From: Mobula birostris
Taxonomy: Eukaryota
Length of the DNA stretch: 64,000 bases
Assembly: GCF_030028105.1 (NCBI RefSeq)
Contig: NC_092384.1
Coordinates: 12,550,316 to 12,614,315, forward strand
Direction: 5' to 3'
The translations under genes and the position numbers were made by a program. Positions within the stretch are counted from its first letter, which is position 1, and every line of letters begins with the position of its first letter. Positions 1 to 64,000 of this stretch are shown here, one piece after another. The notes below the pieces were generated by a model, which saw only the letters and a list, made by a program, of their open reading frames with translations, did not search any database and was not told the origin of the DNA.

Positions 1-662
1 CTCTGATCATAATGCATACTTTCTAAACCAGGCAGCATCCTGGTAAATCTCCTCTGTACCCTTTCCAATGCTTCCATATCCTTCCTATAGTGAGGTGACC
101 AGAACTGGACACAGTACTCCAAGTGTGGCCTAACCAGAGTTTTATAGAGCTGCATCATTACATCGCGACTCTTAAACTCTATCCCTCGACTTACGAAAGC
201 TAACACCCCATAAGCTTTCTTAACTACCCTATCCACCTGTGAGGCAACTTTCAGGGATCTGTGGACATGTACACCGACATCCCTCTGCTCCTCCACACTA
301 CCAAGTATCCTGCCATTTATTTTGTACTCTGCCTTGGAGTTTGTCCTTCCAAAGTGTACCACCTCACACTTCTCTGGGTTGAACTCCATCTGCCACTTCT
401 CAGCCCACTTCTGCATCCTGTCAATGTCTCTCTGCAATCTTCGACAATCCTCTACACTATGTACAACAACACCACCAACCTTTGTGTCGTCTGCAAACTT
501 GCCAACCCACCCTTCTACCCCCACATCCAGGTTGTTAATAAAAATCACGAAAAGTAGAGGTCCCAGAACAGATCCTTGTGGGACACCACTAGTCACAATC
601 CTCCAATCTGAATGTACTCCCTCCACCACCCTCTGCCTTCTGCAGGCAAGCCAATTCTGAAT
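1..662 (-). mobile_element. CR1 LINE fragment (RT C-terminal region), 5'-truncated
   Basis: The minus strand encodes CR1 RT motifs: GVPQGS-like, KFADDTK-like and [11 protein letters not shown]-like. The plus-strand ORFs 261..557 and 322..660 are its antisense shadow. Confidence 0.85.
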
Positions 663-719
663 CCAACCCTCTGCCTTCTGCAGGCAAGCCAATTCTGAAT
701 TATTAAAAGCACAAAAATG

Positions 720-965
720 ATTCCAACACCTCCCCCCACCCCACTCACCATTCCCCTCACCTGGCTTTGCCTATTACTTGCCAGCTTATACTCCTTCCCC
801 TTCCCCCACCACCTTATTCTTATTTCTTCTCCCTTCCTTTCCAGTGCTGATGAAAGGTTTTGGCCTGAAACATTGACTCTTTATTCCCCTCTGTAGATGC
901 TATCTAATTTGCCGAGTTTCCTCAGCATTTTGTGTGTTCCTCTGGATTTTCAGCATTTGCAGAAT
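720..965 (+). mobile_element. Penelope-like-derived repeat terminus with a decayed hammerhead-ribozyme core (842-879)
   Basis: A pyrimidine-rich tract is followed by cagtg-CTGATGA-aaggttttggcct-GAAAC-att-gactc and the tail 'agatgct...gagtttcctcagcattttgtgtg', which recurs many times in the window. Confidence 0.65.
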
Positions 966-1023
966 CTATTGTTTCTTCAGTCTGGATCCCAAAGCATTTG
1001 GTTTGGACTTGTCATAATTTGTA

Positions 1024-1042
1024 CCCCCCCCCCCCCCCCCCC
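1024..1042. repeat. Poly-C homopolymer (19 nt)
   Basis: Read directly from the sequence. Confidence 0.95.
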
Positions 1043-2199
1043 AGCTTGTAGTTTAAGAGCTCCAATTATTCAAGACTTTTTTTCTTGTAATTCCTGTAAT
1101 TCTTGGGGAATCTATATTGGGTCTTTTCTCTTGCTTTAACATTCATACTGCTAACAGTAAGCCCGACACTGAACACTGCTCACACCAATTCAGCCAGACA
1201 TGTCTGTGGTTACACTGAAAGAAGTTGCATATTTTATCCCACAGGAAATGCATGTCTAGTGATGCCTGAATCTGAAGTAACACAAAATACATCAAAAAAA
1301 ATCCAGACAAATGGCCTTGATCTAAATGTCTGCTGTCTATTTCACTCCTGGATGCTGCCTGGACCACTGAGTTCCTCCAGTATGTTGTGACACTGAATCC
1401 TTCAGTGCTGTTTACTTGCTCTGGAATTATTCATATTTCAGATTTATTTAGATATATACTTGGAAATAGCTTCCACCTTTTGGGTATTGCTCCAATACCT
1501 AATGGGTATTGATAAAATCTCATCCCTTGCCCACCTTCAAATGTGATCTGCTAGTCCACCAGAGGAACTTCTCTTCCATCAAGCATCTGGTTGCCTCAAA
1601 GGATAAGACTTTGAGAACTGGAGTTCATGCAGTAACAACTTAAATGTCAGCTTTACCCTTTCAGCTTCGCATTTCATCAGTAATGAGGTGCTGCTTTGAA
1701 TGTTATAAATCAAATTGACTAATATTCACATTCCCATGCTTGTATTCTTGAAGAACTTAATTCTAGATGCATACTGTTAGTGGATCACTTTCCATTTGGG
1801 TACTTGTACTGTTGATGATGCCTCCAGTTTTTGGTGTTCAATAAATTACAGCTTAAGCTCCAACTTTGTTGAAATTACTCTGGCTGAGTGTAGCTCATAG
1901 GCCTAGAGTACGAAAATACCAGACACTGTAGTCATGAAACCATAGCAATTGCAACTGTTTGCTTCCCTTTTGCAAACCTGTTTGCAACTCTCAGTTGCTG
2001 AATGTCAGGGCTTTTCACTGGGGTGAAAAAGGCAAAAATGATTTTTCTCTTGTCTTTGTTATTTTAACTGGCATTTCCAGCTCTGAGCATATTTTTCTTG
2101 TGTTGGTAGATGATTTTTATTCCATTACTTGCACATACAATCAGTCTGTCTATAAGAATCTTGTGCATATACAGCCACCCTCAACAGTTACTTTACCTT

Positions 2200-2480
2200 T
2201 TCAGCCATTTTACCTGTTCTGCTTGTCTCTTCCTAGCTTCATTTCTCCCCTCCCTGCCCACTTGGCTTCACCTATCACCTAGCTTCTACTCCTTCCCCTT
2301 CTCAAACCTTCTTAATCTGGATTCTTTCCCCTTCCTTGTCCTGAAGCCCAGCAGAGACCCTACTCTGCTCAAAACACTGAATTCTTGTTCATGTCTATAG
2401 ATGCTGCCTGACCTGCTGATTTCCTCCTGTATGTTCTGCGTTATTCTGGATTTCCAGTATCTGCACAATCTCTTGTGTTG
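2200..2480 (+). mobile_element. Penelope-like-derived repeat terminus (decayed)
   Basis: Same family tail: 'atagatgctgcctgacctgctgatttcctcctg...ctggatttccagtatctgca'. Confidence 0.6.
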
Positions 2481-2661
2481 GAGTTACTTGTACATTATTA
2501 TAGAGTTGCTTTTATTTATAGTCTTTTGGGGTTTTTGTATTTCTTTTTAATGCTACAACAGATCTGGAGTAACAATCCTTTTATTTTCCTTTACAGTTGT
2601 ACTGAAGAATGACAATATTGAATATTGAATCTGGAATCTAATTAATTTGATTTCCTTGCAG

Positions 2662-2780
2662 GGGCCATAGTCTATTACTTTATGAAGATTCCAGAAAATG
2701 AGCGCCATGACTCTGCTGTAGAGAGGAACAAGAAGGCACTGAATGCAGAACTGAAGTTGTGGGAAGGATACTTTGAGAAG
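2662..2780 (+). CDS. gstr: Rho-class glutathione S-transferase, internal coding exon (phase 1 to 0)
   Basis: Acceptor tttccttgcag and donor GAAG|gtaaag. Translates (x)AIVYYFMKIPENERHDSAVERNKKALNAELKLWEGYFEK, matching fish rho/GST-A 'VPEAERHDSAVKRNKENLSTELKLWE'. Confidence 0.92.
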
Positions 2781-3009
2781 GTAAAGGGTGTTTATGAAGA
2801 AACCGAGAGTTAACTGCTTGGTCAGTAGGAGTAATGACAAGTTTTGCTGCAGAAGTATTGTATTTTTCATTGAGTACCTGGATTTGAGCTCAGATCCAAT
2901 CTACATTCCAGATGCTGTTTGAATTTGGCTGATTTGACTCCCTCTGTTTTCTGTTCAATTTGATTTAAATCTGCAATGGAGGTCTGCAGCCCAAAAAGCA
3001 AAGGTAATT

Positions 3010-3675
3010 GGCTCCAGTAAGATGGTGGCACACTCAGATGCAATGGCCTCTATGCAGCCAACCAAAGATATTATTGTCCTTTTTTAATTACTTTATGATT
3101 ACAAGACACTGCTGAATATTAAGAACTTCAAGTACTGCAGGTCTGCCACATCAGTGGAGGAGCAGGGTGGTGTGGACTGTTCAAAGGCAGTGTTCAGTCT
3201 AACAGCATTTAGTCTTACCAGTCTTGGACATTTTTCTTGTGATCATAAGATCCTGTTGGAATTTGGCAATGTGGAATGCTGCAAGTCTGGTTCACTGGTT
3301 TATTGGTGGGACTGGCAGTGTGTGAGCTGTGTGGCCTTGGTTGTAGCACAGACCTGCTACACCTCATGCTGCAACTGTTCCTTGAGGAAGCAGTATAGTG
3401 CAGCATCAGTATGGTGCTGGTATCAGTGCTGCTCTCTAGTGTTTGCTCAGTGGAAAACCAGCTGGATTGCATTTATCTGCAGACTGCTGTGGGCTTCTTG
3501 CTGATAACGTTCATGCACTGAGGGATGTGGGCTGTTTTAATCTTGTATGACTGTATATTTACTGCTATCTTGTGTGGCTTGTGCTCAGTATGAATGTTAG
3601 TAATGTTTTGCACCCTGGTCCTGGAGGAACACTCTTTTGTTGGGCTGTATTTGAATGACAATTAAAAGTAAATGA
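3010..3675 (+). mobile_element. Non-autonomous LINE-derived repeat (Rex/L2-type 3' tail)
   Basis: Starts 'ctccagtaagatggtggc' and ends with the tail 'ttgcaccctggtcctggaggaacac...gaatgacaattaaaag'. A similar tail recurs near 41650-41750. Confidence 0.5.
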
Positions 3676-3769
3676 CACATTCAAGACAAACTGTTGCAAA
3701 GACATGCTAACCTTCCAAATATCCCATATGTGTATCTGTTCTATGCCTGTGAGTAATGTACTAATAAAC

Positions 3770-4015
3770 ACAGGAGATTCTGCAGACGATGGAAACCTTG
3801 AATAACACACAAAATGCTGAAGGATATCAACAGGTCAGGTAACATCTGTGGAAAGGAACAAACAGTTGACATTTTGCACTGAAACTAGACTAGAAAGGAA
3901 GGTGGGGGTGAGAAGTCAGAATAAAAGGTGCAGTGATAGTTGGGGAAGGAGTACCATTTGGCAGGTGAACCCAGATAAGGGGGTAAAGGGAGGATGAAGT
4001 GGAAAGAGTTAGTAA
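3770..4015 (-). mobile_element. Penelope-like-derived repeat terminus (decayed)
   Basis: Reverse copy of the same tail: 'acacacaaaatgctgaagg...caggtcaggtaacatctgtgga'. Confidence 0.6.
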
Positions 4016-4470
4016 TAGAACCATAGAACACCACAGCACAGAAAACAGGCCATTCAGCCCTTCTAGTTTGTGCTGAAATATTATTCCGCTAGTCCCATTG
4101 ACCTGCATCCAGTCCATAACCCTCCAGACCTCTCCCATCCATGTACCTATCCAATTTATTCTTAAAACTTAAATGAGCCAGCATTTACCATGTCAGATGG
4201 CAGCTCGTTCCACACTCCCACCACTCTCTGAAGGAGTTCCCCCTAATGTTCCCCCTGAAGCTTTCCCCTTTCACCCTAAAGCCATGTCCCCTCGTATTTA
4301 TCTCTCCTAATCTAAGTGGAAAGAACCTATTCACATTTACTGTCTATACCCCTCAATTTTGTAAAACTCTATCAAATCTCCCCTCATTCTTCTACACTCC
4401 AAGGAATAAAGTCCTAACCTGTTCAATCTTTCCCTGTAACTCCTGAAGACTGGGCACCATCCTAGTAAAT
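4016..4470 (-). mobile_element. CR1 LINE 3' end
   Basis: Starts with the reverse-complement CR1 tail (atagaaccatagaac), followed by the CR1 3' UTR and ORF2 C-terminus. Confidence 0.8.
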
Positions 4471-5594
4471 CTAATGGACTGTTTGATTACATTATATACC
4501 CCATCATTAGTATAGAATGTTTTGCCTGTTTTTATTGGCCCACACTGCCTTTTAATATTGGCAGTGTTTCAGTCATCTCTTTAATTTTATAATGCAAAAT
4601 GTATTGGATTCCCTGGTTAAGATCATTGTAGATTTGCAGGTCAGTGTTTTATAAAGTCAAACCAAAAACAAAATTTGGACATGCTTCAAGCTAAGTCTCA
4701 TTGGAGAGGAAGTTAATTAGTCAGAAATTGTAACATTCTTCTCCTCTCCTGCAGATGCTGACTGTCTCCTGAGACTTCCAGCATATTTTAGTATAATGGC
4801 TTATACTGGAAACGTGAAATACTCTGCTTCAGAATGTTAGTTTAAATTTGTTCATTGCTATCAAGATTTTCTCTTGTTTGTGGCTGTAAATTGACCAGGA
4901 GAGCTAGTTGGCTGTTTATAAGGGTAGTAATCAGCTCCAGATAAATTCAATGCCACTTGCCCTACAGTTTGTCTGTTCCCATGTGTACAATTAATAGCTC
5001 TTGCTTGCTCTTTAAATTTGCCCAAAAGTACTTCTTGCTTTTAATAAAAAAAAAAGTGTGTGTGCTTTTTAGGGCGGGGGAATGTTCCTCTTTTATAGAG
5101 AAAAACTGTGTTTCTTACCCCAAGTTGTAACAACTTTATCTTGTCTGTTATCTTGATTAGAAATATTTTGGATTTTTCAGTTGTATGAAAGAATACAACA
5201 ATCAATCTGAACCTCAACTCTTTTACTGTTTGGCATCAATCCAGATTTGATGAAACTCTTGTTGCACGATGATGTAGAGGGAGGGAAATGCAGTCACTTT
5301 CCAGCTAACGTGCACTGATGCCTGGTCTGATAACACCCAACCCTTGTTTAAATGGTGCCATCAGCTCAACTTTTGGATGAATTATCAGATGCTGGAACAT
5401 AAATCTTGATAAGTTGCTGTGAAAGTATTGGTCACATTCTTTTTATGGCACTTAATCTCTATTCTATTTTGGTTTAATTATCTTTTACAGAATAAACTCA
5501 GTTCTATGATTTACCATTTATTCTCTCCATTTTTAAGTATCTATCAGGGTGCATCTTTTGATCAATTGCACACTGAGTTTGCTTTCTCTTCTAG

Positions 5595-5683
5595 TTGCCT
5601 ACCGATTCCCACATTGCAGGGAAGAGTTTCACAATGGCGGATGTAATGCTGTTCCCACAGTTGGCCTATGCTATTCGCTTTGG
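5595..5683 (+). CDS. gstr: Rho-class GST, penultimate coding exon (phase 0 to 2)
   Basis: Acceptor ttctcttctag and donor TTTGG|gtgagt. Translates LPTDSHIAGKSFTMADVMLFPQLAYAIRF(G), containing the GST C-terminal 'G..F.LAD' motif. In frame with both flanking exons. Confidence 0.92.
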
Positions 5684-5754
5684 GTGAGTGGAAAAATAGA
5701 ATTAGTTTATTGACATATTTTACCAGCATAGCCATTTCCTGTTTGCCGTCTCCA

Positions 5755-6075
5755 GTGTCTTTCACTCAGAGGCTTTTTCCCAGGGCTGAGATGGCTACCA
5801 CAAGAGGGCACAGGTTGAAGGTGCTTGGGATTAGTTTCAGAAGAGACGTCAGGGTAAGTTTTTTACGCATGGAATGGTGAATGTGTGGAATGGGCTGCTG
5901 ACAATGGTGGCGGAGGCGGATACAATAGGGTCTTTTAAGAGACTTTTGGATGGGTACATGGAGCTTAGAAAAATAGAGGACAATGGGTAAGCCTAGTAAT
6001 TTCTAAGGTAAGAACATGTTCAGCACAACTTTGTGAGCTGAAGGGCCTGTATTTTGCTGTAGGTTTTCTATGTCT
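5755..6075 (+). mobile_element. CR1 LINE 3' end in GST intron
   Basis: Encodes QRLFPRAEMATTRGHRLKV, followed by the 3' UTR and a 'ttttctatgt' tail. Confidence 0.85.
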
Positions 6076-6386
6076 ACCAGTGTTTCAACTGTGCAGAAAA
6101 TGGCATAGCTAGCTTGTGCACAGTTAGCTCCACCAACCCATTATCTCACTGTTTAGTTTTAGTAATAAAATAACCAAAATGTCAGGGGCAACTGTTCTAG
6201 TGCCATGAAGCTATTTCACATCTGAAAGCTATTTGATGATTTGTCTTGGTTATTGTCCCTCAAACGGTACGGCTCTTTCTGTGCTATGTAGCATTACCCT
6301 GAATTTTCTGCTTGTTCTTTGCACAAGGAAAACATTGGCTCTCTAGCACTTCACTGACAGACGTTCAGTTCAAAGAGAACACCCAG

Positions 6387-7290
6387 TGTTATAAAGGGGG
6401 GGGGGGGGGGTGTTGGTGCTGGACCCAAATGCAAGACACAGACACTGAAGTACTAGGAACAGGACTAAGAGTGTCAAAGCAAGGGAATTGGAGAAGAAAC
6501 GACTCTGGACAAGACACAGGCCCTGTATGAGACTAGGATACAGGGCCTGGGCTAGGACTAGACTAGGAAAGCGGGACCTGGACGAGAAATTAGGAACTTG
6601 GAACCAGGACAAGGACTCCGAGCCAGGGACTGGATGGGGACCCGGAACCTGGGTCTTGACTCTGGCTCGGTCTCCAGATCTAGGTGAGGACAACACGTGA
6701 CAAGGCAACAGGACTGAACTTGGCGGCAGAATGCGGCACCAGAATTGGGTGAGGACACGAAGCTCAGACTTGGTTTTGGGAGACAGGAACATGGAACGTA
6801 GGGCCGGGAACCCTCCTCGGGAACAGGACATAGGGCCGGGACTCATACACAGAATGCTGAACACGAGATGGTTCCCAACGCAAGGTAGCGGCAAATGGCC
6901 GGACCTACCTTGCGAAGGTGTGGACACAGATTGTTCCCAACACGGTGGCGGCAAACGGCTGGACCCCACACAGAGACAGTTCCAAACAATGATAGACAGT
7001 TCCTTATCTGGACACAGCAAGTTTCCAGTCTTGCTCTGGCGGTAGAACTTGACAGCGAGAATAGGCAAGGACACAGACGAAGCTACAGCCAAGTGCTGCA
7101 GAAGGAAGGGAAGGGAACAGTCCAGCAACTCAAGCTGAACCCAGGAGCAATTTATGTAGCAGCCCAAAATGAGAATCATGTTTCTCAATAGGCACCCCAA
7201 CAGAACAAGGGAAAATCAGAAAATCTGGAATGAGGATCGTTGGACCGGACTGTGAACCAGAATGCGGACTTTATGGACCGGACCATGACA
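6387..7290 (-). mobile_element. Solo LTR of a sushi-type Ty3/Gypsy element in the last GST intron
   Basis: On the minus strand it begins TGTCATGGTCCGG and ends ...TTTATAACA, about 0.9 kb. Its 3' end (gtcttgcatttgggtcc) resembles the LTR end at 61636-61680. No clean TSD was found. Confidence 0.65.
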
Positions 7291-7705
7291 TCTACAGTAG
7301 AGCTGAGGGAATGCACAATTCCCTTCCCTACCTGTTGGTCTTGTCCATTTTGCATGTAAAGTCTGTTGCCTAATGCTAATTGCTAACCCTTTGAATATTA
7401 TAGATTATCATTTCACTTCCCTTGTGCTAAAAGTTCTTGAATATGAAAATGCATGATTTCACTTAACAGTGTCTTCCACCCATTCTCCATGATAACGAAT
7501 AGTGGAGTTTCACTGTCAGATGGCAACATGATCTATAAGCTTTCTCAAATTGGACTAAATCTATACAGCAGATCTGGTCCAAAAGTTGTTCCAAGGCAGC
7601 TTGAGCATGTGTCAAATTGTAGGAAGGTATCTATTCCTGATTAGATATATAAGTACCTCTGTTATAGTTTAACTTGCTTTCAGTATTCTTCCATTAATTT
7701 TCTAG

Positions 7706-7838
7706 GCTGTCAGTTGACAAATACCCCAAGCTGTTCAATTATTACACCAGAGTGAAAGAGCGGCCAAGCATCCAGGCCTCATGGCCTCCCCATTGGAAGG
7801 AGAGCCCTCCAACCATAGATGTACTGAAGGATATTTGA
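7706..7838 (+). CDS. gstr: Rho-class GST, last coding exon to TGA
   Basis: Acceptor ttttctag, phase 2. Translates (G)LSVDKYPKLFNYYTRVKERPSIQASWPPHWKESPPTIDVLKDI*, matching the rho-class C-terminus 'RPSIKASWPPTW'. Confidence 0.93.
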
Positions 7839-7944
7839 GGTTCTAGAAAGCACCACTGTCTTGACTTTTTAATTCATGTAACGTATGGTGAAATGTTGCT
7901 CCTGTTTGCCTTGGAATTAGCAACAATGCAGGATTGTGCTGTGC

Positions 7945-7950
7945 AATAAA
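7945..7950 (+). terminator. Probable GST polyadenylation signal (AATAAA)
   Basis: AATAAA lies about 105 nt after the stop. A further ATTAAA and AATAAA occur near 7982-7997, followed by GT-rich sequence. Confidence 0.6.
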
Positions 7951-8454
7951 AGCTGTAACACTGCAGGCTTATTTTTGTTGCATTAAAAGTTAATAAACTA
8001 TTCAGAAATCTGTCTTGTATTTGTGTTCTCTTGTCTACATCACCAAATGGGAATTTGGATGAGTTGCCAAGAGGACATTAGTCACTGGCAAGTACTTTGT
8101 TCCTCATTAAGGGCAAGCCCCTCAAAATCCCGCCAAGGGCAATTGGGAGTCTTTAGTGAAAAGTGAAAGATGCTGATGTATTATGTGTTGTTTTTGGGTG
8201 GTTGTACAGATTTGGTCCAAGATAAGAGACCATACTCTACCACATTAGCATCAATACACTTGCATGTTTATAAAAATACATGTCACATACAGACATCTCG
8301 ATTACCCATTCCTTTATCTTCTGTCCCTCACTTTGGAGAACAATATCACTGAATTTATTATTAACTAATGAGAATTGAGGACTAAAACAAAACAATTGCA
8401 CATATGAAACTGAGAACCAGTAGAATTTTGCATTGTTTTCCCTGTCATGTGCTG

Positions 8455-8835
8455 TTATGACCATTAGACCATTATGACCATCAGGAGTAGAGCCAGGTCA
8501 TTCAGCCCATTAAGTTTGCTCTGCTATTTGATCATAGGTGATTTATTAACCCTCTCTACCCCATTCTCTTGCTTTCTCCCTATAACCTGTGACAATGTCA
8601 CTAAGCAAGAACCTGTCATGCTCCACTTTAAATATACTTGATGACTTTGTCTTCACAGCTCTCTGTGGCAATGAATTTCACAAATTCTGAGGGTAAAGAA
8701 ACTTGTCCTCATCTCTATTCTAAACTAATGTCCTTCTATTCTGAGGTTGTCCCTTCTGATTATAGACTTGCCCACTAGTTGAACCATCCTTTCCATATCT
8801 ACTCTTAACCTGGCCTTCCACCATTTAGTAAGTTT
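8455..8835 (-). mobile_element. Old CR1 3' end
   Basis: Reverse tail 'gaccattagaccattatgaccat' followed by a decayed CR1 3' UTR and ORF2 end. Confidence 0.65.
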
Positions 8836-9229
8836 TAATGAGATCAGTGAGAAAATTTAATAATTGTCACTTTATAAAAGTCCTTGCACTGTTCCCTCCT
8901 GTTTCATTCTGTCACCACCACATCCCTTTTTAAAATAACTTTGCAATTCCCAAGGCTTTGGCAGACCTATCTATGAAAATTCATGAGCCCAACTATGGGG
9001 CAGGGGTCAAGAATCTATTTCCTATGCTGCCAGTCAGAAATAATAAACAAACCTTCACAGCAACCCTACACCAGAAAGTAAGTCTGGGCAGCAGGATTAA
9101 TCCATTGCCTTTGAAGCTAAGATTATCAGGTTGTCACAGAATTTGTTTTTAGCCTCTTTAAGAGAGGGAGGAGATCACAGCATGCACTCTGCTGACTTCC
9201 ACACAGTCCTCTTGATGTGGTGGTGATAT

Positions 9230-9610
9230 TGGATAAATCAAATGCCACTTTGCAAATCTCTCCCCTCAGCAGTGGAAACCCTGAATTTATAGTTGTCTGC
9301 CACTTTAATTCCCTGTCTGTCCCACTTCACCCCTCCCCCTTTCCCTCTTCCTCACCCTCACTTTCTCCCCCTCTTGCACCTTTTCTCCCTCACTCGTTCT
9401 CAATATCCTCCAATATATCAACTGGGCAGTTCATATCACCATGGAAACCTTTTCTGCATCCTATCAAACATATACCTTCAACCCTCCCCTATCTCTGCAA
9501 CCTAGAACCTCACTTTTCTAGTTTTGAAGCACACTATTCACTAGCTCCTTTTGTACATGCATTGCTTGCTGAGTGTTTCTAGAGTCTTTTGATTTTCGAC
9601 ATCTGTCATC
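9230..9610 (+). mobile_element. Penelope-like fragment (3' part, decayed)
   Basis: Contains 'gttgtctgccactttaattcc' (the VACHFNS motif downstream of GIY-YIG), a pyrimidine tract and the family tail. Confidence 0.5.
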
Positions 9611-9688
9611 TTCATTTTTTTTTCTTGTTTTCCACAAGGTAAAAATGTCAGTCTCCCAAAATAGAACTGAGAGAAATTAGAGTACTAT

Positions 9689-12341
9689 TGTTACATACCC
9701 GTGGGTATCTTGTGACTGTCTTATGACCATGATGTAATTGAGTATCTTGTGAGCATGATGTAATTGTCTTGTGATGGTGGGGTGATGTAATTTTCCTGCC
9801 AGTGAGGTCACATGATGTAATTTTCCTGCCGGTGTGAGGTCACGTGATGGCATGTTCCAACAGGTATATAAGGGGAAACCCCCGTTGGCATGCAGTTAGT
9901 TCATCAGTTAGTTTGTTAGTTAGTTTTGCTGCGTATTCGTCTCATGACACAGTTTCATTTTAAAGTGGAGTTTTTACTTTCTATTGTAAGGTGTAAACAC
10001 ATTGTGCCGGCAGTTTCGCCAGTTGCTGCCGGTTCTTGTTTGCTGCACCTTTGTTTTACCTTTATAGTCTAGTATTCGACAGTGACAACCTTACCAAAAT
10101 ACGGGAACTTGAAGGATTGAGTAAAGTTGGTGTCGTTGGGCAGTTTTATTAAGGATTGACCTTATTGAATCTTCGTTCAGGAATAGTGGCCTGCATCTGA
10201 GATAACCCCTGCAAGATCAGGAAGGTTTGTGCAGTGTTTACCCTCCAGGAAAAGGTCAGTTCCTTTAAGCCGTTTTATTTCCTTCGCCCTGAATCCTTTG
10301 GACGAGGCATCTCACGGCTGGGATCAGCAGTAATGTCACGTCTTCGAAGAAATCAGTTTCCAGGAAAGTCTCTCCTTATTGACTGTATAAATCACTTGGA
10401 CTTTCGAATTTACCACTTTAAGACTGTGTTTGAATTTACCACTTTAAGAACTGTTCCAGAGTTCGGTTGTTTGTTAAATTGCCGTACAGCAGTTAACATA
10501 GAAAATAGGTGCAGGAGTAGGCCATTCGGCCCTTCGAGCCTGCACCGCCATTTATTATGATCATGGCTGATCATCCAACTCAGAACCCCACCCCAGCCTT
10601 CTCTCCATCCCCCATAGCCACAAGGGCCATATCTAACTCCCTCTTAAATATAGCCAATGAACTGGCCTCAACTGTTTCCTGTGGCAGAGAATTCCACAGA
10701 TTCACCACTCTCTGTGTGAAGAAGTTTTTCCTAATCTTGGTCCTAAAAGGCTTCCCCTCTATCCTCAAACTGTGACCCCTCGTTCTGGACTTCCCCAACA
10801 TCGGGAACAATCTTCCTGCATCTAGCCTGTCCAATCCCTTCAGGATCTTATAAGTTTCAATCAGATCCCCCCTCAATCTTCTAAATTCCAACGAGTACAA
10901 GCCCAGTTCATCCAGTCTTTCATCATATGAAAGTCCTGCCATCCCAGGAATCAATCTGGTGAACCTTCTGTGTACTCCCTCTATGGCAAGGATGTCTTTC
11001 CTCAGATTAGGGGACCAAAACTGCACACAATACTCCAGGTGTGGTCTCACCAAGGCCTTGTACAACTGCAGTAGTACCTCCCTGCTCCTGTACTCAAATC
11101 CTCTCGCTATAAATGCCAGCATACCATTCGCCTTTTTCACTGCCTGCTGTACCTGCATGCCCACTTTCAATGAATGGTGTATAATGACACCCAGGTCTCG
11201 TTGCACCTCCCCTTTTCCTAATCAGCCACCATTCAGATAATAATCTGTTTTCCTATTTTTGCCACCAAAGTGGATAACTTCACATTTATCCACATTAAAT
11301 TGCATCTACCATGAATTTGCCCACTCACCCAACCTATCCAAGTCACCCTGCATCCTCTTAGCATCCTCCTCACAGCTAACACTGCCACCCAGCTTCGTGT
11401 CATCTGCAAACTTGGAGATGCTGCATTTAATTCCCTCATCCAAGTCATTAATATATATTGTAAACAACTGGGGTCCCAGCACTGAGCCTTGCGGTACCCC
11501 ACTAGTCACCGCCTGCCATTCTGAAAAGGTCCCGTTTATTCCCACTCTTTGCTTCCTGTCTGCTAACCAACTCTCCACCCACACCGATACCTTACCCCCA
11601 ATACCGTGTGCTTTAAGTTTGCACACTAATCTCCTGTGTGGGACCTTGTCAAAAGCCTTCTGAAAATCCAAATAAACCACATCCACTGGTTCTCCCCTAT
11701 CCACTCTACTAGTTACATCCTCAAAAAATTCTATGAGATTCGTCAGACATGATTTTCCTTTCACAAATCCATGCTGACTTTGTCCGATCATTTCACCACT
11801 TTCCAAATGTGCTGTTATCACATCCTTGATAACTGACTCCAGCAGTTTCCCCACCACCAACGTTAGGCTAACCGGTCTATAATTCCCTGGTTTCTCTCTC
11901 CCTCCTTTTTTAAAAAGTGGAGTTACATTAGCCACCCTCCAATCCTCAGGAACTAGTCCAGAATCTAACGAGTTTTGAAAAATTATCACTAATGCATCCA
12001 ATATTTCTTGGGCTACTTCCTTAAGCACCCTGGGATGCAGACCATCTGGCCCTGGGGATTTATCTGCCTTCAATCCCTTCAATTTACCTAACACCACTTC
12101 CCTACTAACATGTATTTCGCTCAGTTCCTCCATCTCACTGGACCCTCTGTCCCCTACTATTTCTGGAAGACTATTTATATCCTCCTTAGTGAAGACAGAA
12201 CTAAAGTAATTATTCAATTCAGGTTAACTTCAGGTTAAGTTAGTCATTTGTTTACTTTTCACTATTGTTGAGTAGAGTTTAATAAATGTTTATGTTTGTT
12301 TATATAACTCAATTCTATATTCATTGTTGCCAACCATGTAA
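9689..12341 (+). mobile_element. Gypsy-type solo LTR (about 9689-10496 plus about 12220-12341) split by a CR1 insertion
   Basis: Starts TGTTACA. Four tgatgtaatt repeats and 'gtgaggtcacgtgatg' are shared with the LTRs at 49622 and 58961. TATA near 9865. An AATAAA-containing remainder ending 'catgtaac' follows the CR1. The right boundary is uncertain. Confidence 0.6.
10497..12218 (-). mobile_element. Young CR1 LINE, 5'-truncated, RT domain to 3' tail, frameshifted
   Basis: ORFs 11306..12217 and 10580..11206 carry [17 protein letters not shown]-like, [29 protein letters not shown] and [11 protein letters not shown]. Confidence 0.95.
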
Positions 12342-12764
12342 CCTTTTTATCAAGCTATTTTAACAATCCAAGCATTATAATGTAAAAGTTGCACTGATTA
12401 AATTTGCTAGAGTCTTTATTGACATTCTGAATCTCTTCAAATTGCTTATGAAATATAGGTGCTGACATATGTTTTGTTATTTCATTAATATGATGGGCTG
12501 AGTGCAAGGTTGTTGTTGTGACAGCACTCCGACAGCTGATTACCTCACTTATGTATGCCTCCTCATCACCATCTCTCTCCTCAGGGATTCACTGACTGCA
12601 TGCACCGCTTACAGTATCTCTCATACAGTGTTAGCAAAACTACTTTTTTTCACACTGTATTTCTGGGAACTGAATGTGCGCTCACTGGCTGCTGTATTTT
12701 CCACAATACAATGGGAAGCCCATATCAGAAGTGTTTCATAAACACAAGTTATTCTCCAGATGCA

Positions 12765-14335
12765 AATCCAAAGCAACACACACAAAATGTTGGAGGAACT
12801 CAGCAGGTCAGGCTGCATCTATGGAAATTAATCAGTTTCAATTAATCATGATTTAGCCAGGACCCTTCACCAGGACTGGAAAGGAAGAGGGGAAAGAGTA
12901 AGAAGAGGAGGAAGTACGGTGTAGGTGGTGATAGGTGAATCCAGGTGGGTGGGGAAGGGGTGATAAAGTGCAGACATCCTACCCAATCAAAAACTCATTT
13001 CAGAGAGGTAGCAGCCCCGCCCCCCGCAACCCCATATTCCCCCTCACCCCCGGGTGGACTACCAAGGGTGTGTGTAATACTTTGTTTAGTGATTTTGTCT
13101 AATCTGTAAACCAAGTTGGGTATATGCAGAAAATGTGACATTAAAATATGTAAGTATATTATATTATATTATCATGTTTATTCTATTACAACTTTAAGCA
13201 AGTCTACAGGGAGTTTGGCATCATCACGTGGGACATCAATAGAGTAGCTCCTTAGCAGCCAGCCAGCTGCTAATAACGCTAATGAACGAATGACACCTGT
13301 TAAACTCACCTCAAAATGTCTTTTACATTTTAACCCACCATGGGCAATAGAAAAGTCACTGTTGCAAACAGTGCAGCGAGCAACACTCATTATTTTTGAG
13401 GTCGACTGTAAAGCCCGCCCACAAAGAAATCTGATAGGTCTACTTAGCATGAAAAGAGACCAATCAGGATGCTGGCTCTCGCTCTCCCTCTCCCTCTCAA
13501 AAAATCGATTTGCGGGATATTGTGTATAATTTCCAGGCATCAGGGAGCCACCATCGATATGCAGGAGACTCCCGGAACTTCTGTGAGAGGTGGGATGTCT
13601 GTAAAGTGAGAAATTGGGAGGTGATAGGTGGAGAAGGTAAAGGGCTAAAGAAGAAGGAATCTAGTGGACCATGGGAGAAAGGTGAGGAGGAGGGGCACCA
13701 GGGGGGAGTAATAGGCAAGTGGGGAGTAGAGAAAAGGTAAATGGAGAGGCAAAGTACGGAACTGAATAGATTGCAGAAGGACAAGAGGGAAAAACTACCA
13801 GAAGTTCAAGAAATAAATGTTCATGCATCCCATTCCTCCTTTCATCAGCATAGAGGCCAACCAGATGGAACATAAAGTGTTGCACCTCCAACATTAGAGT
13901 GACCTCATCATGGCAGTAGAGGAGGCCATCGATCAATGTACCAGAATAGGAATGGGGACTGGAATTAAAATTGTTGGCCACAGGGAAATCCTGCCTTTCA
14001 TGGATGGAGCAAATGCAGACCCCAATCTATGCTGGGTCTACCAATGTAGATGAGGCTTCATCAAGAGCACCAGATGTAATAGAGGATCCTAACAAATATG
14101 CAGATGAAGCGTTGCCTTACCTGGAAGACTGTTTAAAGCTCTGAATGGAAATGAGGGATGAGGTGAATGCATGGGTGTGGCACTTTTTCCATTTGTGGGG
14201 TTAAGTGCTGGGAAGGAGATAATGGGGGGGCAATGCATGGACAAAGGAATCACAGGGAGAAAACCTTGTAGATAGCGAAGAGTGGGGAGGCGGGCAGGTA
14301 GATAAAGATGTGTTTGGTGGCAGGATCCCATTGAA
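12765..14335 (-). mobile_element. Penelope-like element 3' part with a GIY-YIG endonuclease relic, interrupted by a DNA transposon
   Basis: The minus strand at about 14040-14130 reads QVRQRFICIFVRILYYIWCS**SLIYIG, a GIY-YIG-like 'VIYCIxCxxCxLxYIG' motif. It is followed by (A)NNFNS and the family terminus at 12765-12890. Confidence 0.7.
12971..13601 (-). mobile_element. Non-autonomous hAT-like DNA transposon (631 bp)
   Basis: 13-bp TIRs CAGACATCC(T/C)ACC at both ends and a 7-bp flanking duplication TAAAGTG (12964-12970 and 13602-13608). A minus-strand relic ARCTVCNSDFSIAHGG..CKRH resembles a BED-type zinc finger at a transposase N-terminus. Confidence 0.8.
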
Positions 14336-14344
14336 GATGGTAGA

Positions 14345-16680
14345 AGTTGTGCAGAATGATGTGCTGGATACAGAGGGTCTGTGGATAGATTCCAGGGGCT
14401 GAACAGTGGCTGGGAAGTGCACCAAAAATTACAAGAGGAAAAAGAAAAGGTGTGTCAAAAGGGCAATGTTATGATAGTCATGGGAAATTTTAACATGCAG
14501 GTCGATTGGGAAAATCAGATTGGTAATGGATCTCAAGAGAGTGAGTTTGTTGAATGCCTAAGAGATAGCTTTTTTAGAGCAGTTTGTCATTGATCCTACT
14601 AGGGGATCAGCTATACTGGATTGGGTGTTATGTAATGAACCGGAGGTGATTAGGGAGCTTAAGGTAGAAGAACTCTTGGGAACCAGTGATCACAATATGA
14701 GTTCAACTTGAAATTTGATAGGGAGATAGTGGTATGAGAGAGGAGTTGGCCAAAGTAAATTGGAAGGGGTTGCTGGCAGGGATGTCAGCAGAGCAGCAAT
14801 GGCATTTGTTTCTGGGAAAGTGAGGAAGGTGCAGAACATGTGTATTCCAAAAGTGAAGAAATACTCATATGGCAAGATAGTACCATTGTGTCTGGCAAGG
14901 GAAGTCAAATCTAACGTAAAAACAAAAGAGAGAACATACAACAAAGAAAAAATAGTGGGAAGATAGGGGATTGGGGTTTTTAAAACTCTACAGGGAGCAA
15001 CTAAAAAAATCATTAGAAGGGAAAAGATGAACTATGAAAGCAAGCTAGCAAATAATATCAAAGTGGATAGTAAAAGCTCTTTCATGTATGTAAAAAATAA
15101 AAGAGAGATGAGAGTGGATATAGGACCACTAGAAAATGAGGCAGGAGAAATAATAACGGGAGACAAGGGGATGGCAGATGAACTAAATGAATATTTTGCA
15201 TCAGTCTTCACTGTGGAAGATGCTAGCAGTGTGTCAGATGTAGTGTGTGAAGGAAGAGAAGTGGGTGCAGTTACTATTACAAGGGAGAAGGTGCTGAAAA
15301 AGCTCAAAGACCTAAAAGTACATAAGTCACTCAGACCAGATGAACTGCACCCGAGGGTTCTGAAAGAGCTAGCATTAGAGATTGTGGCAGCATTAGAAAT
15401 GATCTTTCAAAAATCATTGGACTCTCACATGGTGCCAGAGGATTGGGAAATTGCAAATGTCACTCCACTCTTTAAGAAAGGAGGAAGGCAGCATAAAGGA
15501 AATTATAGACCAGTTAGCCTGACCTCAGTGGTTCAGAAGATATTAGAGTCAATTGTTATGGAGAAGGTTATGGAGTACTTGGTGACACAGGACAAGATAG
15601 GATAAACTCAGCATGATTTCCTTCAGGGAAAATCCTGCCTGACGAACCTTTTGGAATTCCTTGAGGAGATTACAGGTAGGATAGATAAAAGGGATGCAGT
15701 GGACATTGTATATTTGGACTTTCAGAAGGCCTTTGACAATGTGCCACACATGAGGCTCCTTATCAAGATAGGAGCCTGTGGTAGTACAGGAAAGTTACTA
15801 AGATGGTTAGAGCGTTGTTTGATTGGAAGAAGGCAGTGAGTGGGAATAAAAGGATCCTTGTCTGGTTGGTTGCTAGTGACTAGTGGTTTTCCTCAGGGAT
15901 CAGTGTTGGGACCACTTCTTTTTATGCTGTCTATAAATGATTTAGATGATGAAATAGATGGCTTTGCTGCTAAGTTTGCAGATGATATGAAGATTGGTGG
16001 GAGGGGCAGGTAGTGTTGAGGAAACAGGTAGGATGCAGAAGGATGGACAGATTAGGAGAACAGGAAATTATGAGTTGGGCAAGAAAGTGGCAAATGAAAT
16101 ATAATGTTGGAGAATGCATGGTCATGCACTTTGGTAGTAGAAATAAATGAACAGATTGTTTTCTAAACGGGGAGAAAATCCAAACATCTGAGATGCAAAG
16201 GGACTTGGGAATCCTTGTGCAGAACACCCTAAAGAGGAGATTTACAAGGATGTTGCCTGGATTGGGGAACATGCCTTATGAGAATAGGTTGAGGGAACTT
16301 GGCCTTTTTTCCTTGGAGCGATGGCGGATGAGAGGTGACCTGATAGAGGTGTACAAGATAATGAGGGGCAATGATCGTGTGGAGAGTCAGAGGCTTTTTC
16401 CCAGGGCTGAAATGGCTAGCACGAGAGGGCACAGTTTTAAGGTGATTGGTAGTAGGTATAGAGGAGATGTCAGGGGTAAGATTTTGCCTGTGTGGAAAGG
16501 GGTGCCGGTGGCAGTGGTGGAGGCGGAAACAATAGGGTCTTTTAAGAGACACCTGGATGGATACATGGAGCTTAGAAAAATAGAGGGCCATGGGTAAGCC
16601 TCGATAGTTCTAAGGTAAGGACATGTTTGGCACAGCTTTGTGGGCCAAAGGGCCTGTATTGTGCTGTAGGTTTTCTATGT
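14345..16680 (+). mobile_element. CR1 LINE (end of APE domain, RT, 3' tail), decayed with deletions
   Basis: Carries GNFNMQVDW, GTSDHN-like, [23 protein letters not shown] and a 3' tail at about 16670. Confidence 0.9.
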
Positions 16681-16689
16681 TTTTGTGTT

Positions 16690-17375
16690 TCTATATAGGA
16701 TAACTTGCAGGTTGATTCAGTGGTGAGAAAGACAAATGCATTCATTTCAAGAGGTCTAGGATACAAAAGTAAGGATGTAATGCTGAAGTTTTATAAGGCA
16801 CTGGTGAGGCCTCACCTTGAGTATTGTGTACAGTTTTGGGCTCCTCATCTTAGAAGAGATGAGCTGTCATTGGAGAGGGTCCAGAGGAGGTTCACAAGGA
16901 TGATTCCAGGAATGAAAGGGTTATCATACAAGGAACATTTGATGGCTCTGGGTCTGTACTTGTCAAAATTTAGAAGGATGAGGGGGATCTCATTGAAACC
17001 TTTTCAATGTTGAAAGAATTAGACAGAGTATATGTGGAAAAGATGTTTCCCATGGTGGGAGAGTCTGGGGCAAGGGGGCACAGCCTCAGGATAGAGTTGC
17101 GTCCATTCAAAACAGAGATGCGGAGAAATTTCTTTATCCAGAAGGTGGTGAACTTGTGGAATTTGTTGCCACATGCAGCAGTGGAGGCTAGGTTGTTGGG
17201 TGTATTTAAGGTAGAGATTGATAGGTTCTTGATTGGATATGGCATAAAAGGTTATGGGGAGAAGGCCAGGAAATAGGATTGAGGAGTAAGAAAGTATCAG
17301 TCATGATTGAATGGTGGAGCAGACTGGATGGATCAAATGGCCTAATTCTGCTCCTATGTCTCATGGTCTTATGGT
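16690..17375 (+). mobile_element. CR1 LINE 3' portion
   Basis: Carries [15 protein letters not shown] and RGHSLRI, ending in a (tcttatgg)n tail. Confidence 0.9.
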
Positions 17376-17875
17376 CTATACTCTATTCCCCTTGAAATTA
17401 ATGCCAACTTTCCAATTGCCTTCTTTACCACAGACTCACCCTGTAAATTAACCTTCTGGGAGTCTTGCATGAGGACTCTTGTCCCTCTGCATCTCTGATG
17501 TTTGAACCTTCTCCCCATTTAGGTAATAGTCTGCACTTTTGCACCTTTTACAAAAATGCATGCTCATACATTTCCCAACACTGTATTTCTTTTTTGCCCA
17601 TTCTTCCAATTTGTCTAAGTCCTGCTGCAATTGCACTGCATCCTCAACACTGCCTACTCCTTCACCTATCTTTGTATCATCCACAAACTTTGCCACAAAG
17701 CCATCAATTCCATTATCCAAATCACTGACAAACAATATGAAAAGTATTGGTCCCAATACTGACCCCTGAGGAACAATACTAGTCATTGGCAGCCAACCAG
17801 AAAAGGCCCCTTTTATTCCCACTCACTGCCTCCTGCTGTCAGCCATTCTGCTATCCATGCCAGTATCTTTCCTGT
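17376..17875 (-). mobile_element. CR1 RT fragment, tail-to-tail with the previous copy
   Basis: ORF 17448..17822 carries VPQGSVLGP and KFVDDTK. Confidence 0.85.
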
Positions 17876-18409
17876 AATGGATTTTATCTTGTTAAGCTGC
17901 CTAATGTGTTGGTGAGTTCTCTTGCAACCCAATGTATTTTATTTTCTATTTTTAAATACACTATTCAGGGAAGGGGTCCATAGGCTTCACCAGACTGCCA
18001 AAGAGATCCATGGCATAAAAAGGTTATGAACCCCTGCTGTAGAAGGAGGGTTCTAGAATTTTGAAAGATGATCACAGAATCTAGTAAGATTCCAGTCTTA
18101 GACTCTGGAAAAAATGATTTGGTGTTTCATCCTGATGCAGTCTGCCATGTCCTTGTTCTGCCAATGTGTAATCATAGCTATGAGGAGCTTCTGAGAGAGT
18201 GCCATAGGGCAGCTCTAGTGGATCTGTTGTCTCACAACTTCAGTGACCTGTTCAATACCGAGTTCTGGTGCTGTTTGCATTGAGTCTGTGCACTTTCTCT
18301 GTAACCAAACTCCACATGCGTTTCCTCCTACATCTCATACAGGTTGGTGGGTAATCTGGCCACTGTAAGTTACCCCTTAGTGTGTGGGTGAGTGAAAAAT
18401 ATGGGATGG

Positions 18410-19870
18410 ATTCAAAAGTAAAGTAAAATTTATTATCAGACTACATAAATGTCACCACATATAACCCTGAGACTTTTTTTCCTGTGGGCATACTAAGCAA
18501 TTCTATAGAATAGTAACTGTAAGCAGGATCAATGAAAGAACAAGAACGTAGAAGAAAAACTGTGCAAATACAAATACAAATAATTAGTAATAAATAACAA
18601 GAGCATGAAATAACAAGATATGAGTCCTAAAAGTGAGATTATTAGTTGTGGGAACATCTCAATAAATGAGTGTAATTATCTTCTTTTGTTCAAGAGCCTG
18701 ATGGTTGAGAAGTAGTAACTGTTTTTGAACTTGGTGGTGCGAGTCCGAGGCACCTGTACCTTCTATCTGATGGTAGCACTGCGAAAAGAGCATGGCCTGG
18801 GTGGTGAGGATCTTTGATGATGGATGCTACTTTCCCACACCAGTGTTTTATTTATATGTGCACAATGGTTGGGAGGACCTGTGATGTACTGGGCCGATAC
18901 ACTACCTTTTGTAGGATTTTCCACTAAAAGGAAAGGTGTTCCCATACCAGGTCATAATGCATCCAATCAACACACTTTCCACTACACACCTATAGAAGCT
19001 TGTCATGGTTTTTGATGTCATGTCGAATCTCCACAAACCTCTAAGGAAGTAGAGCCACTGTTGTACTTTTTTGCAATTATATTTATATGATGGGTCCAGG
19101 ACAAATCCTCTGTGATAGTAACACCTTGGAATTTACTGACCCTCTCCACCTCTGATCCTCTGCTGAGGACTGGCTTATGGACCTCTGGTTTCCCTTTCCT
19201 GAAGTCTACAATCAGTTCCTTGGTCTTGCTGACATTAAGTGGAATGTAGAGGTGAAGGTGAATCAGGAGTGCTCTGTGCGAGTGGGTTGAATTGTCTTCC
19301 TTTATGTTATAAGAAAATATGGAAATATGGACACTCTGGGATTCTACTACATTAGATTGGCCTAGAGAGGCTGATTGTATCATTGTTTTCTGCATTCTCA
19401 TCAGCAATAGCCTTCATCCCCTGCATGGTTGCAGGATTACAGGAAGCCAGTAGATGGCGACAAAAGAGAAGAGTTCAGGATTTGTTTTTGTCCGCTTTAG
19501 TTTACTTGAGGAGCCTGTTAGGGCATGAACAGAGACTCCATGTCTGAACCTCACCTTCATTTGGGTGTTGAATCACAGAGATATCCAGGCAGTGCCTGGA
19601 AATGACCATCAACTCCAATGGTGTTACCACTATTTTATCTTTGACATTTAATGCAGAGACATCCAATGGTAACTTTGAAGATTGCCATTGTCTATGAAAT
19701 GCTCTAGGCCAGGCACTAAGCTGTCTTGACCCTGGCAGTATGTGTGTTTAAGGTTTTCTTCTTTCTGCCAGACTTTGGGGAGGAGAGTGTAGAGTGAATG
19801 TCTGGGGTGAGTGGTGTCTTTGATTATGCTGGCTGTTTTACTGAGGCAGCAAGAAGTGCAGCTAAAGTCC
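18410..19870. mobile_element. Cluster of Rex-Babar/L2-type LINE fragments and tails
   Basis: The minus strand encodes LNVSKTKELIVDFRK, VERVSKF, ITEDLSWTHHI and IIKDTTHPRHSL, typical Rex1/Babar RT C-terminal motifs. Confidence 0.7.
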
Positions 19871-20227
19871 ATCAAAGGGTGTGTCTGGGTGGGAGTATTT
19901 GCTCACAGGGTGTGTGCGAAGAGTCTAGTGCAGTAGTGTAGTAGTGCTTGTAGTTAGTGCATGCTGCATGCTGTATCCCGCATAGTGCTCTCTGCTTGCT
20001 ACTCTCTGCTTACAGCTATTGCCGCTGGCTAGCCTGCTTAATAGAGGGTGAACAGGAGAGCCTAGTGTGTAAGCTTCTTCCTGCCAGTACAGAGTCTCTC
20101 CACCACCAAGGCTCCTGCAGTACCTCCTCGGGGCCACACATGGAAACTGGATATCTTACGGTCTCAGGCTAAACTACAGGTGATCTCAGAGCAGCAGTGG
20201 GCCCCAGAGACGTGGCGTGCAGGCCCA

Positions 20228-22675
20228 CCATAGAACCATAGAAACTACAGCACGGAAACAGGCCTTTTGGCTCTTCTTGGCTGTGCCAAACCATTTTCTG
20301 CCTAGTCCCACTGACCTGCACACGGACCATATCCCTCCATACACCTCCCATCCATGTATCTGTCCAACTTATTCTTAAATGTTAAAAAAGAACCCGCATT
20401 TACCACCTCGTCTGGCAGCTTATTCCATACTCCCACCACTCTCTGTGTGAAGAAGTCCCCCCTAATATTCCCTTTAAACTCTCCCCCCCCATGTCCTCTG
20501 GTTTTTTTCTCCCCTTGCCTCAGTGGAAAAAGCCTGCTTGCATTCACTCTATCTATACCCATCATAATTTTATATACCTCTATCAAATCTCCCCTCATTC
20601 TTCTACACTCCAGAGAATAAAGTCCTAACCTATTCAACCTTTATCTGTAACTGAGATTCTCAAGTCCTGGCAACATCCTTGTAAACCTTCTCTGCACTCT
20701 TTCAACCTTATTTATATCCTTCCTGTAACTTGGTGACCAAAATTGAACACAATACTCCAGATTCGGCCTCACCTCATCAACCTCTTCATAACATTCCAGC
20801 TCTTATACTCAATACTTTGATTAATAAAGGCCAATGTGCCGAAAGCTCTCTTTACGACCCTATCTACCTGTGACGCCACTTTTAGGGAATTTTGTATCTG
20901 TATTCCCAGATTCCTCTGTTCCACTGCACTCCTCAGTGCCTTACCATTAACCCTGTATGTTCTACCTTGGTTTGTCCTTCCAACATGCAATACCTCACAC
21001 TTGTCTGTATTAAACTCCATCTGCCATTTTTCAGCCCATTTTTCCAGCTGGTCCAAGTCCCTCTGCAGGCTCTGAAAACCTTCCTCACTGTCTACTACAC
21101 CTCCAATCTTTGTTTCATCAGCAAATTTGCTGACCCAATTTGCCACATTATCATCCAGATCATTGATATAGATGACAAATAGCAATGGACCCAGCACTGA
21201 TCCCTGTGGCACACCACTAGTCACAGGCCTCCACTCGGAGAAGCAATTCTCTACTACCACTCTTTGGCTTCTTCCATTGAGCCAATGTCTAATCCAATTT
21301 ACCACCTCTCCATGTATACCTAGCGACTGAATTTTCCTAACTAACCTCCCATGCAGGACCTTGTCAAAGGCCTTACTGAAGTCCATGTAGACAATATCCA
21401 CTGCCTTCCCTTCATCCATTTTCCTGGTAACCTCCTCGAAAAATTCCAATGGATTGGTCAAACATGACCTACCACACACAAAGCCATGTTGACTCTCCCT
21501 AATAAGTCCCTGTCTATCCAAATGCTTGTAGATTCTGTCTCTTAGTACTCCCTCCAATAACTTACCTACTACTGATGTTAAACTTACTGGCCTATAATTT
21601 CCCGGATTACTTTTCGATCCTTTTTTAAACAACAGAACAACATGAGCCACGCTCCAATCCTCCGGCACCTCACCTGTAGACAGCGACATTTTAAATATTT
21701 CTGCCAGGGCTTGTCCATTCCTTGTCCATGATCAAGTTGCAACTAATGGTGTTATGATCACTGGAACCAAAGTGCTCCCCTACACAGACTTCTGTCACTT
21801 GTCCTAACTCATTTCCTAACAGGAGATCCAATATTGCATCCCCTCTAGTTGGTCCCTCTATATATTGATTTAGAAAACTTTCCTGAACACATTTTACAAA
21901 CTCTAAACCATCTAGACCCCTAACAGTATAGGAGACCCAATCAATATATGGAAAATTAAAATCCCCTACCACCACAACTTTATGTTTCCTACAGTTGCCT
22001 GCTATCTCTCTGCAGATTTGCTCTTCCAATTCTCGTTGACTATTGGGTGGTCTGTAATACAATCCCACTAATGTGGCCATACCTTTCCTGTTTCTCAGCT
22101 CCACCCATAAGAAGTCAGTAGACAAGCCCTCTAATCTGTCTGGCCTGAGCACTGCTGTAATATTTTCCCTAACAAGCAATGCTACTCCCCCACCTTTCAT
22201 TCCTCTGCCTCGATCACATCTGAAACATCGGAACCCTGGAATATTAAGCTGCCAGTCCTGCCCCTCCTGTAGCCAAGTTTCACTAATTGCTATAACACCA
22301 TAATTCCACGTGTCAATCCATGCCCTCAACTCAACCGCCTTCCCCGCAATACTCCTAGCATTGAAATATATACACCTCAGAAGATTTTTACCACCACTCA
22401 CAACCTTTCTATTAGCAGATTTGCTTAAACTTTTAACATCATTTATTTTCACCCCAGCCACACTGTCAGCTCTGGCACTCTGGTTCCCATCCCCCTGCAA
22501 ATCTAGTTTAAAGCCTCCCCAATAGCACTAACAAACCTCCCTGAAAGGATATTGGTCCCCCTGTGGTTCAAGTGTAACCCGTCTCTCTTGTACAGGTCCC
22601 ATCTGCCCCAGAAGAGGTCCCAATTATCCTGAAATCTGAAACCCTGCTCCCTACACCAGTTCCTCAGCCACTGTG
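20228..22675 (-). mobile_element. CR1 LINE spanning the ORF1 SGNH-esterase C-terminus, APE, RT and 3' tail, with internal deletions
   Basis: ORF1 end: WCREQGFRF...DGLHLNHRG. APE: YFNARS, ISETWL, GDFNFP, GSSDHN. RT ORF 20769..21689. An internal deletion at about 21715 joins APE to RT. Confidence 0.95.
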
Positions 22676-22949
22676 TGAAGATGCCCTGGCACCCGTCAAC
22701 CACTGTCCCAGCTATGGGCAGATAGCCCCACTGCCTTGTGGTAAGTCTGTTGAGACAAGGTTAAGGGAGCACATCCTGACAGAAAAGCAATGTGCTAGTG
22801 GCGCGCAATAGGTGGGCCTGAACAGACCAAAGACCCGGCAGCCTCCTGCAGCCAAGATGTGGGACTAGTTGTCCTGGGATCACCCTTGCCACCAGGATTT
22901 ACCTCATCATGGTGAAGATAGTGCTACTGGGGATGGCGCACCCCCTGTG

Positions 22950-23480
22950 GCACTTTAAAATCTTCCTTGCGCAGGTCTCCACCTCTGACCAGGGTGAACA
23001 ATACCATCAAAGGGTGGCTGGTTTCCATGATATGACGAGCTGTATCGACAACTGTGCACTTTCTTGTAGTCCCAGGCAGAGCTGTTGTCATGATAAGTCA
23101 TTATATCTCCAGGTATTTATTAATATCTACTGTGGGTGCCCACAGGAAAATGAATCTCAGGGCTGTATATGGTGATATACACACACATATATGTGTGTGT
23201 GTCTATGTATATATATATTTACTTTGAACTTTGAACGCTGAGACAGAATGCTTTCTATGGTATTGTGATAAACATTGATAAGGGTCAAAGGGGACATACT
23301 AAATTCTTTTAGGCTCATGGGGAAGTAGAGATGCTGATGTGCTTTCTTGGGCCTGGTGTCTATGTAGTTGGACCAGGCCAAGTTACTGGTGATGTTCATT
23401 CCAAGGAATTTGAAGCTCACTACCCTCTCAACCTCAGTACCATTAAGATAAACAGGAGTGTATGCACCGTCCCCTTTCCT
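22950..23480 (-). mobile_element. Rex-Babar/L2-type LINE fragments with an embedded (AC/AT) microsatellite
   Basis: ORF 23157..23420 reads FKFLGMNITSNLAWS...KKAHQHLYF. Confidence 0.7.
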
Positions 23481-23869
23481 GAAGTCAATGACCAGTTCCT
23501 TTGGTAAAACTGAGGTGGGAAGAGAGAGAGAGGTAATGGAGCACAGAGTGGTGCAGAAAGAGGCAGAGAAGGTAGAGAAAAAGGGAACTGGAAGACGGAA
23601 GGAGAGTGAAAGGAGAGATTTGGATTCTCCCCATGACTATATGGGTGTTCTTTGCATGCTCTGGTTTCCTCCAGTGTATCAAAGATAAATGGATCAGTGG
23701 GTTTAATATGTGTGAGAAAGTGATAGAATCTGGCGATGGCGTGGATGGGAGAAAAATATGTAATTAATGTAAAGGGATGCTTGGATAACAGTGCAGAGTC
23801 AGTGGGCTGAAGGGCCTTTTCCCTTGCTGTGTGACTCTGTGAATGCAGTCAGTCTCAGAACATCATGCT

Positions 23870-24180
23870 GCCATGGGTGCTACGGTAACGTAGCAGTTAG
23901 CATGATGCTATTACAGCTCAGGGCACTGGAGTCTGGAGTTCATTTTCAGTACCATCTGCAAGAAGTCTTTGTCTGTCAACCCCAGGAAATGTGTGGGAGG
24001 AGGTGCTCCAGTTTCCTACCACAGTTCACAAGTGTACCAGGCCGGGTTAATTGATCATCGTAAATTGCCTCATGATTAGGTCAGGGTAAATCAGGGTTGT
24101 TGGGAATGGCTGAGGTAGTGTGGCTCAAAGGGCTGGAAGGGCCTATTCATTGTATCAATAAATAAGTAAATAAATAAATA
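23870..24180 (+). mobile_element. tRNA-derived V-SINE/HE1-like SINE (decayed)
   Basis: tRNA-like head, V-core 'gtgctccagtttcctaccaca', 'gggttaattg...gtaaattgcc' and a (taaa)n tail. Related pieces lie at about 18290-18410, 23620-23810, 32780-33030, 38380-38570 and 58660-58780. Confidence 0.6.
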
Positions 24181-24544
24181 ACCTTCTTTATTCAGCAGCA
24201 CCCCTCCACTCCATAGAACAACAGCATAAGCATCAAATTAAAAACAGTTTTACATTGCTGCTATCTCTGCCAGATATAGCAATATAAATGCATCAAGGAA
24301 GGAGGAACTTGCTATCATGAGGACAGATACCTTCCTAGAAAGGAAGAATGTATATATTCATACAGTAGATTACAAAAATAGACCTCAGGGTAGTCTAATG
24401 TTGGACTATCCTGACGTCTAACATAATGAATGAATTACTTTCCTTTTGTGGTATCATTGATCTGAAGCAGGTGACTAAGAAGTAGAAGGAAGTAATATGA
24501 CTATTTCCATGTTGAGTTGTTGCAACTGACTCATGTGGGGATTG

Positions 24545-24800
24545 TTTGGACTGGAAGTCACCAATTGGCCGACCCTCCAAATATCCGGACCTGCCTCTCG
24601 GTTTTTTTTTGCACGACTTTACTTCCCATTTTTCTATTTTCTATTTATGATTTATAATTTAAATTTTTAATATTTACTAATTTAAACTATTTTTAATATT
24701 TAATATTTGTAATCCAGGGAGTTGGAAGCGCAGAAGCAAATATCACTGTGATGATTGTACATTCTAATACCAATTGTTTGGCAACAATAAAGTATAAAGT
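24545..24800 (+). mobile_element. LINE 3' UTR/tail fragment
   Basis: AT-rich UTR ending 'caataaagtataaagtaaa', a tandem LINE-type tail. Confidence 0.45.
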
Positions 24801-26139
24801 AAATACAGCTTTTCATTTACTTTCCCCTTTCAATAAACAGAAAGCCCACCAACTTATACTTCCTTCCCCTCTCTCCAAATTCTTATTCTAGTTTCTGCCC
24901 TTTTCCTTTGCAGACCAGATGGAGGGTTTCAGTCTGAAATATTGACTCTTTATTCCCCTCCATAGATGCTGCCTGACTATTTGAGATCCTCCAGCATTGT
25001 AGCTGTGTTGCAATAGAAAGCCTAAATTGATTTCATAAGATATGTAGCATAGAGGCAGGCCATTCAGACCAAGCAGTCAATAATTGCATGTAGGTTTCAC
25101 ACAAACTATCTCCTAACATTTCCCTCATATGGGGATAAGACTCTCTAACTTCATTACTCCTATATGCTTCTCCAGCTTGTCTTTCTGTGCTAAATGTCTC
25201 AACTCCTCATGTGAGCAAGTTCCTCCTACCTTCATACATTTATATTTCTATTTTTGACCACAGAAATAAGTTTCTTTTGAATTCTACATTTAATATACAA
25301 ATTTTGCTCCAGAGATTATGAGATTGAGATTAGTTATTTTAAGATAGAAGGATGATGTAGAACAGCAAAAAGAAAAAACATTTCTGAAAGGATAAATTTG
25401 AAATACAGTGAACAAGCTTGCTTGTTCTAGACACACAAGATGCTGGAGGAACTCAGCAAGTTAGGCAGCATCTATGGAGGGAAATAAACAGTTGATGTTT
25501 TAGGCTGAGACCCTTTATTAAGATTGGAAAGGAAGGAGGTAGAAGTTCTGCTTCATAAACTTAATAGTTTCACTAGCAAAGGGTTTTACTTTACATATAT
25601 GCTAATTATCTACATTGTGCCATTATTTCCAGGTTAGTTAATTTATTTTTTTGTAATCTACACCAAGGCGTAATGAAATTCCTTGCTTATATGAAACTTA
25701 CAGAGTACACATGATACATTTATTATCAAACTATGTATATGTCTCCATACACTACTGTGAGACTCATTTTCTTGTAGGCATTTACATGAAAATAAAGAAA
25801 TACAATATAATCCATGAAAAACAAAACTGACAAACGACCAATGCATAAAAGAAGACACATTGTGCAAATAATGAAAGAAATTACAGAGAACATGAGATGC
25901 AGAAACTTTGAAAGTGTGTCTATATCTTGTCGAGTCAGTTCAGCGTTGTGGTGAGTCAGTTATCGATGCTACTTCAGGAGCTTAATGGTTGTAGGATAAG
26001 AACTGTTTCTGAACCTACTGGTGTGGGACCAAGGTGCAAAAATTTCTAGTTCTTCTCAAGAGGGTAATAGTCAAACATGGATACACATTTATATCATTGT
26101 TCAGCAAATTCCCTGCAATTGGTGCTAATAGATTTGTTT

Positions 26140-29100
26140 ACTAATTATCTGATTCCATTTATAGCAAATGTGTATGATTCTGCCCCTTCTATTTCACTGG
26201 TAAAGTGTTAAGTGCTAAGGTTAGGCGGAGGGGTATTAACTGATTCATAGTGGGATTTTGGTGGCTGTGAACTAGGGAGAGGTTTGCATGTCCTGATCAG
26301 TTTGCAATGCATGGTTACTCTGCAAAACTGACCTCCCATGCTAGTGCAGAATGGTTGCTCAGAGTATCAATGTGGGTTTACAGCTTCCTGTCACCTGCAA
26401 GCCTGACTCTAGTTTTGCAAGGCTGATAATTTTAGCTGAGGATCATATATGACTTTTTGAGATGCTATCTTAAAGATCTCACCGAGTATGACTGCGTTGC
26501 TCAGGTCACGCCATGAGCATTTGCTGTTCTCCCTACATTGAAGTAATGGCGGTTATATTTTCAGTAAAGTTTATAAAAATAGGCCTGCTTTAATGTTGCA
26601 CACCATCATGTTACGCAAACATTCCAAAACACTTCATAATTGCAGAAAGTCCAGCAACATGGGAGCAACCACAGGCCAATTAGCCTAAATAACATCTGTT
26701 GTTGGTAAAAATATTCAAATCAATTAGTAAAGACATAATTAGAGCACATTTGTAAAATCATAATCTTATCAATGAGGTTCAGCGGGGCACAATCAAAGAG
26801 AAATTGTGTCTCACAAGGTTATTGAAGTTTTTTTGATAAAGCCTTAGCCAGGATGGATAGAGGTGTTCAGAAAGTTGCCTCACAAAAGGATAGGACAGAA
26901 TTGCCTATGGTACAGTATTAGAGATAATATATTGGCACAGACAGAGTATTGGTTGATAGGTAGCAAGGAGCCAATAAGTACAAGATTAATATTTTCAGAC
27001 TTCCTAACCTATGACCTGTGATGTCCTACAGGGATCAGGTTCCCCCACCCCACCCCTACCCAGCTACTGTCCTCTTTACCTGATCTCACTTATCAACTTC
27101 CAGCTTGTATTCTTTCCCCTCCCTCTACCCTTCCTTTCCAGTTCTGATGAAGAGCTTCAGCCTGGAATGTCAACTGTTTATTCCTCTCCATAGATGTTGC
27201 CTAACCTGCTGAGTTCCTCCAGCATTTTGTGTGTGTTCCTGAAAAGCACCAGCACATTCTCCCTGTGTACGGCAACACCCAGTCTGGTATCACTTCTTGC
27301 TCTCTCATGATGTCCCTAGCAGACAAGGTGAAGGAGAATGTACAGATAAGTTAGGAGCAAAGGAATTGCAAGGGGCAAAATTGGTCCTCTGGAAGACCGG
27401 AGAGCCAAAACAGATGGGGGAAGATCTTAAATAAATTCTTTGCATTTATATTTACATAGGAGATGGACGCAGAATCTATAGATAAGGCAAAGCAGCATCA
27501 ACTTCATAGAGGCCGTACAGATTACAGAGGTGGAGGTGTTTGCTACCATAAAAACATAGAACCATAGAACATTACAGCACAGAACACAGGCCCTTTAGCC
27601 CTTCTTGGCTGTGCAAACCATTTTTCTGTCTAGTCCCACTGACCTGCACCTGAACCATATCCCTCCGTACACCTCTGATCCATGTACCTGTCCAAGGTTT
27701 TCTTAAATGTTAAAAGTGAGCCCACATTTACCACTTCATCTGGCAGCTCATTCCACTACTCTCTGTGTGAAGAACCCCCCCACCAATGTTCCCTTTAAAC
27801 TTTTCCCCCTTCACACTTAACCCATGTCCTCTGGTTTTTTTTTCTCCCCTAGCCTCAGTGGAAAAAACCTGCTTGCATTCACTCTATCTATACCCATCAT
27901 AATTTTATATACCTCTATCAAACCTCCCCTCATTCTTCTACACTCCAGGGAATAAAGTCCTAACCTATTCAACCTTTCTCTGTAACTCAGTTTCTCAAGT
28001 CCCGGCAACATCCTTGTAAATGTTCTCTGCACTCTTTCAACCTTATTAATATCTTTCCTGTAATTTGGTGACCAAAACTGCACAAAATACTCCAAATTCG
28101 GCCTCACCAATGCCTTATACAACCTCACCATAACATTCCAACTCTTATACTCAATACTTTGATTTATAAAGGCCAGTTTACTCTGAGGCAAATCAAGGTG
28201 GGTAAGTCCCCGGGGCCTGACAAGCTGTTTCCTTGGAGCCTACAGGAGGCAAGTGCAGAAATTGCCAGGACCTAGCAGAGATACTGAAAACATTCTTAGC
28301 AACAGGGGAAATACCAGAGGATTGGAGAATAGTCAGCATTGTCCCACTCTTTCAAAAAGGCTCTAAACAGAAACCAGGATATTATAGGCCAGTGATTCTG
28401 ACATCATCTGTGGGAAATGTATTGGAAGGTATTCTAAGTGACTGGATATATAAGTATTTGTACAGACAAGGACTGATTAAGCGTGGCTTTGTGCATGGTA
28501 GGTCATGTCTAACCAATCTTATAGAATTTTTTGAGGAACAAAATATCCTCCCATGTCTTCGGCAGAACTTTGCCATTTCTTTAACATCTGTCTGTTTTAT
28601 AAGGCTGAGTTGCTAACTTGATGCTCAACCCAGCATGGATGGAAAGCATGCAAGGAGCCAGCCGGATTTGAAACTGGGACCACTCATCTTGAAGTCTGAT
28701 CCACATGCCATTACATCACCGGTTGAAGAAGTTACCATGAAAGTGGTTGAAGGCAAGGCAGTGGATATTGTCTATATAGACTTTAGAAAGACATTTGACA
28801 AGGTTCTACAGGAGAGGAAAGACACGATTGTTCAGTTGCTTGGCATTTAGGCTGAAGTAGTAAATTGGATTAGACATTGGCTTTGTGTGAGAAGCCAGAG
28901 AGTGGTAGTAGAGGGTTGCTTCCCTAACTGTAACTGGAGGCCTGTGACTAGTGGTGTGCCACAGGGATCAGTGCTGTGTCCTTTGTTTTTGTCATCTATA
29001 TCAATGATCTAGATGATACTGTGGTTAACTGGATCAGCAAATTTGCAGATGACCCCAACAATGGGGACAGTGAGGAAGGATATCATGGCTTACAGAAGGA

Positions 29101-31055
29101 TCTGCATCAGCTGTAAAATATGGCAGATGGAATTTAATGCAAGCAAATGCAAGGTTTTGCACCTTGGTAGCACCAACGGTCGAGCACTGAGGAGTGTGGT
29201 GGGACAAAGGGATCTGGGAATAAAGGATCATACTTCGTTGAAAGTGGTATCACAGGTAGACAGGGCTCGTAAGGAAAGCTTTTGGCACATTGGACTTCAT
29301 GAATCAATGTACTGAGTACAGAAGATGGGATGTTATATTGAAGTTGTATAATTTGTTGCACTCATTCAAATGTGTTTATATATTTCCTGTAGGACGTGAC
29401 CAAAACTGCACACAATACTTCAAATTAGGCCTCACCCACGTCTTATACAACTTTTGAAGGGTATAGATAGGGTAAATTCAAGCAGACCTTTTTCACTGAG
29501 GTTGAGTGGGATTACAACAGTTGGTCATGGATTAAGGGTTAAAGGTGAGAAGTTTAAGGGGAACATGAGGAGGAACTTCTTCACTCAGAGGGTTGTGAAA
29601 GTGTGGAAAGAGCTGTCAGCACAAGTCATGCATGCAAGCTCGATTTCAATGTTTAAGAGAAGTTTGGATAAGTTCATGGATATTAGTGGTTCAGAGGGCT
29701 ATGGTCCAGGTGCAGGTCAATGGGAATAGGAAGTTTAAATGGTTTCAGCATGGACCAGATGGGCCAAAGGGTTTGTTCATGTGTTGTACTTCTCTATGAC
29801 TCTATCTGTAAATTGGTGAGACTGATAGGAGCTGTTTTTCTGTGCTGGTGCCAAGGCTGTGGTAGATAAGCATAAGTATTTTTCAATTAAATCTCTTCAG
29901 TTCCTGGCACAAACTCTCACCCACCCAGCTGCTGAATTCCATCCTAGCAACTGTTCATTACAAACTATTTACAATCCTGGAGTTATATTTCACAAACAAC
30001 TATTGTACATACACAGAACATAAAACAGAAAATGCAAGAAACATTCAGCAGGTCAGAAAGTGCCTGTGGAAAGTGAAACAATTGATATTAATAGTTTACA
30101 AAGGAAATGTCTCTGATAAAGTGAGAGCAAAAGGGGTAAAAGCCTGCTTGTGACAGTTACAAAGGTTTAAGTAGGCAGGCACAAGTAGCCATTTACCTAT
30201 TAAGTTTCCTCCATCAGAGATATTCCTTTTCTTCTAGCCAACCCTTCATCTGCCTTCTCTCCAACTGAAGATTAAACAGTTATTTTTCTCTTTATTTCTG
30301 TCAATGGTGCTGCACCTGAAATATTTACGCTTCTTTCTCCCTCCACAGATGCCGTCTGATTTGCTAGTGTTTCTGGAATTTCTTTTTAAATTTCAGATTT
30401 CTGGACATTTACGTATTTTTGATTATTCATTTTTATTATCCATGCATTTTTATTGTTCCCTATTCAGCTTATAACATTTATTGGCAAATATTGAAACGAT
30501 GTTTGCTGCAACATTGCCATTTATTGCCAGACGTAGAAGTCTTTCCAATTTCTATCTTTAAGATTTAGGGAATTGCTGAAGTTTTGTACAAGTTGAATCT
30601 AAAATGGCAGTAACCTGCAACATTGTACTTTACATTTTCTCAAGAACATAACAATGCAAGAAAATAGGGGCAGGAGTAAGCCACCAGGACCTCAAGCCAT
30701 TCTGTATGATCATGGCTGGTCTATGCTGGCCTCAAATCCTCACAGCCCTTAATTCCTCAACCTTCCAGATTTTTATCCATCTTCACCTTAAATATATCTA
30801 AAGATCTGATTCCTACCACCCTTGGGGACAAAGATTAACTACTCTCTCAGGAAAGGGAAAATAAGTTTCTACACATTATTCTTTGGATGTTTACCATAAG
30901 GGATACATCATGAAACTAAAAATATAACTACTGTTGTCGGTACATACAGAAATTAAATATCTATGTCTGTGCTTCAACATGATTGTAGTGTTGTTATCTT
31001 GTTTTTCATGTATTCTGATTCATTATATTTACGTTAAAGCTTATTGGGATTTCCT
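26140..31055 (+). repeat. Tandem segmental duplication, copy A (contains a ~2.5-kb CR1 insertion absent from copy B)
   Basis: Collinear matches: 26200-27317 with 31075-32407, 29804-30050 with 32411-32625, and 30495-31055 with 33305-33870. Roughly 80% identity by eye. Confidence 0.85.
27318..29803. mobile_element. Cluster of CR1 fragments in both orientations, inserted into duplication copy A
   Basis: A minus-strand 3' end at 27545-28178, plus-strand RT pieces at 28180-29345, and a plus-strand 3' end at 29454-29800. Copy B reads gatgtccc-aga-atctgtaaattgg across this point. Confidence 0.85.
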
Positions 31056-31074
31056 TCTGTCCCTTGAACTTCAC

Positions 31075-33870
31075 TAAAAAAGTGTTAAGTGTTAATACAT
31101 TGGGAGAGGGGAGGAGATCAGTGCGATTTTGGTTGTTGTTTTGCAGTGTCCTGACCAGTTTGCAATGCATGGTCACTCTGCAACACTGACCTCTCATGCT
31201 ACTGCAGAATGATTGCTCAGAGTATCAATGTGGGTTTACAGCTTCCTGTTGACTGCAAGCCAGCACTCTATTTTTACAAGGCCCATAATCTTAGTTGAGA
31301 ATCATGCATGACTTTTTGAGATACTATATTGAAGTTTGAGTATGACTGCATTGTTCAGATCACCCCATGAGCGTCTGCTGTTGTCCTTACATTGAAGTAA
31401 TGGCTTTCAGTAAAATCCATAAAAATAGGCCTGCTTTAATCTTGCACACCATCAGACATACTCAAACATTCCAAAAGACTTCAGAGTAGTAGAAAGCCCA
31501 GCAATATGGGAGTAACCACAGGCCAATTAGCCTAATAACATCTATTGTTGGTAAAATTATTGGAATCAATTATCAACAATGTAATAGCAGCACATTTGTA
31601 AAGTCATAACATTATCAACGAGGTTCAGTTATTGGAATATTTTGATAAAGTCTCTGCTGGAGTGGATAGCCAGCAGATGTATTGAACTTCCAGAGTTGCC
31701 TCACAAAAAGTTAGGACACATGCCCACAGTATTGAGGATAATATACTGGCACAGGCAGAGGATTGGTCAGTAGGTAGGAAGCACCCAATAAGTGTAAGAT
31801 TGACATTTTCAGGTTGGTAACCTATGACCTGTGATGTCTGTGAGCGATCAGGTTGGAGGCTATTTAGGTGGAATATGAGTTGTTGCTCCACCAGCCTGAA
31901 TTTGGCCTCATCATGGCAGTAGACATGAATACCAACATTTATTTCTCTAACATCTGGTAATTTCTACCCCTTCCCTCTTCAATTTTTCAATTCCTCATTC
32001 TGTTACTATCTCACTCTTTTTCTTTTGATGATCCATCACATCCCTTTGGTTCCTCTCTTCCTTTCCTTTCAACAGGCAACTGCCCTCTCCTATTAGATGC
32101 CTTCTTCTTCAGTGCTTTAGCTCTTCCAGCTTATTATTTGTCCCCCCCTTCCACACCCACATAACTTACCCCTCACCTATCACCTACCAGCTTGTACTCC
32201 TTCCCCTCCCTCTATACTTCCTTTACAGTCCTGATGAAGTGTTTCAGCCCAGAACGCTAACTGTTTATTTCTCTCCATAGATGCTGCCTGATCTGCTGTG
32301 TACCCCCAGCATTTTGTATGTGTTGTTCAAAAACACCAGCACATTCTCCCTGTGCGTACTACAACACCCAGTTTGGTCTCACCTCTAGCTCTTTCATGAT
32401 GTCCCAGAATCTGTAAATTGGTGAGACTGGTAGGAGCTATGTTGGTGCCAAGGCCTTGTTAATCACTTGCCTGCCTGACATCCTGTACTGGCAGAGCATA
32501 AGTATTTTCCAACTAAATCTCTTCAGTCCCTGGCAAAAACTCTTCCCACTCTGAGCTGCTGAATTCCATCCTAGTACCTAGCAACAGTTCATTACAAACT
32601 ATCTACAATCCTGGTGTTATGTCTGACTTGAAAATGAATTTTGGGTATTTGCCGTTATCTTCACTAAGATTATCTGTATAATCACACTTATATTCAATTC
32701 TGCTTTAGTTCATATTCTGATGAGAGCTCCATTCACATATTCTCTAGAGTCACAAAGCAATAACTTATACAGCATTGAACTGGGCCATTCAGCCCATCGA
32801 GTATCCACCCTTCATCAATCCTGTTAGGTTCTGCCACTCACCTACGCACCAGAAGAAATTTGCAGTGGCTAAGTCATTTACCTCCCAGCACACCTTTGTG
32901 ACATGGGTGAGAATAGGAGCAACTGCAGAAAACCCACACAGTCATAGGGAGAACATGCAAACCCCACAAAGAGATCATGATTGAAGCTGCTTCGCTGGAG
33001 CTGTGAGGCAGAAATTCCAGTTACTTGCATGCCATCCAAAACCTGACAGTCCCAAAGTATCCCCACTTCAATTCCCTCATTCTAATCTCTGTTAATTAAC
33101 AATGTGGGCTACATCCTAACACAGCTCAAGCAACACTTCCTAATACCATAAAGCTTGTTCAACATTGCCTTCCTATTTTAAAATACTCATTTATATTTCT
33201 AAATCCTTCCATGACCACGTTCTTTATCTCTATAATCTAATCTAGTTTTCCATATGATCCATATCTATTCCCTTCTGAGCTCTTGATTACAATCTGATCT
33301 TCATCACTGCAACATTGCTATTTATTGTCACATGTATAAGTCTTCCCAGTTTCCATCTTTAAAGTTTAGGAACTTGCTGAAGTTTTGTACAAGTTGAATC
33401 TAAAATGGCAGTAACCTGCAATATTGTACATTACATGTTGTCAAGAACACAAGATGTACGAAGATAGGGACAGGGGTAAGCCACCAGGACCTCAAGCTAC
33501 TCAATATGATCATGGCTGGTCTATGCTGGCTTCAAGTCCTCTTCTGTGTCTGTTCCCCATAGCCCTTAATTCCTCAACCTTCCAAATATTTATCCATCTC
33601 TACCTTAAGTATATCTAAAGATCTGATTCCTACCACCCTTAGGGACAAATATTCATTAGTCTCTGAGGAAAGAGAGAAGAAGTTTCTACACATCATATTG
33701 TGGTGTTTACCATAAGTGATAGTTCATGAAACAATGAATATAACTATTTCTGCTATTGAATGCAGAAATTAAATACTTGTGTGTGTTTGGACATGATTGT
33801 AGTGTGGAATATTTTGTTTTTTATGTCTTCTGATTCAGTATTTTTAGGTGAAAAATTATTGGGATTCCTT
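31075..33870 (+). repeat. Tandem segmental duplication, copy B (~2.8 kb)
   Basis: Collinear with copy A, including shared old CR1 and Penelope-derived fragments. Confidence 0.85.
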
Positions 33871-33951
33871 TTACATTGGCTGACTAAAGATGTTGGCATT
33901 TGGGTGAATGCTTTGTAGTTGAGCATTAGCACCGTTACAGGTGTGCGCAAA

Positions 33952-34018
33952 ATGTTCTTCCTATTCTGGCTTAAAGCTTCTCGTTTTGTCATCATTCCTA
34001 TCTTATTATTATTAATGA
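33952..34018 (+). other. Candidate orphan signal-peptide exon (phase-1 donor)
   Basis: The ATG opens MFFLFWLKASRFVIIPILLLLM, followed by A|GTAAGT. No downstream partner exon was found. Confidence 0.3.
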
Positions 34019-34119
34019 GTAAGTGTTATAAAACGGGTTCTGATGTGTGGGATTGCACTCTGCAGGGAGATTACAGGAATAGCCATACTCACTGCAATGG
34101 CTGAAAAAAAACATGGAAC

Positions 34120-34590
34120 AGAGACCATAGAATATAGAACATCAGACAGTACAGCACAGTACCAGCCCTTTGGTTCACAATGTTGTGCAAACCTATATAA
34201 ACCTTTCCATAAAAATCTAACCCTTCCCTACTCCATAACCTATAACCCCCATTTTCTCACATCTGTCTGCCTATCTAAGAGTGTCTTCAATGTCTATATT
34301 TTATACGCCTTCACTACCACCCCAGCAGTGAGCCCCAGGCACCCACCTTCTCTGTGTAAAAACATTCGACCTCTATCATCTCCCCTAAACTTTCTGCCAC
34401 TCACCTTAAACACATGTCCTCTGGTATTGATCATTACTGTCCTGGGGAAAAGGAACTGGCTATTCACTCTGAACATAGTCTTATACACCTCCGTCAAGTC
34501 ACCTCTCATCTTCTGTTGCTGCAGAGAAAAGCCCTAGCCTGCTCACCCTACCCTTATAAGACATGCACTCTAATCCAGGCTGCATCCTGG
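34120..34590 (-). mobile_element. Old CR1 3' end
   Basis: ORF 34294..34509 reads MRGDL.EVYK..TRGH.FKV. Reverse tail at about 34125. Confidence 0.75.
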
Positions 34591-35364
34591 TACAGAATAC
34601 AGTTTGACTGCAGATGTCAGATGTCATAGATGCTCACAGTTCATATTTTAACTCCAGTTTTCCAGGGGACAACATCTACTGGCTATTATAGCCCCTCTTA
34701 TGCATCTCTGCCAAAATCTGGGTTCCAAGGAATGCCTTTGCCATGAACCTGTGAGAGCTACAATAAAGGAGCCCCTGTCTGTCTACTCCTCTTATACAAG
34801 TACTAGTTATGATGAGCTGGCTATATATTTTGCAATTGGTATGAGAGGGCATTTATTATAAGGATGTGGTTAATATTAGAGAGGTTTAAACACAGATGAA
34901 ACTGCAGTGCGAGCCTGCATGGACTCAATGGGCTGAATGATCTTCTTTGTGATGTAAGGAAACATGAAAGTATGGAAGTACAAACTATTCTCTTATCTCA
35001 GATTCAGATTCAAATATTCCATATTTTCACATTTCCTTATGTCAGTAAAGGAGACCATTCAGCCCGTTGAGTCTATGCAAGCTCACACTGCAGTTCTATT
35101 GCCCCACTGGTTTTCCTTGAATTTCATGTGATCATGACTAATAGGCAATATTAAGGGGTATGTTTACTGGAACTCCCACCTGATTGTAATCTCTGTAGAG
35201 CCACCTAATGTTGCTGACTGTTACCCCTGTTTGGGTCTTTCTGCCAGCTGGCTGTTGCACTCTGGTTGGAACAAGATCTTAACAAGCTTCCTTAACAACA
35301 GTACCATTAAAAATAGCTTCTACTGATCCTCCCCCAGGTCATGAACACTCGTACATATGAAACA

Positions 35365-35845
35365 CAAGAGATTCTGTAGATGCTGCAGATGCTGGACATC
35401 CACAGCAACACACAAAAAATACAGCATCTATGGTGGGGATTAAACAATTGATGTTTCAGGCTAAGACCCTTCATCAGGACTGGAAAAGAAGAGGAAGGAA
35501 GCCGGAATATGAAGTTGGGGGGAGGAGAAGAGCACAAGCTGGCAGGTGATAGGTAAAGCCAGGTGAATGGAAAGTGGTTGGGTGGAGGAGCGGAGATGAA
35601 GTGAGAAGCTGAGAGGAGATAAGTGGAAAAGGTAAAGGGCTGAAGAAGAGATCATCTGACAGGAATAAAGAGTGGACCATGGGGGAAAGGGAAGGAGCAG
35701 GGGACCAAATGGAGGTGATGGGCACATTAGGAGAAGGGAAGGGGTAAGAGGGGAGCAAGAATGGGGAATGGAAAAGAGACAAAGGGAAAGGGGGAGAAAT
35801 TACCAGAAGTTAGAAAATCAATATTCATGCTGTCAGGTTGGAGGC
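35365..35845 (-). mobile_element. Penelope-like-derived repeat with the best-preserved hammerhead core (35445-35482)
   Basis: The minus strand reads cagtc-CTGATGA-agggtcttagcct-GAAAC-atc-aattg. Confidence 0.7.
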
Positions 35846-36139
35846 TACTCTCCAATTATACCTACGACAAGCGGTAGGGGGTTTGGTGTGATGGATTTGA
35901 CAGCTACTTCAGAACTGCAGGCATTTTCTGCCACCTGTGAACTCAGCGTGCCACTGTATTTCTGCTTTGTAAACTGTCCACGTCATGAATGGTCCACAGG
36001 AACAGAACCCCACCTAGAGAGGATGGGTACTTTGTGAATATTCCAGTAATTTGCAAATCCAGGCGGCAGATGCTGTAGAAAGCCATGCCAAGCAATGTAT
36101 CAATCAAAGGTGGTGGGAGGGGGGGAAGCATCGAACTCA

Positions 36140-36347
36140 GACCATGAGAGGCCTGCGTTGGGCATTTTCATGCCTTACAAGGCACAGATTGGAAGTCCTT
36201 GTGGGGCGCCACTCCTCGCACAGACACTAGAGCAATGTGTGTTTAAGTGCCTTGCTCAAGGACATAAACACGCTGCCACAGCTGAGGGTCAAACTAACGA
36301 CCTTCAGATCACTAGCTGAATGCCTTAACCATTTGGCCACGTGCCCA
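36140..36347 (-). mobile_element. tRNA-derived CORE-type SINE
   Basis: Minus strand: A box TGGCCAAATGG, a decayed B box, and the CORE motif 'gtccttgagcaaggcacttaaac'. Confidence 0.65.
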
Positions 36348-37419
36348 ACACAATCAAAGGTTATTTCAATTTAACACTGCAAATATAACAACAGTGGCAA
36401 ACTATAAAATACATTTGATCCCCCGCACCCTCGCAAAGGTTAGTAGGGCCTTAAGTGAGGCTTTGCTTTCCTCCTTGGGGTAGGAAGTAAAATTAAAGAA
36501 ACACTGTAAGAAGGTTAAATCCAGAATTAGAAAGCTCCATGAAAATTATTATGAACAGAATTTATCTGTGACCACATAATTCTAATTTTATTTAGAGCAA
36601 TAGTCTGCAGGATAAAGAAGTTCACAAGGAGTAGATATTCAGCATAGCATTCTGATGATTTGTCATTCTTCAGTCCATATAATCATAAAACGCTGCTTTA
36701 ACTTTATAAAAGCTTGTTTTTATAAACCTAAATAAACACAATACTCTAAGAAATTCATATCATTTACAACCACAATCAAGACACCCTCGAGGAAAATTGA
36801 GACTTTATTCGAGGAAGATAAAACTTTATCAAGGTGAAAGTGGGAGGTGAGCGAGAGTTTCAGCACCGACTGCCTGCCTTGTGATTGCTACTGGAGAAGG
36901 AGTCTGTGAGCAGCCTATTGCAGTGTGGCTCCCTGTGGCAGGTAGGTAGGCCTCTCTGCCTTGTGTGGTGTTCCTCTTTTTCAATGAATGCCGATGATAT
37001 CGTAGGATGGTATTATGGTTCAGTGTTTATGAATTGGACTGTTGTGTTTATGGATTGTGGACTTTTTCAGGTTTATGGCTTTATATTCTGTGTTTTTTTT
37101 AATTGCCTGTTCCTTTTCTGTTTTGTTCTGCAAGAGGAGGGTGTTTGGGGATTGATATTCTGTTGAGTTTTGTTAGATTTTTTTTGTGCAAGGAAGGGGT
37201 TGTTTTTTGGTGGTCAATGTTCCTTTTCCATTTTGTGCAGGGGGAGGGGTATTGGGGGTTGATGTTCAGGATGCCATTCTTTTTTGTGTGGGAGGGTAGG
37301 TTTGATGTTTCTCTCTGAACGAATTTTAGGTTCTTTATTTGGAAAAGACAAATTTCAAGCTGTATGCAGATACATGCTTCGATAATAAATGAACCTTTGA
37401 AATTTTGAACCTCAGACTA

Positions 37420-38145
37420 ATTTCTAAATGGGGAGCAAATTCAGAAATCAGAGGAGCAAAGGGACTTGAGAGTCATCATGCAGGATTGCCTAAAGGTTGA
37501 GTCAGGGAAGGCAACTATGATGTCAGCATTCATTTTGAGAGGACTACAATGCAAAAAACAAGGATCTAATGCTGAGGCTTTCTATGCCATTGGTCACAAA
37601 GCATTCAAAGTGTTGTGAGCAACCTTGGGCTTCTTATCTAAGAAAGGATGTGCTGACATTGGAGTGTGTCCAGAGAAGGTTCACAAGAATGATCCTGGGA
37701 ACGTATGTGAAACATTTGATGGCTCTGGACCCGTACTTACTAGAGGTTAGAAGAATGAGGGATGATCTTATTGAAACCTATTAAATATTGAAAGGCCTAG
37801 ATAGAGTGGATGTGAAGAGGATTTTTCCTATAGTGGGGAAGTCTAGGATCAGAGTTTCTATTCTATCAGAATAGAAGGACATCTGTTTAGAACAGAGATG
37901 AAGAGGAATTTCTTTAGACAGAGGGTGGTGAATCTGTGGAATTCATTGCCACGAATGGCTGTGGAGGCCAAGTCATTGGGTTATATTTAAACCAGAGATT
38001 GATAAGTTCATGATTAGTAAGGGAGTCAAAGGCTATGCAGAGAAGATGACAATAGGGGTGAATGGGACAATAAATCAATCGCGACGGAATGGTGGAGAAG
38101 AGTTGATTGGCCAAATGGCCTAATTCTGTTCCTATTGCTTATTGT
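37420..38145 (+). mobile_element. CR1 3' portion (decayed)
   Basis: Encodes [19 protein letters not shown] and MRDDLIETY, with a 3' tail. Confidence 0.85.
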
Positions 38146-38559
38146 CTAAATACAAGGCATTTTCAAACAAATTACTTCTGTTTTACAACCCTAGGCAAGG
38201 AAGATGATATCTTTAACATAAAATGATTTCAAAAACTTTTCCTTGATTTTTTGTGCACAAATTATGTACTTGAAAAATATACTATACATAATTTGGATTA
38301 TGACTCATTATCAGGGTTTTTCCTGAGCAGGGCTCATCAACTTGAGTTTGTCATTAACATAAACCTAATCCTGACTTTTGGTGCTGACTTTGCGGAGTTT
38401 GCATGTTCTCCTTGTGACTGCGTGGGCTTCTTCTGTGTGTCCAACTTTTTCCCGCATCCCAAATATGTGTAGCTTGGTGGGTTAATTGGCTATTATGAAG
38501 TGCCCTAGTGTATAGGTAGGTGGTAGAATCTAGCGAGAATGCGGGGAGAATAACTTGGG

Positions 38560-39591
38560 ATTAGTGTAGGTACACACTCACCTACACAGGTCTTGATGAA
38601 GTCATTGACAACTGTGACATATTTATGCAGATCTGAAGATGAATTCCTAATGAAGGTCCAGTTCACCAAACCAAAGCTGTTCTGTATATGTTCCTCTGCC
38701 TCCCTGATCATACTTTTGCAGTCTTAGTGTCTTCAGACTGCTTAAATGCTGGGAGTAGAAGCACAACCAGGCAGGGGGTACAATGGTAAGTGTTCTTGAT
38801 GGTGTTGTTACAGTGATCAAGTGTGTTGGCTCCTCTAGTTCTACAGGTGTCATGTTGGTGGTAGTTTGTCAGAGACTTCTTCAGATTGGCTATGTAGAAG
38901 CCCCCATGATGATTGGAATGTCATCAGGGTTGCTCTTGGTGCTCGGCTCCTTCAGTGCCAGCTTGATGTTTGTCAGGGTGGAATGTACTCTGCAACTAGA
39001 ATGATAATGACGAACTCTGTCAGCAAATATAATGGTGACAATTGACTGGCAGATGTCCCCAAGTCAGGACAGCAGGACTGAGGCTTTTGCCTGCCACATC
39101 AGTGAAGCACCTGACCAGCCTGCCACTACCCTACTGAAAAACCATTAATAATTTTTCTCAAAATTTTCAACTAGCAAATTTTATTTTACTTAATTTCTCC
39201 AAACATACAAGTCAACTAATTTTCTTTCAATCTGAATTTAACATTTCAATGTGATATCCACTTCTTGTCAACAAGTAGCCTTAAATAGAATTGCATTCAT
39301 AAGCAAACTGACAGGAGAGGCAAGTGACATCATCTGTAGGTGGTTACCTTATGATGAACTTTCTCAGCAGTGCCTCAGAAAGCCAGCACCCACCACCCAC
39401 CACCCAGGACATGTCCTTTTCTCATTGCTATCATCAGGAAGGAGGTAGATAAGCCTGAAGGCACACCCTCAGCAATTCAGGAACAGCTTCTTCCCCTCTG
39501 CCATCAGATTTCTGAATGGACATTGAACCCATGAACACAACGTCACTACTTTTTTATTTCTATTTTTGCACTACTTATTTAATTTATCTAC

Positions 39592-39625
<34 letters not shown>

Positions 39626-39720
39626 GAGTTTTTCCCTCTATTATTATGTATTGCATTGTACTGCTGCCACAAAGTTAACAAATTTCACAATATGCATCGA
39701 TGATATTAAAGCTGATTCTG
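38560..39720. mobile_element. Rex-Babar/L2-type LINE fragments with an (AT)n(AC)n microsatellite at about 39590-39625
   Basis: Contains 'PTTHHPGHVLFSLLSSGRR' and a 'tattaaagctgattctgattc' tail. Confidence 0.6.
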
Positions 39721-40199
39721 ATTCGGACTTCCTCGTTTCGTAGGGCCTGTGTTTCATGGTATGCTAAGAGAAGTTCTTGATGATCCTCTCCTGTGCTTCA
39801 TAGTGTGTCAAGGGAAGTTCTTGATGATCCTTTGATCTTTCTGGAACCAGGCTAAAATTCAGCATCAGCATGTGAAGCCAAGACTGAAAGTTGTGTTTAC
39901 TGCTCATTGTCTACCTATGCCATTAACCTAATATGGTGTCCCCATTGGTTAGAAGCTGAAATTAGTAACTGTATGTACAAGACCAGTAAAAATCCTCAGT
40001 CAAGTCAGGAAAAAATGACTAATGTGATGCTGCTGGTCTGAAAAGGATGATCTTTTATCCAAGAGTCAGACCCTGAACTTAAAAGAATCTTGGTATCAGA
40101 ACATTGTGCAATGATGAGGAATGCACTGCTGCTCAAGTACTAGAAACAGAAAATATTTGTTGATTTTCACTGTGGTCTACATGTTATTTTAGATGGAAC

Positions 40200-40670
40200 A
40201 GTTTAGCAGTGCCTTAGGCAAGGCATATGGTGGATATTTTGACTTACGAGAATAGGTTGACCAATCAAGGGCATTTCTCTCTGGAGTGAAGGAAGGTGAG
40301 GAGTGACTTGATAGAGGTGTACAACATGATAAGAGGCATAGATTGAGTGAATAACCAGAGACTTTTAGCCAGGGTGGAAATGGCTAATATGAGAAGGCAT
40401 AATTTTAAGATGGTTGGAGGAAAGTATATGGGGGATGCCAGACGTAGTTTTTTTTACACAGAGAGTGGTGAGTGGTGAATGCCCTACTGGGGTGGTAGTA
40501 GATGCTTATACTACCACCCCCGGCATTAGAAAATCTTAGAGGGGCACATGGATGATATAAAATGAAGGCCTATGTAGCACAGAATGGTTAGGTTGTTATC
40601 AGTGTACATTAAAAGGTGGACACAACATCATGGGCCAGAAGGCCTCTACCGTGCTGTAATGTTCTATGTT
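40200..40670 (+). mobile_element. CR1 3' end (decayed)
   Basis: Contains 'ttgatagaggtgtacaacatgataagaggcataga' and ends in the tail 'gttctatgttcta'. Confidence 0.75.
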
Positions 40671-41959
40671 CTAAGAATGGCAGAACTTTCCTCCTCAAAA
40701 CCCTTTCTTCCTTCTGGTAGATGGCATTGGGAACCAAAATCCATTCAGAGATATTCAGCAATTAGTGTTTCTGTGGAGAGAGGGACATAGTTAACAATTC
40801 AGATTGAAGTTCATTCATCCTGAGTAACTTCAGCACGTTCTGCTTTTATTTCAGATTCTCAGGTGGTGCTTGTAACTTCATTTGGCATCAAGTTGGGACA
40901 CTCACCAATGAGAATGCTTAGTGGAACTGTCACTTTACTAAATGATTATTCAACTTTTGTTCTCTTACTTGTGGATATTAGAAAACTTTGCTCCAGTGTA
41001 AACTGGAAGATAATAAAAAAGCTCACACAAGAAAGTTGAGTGGTTTACTACAGTGCCACCCAGTGAAAAGATTGTTCAACTGCAGGCTGTTCATTTTTGG
41101 GCATGTTCAGCAGACAGACATGTTAAATACAGTTGAAACAGCTCTAACACCATAAGGAAAGTGAAAGCATAGCTGGGCAGCACTGATCCATGAAACTGGA
41201 AAGTGTCACTGATGCAGTTGACTGGGAATCAGGTCATTGACAGAACTGCTGTGTTGAATTTCTTTAAATCGCCTAGTTAACATGTGCATCTTATGGTTCA
41301 ACATTAACACTCAGAAGTTCAAAGTTCAAAGTAAATTTTTACATATATGTCACCATATACTACATTGAGATTAATTTTTTGAAGGCATTTACAGGAAAAT
41401 AAAGAAATACAATAGAATTAATTTTAAAACACTATATATAAACAAAGATTGGTTTGTTGTTTATGGTTCAGGAGCCTGATGGTTGAAAGGTAATAACTGC
41501 TCCTAAACCTGGTAGCGTGAGACCTACAGCTTCTGTACTTCCTTTCTGATGACAGAGCCTGGATACTGGTGGTCCTTGCTGCATGCTGCTTTCTTGTGGC
41601 AGTGTAGCCTTGTGCTGTCTCACATAGTCTAGTGCAGTTCTGTGTTGTTTTATGTAGCACCGGGGTCCTGGAGGAACATTGTTTTGTTTTTACTGTGTAC
41701 TATACCAGCACATTATGGTGGAAATAACAATAAACTTGACTTGACTTGAGATTTATAAAATAGAAATAATTGTTTTTTTGATTGGAATCTAAAATTAGGC
41801 AATGCCAAGAACTAGCGTACAACGTTAGAAAAATAAATCGTACATCCTAAAGTAAATTAGACAGATCACCAAGTAAATATGGGAAAAATATTCAAAAACA
41901 ACATGTTTCAGAACCATTCACCTTAAAACATCTTTCTACAAACACGCAGTCTGAAGTAA

Positions 41960-43360
41960 TTGCTGCTGTCCTGTCTCCACAATATAGAAGGATATATTTG
42001 GCCACAGGGAATGGGAATTACTCTTTAAATTTTTTTTTCTTGGAATGGGAGGACCTCGGCTATAAAAGATGGTATCGCTTAAGTTTCCTCAAAATGAAAG
42101 GTTGAGGGTGAACTAATAGTATATAAAATTAAATGAGATGAAGCATAGAAAGGCTGGACATCTACTATGGTTTATTCAATAGTAGGAGGATAAGAAACAA
42201 GCTAGTGTATACTTGGAAGAAGGGTCGGGAATTTTGAAAAGGATTGGGGAGAGATTTGAGAGGCATTTAGACAGACCCTCATAAAGTAGGGCATTGAAAG
42301 TTGTGGGTCTAATGTGATGGAGATTGGTGCAGATGGACAAAGAGAAGCACAGATGTGTTCGACCGACACATTGGCTGCCGGTTACCAGTGGTGTTCCACA
42401 CGGATCAGTGTTGGGGCAGCTTCTTTTTACATTGTACATCAATGATCTGGATTATGGAATAGTTGGCTTTGTGGCTAAGTTTGCTGACGATACGAAGATA
42501 GGTGGAGAGTCTGCAGAGAGACTTGGATAGATTGGAAGAATGGGCAGAGAAGTGGCAAATGAAGTACAATGTTGGAAAGTGTATGGTTATGCACTTTGGC
42601 AGAAAAAATAAACGGGCAGACTATTATTTAAATGGGGAAAGAATTCAAAGTTCTGAGATGCAATGGGAGTCCTCGTACAGGATTCCCTTAAAGTTAACCT
42701 CCAGGTTGACTCAGTAGTGAAGAAGGCAAATGCAATGTTGGCATTCATTTCTAGAGGAATAGAGTATAGGAGCAGGGATGTGATGTTGAGGCACTTGGAG
42801 TACTGTGGGCAGTTTTGGTCTCCTTATTTAAGAAAGTATGTGCTGACGTTGGAGAGGGTACAGAGAAGATTCACGAGAATGATTCCGGGAATGAGAGGGT
42901 TAACATATGAGGAACGTTTGTCCGCTCTTGGACTGTATTCCTTGGAGTTTAGAAGAATGAGGGGAGACCTCATAGAAACATTTCGAATGTTAAAAGGCAT
43001 GGACAGAGTGGATGTGGCAAAGTTGTTTCCCATGATGGGGGAGTCTAGTACGAGAGGGCATGACTTCAGGATTGAAGGGTGCCCTTTCAGAACAGAAATG
43101 GGAAGAAATTTTTTTAGTCAGAGGGTGGTGAATCTATGGAATTTGTTGCCACGGGCAGCAGTGGAGGCCAAGTCATTAGGCGTACTTAAGGCAGAGATTG
43201 ATAGGTATCTGAGTAGCCAGGGCATCAAAAGTTATGGTGAGAAGGCGGGGCAGTGGAACTAAATAGGATAAAATGGATCAGCTCATGATAAAATGGCGGA
43301 GCAGACTCGATGGGCCGAATGGCCTACTTCTGCTCCGTTGTCTTATGGTCTTATGGTCTA
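41960..43360 (+). mobile_element. CR1 LINE RT and 3' end
   Basis: ORFs 42324..42530 and 42663..43262 carry GVPHGSVLG, FADDTK and HLEYCGQFWSP, ending in a (tcttatgg)n tail. Confidence 0.92.
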
Positions 43361-43480
43361 TGCCCGGCATGGATGAGAGTTGGGATCAGAAGGGGAAAGA
43401 TGATTGGTTGTGTCTACGGAAAAGGGAGGCTTGGGGGTGTTCAGGAATAGTGGGGCGAGAGGAAGATAAAGAAATTACGA

Positions 43481-44360
43481 TGTGACAAGAATACACAATA
43501 GATTAAGATGTTAGCTGACCTGTGTGATCAGCAGTTGGTCTGCCACCTGTCTTCAGGAGAGAGAGAGATAAGGAAGACAATGGAGCAGCATTTGGAGATG
43601 TGTAATGAAGGGACGGGAGAGAGAGTAACAGAAGGCGGGAGCTGCCAAGAGCGGCTCCCCCTTTGAACCCTGAACTGTTTGAAGTGATGGACAGGCGATA
43701 CCCCAGCAGGGGGATAAAAAGGGATAGGTTCGCTAAGGCAGGACACACACGACACCCGAGGTAACGAGACCCTGGAAGCGGTGCACCTCTCACAAGTCGG
43801 TGGGAAGCTTTTGGACGGCTGATCGCGGGATCAAGCCATAGACACACAGGGTGGAAAGGCACGATCGGCGGGAACCTGGTGTGTGTCCACCCTTGCCTGG
43901 GTGCCAGGTTCAGCGCAGGGAAACGATCGTATCTGGAAACGGAGGGTCACGGTCGGTGACCTCAGTTGACATCACAAAGGACTCGCCCGAAAGCTGACTG
44001 CGAAGGTCTGTGTGGAAGCTGTGTTGAATATTCATTCGTTTTGCTCTCTCTCCCCCCCTCCCCACTGTCCATCGCCATGGCAACGATTACTGCGAACTGA
44101 ACTAAATTGAACTGGACTTTGTGTCACTTTGAAACTGGTCATTTACCCCTAGACAACGATAGAGCTTGATTAATCTTGTTATCTTAATTCTGTGTACATG
44201 TGTGTTTATCATTGCTGAACTGTTGCATTTAGTATCCTTTTTGATTAGAGTACTGTGTTGCTTGTTTCTTTAATAAAACTTTCTTAGTTCTAGTAATCCA
44301 GACTCCAACTGAGTGATCCATTTCTGCTGGTTTGGCAACCCAGTTACGGGGTACGTAACA
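43481..44360 (+). repeat. 5' LTR (880 bp)
   Basis: TGTGACAAG...GTACGTAACA, about 96-97% identical to the 3' LTR by eye. Confidence 0.95.
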
Positions 44361-44364
44361 TAAG

Positions 44365-44383
44365 TGGGGTTCTCGTCCGCGAT
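44365..44383 (+). promoter_or_regulatory. Primer-binding site, tRNA-Pro type (imperfect)
   Basis: TGGGGTTCTCGTCCGCGAT versus the tRNA-Pro complement TGGGGGCTCGTCCGGGAT, 4 nt after the LTR. Confidence 0.75.
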
Positions 44384-44455
44384 TTTGAACGCTAAATTTG
44401 GGACGGAGTAAATTGATTGGGTCAAAATTCCCGAAAGAAAAGACAAACAGCAGAA

Positions 44456-45999
44456 ATGGAGGCTGAGGAATTTATAAAGGCGCCAACCTTGGAGGCATTA
44501 GAGGATGCCAGGAAATCGGAATTGGTAGCTGTGGCCAAACTGTTGAATCTTGCTAAGGGGAAGTCGACAATGAGGAGAGAGGAGATTAACAGAGCTATCG
44601 TAGAGCAGTATGCATCTAAAGGTGTGTTTCCCCAAGGCGAGCTGGGGGTGGTGTCTATTGAAAAACCTGCCGGAGACGCGGTACAGGTACAGCTTGAAAA
44701 ACTGAGACTCGAGCAGGAGTTCCGGGTACGANNNNNNNNNNNNNNNNNNNNNNNNNNNNNNNNNNNNNNNNNNNNNNNNNNNNNNNNNNNNNNNNNNNNN
44801 NNNNNNNNNNNNNNNNNNNNNNNNNNNNNNNNNNNNNNNNNNNNNNNNNNNNNNNNNNNNNNNNNNNNNNNNNNNNTGGAGAAGTTAAAGATAAGGGCAG
44901 AGCAGGGGCTCGTGCCGAACCAAGGTGGAGGGTTCCGGGCGACCCAGGAGGTTAGGCTGGTTCCCCCATTTGACAATACCAATGTGGATCGGTACTTTCT
45001 CCATTTCGAAAAAGTGGCTATAAGTCAGGACTGGCCGAGGGATAAGTGGGTTATTTTGCTTCAGTGTGTACTGAAAGGGAAAGCCCAAGAAGCTTACTCG
45101 GCTTTGTCCGCGGAAGATGCCCAGAGGTATGAGGTGGTGAAAGAGGCCATCCTCAGGATTTATGGGTTGGTCCCGGAGGCATACCGGCAGAGGTTCCGGA
45201 ATGCGAGGAAGCAGTGGGACTGCACGTATTTAGAGTTTGCCTGTGAGATGCAGACATATTGTGAGTGTTGGTGCGCTTCGAAGGGGGTAGAGGGGGATTA
45301 TGACAGCCTGCTACAGCTGATCCTGATTGAGCAGTTTAAAGGTTGTGTCCCTGAGGGTATGAGACCTACCTCGATGAGAAAGAGGCAGCCACGTTAGCCG
45401 CAACTGCTAAGTTAGCGGATGAGTATGCGTTGACGCATAAAATGAAGTTTGCCACGAGTAAAGGCTATCAGAAGGGTAGTCAGGACAGTGGGGAGAGTCC
45501 GTCGGAAAAGTCAGAAAGTAAGCCGGGGACTAGTGAAAAGGATAAGGTAGACTGGGAGCAGTCTGGTAGGAAGTCTCCTGGGGTTGTCTGTTATAATTGT
45601 GGGAAAGTCGTACTCTTTGCGTCCAGATGCTTTGCCCTAAAGAAGGAGACAGGAAAAGGAAAAACAGCGATTTTGACTGGCTGTATCGAGTTGGTAAGTG
45701 AACCGCTAGGGAAGGACAGGTCTGCCAAAGTTCAGGAAGGGCGCGAGAAGTTTATCTCAGCCGGATTGGTGTCAGTGAAGGAGGGATTAAAACCAGTTCC
45801 AGTGCAGATCTGGAGAGACACAGGAGTGTGTCAGTCACTAATACTGAAGAGTGTATTAGAGTTTAGCTCAGAGACCCAGACTGGGGAGGTAGAGGTCAAA
45901 GGTGTTGGGGAAGGGACAGAGTCAGTCCCTTTGCACCAGATACACTTACAAAGCAACCTGGTCTCTGGACTAGTCACGATCGGGGTGAGGTCCGAATAA
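44456..45999 (+). pseudogene. Gag (SCAN-like domain, decayed zinc knuckle) plus aspartic protease, frameshifted near 45365
   Basis: Contains EAYRQRFR...LILIEQF..CVP (SCAN-like), CYNCGKVVLFASRC (a CCHC knuckle with His lost) and WRDTG (protease, 45811-45825). Confidence 0.85.
44732..44876. other. Assembly gap (145 N) inside the gag coiled-coil region
   Basis: Run of N read directly from the sequence. Confidence 0.99.
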
Positions 46000-46430
46000 C
46001 CGATGAAAGGCGTGGAATCTTGCTCGGTAATGACCTCGCCGGGGGAATCGTGTTCGAAGCAGTGAGATTGACAGGTCAGCCTGCCAGCATTGAGGCCCCG
46101 CCCATGGACTCACAGGTTCATCATGGGGCTGCGGTAGTAAATTTAGCTGAGACGTTTCTGCCAACCTTGTACGAGAAGGGGGTAGAAAATGAAAAGGAGT
46201 GTAGTGAGACAAGAGGTAGTGAGGGAGCTGGGACAGACATAGCAGTAGCCAGGAAAGAATTTGTGCAGACGCAGGAGTGAGACGAGGGGCTGATGGTTTT
46301 GGCAGAGACAGCTCTCTCTGACACAGACTTAACAAGGGAACTAGTAGGCTATTGTGTGGAGGAGGAAGTGCTAAGGAAGCAAGGGAGACCAAGTACCGTG
46401 CCTGCAGATGAGGAATGGGTGGTGGTGTAA

Positions 46431-47260
46431 AAGAGTTATGGGGATGAGGTTTTTAACCTGGCCCAGAAGGTACCCCCTGGTGGACATTTTGCGGTACTGG
46501 AGGGAACAGTTGGTGGACCCATGAAAGAGGTTTACCGGCTGCCCAGGGGGAAGGATGTTATTCATTATGACCGACGCGAACTGAGACAGTCACAGGCTTT
46601 TGATATGCTAACAAACCTAGTCGGTGTTAGTGTGGAAATCAATGAAGCTAGGGTCCCCCTGATAAGAGAAAAAAAAACCATTTTGAAAAGATGAGTATGG
46701 TATCGACCAGATGGGAGAAGGCTATTGTTTTGGCCAGGTCTGCTGATAAGGTCTCTCCCTTAATCCCCAAACAAAGCGACTCTTTAGGAGAAGTAATTAA
46801 ACGACTCGCACCCGTGTGTTTGATTGTCCTGAGGCGATGCAAAGAACTGGGACGTTGGGTGGTGTCTGTTTCAATATATCAGCCTAGTGAGCAACACCCA
46901 TATAGAATGAGTAATTCAGTGACTAAAGGGCTGACGAACACAGAGGTGTGTATTGGCAATTTAACACGGCTGTCTGAAGCCAGCTTGATAGTGAACCTTG
47001 AAAAAAATGAGTTCGGCCACACAAAGGTCACCTACCTGGGAACTGTGGTGACACAGGGGCAGCTGGCAGCGATGCAAGCTACAGTGCAGGCTATCGCTGA
47101 CCTCCCAACCCCGACAGACAAGAGGGCCCTCAGAAGGCTCTTGGAGATGGTGGGGTACTGTAGGAAGTTTTGCAATAACTCTGCGGTCACTACCCCTCCC
47201 CCTCCTACTAAGCCCTTGCGAGAGAAAACTAAGTCGGAATGGGACAACCCTCGTTATTGT
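46431..47260 (+). pseudogene. Pol relics: integrase Zn-binding start, then RT palm/thumb
   Basis: EVFNLAQKVPPGGHF (integrase HH region) precedes HPYRM and TEVCIGN (YxDD destroyed), then NLEKNEF..VTYLG..TPTDKRALRRLLEMVGYCRKF. No RNase H or integrase core is present. Confidence 0.8.
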
Positions 47261-47405
47261 GGTCCGGGACAAAACCAACTGTCTGTCAGGTGTTGACAAC
47301 TTCAAACTCGCTGTATTAGCCAAATAACTGATAAAGATGTATATTTGTGTGTGTATCAAATAACGTATTCATGTTTGTAATTTTTACCCCCCAGTAAAAA
47401 TCCTT

Positions 47406-47418
47406 AAAGGGGGGAAGG
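47406..47418 (+). promoter_or_regulatory. Polypurine tract
   Basis: AAAGGGGGGAAGG immediately precedes the 3' LTR. Confidence 0.9.
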
Positions 47419-48301
47419 TGTGACAAGAATACACAATAGATTAAGATGTTAGCTGTCCTGTGTGATCAGCAGTTGGTCTGCCACCTGTCTTCGGGGGGGA
47501 GAGAGATAAGGAAAACAATGGAGCAGCATTTGGAGATGTGTAATGAAGGGACGGGAGAGAGAGTAACATAAGGCAGGAGCTGTCAAGAGCAGCTCCCCCT
47601 TTGAACCCTGAACTGTTTGAAGTGATGGACAGGCAATACCCCAGCAGGGGGATAAAAAGGGATAGGCTCGCTAAGGCAGGACACACACGACACCAGAGGT
47701 AACGAGACCCTAGAAGCGGTGTGCCTCTCACAAGTCGGTGGGAAGCTTTTGGACGGCTGATCGCGGGATCAAGCCATAGACACACAGGGTGGAAAGGCAC
47801 GATCGGCGGGAACCTGGTGTGTGTCCACCCTTGCCTGGGTGCCAGGTTCAGCGCAGGGAAACGATCGTATCTGGAAACGGAGGGGTCACGGTCAGTGACC
47901 TCAGATGACATCACAAAGGACTCACCCGAAAGCTGACTGCGAAGGTCTGTGTGGAAGCTGTGTTGAATATTCATTCGTTTTGCTCTCTCTCCCCCCTCCC
48001 CCCCACTGTCCATCGCCATGGCAACGATTACTGCGAACTGAACTAAATTGAACTGGACTTTGTGTCACTTTGAAACTGGTCTTTTACCCCTAGACAACGA
48101 TAGAGCTTGATTAATCTTGTTATCTTAATTCTGTGTACATGTGTGTTAATCATTGCTGAACTGTTGCATTTAGTATCCTTTTTGATTAGAGTACTGTGTT
48201 GCTTGTTTCTTTAATAAAACTTTCTTAATTCTAGTAATCCAGACTCCAACTGAGTGATCCATTTCTGCTGGTTTGGCAACCCAGTTACGGGGTACGTAAC
48301 A
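47419..48301 (+). repeat. 3' LTR (883 bp)
   Basis: TGTGACAAG...GTACGTAACA, followed by the TSD ACGA. Confidence 0.95.
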
Positions 48302-49621
48302 ACGACAATATACTGCTCTGCAGCTACGTGTTTGAATGAAAGGTGTTGGTGTAGGCATAATTGTAGGTTAAATGGAAACAATCGATTTTGGTTCATGCAG
48401 TGGTATCAGAAAAGTATTATGCTAAGTGCCAAATGTATTTTAAGTATGAAAAAGACTTTTCAACCTAAACTGCCTATGTTAGTCTACTAACTGTATGCAT
48501 GAACCGAGAAAGGGCCAGGGTTACTAGGCAACACCTTCGAGGTACACCCTAAAGGGAATATATTGTAATAACCAGCAGGCCACCTCTACAGTGAGGAAGT
48601 GCACAGTGAAACAGACACAGCAGAGAATCAGAGATGTAAGGTAAACTCTTGGGGAGATAAAGGAAGATTTTTGGAGTCAAAATAAATAAATAGATAAAAA
48701 ATAAAGAAAGAAACAAAATAGAAAATGGAGCTAATTTCTGCAGTATGTATTTTTACTAACCTAATAAAGGCCCCACCCCCCAGCCCGAGGGATTTGATTT
48801 CTCCAAACCAAGGAGATTTGAGAGCTGTCTCAGGCACTGAAAGATTTCAGGTTGCAAACAATCTCACTGTCTTCAGAAGAGCATCAAGTAAGCACACGTA
48901 TATACTACACCTGAGGACTGCACATTTTTCCATAGATGCTGCCTGCAGATCTTCTCTTGTTAGTGATAAGCTCTTAAATATCGTGTAATTGAATGAAGGC
49001 TATCTGCACCATGGTTAGGACAATATTCTGGCAATGTTTATATATTGCACACAGTTTTTTTTAGGAATAACAATGAGAGAAAATGGTAAGCTGAGAGCAA
49101 CTTGCATCTGCAATAAGCTGTTGCTGATGTTTTACTTTGAAGTGATAGATCCCAGATTGCAGGACAGGAAACACATCACAGGAACTTGCTATTTGCGATC
49201 TGGTTCTATAGATATTTCCCATGTCAACCCATAGATATTTGGGGGAAATTTTGATATAGTGAGTATACTGTTGCCTTCTCTGTCATAATTCTTACAGTGT
49301 TATTACGTTTTGTCTCCAGACACCACTGACCACTGATGAAGAAACACCGCTGTATTAATCTGGGGTTACCAGAGGTGACTGGTGAAAGAAACATTGGGCT
49401 GAAGACGATAGAACCTCATATGAGAGCAAGGTAGAGCATGGAATCAAGTGATGGCAGTGGGAGAAGGCAGATAGGATTAGAAAGAGGAGCCAGTGGGTGA
49501 TGCGTTTCGAAAAATCGGCAGATGGATTGAGTGGAGGAAGAAGAAGAAGGAGATAGGATTTTGTGGTTTTGGGTGAATGTAGAAATAACTATGGAGATCG
49601 CAGATGAAAGAAAGGGACAGA

Positions 49622-50489
49622 TGTTACGTAGCCGGCAACAATGAATATTAATCGAGACAGGTTATATAAAAACAACCAAACATTTATTAAACACGTATAA
49701 ACGATACGGAAAAAAAATCAAAGGAAAACTTTAACCGGAGGTTAACAGGTACGCAGTTGTTCACCAGTTCACCACTCGGCTCTGGTTCTTAAAGCGTTTA
49801 ATGCGGAAACAGTTCTTAAAGCGATACAGTCAGATATAGTTCTTAAAGTGATAACTTCAAAAGTCCAACAGTTTTACGCATCAATTGGGAGAGACTTCTC
49901 TGGAGAAAGATTTCTTCACCTACGCACCTTTACTGCCAGTTCTGTCCACAGGATTCCTGATGCTGAAAATAAACAGTTTAAATCGACTGACCTTAAATTC
50001 CTTTTAGAGAGCGAGAGCCTTTTTGCATGAACTCATTGCGCTATTGCAAGAGTTATCTCAATGCAGGTTCTCTCCAACGAAGACTCAATAAGGTTGATCC
50101 TTTATTAAACTGCCAAATGATGCCGACTTCTCTCGATTCTTCACTTCGATGAATTCTTCACTCTCCCTTCAAAACTGTCGGAATTGGCACTTCCAGCCAC
50201 AAATTTCCAGTCCAAGTAATATGGAATCTTTCAACAGAACGTACAACCATTTTAAAAATGAAACTACGTCACAAAAACAAACACGCAACAGAAACGGAGG
50301 CACAACACGTTCTACCTGGAAATGTACAAACTCAAAAACCTACTACGTCACCTGAGTCGACTCTTATATAGTCACGGGGGGGCACATGTCATCACGTGAC
50401 CTCACATTGGCGGGAAAATCACATCAGGTGACCTCCAAAAGACCATTACAGCATTCTCACAAAAAACAGATCTCCTTGAGCGTGTAACA
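49622..50489 (-). mobile_element. Gypsy-type solo LTR (868 bp)
   Basis: TGTTAC...GTAACA ends, flanks CAGA/CAGG (3 of 4 match), and a minus-strand TATA near 50365. Near-collinear with 58961-59844. Confidence 0.85.
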
Positions 50490-50899
50490 CAGGGTTCAGC
50501 AGTTTACCAGAAGCTTGAGAAATCAACTCATAATGTCTACTTACGAGTTCTCTCCACTAATGCTGCTCGATCAGCCAATAAGCCCGTTGAGTTCTTCCAG
50601 AATTTTATGTGTTAATTATATTCTGTAGTCACATAAAACAGAAATGTGATGAAAAAATGAATTATTCATGTGCGGATCACAATGTGTAAAATAACTAACT
50701 TCCATTTCTTTCAAGCATCAACTTAAAAACATAGAAACAGAACATATAATAATAATCTTATTATGGAAGAACATCGCAATTTTTCCACCAAACAGCAAAT
50801 GCCCCCAAATGGAAAAAAAAATCTAATCACCTTTGGGCTGTATCTTAATAGCCCGGGAGTGTGTAAGAACAGACCACCCCCCCCCCACACACACAACAC

Positions 50900-51520
50900 A
50901 CTAGTCACTAAACTCTAGGAATAATGTGCTTTATCTCTATCAGCCTATGGCTTCTGTGGATAAGCCAAATCGAATCCATGCCAAAATGTCTCTGGATCCC
51001 ATGGCTTTTAACTGTCTAAATCAGCCAACCATGGCAAACAGCATTAAAAGCCTTAGTGATGTCCCTATGCTCCACATCCACCGCTCTAGCTTCATCAATT
51101 TGTTTCACAACGGAATCAAAACTAGTCAATTGGGCTTCCCAGCACGATCAGTTCCTTCTAAAATCATACTGTTGATCTCTAATGAGACGGCGCTATCCAA
51201 ATTCTCGTATATTGTGTCCTTAAAAATCTTCTGCAATAGATTTCTCACCAGTCGCATAAGCTGACTGGTCTATAATCACATAATTATCCCTAGTATCTTT
51301 CTTGAAGAAAGCACAACTTAATAGCGTGACATCCTGCGATGCCTTGGTACGACACTTGTCGCCATTGAGACGCACAGATCATGGTCAGCGCCCCAGATAT
51401 CACACTCATATTACCCATAATAACCTGGGATATATCTCATCCAACCATGGGGACATCGATCCTAATTTTTGTTTTAAATTCCAGCTCGACATGTTCCTGC
51501 AAAATTCCGTGTTCTAAGTT
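50900..51520 (-). mobile_element. Old CR1 RT fragment
   Basis: Decayed antisense of the RPVSL, LIEF and DF.KAFDK region. Confidence 0.6.
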
Positions 51521-51877
51521 GACCACACATTCACGATCGGGGTTGAAGTCGCTCAGCTCAAGAACCAGCATACTTAACATATCTTTATTTGCCAATCGTC
51601 CTAGACTAATCCTGCTTATTATTCAAAATTATCATAAAAGTGCTTAGAAGTGCAAATGTTGTGAAGATTTGGCATTGTAGATCTATTCGGTCATACAAAA
51701 ATAATGATTGTAGAAGTTCACAAAACCCTGTAAAATCTCCTGTATTTATTTCGAGGACCTCAATCAGCAGTAAAGAACCTGAGTGTTAATAAAGAGAATA
51801 GCGATGAAAATTGAATAATTAAATATATTATTTCCTCTAGTCTGGCATCGGTCACTGGTTTACCCCACCGTCCCACT

Positions 51878-51911
51878 CCACGTCAGGATATTATCCGTCA
51901 TAGGATATAAA
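51878..51911 (+). promoter_or_regulatory. Candidate core promoter of the Ig receptor: two CGTCA half-sites and a TATAAA box
   Basis: The sequence reads CCACGTCAGGATATTATCCGTCATAGGATATAAA. TATAAA at 51906-51911 lies 64 nt before the leader ATG. Confidence 0.5.
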
Positions 51912-51974
51912 CCACTCCCTCACTCAATCATTAAAATCGCACATCAACAGACTCATTGAATCTGTTAGGCAAGA

Positions 51975-52014
51975 ATGTTTCTCTTTCTGGCAGTCAGTGA
52001 GATCATTTACATAG
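51975..52014 (+). CDS. IgSF receptor exon 1: leader
   Basis: The ATG opens MFLFLAVSEIIYI, then G|gtacag (phase 1). A 142-nt intron joins it in frame to the V exon. Confidence 0.75.
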
Positions 52015-52156
52015 GTACAGCTTTATTCATTTCTGCGTGTTTTAATTTATCAATCAATGTCCGTTTAGATTACACAATATTGAAGCTAACTGTGAATCAG
52101 CTGTAGGGTACATTTATGAAAAATTCAATTTAACTAAATTAACTTTTCCTTTTTAG

Positions 52157-52477
52157 CTGTGGATCAAACTTCGTTCAATGCATCTCAATCGCCCAAAGAA
52201 GCGGTGGTATCCAAAGGAGAGAACGTCACGTTCTACTGCGTATTTCCCATTTCTCAGGATGAATCCTGGGTAAAAGTCTACTGGCGGAAACAGGGCGAGA
52301 ATGAATACCAACGGACAAGCACCGGCAGCAGAAAACGTTCCGGTCAGAGAGGTAAAAGAACTTGGTACTTTGAGTTGCAAAATGTAATGGTCCAAGATTC
52401 TGGATTGTATCTGTGTTCATTGACCTGCAAAGAATCGCCTGCAAGAAATGGAACCGGATCACTTCTAAAGGTTCACG
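52157..52477 (+). CDS. IgSF receptor exon 2: V-set domain with a germline-joined J-like G strand
   Basis: Acceptor ttttccttttttag and donor CACG|gtgagc, 321 nt, phase 1-1. Contains SQSP..GENVTFYC, VYWRK, DSGLYLC and NGTGSLLKV. Confidence 0.93.
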
Positions 52478-52974
52478 GTGAGCTAAAGTAGCTGGAGAAC
52501 ATATTATCTATAAAGTACATAGAATGTAACACGCTAATAAACAGGCCCACTATGAAAATGTCCTTTAACATCATTTGAAAAAAAAAACAAGCAAGGGAAA
52601 ATCTGCCAGATGATGGAAATCCAAGCAACACACACAAAATGCTGGAGGATCTCAGCAGGCTAGGCAGTATATCTGGAAAAGTGTACAGTCGACATGTCGG
52701 GCCAAGACCCTTCACTCAGTCCTTATGAATTCATCATTTTGTATGAGTTGCTTTAACATCCTTTGTCCAGGGTATGTTGTGAGAATAAGGTCAATGCTCT
52801 ATCCCTGTCTGCGAATAAGAGGTGCTCTAAGGGTTTGCTATAAATCTTTTAATTCACTGAATTTTACAACATCCTGACTCTGTTATCCAATACTAGTAAC
52901 CGGAGTTTTGTCTCTATTGATCTGTAATACAGAGACATTCATAAAGTTTCACTCTCTGCGTGTGTACCTACTTC

Positions 52975-55015
52975 CAAGCACCTTAGAACTATGCCCTCTA
53001 GTGCTAGTTATTTCAGCCCTGGGGAAAAGCCTCTGATTATTCACACGATCATTGCCTCTCATTATCTAGAACACCTCTATCAGGTCACCTCTCATCCTCT
53101 GTCGCTTCAAGGAGAAAAGACCAAGTTCACTCAACCTATTCTCATAAGGCATGCTTCCCAACCCAGGCAACATACTTGCAAATCTCCTCTGCACCCTTTC
53201 TATGGTTTGCACGTCCTTCTTGTAGTGAGGTGACCAGAACTGAGCAGAGTACTCCAAGTGGGATCTGACCAGGGTCCTACATAGCTGCAACGTTACCTCT
53301 CGGCTCTTAATCTCAATCCCACGATTGTTGAAGGCCAATGCACCGTATGCCTTCTTAACCACAGCACCAACCTGTGTAGCAGCTTTGAGTGTCCTATGGA
53401 CTCGGATTCCAAGAACCCTCCGATCTTCCACACTGCCAAGAGTCTTACCATTAATGCTATATTCTGCCATCATATTTGACCTACCAAAATCAACTTATCT
53501 GGGTTGAACTCCATCTGGCACTTCTCAGCCCAGTTTTGCATTCAATCAATGTCCCATTGTAACCTCTGACAGCACTCCACACTATCCACAACAACCCGTC
53601 ATCAGCAAATTTACTAGCCCATCCCTCCATTTCCTCATCCTGGTCATTTATAAAAATCACAACGAGTAGGGGTCTCAGCACAGATCCCTGAGGCACACTG
53701 CTGGTCATAGGCCTCCATGCAGAATGTGACCCATCTACAACCACTCTTTGCCTTCTGTGGGCAAGCCAGTTCTGGATCCACAAAGCAATGTCCACTTGGA
53801 TCCCATGCCTCCGTAATTTCTCAATAAGCCTTGTATGGGGTACCTTATCAAATGCCTTGCTAAAATCCATGTACACGACATCTATGGCTCTACCTTCATC
53901 AGTGCGCTTAGTCGCATCCTCAAAAAGTTCAGTCAGGCTCGTAAGGCACGACCTGCCTTAGACAAAGCCATGCTGACTATTCCTAATCATATTATGCCTC
54001 TCCAGATGTTTATAAATCCTGCCTCTCAGGATCTTGTCCATCAACTTACCAACCACTGAAGAAAGAGTTACCGGTCTATAATTTCCTGGGCTATCCCTAG
54101 TCAAGTCAAGTCAACTCAAGTCAAATTTATTTATATAGCACATATAAAAACAACCCATGTTGACCAAAGTGCTGTACAAACCATAACAGGTAGCTAAAAT
54201 CGCAAATACAAGAAACACAGACATAAACAACAAAACACACAGCTTATAGGCACAAACTAAACAACACATGAGCCTGGGCACAAGCCAAAAATCCCTACTC
54301 CCTTTCTTGAAGAAGGGAACAATATCCGCAACCCTACAATCCTCCAGAACCTCTCCCATCCTCATTGATGATGCAAAGATCATTGCCAGAGGCTGAGCAA
54401 TCTCCCCCTCGCTTTCCACAGTAGCCTGGGTAGATCCCGTCCAGTCCTGGTGACTTATCCAACTTGATATTTTCCAAAACCTCCAGTACATCCTTTTCCT
54501 TAATATCTACATGCTTAAGCTTTTCATCCCACTGCAAATCATCCCTACAATCGCCAAGATCCTTTTCTGTAGAGAATACTGAAGCAAAGTACTCATTAAG
54601 TACCTCTGCTATCTCCTCCGTTTCAATTCACACTTTTCCACTATCACACTTGATCGGTCCTATTATCTCACATCTTATTCTCTTGCTCTTCACATACTTG
54701 TAGAATGCCTTGGGGTTTTCCTTAATTCTGTCCGCCAAGGTCTTCTCATGACCCCTTCTGGCTCTCCTAATTTTGTTCTTAAGCTCCTTCCTGCTAGCCT
54801 TATAATCTTCTAGATTCCTATCATTACCTAGTTCTTTGAACCTTTCTTAATCTCTTCTTTTCTTCTTGACTAGATTTACAACAGCCTTTGTACACCACGG
54901 ATCTTGTACCCTACCATTCTTTCCATGGCTCATTGGAATGTACCTACTCAGAACCCCACACAAATATCTCCTGAACATTTGCCACATATCTTCCGTACAT
55001 TTCCCTGAGAACATA
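52975..55015 (-). mobile_element. CR1 LINE (RT to 3' part) in the receptor intron, with a LINE tail inserted at about 54105-54285
   Basis: ORFs 53066..53473 and 53490..53876 carry [19 protein letters not shown] and HLEYSAQFWSP. The insert begins (tcaag)n. Confidence 0.9.
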
Positions 55016-55484
55016 TTATAACTTTCCAATATGCATTAAATCCCAATTTCCAATGGTCCTACCATTGTATTCTCATCTCTGACTGCTTAAGTTACTGTTT
55101 GACATTCCAAAGGAAGTATAGAATAAATATAAAGGATTTAAAAGACAGTGTGTAACCCCCTGCTGGTCAACTACTCTGCACTGTATACTGGAGTGTGGAA
55201 AATTCAAAACTAAACCATGCACTCCTTCAATTATTGAAGGGTGATGAAGCATGCAAATGGTATGGTGTTGACTGCTGGCGAATTTGAAAATGGTATACTA
55301 TTTTCATCCACCTCGGTAAAGATATTTTTATTATAAAGCAGCTTACTTATTCATTTTCACACAATTAAGCAGCTGTTTGCTCTTGAAGTGTAAAACACAT
55401 TTCAAGTTTCTCCCTGCTGCCTTTTGTCAGGATTATTTGCTTAATTCTTTGGACTTCGTAAAAATAGATTATGAATATCAAAAG

Positions 55485-56540
55485 GGCCCCTTTCGGAATG
55501 GCGGGCGGTGACCAGTGGGGTACCGCAGGGATCAGTGCTAGGACCACAGCTGTTTACAATATATATATATATATTAATGATTTAGATGAGGGAATTAAAA
55601 GTAGCATTAGCAAATTTGCCGATGACACAAAGCTGGGTGGCAGTGTGAAATGTGAGGAGGATGTTATGAGAATGCACGGTGACTTGGACAGGCTGGGTGA
55701 GTGGGTAGATGCATGGCAGATGCAGTTTAATATGGATAAATGTGAGGTTATCCACTTTGGTGGTAAGAACGGGAAGGCAGATTATTATCTAAATGGAGTC
55801 AAGTTAGGAAAAGGGGAAGCACAACGAGACCTAGGTGTTCTTGTACATCAGTCACTGAAAGCAAGCATGCTAGTACAGCAGGCAGTGAAGAAAGCCAATG
55901 GCATGCTGGCCTTCATAACAAGCGGAATTGAGTATAAGAGCAAAGAGGTCCTTCTGCAGCTGTACAGACCCCTGGTGAGACCACACCTGGAGTACTGTGT
56001 GCAGTTTTGGTCTCCAAATTTGAGGAAGGACATTCTTGCTATTGAGGGAGTGCAGCGTAGGTTCACAAGGTTAATTCCCGGGATGGCGGTACTGTCATAT
56101 GTGGAAAGATTGGAGCGACTGGGCTTGTATACTCTGGAATTTAGAAGGCTGAGAGGGGATCTTATTGAAACATGAGATTATTGAGGGATTGGACACGCTG
56201 GAGGCAGGAAGCATGTTCCCGCTTATGGGTAAGTTCAGAACCAGAGGCCACAGTTTAAGAATTAGGGGTAGGCCATTTAGAACGGAGTTGAGGAAAAACT
56301 TTTTCACCCAGAGAGTGGTGGATATATGGAATGCTCTGCCCCAGAAGGCTGTGGAGGCCAAGTCTCTGGATGCTTTCAAAGAAAGAGATGGATAGAGCTC
56401 TTAAGGATAGCAGAATCAAAGGTTATGGGGATAAGGCAGGAACTGGATACTGATTGTGGATGATCAGCCATGATCACAGTGAATGGAAGTGCTGGCTCGA
56501 AGGGCCCAATGGCCTACTCCTGCACCTATTGTCTATTGTC
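55485..56540 (+). mobile_element. CR1 LINE RT C-terminus and 3' end in the receptor intron
   Basis: ORF 55471..56175 carries INDLDEG, FADDTK and [11 protein letters not shown], ending in a (tattgtc)n tail. Confidence 0.93.
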
Positions 56541-56744
56541 TAAGTGGCATTATGACCACTGAGTTATTGAGATACAGCAAATACTGTCTAATATGAATCA
56601 GGGTCAGGTATTTACAGCTGATATAGATCATAATAATATTTCTTCAAATGAAACATCACAGTTAATGAACCTAAGGACAATTTAAGGGAAATATTTCAAT
56701 ATCGCAACATCAGTTAGCTTTTTTTTCCTTTATCTGTTCCACAG

Positions 56745-57044
56745 TAGTACCAACTCTGTTGAAAATTTTCGCAAAAAAGCATTCACCTACTGCCTTCATT
56801 ATTGTGTGTGAAACAACTGCCTTTAATCCGAAGGACTTCTCGCTTACCTGGTATGAAAATGGTGTTGAAATAGTCTTGGGCATGCAGACCAATGTAAAGA
56901 ACACCGAAGGTCTTTATTAGGTTTCAAGCAACTTGACAGAGATGCATCAAGATAAGAATGGCCCAAATTATACCTGTTTGGTATCTTGTGTCTCCCTCAA
57001 TACTTCAGCGGTGGCAGTCTATTCTATTTCTGAATCTAAACAGG
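56745..57044 (+). CDS. IgSF receptor exon 3: C1-set domain with one in-frame TAG (56918-56920)
   Basis: Polypyrimidine acceptor ...ttccacag and donor CAGG|gtatga, 300 nt, phase 1-1. Translates IVCETTAFNPKDFSLTWYENG...TEGLY*VSSNL...YTCLVSCVSL, with the C1 hallmarks CxxxxFxP, WxxNG and YxCxV. Confidence 0.85.
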
Positions 57045-58132
57045 GTATGAAACCATTTCCTGTTAATTTCTCAAATATACATAACATTAATAATTAATAA
57101 TTTGTTAAAGGTCTCAAGGAAAACCCACTTTCATTCATTGAAACTTAAGTACAGCGTACTGTTAAAGGGATTTTATTTAATATCGAGTTCTGTGGGTTGC
57201 AAGACAGGCATTAATAAAAACACTGCTCTGCGACAAAATTATACATTTAATGTCTTTTGTATTTTTAGAAATTTGGGAGCAAGTTTATTCATCTTTATAA
57301 CTTGCATGTCCACCCACGTGTATTGATATTTCTTCTGTGTTCCATTTGGAAAAAAAAAAATCATTCTTTGCCAGTGATTCCGTACCTTTCAGTTGAACTG
57401 TTTGCAGGAGTTTCCGTTCTGTTTCTAGTTTCCATCAGATTTCCATTTGAGACATATAAAGTATCTCAACTCCAGTTCTCTCCACGTAAATATCCCCTGA
57501 ACATTTGTCACAGTTCTTCAGTACATTTTCCTGAAACCTTCTGTTCCCAACTTCTGCTTTCAAGTTCCTGCCTGATAGCTTCATATTCCCCCTTACTCCT
57601 ATTAAATGCTTTCCTAATTTATCTGCTCCTATCCCTCTCCAATGCTATAGTAAAGGAGACAGAATTGTGATCACTATCTCCAAAATGCTCTCCCACTGCC
57701 AGATCTGACACCTGACCAGGTTAACTTTCCAGTACCAGATCAAGTACAGCCTCTCCTCTTGCAAGCTTATCTATATATTGTGTCAATCTTGCACTGGGAA
57801 AATTGTTTCAGACATTGCTGCTACAATCCTCTTATCATGTGCAATCCATCAGCCATAGTCACATCGAGCCTGAGATCAATTAAACACACTTTAATTGTCC
57901 AATATCAGAATAACTACGGGGTTTATTTTGATAAACAGAGCGCTGTGTATTTTATTTACTAATTTTCTCTCATATTTTTATGTTGTGTTGTGTTGTCTTA
58001 TCCGCTATTATTCACACACCCCAACGCCACCACTAGCACGAGCACCAGTAGCGACCCTTCATCTCCTCTCAGAAAAGAGAGTTATATATTTACTTCTCAG
58101 CTTCTATAACGTATATTCTTTCAAACCTCCAG

Positions 58133-58246
58133 GTTCCTCTGGCAACTCTCCTTCCATTTGGTTTCTCCGTTGTGCGATGGGCGGACCGGCGATTCTACTG
58201 CTAATGGTCGTCACTGGGACGGTGTGCCGAAAGCAGGAAAGAAAGG
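58133..58246 (+). CDS. IgSF receptor exon 4: stalk, transmembrane segment with Arg, basic stop-transfer
   Basis: Acceptor ttcaaacctccag and donor AAGG|gtatga, 114 nt, phase 1-1. Translates (G)SSGNSPSIWFLRCAMGGPAILLLMVVTGTVCRKQERK. Confidence 0.75.
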
Positions 58247-58607
58247 GTATGATTTAAAGAACATTTCCCAAATCCACAAGCAAGACAAAAAAAAAATTTC
58301 CTCGTCTTTTCCAGGACAGCACAATCATCACTGGGGTTTCTCTAAACTGCGATGTCTGGGTCACGTATTTCAGATATTTAGCAGAAGTCAAGCATTCAAT
58401 TCTCAGCCAGACTATGACGTGGTTAATTATCTTTTCCAATTCTCTCGCCATATATTTCGTTCGCATGCCAAACGATTACTCTATTTTCCGGAACAAGAAA
58501 ATGCGATTGGTGTAAGCAAAGAAATCCTGAATTTTTTTTTGCAAAATTTGTAGCTACTCAGAGAGAGAGAACATTTGGCCTACTGTGCTTTGTGCCTGCT
58601 TTCACAG

Positions 58608-58641
58608 GATTTGAAGCTCCAATTTATTCCCCTGTAACAAG
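58608..58641 (+). CDS. IgSF receptor exon 5: cytoplasmic exon with a YxxV motif
   Basis: Acceptor tgctttcacag and donor ACAAG|gtacgc. Translates (G)FEAPIYSPVT(R) and ends in phase 2. The next good acceptor (59876) would give R followed by TAA. Confidence 0.6.
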
Positions 58642-58960
58642 GTACGCACACGATTCTCCGCCAATAACACATACTTCAGGACATTTAGAGTTGCCAGTTC
58701 ACTTAACTTCTATTACTATGGATGAGGGAGGTTCCCAGGATATTTTAAGAGAAAAACATGCGATTTCTCGGAGAATGTGGAAACATCTGAGATCACAACC
58801 GACCTGAGATCGCTGGAAGTGGTTGCGGTGGAATAACTATTGCGCTCCTGTGACACGTTGGGCAAAAGCCAATACAAGAGATTCTGCAGATGCTAACATT
58901 TGTGTGCTACTATAAATATCTTTACGATCATTTCGTTAACAATTTTGTGAATGGTGCTAC

Positions 58961-59844
58961 TGTTAGGTAACCGGCAACAATGAATTTTAATCGACTTTTA
59001 TGAAAACAACCAAACATTTATTAAACATATATAAACGATAAGGAAAAAAAAAAACAAATGAAAACTTTAACTAGAGGTTAAACAGGTACGCAGCCATTCA
59101 TCAACTGCACTCGGCTCTGGTTCTTACAGCGTTAAATGCGAAAACAGTTCTTAAAGCGATACAGTCAGATATAGTTCTTAAAGCGATAACTTCGAAAGTC
59201 CAACAGTTTTACACATTCAATTGGGAGAGACTTCTCTGGAGAAAGATTTCTTCACCGACGCACCTTTACTGCCGATTCTGTCCACAGGATTCCCGATGCC
59301 GAAAATAAACAGTTTAAATCGACTGACCTTAAATTCCTTTTAGAGAGAGAGAGAGAGAGAGCTTTTGTGCATGAACTCATTGCGCTATTGCAAGAGTTAT
59401 CTCGATGCAGGTTCTCTTCAACGAAGAATCAATAAGGTCGATCCTTTATTAAACTGCCAAACAATTCCGACTTCTCTCGATCCTTCACTTCAATGAATTC
59501 TTCACTCTCCCTTCAAAATTGTCGGAATTGAGTAAATTGGCACTTCCAGCCACAAATTTCCAGTTCAATAATACAAATCTTGTAAGAGAACGCACCTTCC
59601 GTTTTAAAAATGAAACTGCGTCACAAAAACAAACACGCAACAGAAACGGAAATACAACACGTTCAACATGGAAATCTACAAACTCAAAAACCCTCTGCGT
59701 TACCTGAGTCGACCCTTATATAGTCACGGGGGGGGCACATGTCATCACGTGACCTCACAACGGCGGGAAAATCACATCAGGTGACCTCCAAAAGACCGTT
59801 ACATCATTTTCACAAAAAACCCAGATCTCCTTGAGCATGTAACA
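58961..59844 (-). mobile_element. Gypsy-type solo LTR (884 bp) in the last receptor intron
   Basis: TGTTAG...GTAACA ends and a perfect 4-bp TSD CTAC. Same family as 49622-50489. Confidence 0.9.
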
Positions 59845-60691
59845 CTACACTTTCATGTCATTATATTTCGTTCCAGATAAGGACGAATGCTTTATGGAAG
59901 CGAATCATTGTGAGGTTTGTCCATGCGTACATATAACGCCATATATTCTGGTCATTCAATGGACGATCTGTTCTGGACAGAATTAACGAGAGTCTTATTA
60001 CAACAGTTTGTGCTTGCATAGTCTGCTTATTCTTCTTGTCGCTAACAATGAATCAAATCTTGTTAAGACGTATATTTGGAATTTATTTATTTATTTATTT
60101 ATGCATTTCATCATATATACTTAAATGACATAAACTAAATTATCTCGTGTTGATAGTGTCGTGGTTTCTCACAAATGCCAAGGAGACACAGAACATCTTT
60201 CAAGTACTTTCAAACTTTAATTTGCAAATCAAAGCTGAGACAATCAGAAAGCTAGATGCTGACTGCATGTCGAACCTTGTACATAGCATTTTTTATAGCA
60301 ATTCTCCTATCTTAGCTACATTATCATATCTAATCGGCCTGTGATTACATATGATCAATATATCCGCTCTTAACTTTCCACTATTGTTTTACTCCCCAAC
60401 TTAATTATGTCCTAGTTTACATTTTTGGACCATATGTCTTCTCATCCCTAACCACAGTTATTTCTTAACTAGCCATGCATTGACATATTGCCACATATTT
60501 CATCATCTTACCTGCCACCATTATCTTTCTACTTGATTTCATTCTAGTTCTCTTCATGAATTAATAGTGAACAGGTCAAAAGTCATGGCTACATAGTGAA
60601 TACCTTCTAAAGAGCTAACAGTGGTTACATAGTAAATATTGTAGAAAATACGATGTGTGCATTTGAGTAAATACTGTAATACATTTGAGTT

Positions 60692-62037
60692 GATATAACT
60701 TAGGAAGCTGACCGAGGGGACGTGGAATTCGCACTTCTCCGCCTTTACGAATAATTTATTCTCCCCCAGCGTCTGCAGGACTTGACGGACATGATGAATG
60801 TATTGGGGACTGTTGGAAAAGATTAGGATGTCATCCAGATAGACAAACACAAAGCGTTTAATAAAGTCTCTTAGTACGTCGTTAATCAAGGCTTGAAAAA
60901 CTGCGGGGGCATTGGTGGGGCCAAAAGGCATGACCAAGTACTTGAAGTGGCCTAAAGGGGTATTGAATGCTGTCTTGCGCTCGTCCCTCTCCCTTATTCG
61001 GACCAGATGGTAGGCGCTTCGTAGGTCCAACGACGAGAAGATGGTGGCTCCGTGAAGTGGTTCGAACGCAGAACTTATCAGAGGCAGTGGGTACTTGTTC
61101 TTTATGGTTATATGATTTAGGTCGCGGTAGTCGATGCAGGGACGTAGTGAACCATCTTTCTTCCCCACAAAGAAGATCACTGCACCCACCGGGGAGGATG
61201 AGGGTCGGATGATACCCGCCGCAAGAGATTCACTGATGTAACCCCCCCATTGCTTCCCTCTCTGGCCGGGACAAGTCATATAGCCGAATGGTGGATAGAG
61301 GAGCTCCGGGGAGAAGGTCAATAGCACAATCGTATGGTCAGTGTGGAGGCAGGGAAAGGGCACGTTGTTTACTAAACACTTGTCCCAGGTCGTGGTACTT
61401 CGCTGGAACACTGGACAAGTCAGGGGGTTCAACGGCAGGTCAGGTCGAGGTGGTTTTTACAGGGGAAAGGGCCGACTGCAGACAAGTGGCCTGACAAAAC
61501 CGACCCCAGCTGGCTATCTTTCCGGTAGACCAAACAATGTAAGGGTTATGGCGGCTTAACCAGTGGTACCCAAGAACTATTGGAGCTTGTTGCAGATGAT
61601 TCGTGTCTGCTGGGTTCATGTTGGCCAGTTTGTTCTGTTGCACGGGGCGATTGAGGAGAACCCAAGTGCAGGACACCGGCACGTCGACTGAGTTGTGGAT
61701 GCGGGCGTAGACATGAACGTAGAACAGCAAACCAGAGGAATCTTGACAAGGAGACAGGATCTGCAGGGACTATCTTGAAACTAGAGCAGAACTTGGAAGT
61801 TAACCTAGAAGTAACAGTTCTAAGCGAACGAGAGGACGAAGTACCAAACAAGAATAGACCAACAAACTGGCGTCCTGTGCAGTGATGCCATCGTACTTAT
61901 TTCACAGTCTCTGATACAAACCAGGTGTACTGTAATTAAGTAAACTAGCAGCAATTGGAATTCTAGTAGCTTTAATTAGGGCATAATCAGGGAGAAAGGA
62001 GCGTTAAAGGGGAACAACCAAACGGAACCATGAGAAC
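60692..62037 (-). mobile_element. Deleted sushi/Tf1-type Ty3/Gypsy element: 5' LTR (about 61636-62037), gag start, protease end, RT
   Basis: RT motifs: [45 protein letters not shown] and [10 protein letters not shown]. Gag MNPADTNHLQQA is fused directly to PIVLGYHWLSRHNP. Confidence 0.88.
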
Positions 62038-64000
62038 GTCTCTGGATCCCATGCCTTCTGACTTTCTGAATAAGCCTACCGTGTGGAACCTTGTCAAATG
62101 CCTTACTAAAATCCATATAGATCACATCCACTGCAGAAACCTCATCTATATGCCTGGTCACCTCCTCAAAGAACTCTATCAGGCTTGTTAGACACGTTCT
62201 GCACTTCACAAAGCCATGCTGACTGTCCCTGATCAGACCATGATTCTCTAAATGCCCAGAGATCCTATCTCTAAGAATCTTCTTCATCAGCTTTCCCACC
62301 ACAGACGTAAGGCTCAGTGGTTGATAACTACCCGGGCTATCCCTACTACCTTTTTTGAACAAGGGAACAACATTCGCCTCCCTCCAGTCCTCCGGTATCA
62401 TTCCCATAGACAAGGAGGACATAAAGATCCGAGCCAGATTCTCAGCAATCTCTTCCCTCGCCTCGTGGAGCAGTCTGGGGAATATTCCTTCAGGCCCCGG
62501 TGACTTATCCGTCCTAATGTATTTTAATAACGCCAACACCTCCTCTCCCTTAATATCAACATGCTCCAGAACATCAACCTCACTCATATTGTCCTCACCA
62601 TCATCAAGTTCCCTCTCATTGGTGAACACCGAAGAGAAGTATTCATTGAGGACCTCACTCACGTCCAGAGCCTCCAGGCACATCTTCCCACCTCTATCTC
62701 TAATCGGTCCTACATTCACTCATGTCATCCTTTTGTTCTTCACATAATTGAAGAATGCCTTGGGATTTTCCTTTACCCTACTCGCCAAGGCCTTCTCATG
62801 CCCCCTTCTTGCTCTTCTCAGGCCCTTCGTAAGCTCCTTTCTTACTACCCTATATTCCTCTATAGACCCATCTGATCCTTGCTTCCTAAACCTCATGTGT
62901 GCTGCCTTCTTCCACCTGACTAGATTTTCCACCTCACTTGTTACCCATGGTTCCTTCACCCTACCATTCTTTTTCTTCCTCACCAGGACAATTTTATCCC
63001 TAACATCCTGATAGAGATCTCTAAACATCGATCACATGTCCATAGTACATTTCCCTGCAAAAACATCATCCCAATTCACACCCACAATTTCTAGCCTTAT
63101 AGCCTCATAATTTGCCCTTCCGCAATTAAAAAAAAATCCTGTCCTCTCTGATTCTATCCTTTTCCATGATAATGCTGAAGGCCAGGGACTGTTCCCCAGA
63201 TGCTCACCCACTGAGAGATCTGTGACCGGGCCCGGTTCGTTACCTACTACTAGATCTAGTATGGCATTCCCCCAGTCGGCCTGTCAACATACTGTGACAG
63301 GAATCCGTCCTGGACACACTTATCAAACTCTGCCCCGTCCAAACCCTTGGAACGCATCAGGTGCAAATCAATATTAGGGAAGTTAAAGTCACCCATGATA
63401 ACAACCATGTTATTTTTGCACTTTTCCAAAATCTGCCTCCCAATCTGCTCCTCGGTATCTCTGCTGCTACCAGGGGGCCTATAGAATACTCCCAATAGAG
63501 TAACTGCTCCCTTCCTGTTCCTGACTTCCACCCATACTGACTCAAAAGAGGATCATGCTACATTACCCACCCTTTCTGTAGCTGTAATAATATCCCTGAT
63601 CAGTAATGCCACCCCTCCTCCCCTCCCCCCCCATCCCTTCTAAAGCACAGAAATCCAGGAATATTGAGAATCCATTCCTGCTCTGGTGGCAGCCAAGTCT
63701 CTGTAATGGCCACAACATCACAATACCATTTATGTATCCAAGCTCTCAGTTCAACACCTTTGTTCCTGATGCTTCTTACATTGAAGTGCACGCACTTTAG
63801 CCCTTTGATCTTTCTACCTTTACATGCTTTATTCTGTTTCTCTTTCCTCAAAGCCTCTCTATATGTTAGATCTGGCTTTACTCCATGCATTTCTTTCACC
63901 ACCCTATCGCTCCGGATCCCATCCCCTTGCAAATTACTTTAAACCCTCCCGAACCATGCTCGCAAACCTACCTGCAAGGATATTGCTCCCCCTCCAGTTC
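62038..64000 (-). mobile_element. CR1 LINE: ORF1 esterase C-terminus, APE and RT N-half, running off the window
   Basis: APE motifs HFNVRS, AITETWL and GDFNFP. RT ORF 61976..62719 carries [12 protein letters not shown]. The ORF1 end NWRGSNILAGRF lies at 63940-64000. Confidence 0.93.

Follow-up and report, generated by a model that had tools for sequence, protein, structure and literature searches.

The window, a 64,000-nt stretch of DNA from the manta Mobula birostris, carries a gene made of a leader, a VJ, a C1-set and a transmembrane (TM) exon with an arginine, all in phase 1, bordered by GT-AG sites and sharing one frame (Table 1). Intact relatives match each of these four exons and, judged by this homology, all four are real. 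The 291-residue protein XP_059849417 of the stingray Hypanus sabinus (P0001), searched back onto the window by tblastn, retrieved V at E 3e-62, C1 at E 3e-42 and TM at E 7e-12. Its residues 3-27 matched positions 51969-52052 around the leader, whose ATG corresponds to Met5 of the relatives (MSSSMFLFLAVSGNIYIA), and around the VJ exon sister-species RNA contigs stop exactly at 52154 and 52477. In intron 2, a reverse-transcriptase domain (RVT_1) was recognized at E 6e-13 at 53490-53876 on the minus strand, and the read depth is at repeat level. The acceptor of the C1 exon is a tandem NAGNAG (CAG|TAG), so that the exon may start at 56745 or 56748, the two positions corresponding to two Hypanus isoforms. 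The TM exon was matched by P0001 and by the Hypanus isoform P0163 at E 5e-12 to 7e-12, with 54-67% identity (tblastn). Its membrane span bears an arginine near the outer end within a motif, IWFLRCAMGG, which is that of P0001 and P0152, whose tail exon is also homologous to that of the manta gene; the RCAMG part is common to Hypanus and Hemitrygon activating forms.

Table 1. Features of the VJ-C1 gene in the window (positions counted from the first letter of the window)
Feature	Position	Strand	Remarks
Leader exon	51975..52014	+	MFLFLAVSEIIYI, phase 1 out
VJ exon, germline-joined	52157..52477	+	106 full codons; Pfam V-set E 5e-9
Intron 2, 4.3 kb	52478..56744	+	LINE and reverse-transcriptase fragments, both strands
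C1-set exon	56745..57044	+	300 nt; tblastn E 3e-42 to 3e-46
In-frame TAG	56918..56920	+	Glu in close relatives (EGLYEVSS); sole in-frame stop across the four exons
Connecting piece and TM exon	58133..58246	+	IWFLRCAMGGPAILLLMVVTGTV, then CRKQERK
Cytoplasmic exon, homology-supported	59877..59986	+	DKDECFMEANHCE up to the donor after 59914
Fifth exon of the initial annotation, FEAPIYSPVT	58608..58641	+	AG/GT borders, frame fits, no homologue

The initial annotation had joined five exons in one frame interrupted by one TAG. Four of them and the TAG were found again, whereas the fifth, read as a tyrosine-containing tail, is probably not an exon of the manta gene: it has no homologue in 195 relatives, and a conserved tail exon lies further downstream, at 59877-59914. 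The strings IYSP, YSPV and EAPIY are absent from all 195 family proteins searched, and the RNA depth of the sister species over the segment is 0 to 0.44. Residues 263-291 of P0001 matched positions 59873-59959 at E 8e-8 with 65% identity (tblastn). An exon of the form xEECxTEANxxE is conserved after the TM in relatives, the xEECxTEA motif being present in 9 batoid relatives. Reading through the donor would give VCPCVHITPYILVIQWTICSGQN and then a TAA (59984-59986), the arrangement of Hypanus isoform X1.

The V exon shares 90% identity with P0001 (phmmer, E 1.1e-57) and 33-90% with 19 family members. In the V domain, 58 residues separate Cys27 and Cys86, and the AlphaFold2 model predicts a fold lacking the C'' strand (pLDDT 87). 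As initially annotated, the J-like G strand NGTGSLLKV sits within the V exon, and neither a heptamer (CACAGTG/CACTGTG) nor a nonamer was found in 52101-52600; the separation of V and J by recombination signal sequences (RSS), a feature of Ig, TCR and IgNAR, is thus not seen here. The V domain also follows the family signature QxP..GxNVTFYC..WWKxGENEY..RKRFG..QDSGxYxC..GNGTGSxLxV. The assignment of the second domain to the C1-set was upheld by tblastn to relatives and by Pfam, with 20.7 bits on the first half of the window exon and E 1e-11 to 3e-15 on intact relatives. This domain follows the pattern FYP..LTWYKNG..EGLYEVSS..YTCLVSHVSL, is 75-81% identical to those of P0001 and the Mobula hypostoma protein P0162 (tblastn), and has UrIg2, IgH C and SIRPa as PDB matches. 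These results agree with the overall description of a cartilaginous-fish gene that does not rearrange, has the layout VJ-C1-TM(Arg) and is organized as an activating NK-type receptor would be.

The manta gene belongs to a large chondrichthyan family in which activating and inhibitory receptors are paired, every match checked by name, in a hit list bounded by its word index, being a chimaera, shark or ray protein. The matches share both V (WWKxGENEY ... GNGTGSxLxV) and C1 (FYP ... LTWYKNG ... EGLYEVSS ... YTCLVSHVSL). Activating members combine a span Arg with tails 5-39 residues long, and inhibitory members have an uncharged TM and ITIM tails; the window gene has the first of these two arrangements. 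On the ectodomain tree the two types interleave, and 10-12 type changes are needed to explain it. The window ectodomain is sister to that of an inhibitory gene of M. hypostoma (P0162; V 90%, C1 81%), while its TM and tail exons match the activating Hypanus gene P0001. Some natural members, P0003, P0020, P0053 and P0065, have V directly followed by TM. The rarity implied by the initial annotation does not hold, since RefSeq already predicts the family, as "SIRP-like", "tapasin-related-like" and "NCR3LG1-like". These names are misleading.

Intactness had also been implied, and several signs of inactivation speak against it. A 756-nt DNA contig from the same sample, assembled from a run that is probably the source of the assembly, carries the TAG that replaces the conserved Glu and shows 0 differences. 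Hallmarks of C1 are changed (FYP>FNP, VSHVSL>VSCVSL, PTPLK>PTLLK). The manta gene accumulated 18 lineage-specific changes vs 5 for P0162, its nearest relative (binomial p = 0.011), in a relative-rate test between genes of two species that may be paralogues instead of orthologues, and its terminal branch on the ectodomain tree measures 0.091 vs 0.033. Among the 18 are W>R within WWK, the Y>N of FYP, an invariant His replaced by Cys, P>L, and a Cys gained by the CDR3-like loop. Two codons upstream of the leader ATG, where relatives have their start region, lies another in-frame TAG, so the ancestral start codon was apparently lost. Finally, the V and C1 exons had zero depth in three RNA runs labelled as the same species; since these runs are small and their tissues not known, this is weak evidence. 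Given the stop codon, the hallmark losses and the accelerated lineage, the manta copy is most likely a pseudogene or a null allele. More precisely, we propose that the gene is probably a copy of the activating member of a VJ-C1 receptor pair that was inactivated not long ago, leaving a pseudogene or null allele.

Another explanation, which we regard as unlikely, could be that the gene is functional in the species, the TAG being either a null allele of the sequenced animal, private or heterozygous, or a lesion specific to one haplotype, and the substitutions reflecting fast ligand-driven evolution, as is typical of NK-type receptors. The gene retains its frame, an intact J motif and TM Arg, all four pairs of splice sites and both pairs of Ig cysteines, it violates 4/42 family-conserved columns, inside the range of 0-10 for intact members, and contigs drop rare variants, which leaves room for a second allele. 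However, the altered C1 residues (His207, FYP and P129) are invariant or nearly so in 28 relatives, and the excess of lineage changes, the lost start region and the missing RNA also argue for inactivation.

We then compared the gene with known V-C1 families, none of which is closer than 13-22% identity. Orthology to B7-H6, SIRP, tapasin-related protein, TCR or IgL is not supported on this ground and on near-equal Foldseek E-values. The gene resembles NKp30 (NCR3) by a non-rearranging VJ-type V, a J-like strand with GNGT, a span whose outer end carries an Arg, and a short tail. For the V of Pristis P0057, named "NCR3-like" by NCBI, human NKp30 is the best single-domain match in the PDB (E 6.7e-6). 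The Arg of NKp30, at the border of stalk and TM, pairs with CD3-zeta or FcR-gamma, and a shark NCR3 family has reportedly been described by Kinlein and co-workers in 2021 (Immunogenetics 73:333). The manta gene differs in having an additional C1 between V and the membrane, tetrapod NKp30 being a single V. Human NKp30 is absent among the best 60 PDB sequence and the best 50 Foldseek matches of the window V, NKp30 was not found at E <= 0.01 for the V of P0020 and P0005, and no MHC gene lies within the 64-kb window. With SIRP, the family shares a VJ-like V followed by C1-set, as well as paired ITIM and charged-TM forms with near-identical ectodomains; the tails of inhibitory relatives contain LTYAxL and TEYAxL, which we take to resemble the ITIMs of SIRP-alpha. 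The C1 matches SIRP-alpha (2wng) at E 1.3e-9, no better than IgH constant domains. Nevertheless, the manta gene has one C1 where SIRP has two (V-C1-C1) and an Arg where SIRP-beta has a Lys, and the structural alignment gives 13-15% identity and a TM-score of 0.30-0.32, which does not indicate sequence orthology.

Likenesses to antigen receptors were also observed. UrIg and UrIg2, also from cartilaginous fish, likewise have C1-type domains after a germline-joined VJ exon, and the family C1 finds its best sequence match in the PDB in the C3 domain of UrIg2 (27.7 bits). UrIg has three C domains and is secreted, and UrIg2 has 9-11 C domains (PMC12227049), whereas the manta gene has a single C1 and a TM Arg, and is paired with ITIM-bearing relatives. 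The window V, short, with about 58-60 residues between its cysteines and no C'' strand, has VNARs as its best single-domain sequence matches (E 3.7e-7), and its model places VNARs at about the first 29 Foldseek ranks with 21-28% identity. However, VNAR is assembled by RAG rearrangement while the window V is germline-joined, PD-1, VL, TCR V-alpha, NCAM d1 and CD79b are equal in geometry (Z 13.9-14.7), and other family members prefer NKp30 or PD-L1. The V-J-C1 layout is that of TCR and Ig light chains, and the two-domain model best fits Fab light chains in the PDB (E 2e-16) and also matches TCR-beta in Swiss-Prot; yet the manta gene has no RSS, has V and J in one exon, shares about 20% identity and has no connecting-peptide cysteine. 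These likenesses could be taken further, the family being an undescribed membrane-bound, non-rearranging VJ-C1 lineage across Chondrichthyes, with a V that is the closest germline-joined relative of the IgNAR and NAR-TcR V and a C1 near UrIg2 and Ig constant domains, hence a surviving cell-surface relative of the pre-RAG antigen-receptor precursor already organized in activating/inhibitory pairs. We hold this reading to be quite doubtful.

It is very unlikely that the family corresponds, in Chondrichthyes, to B7-H6 or further B7 ligands (V-C1-TM) and does not consist of receptors, the manta gene then being a broken ligand gene. NCR3LG1 (B7-H6) is the top Swiss-Prot structural match (E 5.8e-16), followed by PD-L1, PD-L2 and butyrophilins, several members are named "NCR3 ligand 1-like", "CD276 homolog" or "PD-L1-like" by NCBI, and the PD-L1 V is a weak sequence match for two members. 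However, identity is only 16-19% (16% for B7-H6 itself), with E-values equal to those of TCR-beta, TAPBPL, SIRP-alpha and Ig kappa; the recurrent split between Arg-TM short-tail and ITIM-tail forms is the signature of leukocyte paired receptors, and in sequence the V, with its complete GxGxxLxV J motif, comes nearest to VNAR, TCR V, VL or NKp30. As for a bypass of the stop by skipping of the C1 exon, giving an in-frame V-TM receptor like NKp30 and the V-only members, it is hardly credible even though this exon is symmetrical (phase 1 to phase 1), such members occur naturally and P0163 joins mid-C1 to the TM exon, since no read or contig has such a joint, the internal donor used in Hypanus (GGT) is GGC in the manta gene, and the V domain has unusual changes too.

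If the manta gene is an inactivated activating partner, the receptor that was lost may be pictured from its intact relative XP_059849417. This protein is predicted to comprise a signal peptide, a short V that is germline-joined and ends in a J-like G strand, a single C1-set domain, an Arg near the outer end of the span and a tail of about 30-40 residues devoid of a conserved signalling motif. On the model of NKp30, NKp46, activating KIR/LILR and SIRP-beta, this Arg would be the partner of an aspartate in an ITAM adaptor, and its outer-leaflet position suggests an adaptor of the FcR-gamma/CD3-zeta type. Once its V domain bound a ligand, the receptor would activate the cell, and the sister genes, which have nearly the same ectodomain, no Arg in the span and ITIM tails (LSYATL, TEYAEL), would switch it off. 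Gene structure, homology, family range, the paired design, the stop codon and the accelerated change are observed; adaptor pairing, cell type and ligand are what we infer for the receptor. In the manta, the transcript would be removed by nonsense-mediated decay, since two exon junctions lie downstream of the stop.

Non-rearranging VJ-C1 genes come up in discussions as remnants of the receptor into which the RAG transposon inserted (PMC12227049, PMC10751288). The combination of a VNAR-like V and a UrIg2-like C1 gives the family its evolutionary interest; the single manta locus, as a probable pseudogene, adds little alone. What the locus shows is that rays carry VJ-C1 genes as ordinary, fast-turning-over paired receptors, some of which are decaying. 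As to annotation, the proteins labelled "SIRP-like", "tapasin-related-like", "NCR3 ligand-like" and "MHC class II beta-like" in RefSeq all belong to one chondrichthyan family. Among the members, SIRP-like is the commonest RefSeq name.

The window was read from 51500 to 59200 and the exons proposed by the initial annotation were joined. Its leader, V, C1 and transmembrane exons held up (Table): they share splice-site type and phase and form a single frame once joined, the sole interruption being a TAG at 56918-56920. The claim of an already joined VJ was likewise borne out, as the J-like NGTGSLLKV lies inside the V exon, 5' of its donor, and neither an RSS heptamer nor a nonamer was found in 52101-52600. 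The C1 exon acceptor is a tandem CAG/TAG site (NAGNAG, 56739-56750) with the alternative products VHVVPT and VHVPT, and it is kept in the stingray Hypanus sabinus, where the annotation lists VYVVPTP (P0001, the intact activating relative XP_059849417) and VYVPTP (P0153) as isoforms X1 and X2. The membrane span of the window gene is IWFLRCAMGGPAILLLMVVTGTV. Bacterial-type promoter and Rfam scans of the window gave irrelevant or empty results.

Exons of the receptor gene in the window
Feature	Position	Strand	Splice sites and phase	Sequence
Leader exon	51975-52014	+	GT-AG, phase 1	
V exon	52157-52477	+	GT-AG, phase 1	
C1 exon	56745-57044	+	GT-AG, phase 1	
Connecting piece and transmembrane exon	58133-58246	+	GT-AG, phase 1	
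Homology-supported tail exon	59877-59914	+	acceptor ttccag, donor gtttgt	DKDECFMEANHCE

The tyrosine-containing tail exon initially placed at 58608-58641 has AG/GT borders and a compatible frame, and its peptide, FEAPIYSPVT, is absent from all 195 fetched family proteins. Nine batoid relatives carry RKQxRK followed by a conserved exon, xEECxTEANxxE, and the Hypanus tail sequence aligns to window positions 59873-59959 (E 8e-8). Because the proposed peptide has no counterpart in these proteins and the conserved tail exon maps elsewhere, the tyrosine tail is unsupported. Read-through past the donor at 59914 leads to VCPCVHITPYILVIQ... and a TAA at 59984-59986, an arrangement identical to that of Hypanus isoform X1.

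When the V exon served as query in an exhaustive phmmer search, 155 proteins were returned, the best being the 291-aa Hypanus protein XP_059849417 (90% identity, E 1.1e-57). Judged by 30 V-exon matches looked up by name and all proteins from two further searches, the family includes rays (Hypanus, Hemitrygon, Narcine, Amblyraja, Pristis, Mobula hypostoma and Mobula birostris), sharks (Scyliorhinus, Mustelus, Heterodontus, Heptranchias, Stegostoma and Chiloscyllium) and the chimaera Callorhinchus; in the same named set, the non-chondrichthyan matches are all weak, namely reptile multi-V proteins and one bonefish V-TM protein. Within each species, the checked members share one chromosome or scaffold. 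Their automatic names vary (SIRP-alpha-like, SIRP-beta-like, tapasin-related-like, NCR3 ligand 1-like, CD276 homolog, PD-L1-like, Ig lambda-like, MHC class II beta-like, TCR-beta-like), and what members have in common is the signature of the V domain together with a canonical C1 domain. Intact members score E 1e-11 to 3e-15 against Pfam C1-set, in agreement with the C1 assignment of the second domain, and the first C1 half-exon of the window scores 20.7 bits, slightly below the cut-off of 21. The window gene is one activating member of a family whose predictions databases already contain. The RefSeq model of one Hemitrygon akajei member (P0152, XP_072926702) has a wrong-frame V exon peptide, MYLNRPKKRWYPKERTSRSTAYFPFLRMNPG, upstream of the real V domain and is probably a fusion with a duplicated V exon; the same out-of-frame ORF is present in the window at 52178-52273.

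Two forms were found among the fetched proteins. In the first, an Arg sits in the outer portion of the span (e.g., LRCAMG, IRCTVGG, SRCVMGG, IPRLVLG) and the tail has 5-39 residues; the second combines an uncharged span with a long ITIM tail (e.g., LTYAAL, TEYAEL, VAYVTL). The two interleave in a maximum-likelihood V+C1 tree of 40 rows, requiring 10-12 type changes. The window ectodomain is sister to P0162, an inhibitory gene of Mobula hypostoma (93/62 support), both being nested in a 100/100 batoid clade that includes the stingray activating genes; for the transmembrane and tail exons of the window gene, the match is to these activating genes. Such near-identical ectodomains on opposite signalling modules are the classical paired-receptor design. 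NKp30, NKp46, activating LILR and SIRP-beta are established precedents for the pairing of an Arg or charged span with an ITAM adaptor, and by analogy with them the transmembrane Arg of the window gene may pair with such an adaptor. In layout the window gene resembles an activating NK-type receptor, as first proposed.

Among known receptors, the IgNAR V domain is the best solved-structure match of the window V by sequence and by Foldseek, but this preference vanishes by geometry alone. In a phmmer search of PDB sequences, VNARs were the top single domains (E 3.7e-7), followed by TCR-beta V, VL and PD-L1. The V domain (52159-52476) is short, with 58 residues between its cysteines, and its AF2 model (pLDDT 87) lacks a C'' strand; with this model, VNARs fill about the first 29 Foldseek ranks, ahead of NKp30, while in a geometry-only alignment VNAR ties with PD-1, VL, TCR V-alpha, NCAM and CD79b. 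Human NKp30 was not among the top hits of the window V in the PDB phmmer and Foldseek searches; it ranked first among single V domains with the Pristis member P0057 as query (E 6.7e-6) and was absent for two other members. The family V profile retrieved mostly multi-Ig proteins from the PDB sequences and is therefore non-discriminating. One paper reportedly describes eight shark NCR3 subtypes; a word-index-limited, and hence uninformative, search with the zebra-shark member P0173 returned no nurse-shark NCR3 entry by name.

By sequence, the family C1 matched UrIg2 C3 best, with IgH constant domains and SIRP-alpha next. When the Hypanus relative was modelled as two domains (pLDDT 82), the model matched Fab light chains, B7-H6, PD-L1, TCR-beta, butyrophilins, TAPBPL, SIRP-alpha and Ig kappa, with similar E-values throughout and 13-22% identity, so that the window gene is no orthologue of any matched family. 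It also falls outside the definitions of SIRP, UrIg and the rearranging receptors.

The window copy itself is probably a dead activating receptor gene. Its TAG occupies the Glu position of EGLYEVSS, and a DNA contig from the same sample has the TAG with 0 differences to the window. An assembly error was rejected, since the reads carry the TAG, as was selenocysteine or programmed read-through, the codon being TAG and the residue Glu in relatives. As the TAG lies upstream of two exon junctions, nonsense-mediated decay of the transcript would be expected. With two stingray proteins as outgroup, the window lineage has 18 unique changes versus 5 for P0162 (p = 0.011), and its terminal branch in the V+C1 tree is three times as long. 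The changes include WWK>WRK, FYP>FNP, PTPLK>PTLLK, an additional Cys within the CDR3-like loop and VSHVSL>VSCVSL, which removes a His invariant in 28 relatives. Relatives start with MSSSMFLF (MSSSM/MSASV), and in the window (51963-51977) an in-frame TAG lies two codons 5' of the sole remaining ATG; the signal peptide is shorter by four residues and Glu replaces the relatives' Gly. The initial annotation described a real gene and read it largely correctly, apart from the tail exon and the probable death of this copy.

Three RNA runs with the same species label gave zero depth on V and C1. In the RNA joint tables, intronic repeats drowned out the signal, and the only usable evidence was where sister-species contigs end: they cover the V exon with 96% identity and break off exactly at its edges (52154/52477), so the exon is in use in that species, whether in the orthologue or in a close paralogue. 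A 660-nt RNA contig probably stems from a paralogue and links V with C1. Another same-sample DNA contig aligns over the C1 exon plus 24 nt of the intron before it (56721-57039; ~88% identity, 3 gaps) and is a paralogous C1 exon elsewhere in the same genome.

The gene lies in a retroelement desert (52478-56744, 57400-57840, 58870-59890 and much of 1-51000 and 60500-62750), with LINE reverse-transcriptase and endonuclease ORFs, for example at 11306-12217, 20769-22500, 53490-53876 and 60554-61432, all on the minus strand. A run of 145 N at 44732-44876 is an assembly gap or masked, and read depths across the retroelement stretches around the gene are at repeat level.
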